IMG/VR virus record: IMGVR_UViG_2695420589_000010 | From: a virus | Lineage: Duplodnaviria; Heunggongvirae; Uroviricota; Caudoviricetes | DNA length: 4,660 nt | Direction: 5' to 3' (one strand) | Shown here: piece by piece, positions 1-4,660 of the stretch | How the letters are laid out: each line of letters opens with the position of its first letter | How positions within the stretch are numbered: the first letter of the stretch is position 1 | The notes under the pieces: model-generated | Databases searched by the model: none | Told to the model about the DNA's origin: nothing | What the model saw: the letters and a program-made list of their open reading frames with translations, nothing else | Position numbers and translations under genes: made by a program

Positions 1-410
1 ATTATCTGAACATAAAACACTATCAATAAGTTGGAGTCATTACCTGCGCCCCCCTGTGGAATGTAGTAATAACGTTCCATAACGCGGGCACGCCATATTT
101 CCAGNNNNNNNNNNNNNNNNNNNNNNNNNNNNNNNNNNNNNNNNNNNNNNNNNNNNNNNNNNNNNNNNNNNNNNNNNNNNNNNNNNNNNNNNNNNNNNNN
201 NNNNNNNNNNNNNNNNNNNNNNNNNNNNNNNNNNNNNNNNNNNNNNNNNNNNNNNNNNNNNNNNNNNNNNNNNNNNNNNNNNNNNNNNNNNNNNNNNNNN
301 NNNNNNNNNNNNNNNNNNNNNNNNNNNNNNNNNNNNNNNNNNNNNNNNNNNNNNNNNNNNNNNNNNNNNNNNNTACGCCATCCCAGCGCACAAATCCCCG
401 GGCTGCCACC
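1..410 (-). CDS. Part of the baseplate gene downstream of the GP46-like gene (expected Mu gp47 / baseplate J-like); mostly masked, frame and ends unresolved
   Basis: Synteny only: in Mu-like modules gp47 follows gp46. Of the visible bases 1..104, two minus frames stop at 40..42 and 23..25, while the third is open to the window edge. All three frames are open in the island 374..410. The N-runs 105..373 (269 nt) and 411..790 (380 nt) are not multiples of 3, so frames cannot be linked. Confidence 0.3.
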
Positions 411-790
411 NNNNNNNNNNNNNNNNNNNNNNNNNNNNNNNNNNNNNNNNNNNNNNNNNNNNNNNNNNNNNNNNNNNNNNNNNNNNNNNNNNNNNNNNNN
501 NNNNNNNNNNNNNNNNNNNNNNNNNNNNNNNNNNNNNNNNNNNNNNNNNNNNNNNNNNNNNNNNNNNNNNNNNNNNNNNNNNNNNNNNNNNNNNNNNNNN
601 NNNNNNNNNNNNNNNNNNNNNNNNNNNNNNNNNNNNNNNNNNNNNNNNNNNNNNNNNNNNNNNNNNNNNNNNNNNNNNNNNNNNNNNNNNNNNNNNNNNN
701 NNNNNNNNNNNNNNNNNNNNNNNNNNNNNNNNNNNNNNNNNNNNNNNNNNNNNNNNNNNNNNNNNNNNNNNNNNNNNNNNNNNNNNNNNN

Positions 791-1122
791 AGTGCCAGCG
801 AGTCTGTCCCGGTCCGGACAGCGTTAATATCAAGACGGGAAGCAACACCATCCTCCACCATCCACGCCAGCGCCTCACGGACATAATCTCTGGCAAGCTG
901 CGGGGTTTTATTTGTCAGCTTGCTGCGTCGCAACAGATACAAACGCGACCCCGTGCGATCATTCTGAACCGCAGGCCAGGTATCCCCCCACCATCCAAAT
1001 ATCCGTGGTGCATCATCACGCCCGGCACGCCGCCATGTAAAAAGCGAAATAATCACAGCACGCGTCAGAAGGTCGATCGAAGCCCCGGTCGACACGGGTC
1101 GCCCGTTAACATTAATCATCAT
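791..1122 (-). CDS. Mu gp46-like (GP46 family) baseplate protein; N-terminal ~110 aa visible, 3' end lost in masked gap
   Basis: ATG at 1122..1120. The translation ...AVIISLFTWRRAGRDD...GWWGDTWP...GSRLYLLRRSK...EALAWMVEDGVA matches, from memory, the conserved GP46 pattern (VIISLFTDRRA / GWWGD / GSRLWLL / EDGVA). Position immediately after the gp45-like gene fits Mu order. The 360-aa ORF 40..1122 in the track is an artefact of reading through N-runs. Confidence 0.65.
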
Positions 1123-1127
1123 GATTT

Positions 1128-1661
1128 TCAGCCCATCGGTTGATCCGGCGTGTCAGTGATCCCGCCACCATCACCATTTTCGGTATGTTTGTGGGCATTG
1201 TAGGCCTGCCGCATTTGCTGCATGCTGAGTCCGCCACTGTCGCAATTGTCAGTAATATCGGCGGTGGATTCGACTGGCATTTCAAAGCGCGCTTTAGGCG
1301 CGTTTTTAAAAATTATGGCCTTCCCGGCCCCGTCCACCACAATACCGGAACGGGTCAGGACAACGGACTGTCCCAGATCGTCATAAAGCGCCACTTCCCC
1401 ACGTTTCAGTCCTTTCAGCCGGTAACGTCTGTCAGCCACGACCACAACCACACCATGAGAACGATCGCCCGCCGGAAATAAAGCAACGCCCTCAGCACCG
1501 TTCTGTGCGGCAGATGTAAAACCATAAGGTTCAAGGTGCTCAACGTGTTGTTTCTGATCTCCGGCTATCATTTTCAACCCTACAGACTGACACTTTCTGG
1601 CGGAATCCACCGCCGTGATGACAGCCCGGGAAATCAGATTACGAAGAGAAAACCCGTTCAT
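1128..1661 (-). CDS. Mu gp45-like baseplate spike / baseplate assembly protein V family
   Basis: 177-aa ORF with ATG at 1661..1659, preceded by a strong RBS. Size and position (after the hub gene, before the GP46-like gene) fit Mu gp45. Contains a C-terminal His-x-His (HKH, 1185..1193), as at the metal-binding apex of Mu gp45-type spikes, followed by a Gly-rich tail. Confidence 0.8.
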   Translation of the reverse strand: MNGFSLRNLISRAVITAVDSARKCQSVGLKMIAGDQKQHVEHLEPYGFTSAAQNGAEGVALFPAGDRSHGVVVVVADRRYRLKGLKRGEVALYDDLGQSVVLTRSGIVVDGAGKAIIFKNAPKARFEMPVESTADITDNCDSGGLSMQQMRQAYNAHKHTENGDGGGITDTPDQPMG

Positions 1662-1668
1662 CAGAAAT

Positions 1669-1675
1669 CCTCCTC
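1669..1675 (-). promoter_or_regulatory. Shine-Dalgarno GAGGAGG for the gp45-like gene, overlapping the stop codon of the hub gene
   Basis: Minus-strand sequence is ATGTTGAGGAGGATTTCTG-ATG. GAGGAGG lies 7 nt upstream of the ATG at 1661; the hub gene stop TGA (1674..1676) falls inside it. Confidence 0.55.
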
Positions 1676-2738
1676 AACATTTTTTTCTTCCTGGCGGTAA
1701 CAGGCTCGGGGAGATAAGCATNNNNNNNNNNNNNNGATAAGCATCTGCCGGGCCAACCCGTAATTCAGTCGTCGTGCCCCGGTCGTCCTGGTTATAGGTA
1801 ACTTCTGCGATCACCAGTTCATCATTATCAAAATTATTCAGCGGGTCGAAAACGATGACAGATAACCCCGGACGCCATAACGCGCCACTGCCCTGCCGCC
1901 AGCCCTGAACCGTATATGTTGTCTCACGGGTAAGCGCAGCCCGTTGGCGCGCTTCAAATTCACAACGGGCCTTACAGGTTGCTGTCGTTGCTGTGCCTGA
2001 CTGCTGAATCAACAAAGGGCGATAACGGGTCACGCCACTGTCCTGAATGGTCTGACGTATTGCGGCAATGGTGGCCTCACCAAAATCATCGTCGTTGCCC
2101 GGGCGCTGCCCACTGACCTGATATTCAGAAAACCGCTCTCTGATGCTTCTTTCCGTGTCACAGGAAAGAATATTCTCTCCCAGCACCAGCGCCGTCGCCG
2201 CTTTACCTGTTCCGGGTTTTCCCAGAACCAGTCGCCCGCATTCATCGTCATAAGCCAGCGTCTGAACCTGCCCCAGTAACCGGTTAAGACAATCGGCAAC
2301 GGTTTCGCCGTGTTCCGGCTGGGCATCAATCACCGCTGTCTGCGGCACGCCAGCATCAACAACGGTGATGCCAAATGGCGCAGCCAGTTCACTGACTATT
2401 CTGAGCAGGTTTTTTCCGCTCTGCTGGAGTGGCAAAGCAGAGCAGTCAACCAGATCGGCTGTTTTGCTTCGCCCGACAATTCCCATGCTGACGCTGCTGG
2501 CGTCATAACGAAGCGGTAGTGCCTCCACATATCCGGTGAGCACAGGCTCATCCCCGATAAGCACTTCAACCAGCTCACCATTTTTTATCCGGGGTTGATA
2601 ATCCCGGCTTCCGGGCCAGCGGGTGGTAATGGCAACATTAAAATCCCGGGCAATACGGTTAATGCCCGCACTGATACGGACGGATGTCCAGCCGCCCCAT
2701 TCGCGACCGGAAACCCGAAGTAAAACGGTATCATTCAT
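1674..2738 (-). CDS. Baseplate hub protein, Mu P/gp44-like (phage late control D family)
   Basis: 354-aa ORF. Its start ATG (2738..2736) overlaps the stop TGA (2737..2735) of the upstream DNA circulation gene as ATGA. Size and position between the DNA circulation gene and the gp45-like gene match Mu P. The last ~15 codons lie beyond a 14-nt N-run (1722..1735), so the C-terminus as translated (MLISPSLLPPGRKKC) is not reliable. Confidence 0.75.
   Translation of the reverse strand: MNDTVLLRVSGREWGGWTSVRISAGINRIARDFNVAITTRWPGSRDYQPRIKNGELVEVLIGDEPVLTGYVEALPLRYDASSVSMGIVGRSKTADLVDCSALPLQQSGKNLLRIVSELAAPFGITVVDAGVPQTAVIDAQPEHGETVADCLNRLLGQVQTLAYDDECGRLVLGKPGTGKAATALVLGENILSCDTERSIRERFSEYQVSGQRPGNDDDFGEATIAAIRQTIQDSGVTRYRPLLIQQSGTATTATCKARCEFEARQRAALTRETTYTVQGWRQGSGALWRPGLSVIVFDPLNNFDNDELVIAEVTYNQDDRGTTTELRVGPADAYXXXXXMLISPSLLPPGRKKC
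1713..1744. repeat. 9-bp direct repeat GATAAGCAT flanking the 14-nt masked gap 1722..1735
   Basis: Read directly: 1713..1721 and 1736..1744 are both GATAAGCAT. Most simply explained as a contig-end overlap or duplication artefact at an assembly gap. Confidence 0.85.
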
Positions 2739-4250
2739 CTGACGGGTACCCTTAATGCCCTGACCGGAACAAAGCCCGGATGAGAGATGGCATTTCGATC
2801 CAGGATATCAGTTTCACGGGACGCATCGTCGTACCATGACGCAGCCAGAACAAGCGCAGGCAGAACTTCCGCTGGCGTTCGCTCTGCGGTTTCCTCCGTC
2901 TGAACCAGACGCGCCTGAATATCCCGGTTCAGTTCTGTACGTAATGACGTCAGCTGAAAAAACAGCCTGTCATCCGCCGTACGCCTGAGCTCCTGTTCAA
3001 TCGCCGCGTTCAGCGATTCGCGTATGATGGTGAGATTTTCCCGCGTGGGTGGTTGCGCTCTCTCATCCTGTCCTGTGCTGGCTGCCACGCTGTCAAGTGC
3101 CGGATGAGAAACGTGAATAATATCGGACTGACGTTCAGTGGAACCACCAACAGCCACAACCGCCTGCTGATTTTTCACCAGGCTTCCGGGTTGTGGCAGT
3201 GAAGTGACCGCCCTTGTGGCTTCGCTGATTGCCGTCGTCCGGATGACAGCAGCCACAAGGTTTGTCTGCTGTTTTTGCCTGATAACCGATGCGGAATCTG
3301 TGGGCCACACCGCACGCGGTGCCAGTCCTGGGTCCAGCGTAATGCCGGACATTGTCGTTATGGACTGCACCAGATCCTGTGTGTTATCCACCAGCCGGGT
3401 TCCGGCCCGCCAGGTATCCTGCAACGTATGCACAAAATCACTGGCAACCGACGGCGGCATCAGAATGACGGATAAATCGCCCTGCAGTAGTCTCGCTCCG
3501 GCAGAAACAGCCGAATTAACCATTTTGAAAGCTGTCTGAACGGTNNNNNNNNNNNNNNNNNNNNNNNNNNNNNNNNNNNNNNNNNNNNNTATCGGTCGTC
3601 CGGGCAATAACATCGTTCTGAATAAAGTCCGGTATTCCCGCGAGATCAAAATCGCCGAACATGTCTTCAATCAACTCATCCAGGAATACGGACGACTCCT
3701 CCAGTTTTCTGGCGGTTGCAGCTCCGGCGACNNNNNNNNNNNNNNNNNNNNNNNNNNNNNNNNNNNNNNNNNNNNNNNNNNNNNNNNNNNNNNNNNNNNN
3801 NNNNNNNNNNNNGGCGACCGGAAATGACAGTTCCCCGCTCTCAACAAACTGAAATGAAACCCGGCACATACGGCCTTCAGTGCCGGAGTGAGAAACGGTC
3901 ACCTGCCCGTCAATACAGCCCTGCATTTCACCGAACTGCGGATGGATCAGCGTCCCCGGCCCGGCGGTTTCAATCGCTGTAATCAGCCTGTCGCGCTGCT
4001 CTGCGTAATCATCACCAACGAGATACGCATTAATCGTCAGCCGTCGCGTGGCACGCCCGAGATCTTCCGTGTACGGTTTGTCACGGTTTGGGTATTCATG
4101 GACCTGAACGCGGCGTCCGAACGAACCCTCGTCGCTCTCCACCGAAAACGGAACGCCACGAAATGAAGCGTCGTAAAGATTATCGCGCCAATTGATACCT
4201 GAAGATGCAGAAAAGAGTGAAGAAAGAGAAGGTAAAGAAGGTAAGTCCAT
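2735..4250 (-). CDS. DNA circulation protein (Mu N/gp43-like); reading frame breaks across masked gap 3545..3589
   Basis: The N-terminal ORF (3516..4250) carries the signature I recall for the DNA circulation N-terminal domain: NWRDNLYDASFRGVPFSVES...GRRVQVHEYPNRDKPYTEDLGRATRR...GDDY. ORF 2735..3670 is protein-like only below the gap (TVQTAFKMVNSAVSAGARLLQGD...) and ends ATGA-coupled to the hub gene. Above the gap only the 3516..4250 frame looks coding, so this is one gene with a frame switch inside the N-run. Confidence 0.75.
4227..4244 (-). repeat. Perfect in-frame tandem 9-bp repeat (AGAAGGTAA x2 on +, TTACCTTCT x2 on the coding strand) at codons 3-8 of the DNA circulation gene
   Basis: Read directly: 4227..4235 equals 4236..4244. 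Encodes LPS-LPS within the N-terminal peptide MDLPSLPSLSSLFSASSG, inside a ~50-nt purine-rich (+ strand) tract. Confidence 0.9.
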
Positions 4251-4255
4251 ACTGT

Positions 4256-4259
4256 CTCC
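4256..4259 (-). promoter_or_regulatory. Shine-Dalgarno GGAG for the DNA circulation gene
   Basis: Minus-strand sequence is ATAGTGGAGACAGT-ATG; GGAG lies 5 nt upstream of the ATG at 4250. Confidence 0.5.
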
Positions 4260-4263
4260 ACTA

Positions 4264-4290
4264 TAAAAAAACCGCCAATTTCTGGCGGCT
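4264..4290 (-). terminator. Rho-independent terminator downstream of the AT-rich ORF
   Basis: Minus-strand RNA reads AG-CCGCCA-GAAAU-UGGCGG-UUUUUUU-AUAG: a 6-bp GC-rich stem (plus a possible G-U closing pair), 5-nt loop, and a 7-U tract. It starts 7 nt after the stop codon at 4297..4299. Confidence 0.65.
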
Positions 4291-4296
4291 TATATA

Positions 4297-4660
4297 TTAA
4301 TCATCATTAATATCTTTCATATTCAATTTGCAATTTTCGTAGGTCACTCCCGACTCGCCATTAACATTAACTCCAGCTCTGATATTCCCGTTTTCTTTTA
4401 CATCTACAAAAAACTGGCCTCTTGGCATCTTGAACGCAAATGTAAAACCAACAGTATCTGAATCAAAATCATCATCTTTATATATTGGGATCAAAAATGT
4501 CATCGTCGCTGGTGATGCATTGTTTGCAAAATCAAATACACCTATACTTTTGCCGAATTCATAAGAAGCTTTTCTCAATATAATCGCACCGCTGGCAGAA
4601 GGGGATGGGCACGATATCCTCAGTTGTCTGAATCCATCTGTATCCAAGTCAACGTCATTA
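4297..4660 (-). CDS. Hypothetical protein, 5'-truncated by the window edge; AT-rich accessory (moron-like) gene
   Basis: The frame is open from the window edge to TAA at 4297..4299 (>=121 codons). The TTG 'start' at 4647 in the track is arbitrary; the true start is beyond 4660. Four 60-nt blocks give 33-37% G+C against 52-60% in the tail genes. The translation (...GVFDFANNASPATMTFLIPIYKDDDFDSDTVGFTFAFKMPRGQFFVDVKENGNIRAGVNVNGESGVTYENCKLNMKDINDD) is protein-like and probably beta-rich with an acidic C-terminus; I recognise no family. Confidence 0.55.
   Translation of the reverse strand, partial: NDVDLDTDGFRQLRISCPSPSASGAIILRKASYEFGKSIGVFDFANNASPATMTFLIPIYKDDDFDSDTVGFTFAFKMPRGQFFVDVKENGNIRAGVNVNGESGVTYENCKLNMKDINDD

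Follow-up and report, generated by a model that had tools for sequence, protein, structure and literature searches.

How are essential baseplate genes expressed when a strong terminator stands directly in front of them? The question arises in a 4,660-nt stretch of a tailed-phage record (IMG/VR IMGVR_UViG_2695420589_000010; hereafter the window), where a hairpin and a U-run lie immediately upstream of the Shine-Dalgarno (SD) sequence of a DNA-circularization gene (Table 1). An earlier note, made from the letters of the window, had concluded that this arrangement leaves no room for a promoter. It proposed that the downstream genes are expressed by read-through or antitermination from upstream or from a promoter inside the adjacent AT-rich gene, or that a leaky terminator tunes tail-gene dosage.

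Table 1 Features of the window (all coordinates are window positions)
Feature	Position	Strand	Remarks
IS1, terminal 43 nt	1..43	.	100% matches to annotated IS1 family transposase
Baseplate J/gp47 gene, fragments	44..410	-	Mostly masked; 44-104 is a 100% match to J/gp47 genes
GP46-family baseplate gene, visible 5' part	791..1122	-	PF07409, E 2e-29; rest masked
Baseplate assembly protein V (Mu gp45-like)	1128..1661	-	PF06890, E 2e-26
Baseplate hub gene (Mu gp44/P-like)	1674..2738	-	GpP-like_1st, Gp44-like_2nd, GpP_4th
DNA-circularization gene (Mu gp43/N-like)	2735..4250	-	PF07157, Pfam DNA_circ_N, E 5e-37
SD (GGAG) of the DNA-circularization gene	4256..4259	-	5 nt past the U-run, 5 nt ahead of ATG
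Seven-U run	4265..4271	-	First three U able to lengthen the stem by pairing with AAG
Terminator stem-loop	4269..4291	-	5' arm 4291..4283, loop GAAAU 4282..4278, 3' arm 4277..4269
Moron ORF, 3' 364 nt	4297..4660	-	Low-GC inserted gene; stop TAA 4299..4297; runs off the right end of the window

A strong predicted terminator abuts the ribosome-binding site

Read on the minus strand, the segment runs TAA, TATAT, AAGCCGCCA, GAAAT, TGGCGGTTT, the T-run, ATAGT (4264..4260), GGAG, ACAGT and ATG (4250..4248). The stem has 9 bp, including 5 G-C pairs and one G-U wobble, with a 6-bp G+C core (CCGCCA, 4288..4283, against UGGCGG, 4277..4272) and a loop of 5 nt. It begins 5 nt past the stop codon of the AT-rich ORF, which is the position of a terminator for that gene. 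The free-energy calculation that the earlier note had called for gives a minimum of -13.3 kcal/mol (z = -3.7 relative to dinucleotide-shuffled sequences; of 200 such sequences, 1 folds equally well). The hairpin is the best-ranked terminator-like site in a consensus scan of the window and the only minus-strand site there with d>=0 in a d'Aubenton-Carafa-type score, at d = +27 to +32, values that are approximate because the formula was applied with modern energies. By these measures the hairpin carries all the sequence features of a strong intrinsic (Rho-independent) terminator, with transcript 3' ends predicted at about 4266..4263. In two related loci the T-run has 6 T rather than 7.

Sequence, fold and scan thus agree that a terminator hairpin abuts the ribosome-binding site of the DNA-circularization gene. 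The closeness claimed by the earlier note stands, although the distance from the U-run to GGAG is 5 nt and not about 4, and no usable promoter fits between them. A TATAGT hexamer on the minus strand at 4260-4265, between the U-run and the SD, matches the -10 consensus at 5 of 6 positions. It is probably a chance match: it is paired with only a poor -35, other lineages do not conserve it, and a transcript starting there would be without the SD.

The hairpin closes an inserted gene

The DNA-circularization gene, which had been taken for the first tail gene, lies mid-operon: genes for the sheath, tube, chaperone and tape-measure protein (TMP) stand upstream of it, outside the window, in a co-directional head-tail cluster. 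The backbone belongs to the phiP27/ST64B/SfIV group and combines an HK97-type head with a Mu-type tail; at the 3' end of the tape-measure gene, identity is 96% to phiP27 and 73-75% to ST64B/SfIV. Masked N-runs (107-373, 411-790, 1722-1735, 3545-3589 and 3732-3812) preserve neither length nor frame, so that the DNA-circularization gene shows as two ORFs that differ in frame. Between the start codons of gp44 and the DNA-circularization gene, the window is 124 nt longer than L001, the corresponding locus of E. coli FDAARGOS_944. Inside the tail-assembly-chaperone gene of that locus (L001 18121-18135, minus strand), a small hairpin precedes TTTTTTA; chaperone genes of this kind typically have a programmed -1 frameshift site, and this may be one.

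The region 3833-4660 of the window was searched against 5,426 complete E. coli genomes. The DNA-circularization gene is present in 50 of them, and 11 of the 50 also carry the AT-rich ORF and the hairpin; in the remaining 39, homology ends 4 nt ahead of the ATG, at about window position 4254. L001, which matches the window exactly over 3833-4660, has the complete ORF (483 nt, 160 aa) between the tape-measure and DNA-circularization genes. This allele reads TMP-TGA, a 67-nt leader, ORF, hairpin and GGAG, with about 640 nt between the two tail genes. The TMP stop and the ATG are only 15 nt apart (TAA TAATGGGGTATCAGA ATG) in L002, a prophage lacking the insert, and in phage phiP27; phiP27, ST64B and SfIV have neither insert nor terminator at this junction. 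The insert comprises about 590 bp with a GC content of 0.36-0.39, against 0.50-0.59 in the flanks on either side. Insert-bearing and insert-less alleles are 95-98% identical at the nucleotide level in their DNA-circularization, gp44 and tube genes. Their tape-measure genes are only 83% identical, and the slot is therefore also a mosaic boundary. The SD itself is part of the insert: homology with insert-less relatives restarts only at about 4254, and these have GGGG in place of GGAG. The AT-rich gene and the hairpin are thus one inserted unit, a point absent from the earlier note, and the hairpin is the 3' end of this inserted moron rather than an element of the tail operon.

The ORF evolves under purifying selection (dN/dS about 0.1-0.3) and is a real gene. 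Its product, a secreted protein of family phrog_5586, carries a Sec signal peptide and two conserved Cys and is predicted to fold as an 8-stranded beta-barrel. Morons are defined as DNA that is extra relative to related phages, deviates in GC content, carries its own promoter and terminator and is expressed from the repressed prophage (PMC3594210). The insert shows four of six such features (sensu Juhala/Hendrix): extra DNA, deviating GC, a terminator by sequence and no role in the virion. The last, which extends to lysis, is indicated indirectly by its absence from near-identical tail modules, by the Sec signal peptide and by homologs on plasmid-like contigs without tail genes. No sigma-70 promoter was found ahead of the gene: in every lineage, the best -35/-10 candidate was equalled or exceeded in 0.41-0.73 of shuffled sequences, and a consensus scan of the 47-77 nt non-coding leader returned no promoter. 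The promoter that the earlier note had considered inside the AT-rich gene was not found there either, and its transcripts would meet the same terminator.

The terminator accompanies the gene in diverged lineages

Homologs of the moron are few, with 9 clusters in a collection at 90% identity and 19 matches in an exhaustive profile search. Those of a Yersinia enterocolitica prophage, phage vB_EcoM-720R4, P0010, P0013 and P0014 are 36-74% identical to the E. coli/Shigella protein, and that of P0022 is 33% identical; all six map to this part of the tail cluster, past the tape-measure gene. The insert again has a low GC content in four further tail-slot lineages (0.37-0.42, against 0.47-0.57 in the flanks).

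Four lineages occupying the tail slot each have a different hairpin, followed by 5-7 T and, 3-6 nt on, the SD of the DNA-circularization gene. Their junctions read AAGCCGCCAG-AAA-TTGGCGGTTTTTTT-ATAGT-GGAG in the window lineage, AAAAAACCGCG-TTTACA-CGCGGTTTTT-ATTT-GAGGTG in the 720R4 lineage, AAACCGCC-CAATTGA-GGCGGTTTTTT-ATT-GAGAGG in the Yersinia lineage and AACCCGC-TTCG-GCGGGTTTTTTT-ATGCC[CT]-GGAG in the P0010/P0013 lineage. The corresponding stem cores are CCGCCA/UGGCGG, CCGCGU/ACGCGG, CCGCC/GGCGG and CCCGC/GCGGG. The proteins of these terminator lineages share 49-71% amino acid identity, or 39-40% for P0010/P0013. When the hairpins are aligned from the stem base, both partners have changed (compensatory changes) in 4 of 6 core pairs, and all positions remain paired, in this small sample of four lineages. 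Because the arrangement recurs in four diverged lineages with different stems, it is more than chance.

Three more distant homologs (24-29% identity) are found on plasmid or phage-plasmid-like contigs encoding IncFII RepA, ParA, MazEF and a cI-like repressor. Two of these (P0021 and P0024) have their own hairpin and T-run, while the third has a hairpin without a proper T-run. In the tail slot, P0014 and P0022 have no hairpin; their upstream spacers are 16 and 2 nt long, and the downstream spacer of P0014 is 17 nt. All lineages with a terminator have an upstream leader of 47-77 nt. This co-occurrence is as expected for an autonomous unit whose promoter and terminator are gained and lost together.

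The divergence of the moron tracks that of the adjacent DNA-circularization gene (49 versus 52% and 71 versus 68% amino acid identity), and the moron therefore appears from these sequences to be an old resident of the slot, gained and lost by recombination, rather than a recent hopper. The slot can hold more than one accessory gene, since in one metagenomic lineage (L029 2387-2974) a HIRAN-domain gene lies between the tape-measure and beta-barrel genes.

The leaders and products also vary. Lineages 1 and 3 encode a lipobox-like L-[TI]-S-C motif, whereas the protein of lineage 2, that of phage 720R4, is soluble. Directly past the tape-measure stop of two lineage-2 loci (L016 and L021, at about 1265-1290 in the latter), the moron leader contains a perfect 10-bp inverted repeat, AACCCTACTT-TAATC-AAGTAGGGTT, which is partly degraded in 720R4 itself. 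Downstream of this repeat, 23 nt before the ATG, is a possible extended -10 (TGgTAAAGT); the repeat could be an operator or promoter element. Shortly ahead of the gene, two plasmid homologs (L024 at about 2870-2895 and L028 at about 700-725) have in common a conserved AT-rich element, TTATTT(T)AAATAAATATTTAAT, which may likewise be a promoter or operator.

Late transcription is probably terminator-resistant before it reaches the tail genes

In insert-bearing and insert-less prophages alike, a Q-family antiterminator gene is encoded upstream of the lysis, head and tail genes and on the same strand. An intact insert-less prophage (L013) has a Q gene with a PF06530 match (E 7e-46) and, in the interval from Q to the terminase genes, 4-5 predicted terminators on the coding strand; Q is also annotated in L014, where it is frameshifted, and in L031. 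In phage 720R4, where both moron and hairpin are present, there is a Q gene with one predicted terminator 125 nt downstream of it and a second near the lysis genes. Since these relatives encode Q and have 2-5 predicted terminators between it and the terminase genes, their late transcription is probably already terminator-resistant when it reaches the tail genes. A region of L013 at 23080-25187 may be an accessory or defence islet.

Predicted terminators are rare within the structural genes. Over 23.7 kb of L001, from the tail-fibre to the terminase genes, the moron hairpin is the only coding-strand site with d>=10; the moron terminator is likewise the only one predicted in the structural region of 720R4, and the head and tail genes of insert-less L002 have no coding-strand site with d>=10. 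Antitermination from upstream, with the Q gene and several pre-terminase terminators of relatives behind it, is the best supported of the options offered by the earlier note.

Weighing the readings of the hairpin

Taken together, we estimate a probability of roughly three in four that the hairpin is the Rho-independent terminator of a moron residing in a Q-antiterminated late operon. A cassette of about 590 bp, consisting of a 47-77 nt leader, the gene for a 160-aa secreted beta-barrel and the terminator, would have taken the place of the original 15-nt spacer at the TMP/DNA-circularization junction, and this replacement would be the reason why the terminator abuts the replacement SD. In the lysogen, the terminator would end transcripts that cover the moron, so that they do not enter the baseplate genes. 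In the lytic cycle, polymerase that Q has modified at the late promoter would ignore the moron terminator as it does those upstream, and the baseplate genes would be carried on a single long late transcript; because the modified polymerase reads through, they would need no promoter of their own. Several observations count against this reading. No promoter rises above shuffled sequence in any lineage, and autonomous expression is a defining trait of morons; Q lies outside the window and is frameshifted in the one genome identical to it; co-divergence with the DNA-circularization gene and near-constant residence in one slot are features of a slot-bound accessory gene; and two lineages have lost, or never had, the terminator.

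The same observations feed the reading in which the ORF is an accessory gene of the late operon, for example a periplasmic factor produced in lytic growth only, and the hairpin an mRNA-stabilising or processing structure or a relic. The want of a convincing upstream promoter, the shared divergence with neighbours in what is nearly always the same slot, and the tight fit of the gene within the operon in P0014 and P0022, where spacers measure 2-17 nt and the hairpin is absent, all suit it. We nevertheless regard it as improbable: every hairpin lineage keeps an unbroken run of 5-7 U, which termination needs and stabilisation does not, compensatory changes maintain the structure, and the hairpin lineages also have leaders of 47-77 nt. 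Moreover, the ORF is intact where structural and Q genes are broken by insertion sequences and frameshifts, suggesting selection in the lysogen.

Distinctly improbable, in our view, is a leaky terminator or attenuator that sets transcription of the low-copy baseplate genes below that of the sheath, tube and tape-measure genes upstream, which are high-copy. The hairpin does sit exactly between the tube/sheath/TMP block and the baseplate block, and the juxtaposition of terminator and ribosome-binding site is kept in four lineages. Against this, baseplate modules that are 95-98% identical (L002 and phiP27) work without a terminator at the junction, and two lineages have this gene in this slot but lack the hairpin, so that the dosage tuning suggested by the earlier note is not needed. 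Plasmid homologs also have a terminator, which is therefore tied to the gene rather than to the tail operon; Q-modified polymerase would be expected to ignore the hairpin, and an effect on dosage, if any, would be incidental. Highly improbable is a bidirectional terminator, one blocking antisense (plus-strand) transcription into the tape-measure region as well. On the plus strand the same stem folds at -10.4 kcal/mol and is listed by the consensus scan, and the hairpin of lineage 2 is symmetric (A6-stem-T5, with d = +28 on the opposite strand), making it the only lineage with a U-run past the stem on both strands. In the window, however, the plus-strand tail (CTTATATATT / CUUAUAUAUU) scores d = -38, below even d>=0, so the weak plus-strand activity that the earlier note had allowed for finds no support in this sequence. 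Nor does any plus-strand gene or promoter-like site converge on the hairpin, which lies within more than 25 kb of genes that are all on the minus strand.

The moron is intact in decaying prophages

The first 43 nt of the window occur at 50,319 places in 4,364 E. coli genomes. This IS1 end cuts gp47 at junction 43/44, where gp47 is intact in the otherwise identical locus of FDAARGOS_944; the prophage in this genome is therefore defective, and its terminator would probably serve only the moron. In FDAARGOS_944, ISEc60 splits both the sheath and the portal gene, and the terminase and Q genes are frameshifted (L001 18740-21540 and 25408-27953; L014 2869-3557), yet the moron ORF has stayed whole. 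The DNA-circularization gene is interrupted about 55 nt in by a sequence that begins GGTAAT and is probably IS1 in two further genomes, Shigella flexneri SFBU1023 and E. coli ECMA0423 (L004, at about 4553, and L005); the moron and terminator upstream are intact. In such decaying prophages the terminator can serve only the moron, and the intact moron suggests retention, or selection, in the lysogen. Beyond the tail-fibre end of L001 (3947-6572) are a SAM-dependent methyltransferase gene and a frameshifted T3SS effector gene, ipaHe, which together are Shigella-type cargo in a strain labelled E. coli.

Relation to known systems

A moron terminator that Q most likely allows late transcription to pass is an ordinary arrangement and a known one. 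As in lambda (pR'-tR') and other lambdoid late operons, a PF06530 Q gene in the related prophages stands upstream of co-directional lysis, head and tail genes and is soon followed by predicted terminators. The sites at which Q acts vary between Q families. The prototype moron, HK97 gene 15, lies in the tail operon beside the tape-measure gene (Juhala et al. 2000; Cumby et al. 2012; reviewed in PMC3594210). It resembles the present insert as a single small gene of deviating GC beside the tape-measure gene in the tail part of a lambdoid late operon, missing from close relatives, with its own terminator and a product targeted to the cell envelope. The HK97 gene, however, is upstream of the tape-measure gene and not downstream, has a recognised promoter, and encodes an inner-membrane YebO-like protein with demonstrated superinfection exclusion; the candidate moron described here encodes a sequence-unrelated secreted beta-barrel, in a phage with a Mu-type contractile rather than siphoviral tail. 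In P22, the ant moron upstream of the tailspike gene has been proposed to influence read-through into the downstream structural gene (PMC2629481). Both occupy a fixed late-operon slot that varies by gain and loss across many related phages, but the P22 moron comprises several genes, regulatory ones among them (mnt, arc, ant, sieA), whereas here a single gene is joined to a simple terminator. The P22 case is a precedent for a leaky terminator, yet one that is not required here because near-identical modules work without a terminator.

In predicted fold class and periplasmic location, the product is similar to PliC/MliC lysozyme inhibitors and other small 8-stranded beta-barrels (avidin/lipocalin-like), and the contrast between lipobox-like lineages 1 and 3 and soluble lineage 2 parallels that between MliC and PliC. 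Membership in the PliC/MliC family was considered and rejected, as no sequence match or strong structural match was found. A bolder reading, which we hold to be possible but unlikely, is that the secreted beta-barrel, a long-standing occupant of the slot that stays intact in decaying Shigella/E. coli prophages, is a new periplasmic superinfection-exclusion or inhibitor protein acting against incoming contractile tails, and that the juxtaposed terminator and ribosome-binding site, preserved across four lineages, are a selected insulator rendering the baseplate genes strictly dependent on Q-modified polymerase.

The apparent paradox of a strong terminator right before essential baseplate genes would thus be explained by the well-known principle of moron-borne terminators that Q-modified RNA polymerase ignores. 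Members of phrog_5586 and their distant relatives, plasmid-borne ones included, are candidates for an accessory function expressed by lysogens of Shigella, E. coli and Yersinia, a modest lead. The natural alleles with and without the terminator offer a set for testing whether Q-type antitermination insulates structural operons from such cassettes.

Follow-up and report, generated by a model that had tools for sequence, protein, structure and literature searches.

What is the AT-rich reading frame at the edge of this tail module, and what might a gene of such unusual composition be doing directly upstream of the DNA circulation gene? The window (the whole stretch of 4,660 nucleotides that was analysed) comes from a Caudoviricetes record, IMGVR_UViG_2695420589_000010, and a sequence-only reading of it had proposed that the frame is a foreign accessory gene forming its own transcription unit, perhaps one carrying anti-phage defence, superinfection exclusion or host-fitness cargo. 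We refer to the gene as gene X and to its product as X.

Layout of the window and composition of gene X

All long open reading frames in the window lie on the minus strand and together make up a Mu-type tail module. Along the plus strand the order is a fragment of baseplate J, gp46, gp45/V, the gp44 hub, the DNA circulation gene and then gene X. The features at the gene X end are as follows:

2735..4250, minus strand: DNA circulation gene (Mu gp43-like), the downstream boundary of the cargo slot
4251..4261, minus strand: ribosome-binding region of the DNA circulation gene, with GGAG at 4259-4256 and ATG at 4250-4248, as read from the sequence
4262..4291, minus strand: terminator-like hairpin with U-tract, AAGCCGCCAGAAATTGGCGGTTT, between gene X and the DNA circulation gene
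4297..4660, minus strand: C-terminal part of gene X, codons 41-160 and the stop

The gene X frame is open from 4659 down to a TAA at 4299-4297, which gives 120 sense codons and a stop, and its first 40 codons, those of the signal peptide included, fall outside the window. G+C is 0.374 at 4297-4660 compared with 0.543 elsewhere in the window, and the change occurs exactly at the intergenic region 4251..4296, where the drop had been placed from the letters alone. In an intact relative (L001, described below) gene X is the G+C minimum across a 24-kb structural region, at 0.369 against a mean of 0.514 (sd 0.04), with only 0.3% of windows in that region being as low, and its third-position G+C is 0.31 compared with 0.55 in both neighbours. 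The AT-rich frame at 4297..4660 is real and not a chance fluctuation, and the foreign composition ascribed to it holds, being some 15 points below that of its neighbours and the lowest of the 24-kb region.

The window also contains runs of N at 105-373, 411-790, 1722-1735, 3545-3589 and 3732-3812. These change length relative to near-identical loci: in one example 45 N stand for 8 bases, and at the 81 N of 3732-3812 the flanks overlap by 6 bases in L001. The run at 1722-1735 is bordered on both sides by the 9-mer gataagcat (1713-1721 and 1736-1744). The lengths of frames that span such runs are unreliable, and that of the DNA circulation gene is inflated by the two runs inside it; orthologues of this gene in other loci match Pfam DNA_circ_N. 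Searches for RNA genes gave only sub-threshold Rfam matches, driven by the hairpin, and no tRNAs.

Recovery of the complete gene

When the final 461 bases of the window were compared with 5426 complete E. coli genomes, 11 of these gave a match, with FDAARGOS_944 at 100% identity (NZ_CP065613.1 619339-649799, our locus L001). Extension past position 4660 had been suggested as a way of recovering the whole frame together with its promoter, and this identical locus supplied the full gene, although no promoter came with it:

L001 15098-15580, minus strand: complete gene X, encoding WP_000594909.1, annotated as 'hypothetical protein'

The gene has 160 codons and a GTG start 9 nt after GGAG. In L001 the tape measure gene ends 67 nt upstream of it and the DNA circulation gene starts 46 nt downstream. 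The next gene upstream, beyond the window, is the tape measure gene, and the sequence-only reading was right to consider the frame distinct from it; the candidate identification of gene X as a tape measure fragment is rejected.

The L001 prophage is of phiP27 type, with an HK97-type head, a P27-type small terminase and a Mu-type tail. It is itself defective, with copies of ISEc60 splitting the sheath and portal genes and a frameshift in the large terminase, and a frameshifted ipaH effector gene adjoining its tail fibre end suggests a Shigella- or EIEC-like background.

Filled and empty sites

Gene X is optional. In phiP27 both flanks are 96% identical and 581 bp are missing, which leaves an empty site where the tape-measure stop and the DNA-circulation start are 15 nt apart (the spacer 5' of the DNA circulation gene in the window differs from this one). 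Among the complete E. coli genomes, 11 of 5426 carry the gene and approximately 40 have the flanks without it, and it is also absent from SfIV, ST64B and most of the related loci surveyed. The empty phiP27 site and these 40 or so E. coli prophages bear out the proposal of an accessory gene. The differences between filled and empty sites take in the final codons of the tape measure gene as well as the opening codons of the DNA circulation gene, on which ground a recent precise insertion is rejected; this pattern points to an old presence/absence polymorphism that has been moved by recombination in the flanks.

A cargo hotspot between the tape measure and DNA circulation genes

Slot contents were surveyed in IMG/VR loci with relatives of the DNA circulation gene, taken as two sets of which the second is of SfIV/720R4 type. 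In set 1, 59 of the 73 informative loci were empty, 13 held a member of the X family and one held other cargo (a lipoprotein gene in L043), while set 2, with 74 informative loci, comprised 29 empty sites, 13 with the X family and 32 with other cargo, in the form of three further unrelated genes. Across both sets, the site is empty in 88 of the 147 informative loci and filled by other cargo in 33, counts which describe best-matching loci and not population frequencies. The comparison of syntenic prophages, put forward by the earlier reading as a check, thus finds the site empty in some and occupied by different cargo in others. The cargo genes other than X are:

L043 1920-2375: unclassified lipoprotein gene, product starting MKKALIILSCLFCLAGC followed by D, a classical lipoprotein signal peptide with lipobox LAGC and Asp at +2
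L143 3452-3946: phrog_8976 gene, product with a Sec signal peptide
L145 3403-3933: phrog_5485 gene, product with an N-terminal membrane anchor
L171 3474-3920, minus strand: phrog_8545 gene, product a membrane-anchored tRNA_anti-like OB fold (PF12869)

These four genes are mutually unrelated and have 31-37% G+C. When X is included, G+C is 31-39% in the five cargo types compared with 51-58% in the genes around them, and each type begins with an export or anchor signal, be it a signal peptide, a lipobox or a membrane anchor. The cargo of the L171 type matches phrog_8545, annotated 'superinfection exclusion Sie-like', with an E-value of 1.5e-49, and this label is to be read as an annotation only. 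Judged from their sequences, the accessory genes collected at the tape-measure/DNA-circulation junction are clearly of an envelope-targeted kind, and the hotspot itself is a more interesting result than gene X.

The junction hairpin and transcription of gene X

The hairpin at 4291-4262 has 9-10 pairs followed by seven U, with a folding energy of -14 kcal/mol (z = -3.3), and 1 of 200 shuffles folded as well. The sequence-only reading took it for the gene's own terminator and for the mark of a separate transcription unit. The hairpin and its U-tract are indeed there, but comparison with other loci does not support their assignment to gene X. At empty sites in two sister lineages there is also a hairpin, and its U-tract and the ribosome-binding site that follows are homologous to those found after X at filled sites, and the lipoprotein gene of L043 is followed by an almost identical stem (CCGCCAGAATCGGCGG vs CCGCCAGAAATTGGCGG). 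The 15-nt empty site of the phiP27 type is without a junction hairpin. Junction hairpins were located at:

L063 3962-3994
L099 3957-3991
L064 3936-3994
L116 2559-2622
L043 2376-2432

Given its homologues at empty sites, the hairpin is, on this comparative evidence, probably a feature of the junction and not of gene X, and it is no proof of a separate transcription unit. Its retention across cargo types suggests that it works as an attenuator within the operon, separating the tube/tape-measure genes from the baseplate genes.

A consensus scan upstream of gene X for sigma-70-like promoters found none, and when the criteria were relaxed the 200 nt preceding the gene in six loci still yielded no convincing promoter; one of a non-consensus kind is possible. 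In L037 and L064 a mere 16 nt separate the tape-measure stop from the start of gene X, and since the gene lies between that stop and the junction hairpin it is probably co-transcribed with the tape measure gene. Two other cargo genes have extended -10-like motifs upstream, seen by eye in the printed spacers, and the minus-strand phrog_8545 cargo must have its own promoter because it lies on the opposite strand.

Morons in the sense of Juhala and Hendrix (criteria taken from PMC3594210) are extra DNA absent from close relatives, with a G+C unlike the surroundings, with their own promoter and terminator and with expression from the repressed prophage. Gene X shows the first two of these features, in its 581 bp relative to phiP27 and its G+C of 0.37 against 0.52-0.55 in the flanks. 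An own promoter was not found, and the hairpin that lies 3' of the gene has homologues at the empty sites of L063 and L099 and after the L043 cargo.

Size, range and evolution of the X family

X matches phrog_5586, a group of unknown function, with an E-value of 9.7e-89 (residues 1-160, of 161 profile positions), and all 12 diverse members of the family match this group, which is the family's sole library match. X had no match in Pfam or NCBIfam, the 12 members gave only noise against Pfam at E up to 5, and a search of the anti-phage defence models of PADLOC-DB v2 returned 0 families at E up to 10. We found no description of gene X or of its slot in the literature. The profile and structure searches that had been recommended for the full protein therefore lead to phrog_5586 only, with no significant fold match. 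The kind of gene to which X belongs is familiar, namely a prophage accessory gene for an envelope protein, while X itself is new and uncharacterised.

A profile search of 1.8 billion representative proteins returned 17 at E <=0.001, several of which are fragments. Word-indexed protein searches placed X sequences in Shigella, E. coli, Yersinia and Pantoea, and prophages with the gene occur in enteric pathogens, Shigella, STEC and Yersinia among them; this taxonomic range comes from the protein searches, a scan of species-representative genomes having given two loci only. Homologues that are 34-50% identical hold the same slot in at least four diverged tail-module lineages. Set against the tube, chaperone, tape measure and gp43-47 genes, X has nearly always diverged the furthest within the module (36-49% vs 43-89% identity). 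The dN/dS ratios of close X alleles, at 0.26-0.71, are below 1 but stand against 0.06-0.21 in the flanking genes, and it is because of these ratios, together with the high divergence, that the sequences indicate a real gene under weaker or diversifying constraint. In the loci used to compare dS and dN between X and its flanks (L001, L008, L010, L011 and L013), dS among close X alleles was 0.02-0.07, lower than the 0.05-0.15 of the tape measure and DNA circulation genes on either side. The tape measure gene shows only 75% identity in L010 and L013, whereas identity reaches 96% for both X and the DNA circulation gene, which puts the mosaic boundary in these loci upstream of X.

Three distant members, with 24-28% identity, lie outside tail modules in phage-plasmid-like elements:

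L004 740-1270: distant X homologue
L005 2919-3413: distant X homologue
L006 1-452: distant X homologue

These elements carry IncFII RepA, ParA, a CI-like repressor and a RecA-dependent nuclease. The X homologues within them adjoin HigBA-like or MazEF modules, in what are maintenance/lysogeny regions. Every one of the three is preceded by AT-rich sequence and has a terminator to itself. L004 and L005 have in common an AT-rich motif just upstream of the homologue, ATAAATATTTAAT, which is preceded by TTATTTAA in L005 and by TTATTTTAA in L004. A plasmid DNA search starting from these elements returned a MazEF match only. A further homologue (H71) is located at 186147-186533 of NZ_CP126947.1, a 205-kb conjugative E. 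coli plasmid from a chicken source, where it presumably lies inside an integrated prophage. As far as the recovered sequences indicate, the X family is phage-restricted and belongs to the accessory regions of phages and phage-plasmids.

Predicted properties of the X protein

By sequence criteria the N-terminus of X, MIKPFLMTVAILTSCCAQA followed by K, is a signal peptide. It reads MIKPFLMTVAILTSC-CAQA ahead of the K, an equivalent peptide is present in all full-length homologues, and the hydrophobicity maximum in the first 20 residues of the family proteins is 2.1-2.7. We infer from this that X is exported by Sec. The allele found in Shigella, E. coli and Yersinia has a possible lipobox, L-T/I-S-C (L-T-S-C as described for these three), and its product may be lipid-anchored. 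In other lineages there is no cysteine at the lipobox position and an A-x-A signal peptidase I site precedes the lysine, so that cleavage there would leave a soluble protein.

The mature protein has about 140 residues and is acidic, with a pI of 4.6. A confident AlphaFold2 model built with 12 diverse sequences (pLDDT 84, pTM 0.78), which superseded an earlier, unusable model from 7 close sequences (pLDDT 49), has a helix at residues 24-41 followed by eight strands that form an up-and-down beta-barrel. The predicted strands and the low pI are in line with the beta-rich and acidic character already noticed in the C-terminal part. Two cysteines, Cys57 in a 'CP' motif and Cys150 in a 'CK' motif, are conserved through the family and are placed in the first and last strands of the predicted barrel, respectively. 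As these strands neighbour each other in such a barrel, a Cys57-Cys150 disulphide that closes it is probable. The eight-stranded barrel, as modelled, is a generic fold. Foldseek searches of BFVD and the PDB with the model gave no match at E <=0.001, and a profile sequence search of the PDB gave chance matches only, at E >=0.1.

Possible function of gene X

Our favoured explanation, to which we would give somewhat less than an even chance, is that gene X is optional cargo encoding an exported protein which blocks superinfecting phages or protects progeny. Gene X occupies, on this account, a recombination hotspot of phiP27/SfIV-type temperate phages, with their HK97-like head and Mu-like contractile tail, and X would be exported via Sec, lipid-anchored or soluble depending on the lineage, to act within the periplasm or at the inner surface of the outer membrane. 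There it might bind a component of the host envelope, or a part of the incoming tail that reaches the periplasm (the tape measure or tail tip), and such binding would block receptor use or genome injection. The outcome would be superinfection exclusion or a lytic-conversion-type protection of the cell and its progeny. What leads us to this explanation is the company X keeps in the slot, the siting of its homologues beside lysogeny genes in phage-plasmid-like elements, its rapid evolution and the precedents of gp15 and Llp discussed below. The envelope-targeted cargo of the slot, with its one Sie-like match, lends indirect support to a role for X in superinfection exclusion or defence, although guilt by location is weak evidence for such a function. 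In Pfam, PHROG, PADLOC and the Foldseek searches of BFVD and the PDB, neither the sequence nor the fold of X led to a characterised exclusion protein. It also counts against exclusion that gene X, for which the scans found no promoter, may be expressed only late with the tail genes and not from the repressed prophage.

Among known systems, the HK97 moron gp15 adjoins the tape measure gene and its product blocks genome entry (Cumby et al. 2012; reviewed in PMC3594210), the injection block being dependent on the tail of the incoming phage (PMC3594210). Both gp15 and X are small accessory genes in the tail operon that adjoin the tape measure gene, differ in composition from their neighbours, are absent from close relatives and have an envelope-directed product, which in the case of X is predicted. 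However, gp15 is a small inner-membrane protein related to YebO, with its own promoter and terminator, whereas X is predicted to be a beta-barrel of about 140 residues that is exported by Sec, and no promoter was detected for it. X also lies on the opposite side of the tape measure gene and has no sequence similarity to gp15, and a function for X would be drawn from it by analogy. T5 Llp is a periplasm-facing lipoprotein with a disulphide, encoded beside the receptor-binding protein gene, that jams FhuA from inside (PMC9586334). The likeness between Llp/Cor and X is that of small phage proteins facing the periplasm, with an intramolecular disulphide (predicted in X), encoded in the tail/host-recognition region, and one X allele has a possible lipobox. 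Llp, with 61 residues, binds the FhuA plug, while X, at over twice that size, is predicted to fold differently. The Cor/Llp group, phrog_1119, was absent from the PHROG matches of X at E up to 10, its match to another slot cargo protein being at the level of the signal peptide only. The phrog_8545 'Sie-like' gene has in common with X the same slot in sister phages, a low G+C and an N-terminal envelope-targeting segment, but it shows no relation to X in sequence or in fold, is encoded on the opposite strand and owes its label to annotation. Two other phage proteins, T4 Spackle (Sp) and TP-J34 Ltp, are exported and halt a superinfecting phage once it has adsorbed: Sp inhibits the tail lysozyme in the periplasm, and Ltp is a lipoprotein that targets the tape measure protein. 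The folds of both are helical, unlike that of X, and the phage groups differ; we know of no sequence relation between X and either of them.

One can take the exclusion proposal further, into a form that we regard as unlikely. The junction would then be a dedicated hotspot at which at least five unrelated envelope-targeted proteins are exchanged, and X would found a new class of exclusion protein, a disulphide-stapled periplasmic barrel which intercepts the tape measure or tail tip of contractile phages or jams a receptor from inside. The conserved terminator would serve as a landing pad at which cargo is swapped without disturbing baseplate expression.

Other roles have to be weighed against exclusion. 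X could be a host-fitness (lysogenic conversion) factor, that is, a small periplasmic or lipid-anchored beta-barrel with a role unconnected to phages, which would bind a ligand or inhibit an enzyme of host origin. Examples would be a lysozyme inhibitor like PliC/MliC or a serum- or stress-resistance protein like lambda Bor, and we consider such a role distinctly improbable. The family has possibly lipid-anchored as well as soluble periplasmic versions, as MliC/PliC do, and its presence in prophages of Shigella, STEC and Yersinia would suit such a role. A partial 'SASG' motif in X would too, but the motif is lost in the distant members. No Pfam family, MliC (PF09864, the PliC/MliC/PhiA lysozyme inhibitors) included, is matched by any of the 12 members even with the threshold relaxed to an E-value of 5, and the motifs of the inhibitor family are not conserved. 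X has an extra N-terminal helix, and its fold match is generic, since avidins, MoaF-like proteins and designed barrels score equally well or better. Membership of X in MliC/PliC is accordingly rejected, there being no profile match and no conservation of the motifs. The wider idea of a host-fitness factor has also to contend with the occurrence of the family in phage contexts only, and with a tail-gene slot that is shared with a Sie-like gene.

The transcriptional setting speaks for a different role, that of a late lytic-cycle helper, transcribed with the tail operon and exported at virion production, which would alter or block an envelope component to keep progeny from being lost on the dying cell or its debris, or would tune lysis, and which would have no function in the lysogen, as T5 Llp is a 'lytic conversion' protein of such a type (PMC9586334). 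Gene X has no promoter found upstream, lies 16 nt from the tape-measure stop in L037 and L064, is on the strand of the tail genes and, with the junction hairpin downstream, is the last gene before it. Yet the distant homologues beside repressor, partition and toxin-antitoxin genes, with their own AT-rich upstream regions and terminators, suggest expression in the carrier state, and gene X is kept intact in defective prophages whose tail genes are destroyed (L118, FDAARGOS_944). We rank this role after that of a host-fitness factor and likewise think it improbable. A conserved tail or assembly component (a chaperone, tail-tip or fibre accessory) is very improbable indeed. The sequence-only reading had named such a component, present at this position in related prophages, as the finding that would overturn it, and gene X does keep its position and strand in at least four diverged tail-module lineages. 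It is, however, absent from phiP27, SfIV and ST64B, with 88 of 147 loci empty and 33 holding other cargo, its G+C is 15 points below that of its neighbours, and its signal peptide would take X out of the cytoplasm, where tails are assembled. A structural or assembly protein of a Mu-type tail is expected in all functional relatives and in the cytoplasm, which describes X in neither respect. As gene X is optional, of low G+C and provided with a signal peptide, its identification as a tail chaperone or fibre is effectively refuted.

If X and the other cargo of the slot are exclusion factors, then the junction would represent a compact and easily searched hotspot in very common prophages of E. coli, Shigella, Salmonella and Yersinia, and the slot would yield several new families of envelope-level anti-phage proteins. 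This would bear on phage-therapy host range in Shigella and STEC and on how contractile tails cross the periplasm. If X is instead a host-fitness factor, it would add one to the lysogenic-conversion genes of enteric pathogens.

IS1 and the copy of gene X in the window

Positions 1-44 of the window are the last 44 bases of IS1 (…CAATAAGTTGGAGTCATTACC), and as these are joined at 44/45 to the inside of the baseplate J (gp47-like) gene, the prophage is truncated or disrupted at this point. The same IS1/baseplate J junction is common to three IMG/VR contigs, of which just one contains gene X. In that contig a complete IS1 of 768 bp splits the gene after approximately codon 37 and is accompanied by a target duplication of 9 bp, CGTTAAAAC. 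The end of this IS1 falls 19 nt past position 4660 of the window, where an IS1 end on the plus strand would read …GGTAATGACTCC. Given this IS1-split gene in the matching contig, the copy in the window is probably a pseudogene in a decayed prophage, a conclusion read from one matching contig, outside the window. A break just upstream had been foreseen as an outcome that would count against the gene; the frame is open to the edge of the window, but it is probably broken beyond it, as it is by IS1 in the only matching contig. The copy in the window is thus most likely an IS1-inactivated remnant, of little importance in itself.

Disrupted and intact copies are both found elsewhere. A 37-residue database protein ending …NVKT-VMLPTY is the N-terminal stump of X read into IS1, and further Shigella fragments of X represent other disruptions. 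The gene is intact in E. coli FDAARGOS_944 and in ten other complete E. coli genomes, and also in S. flexneri SFBU1023, where an IS1 variant has interrupted the DNA circulation gene. The S. flexneri SFBU1023 and E. coli ECMA0423 records have an identical locus (L118/L119 5001-6328). In this locus the DNA circulation gene is cut after 33 nt, the IS1 variant is 91% identical to the IS1 of the window, and gene X has outlived the tail genes.
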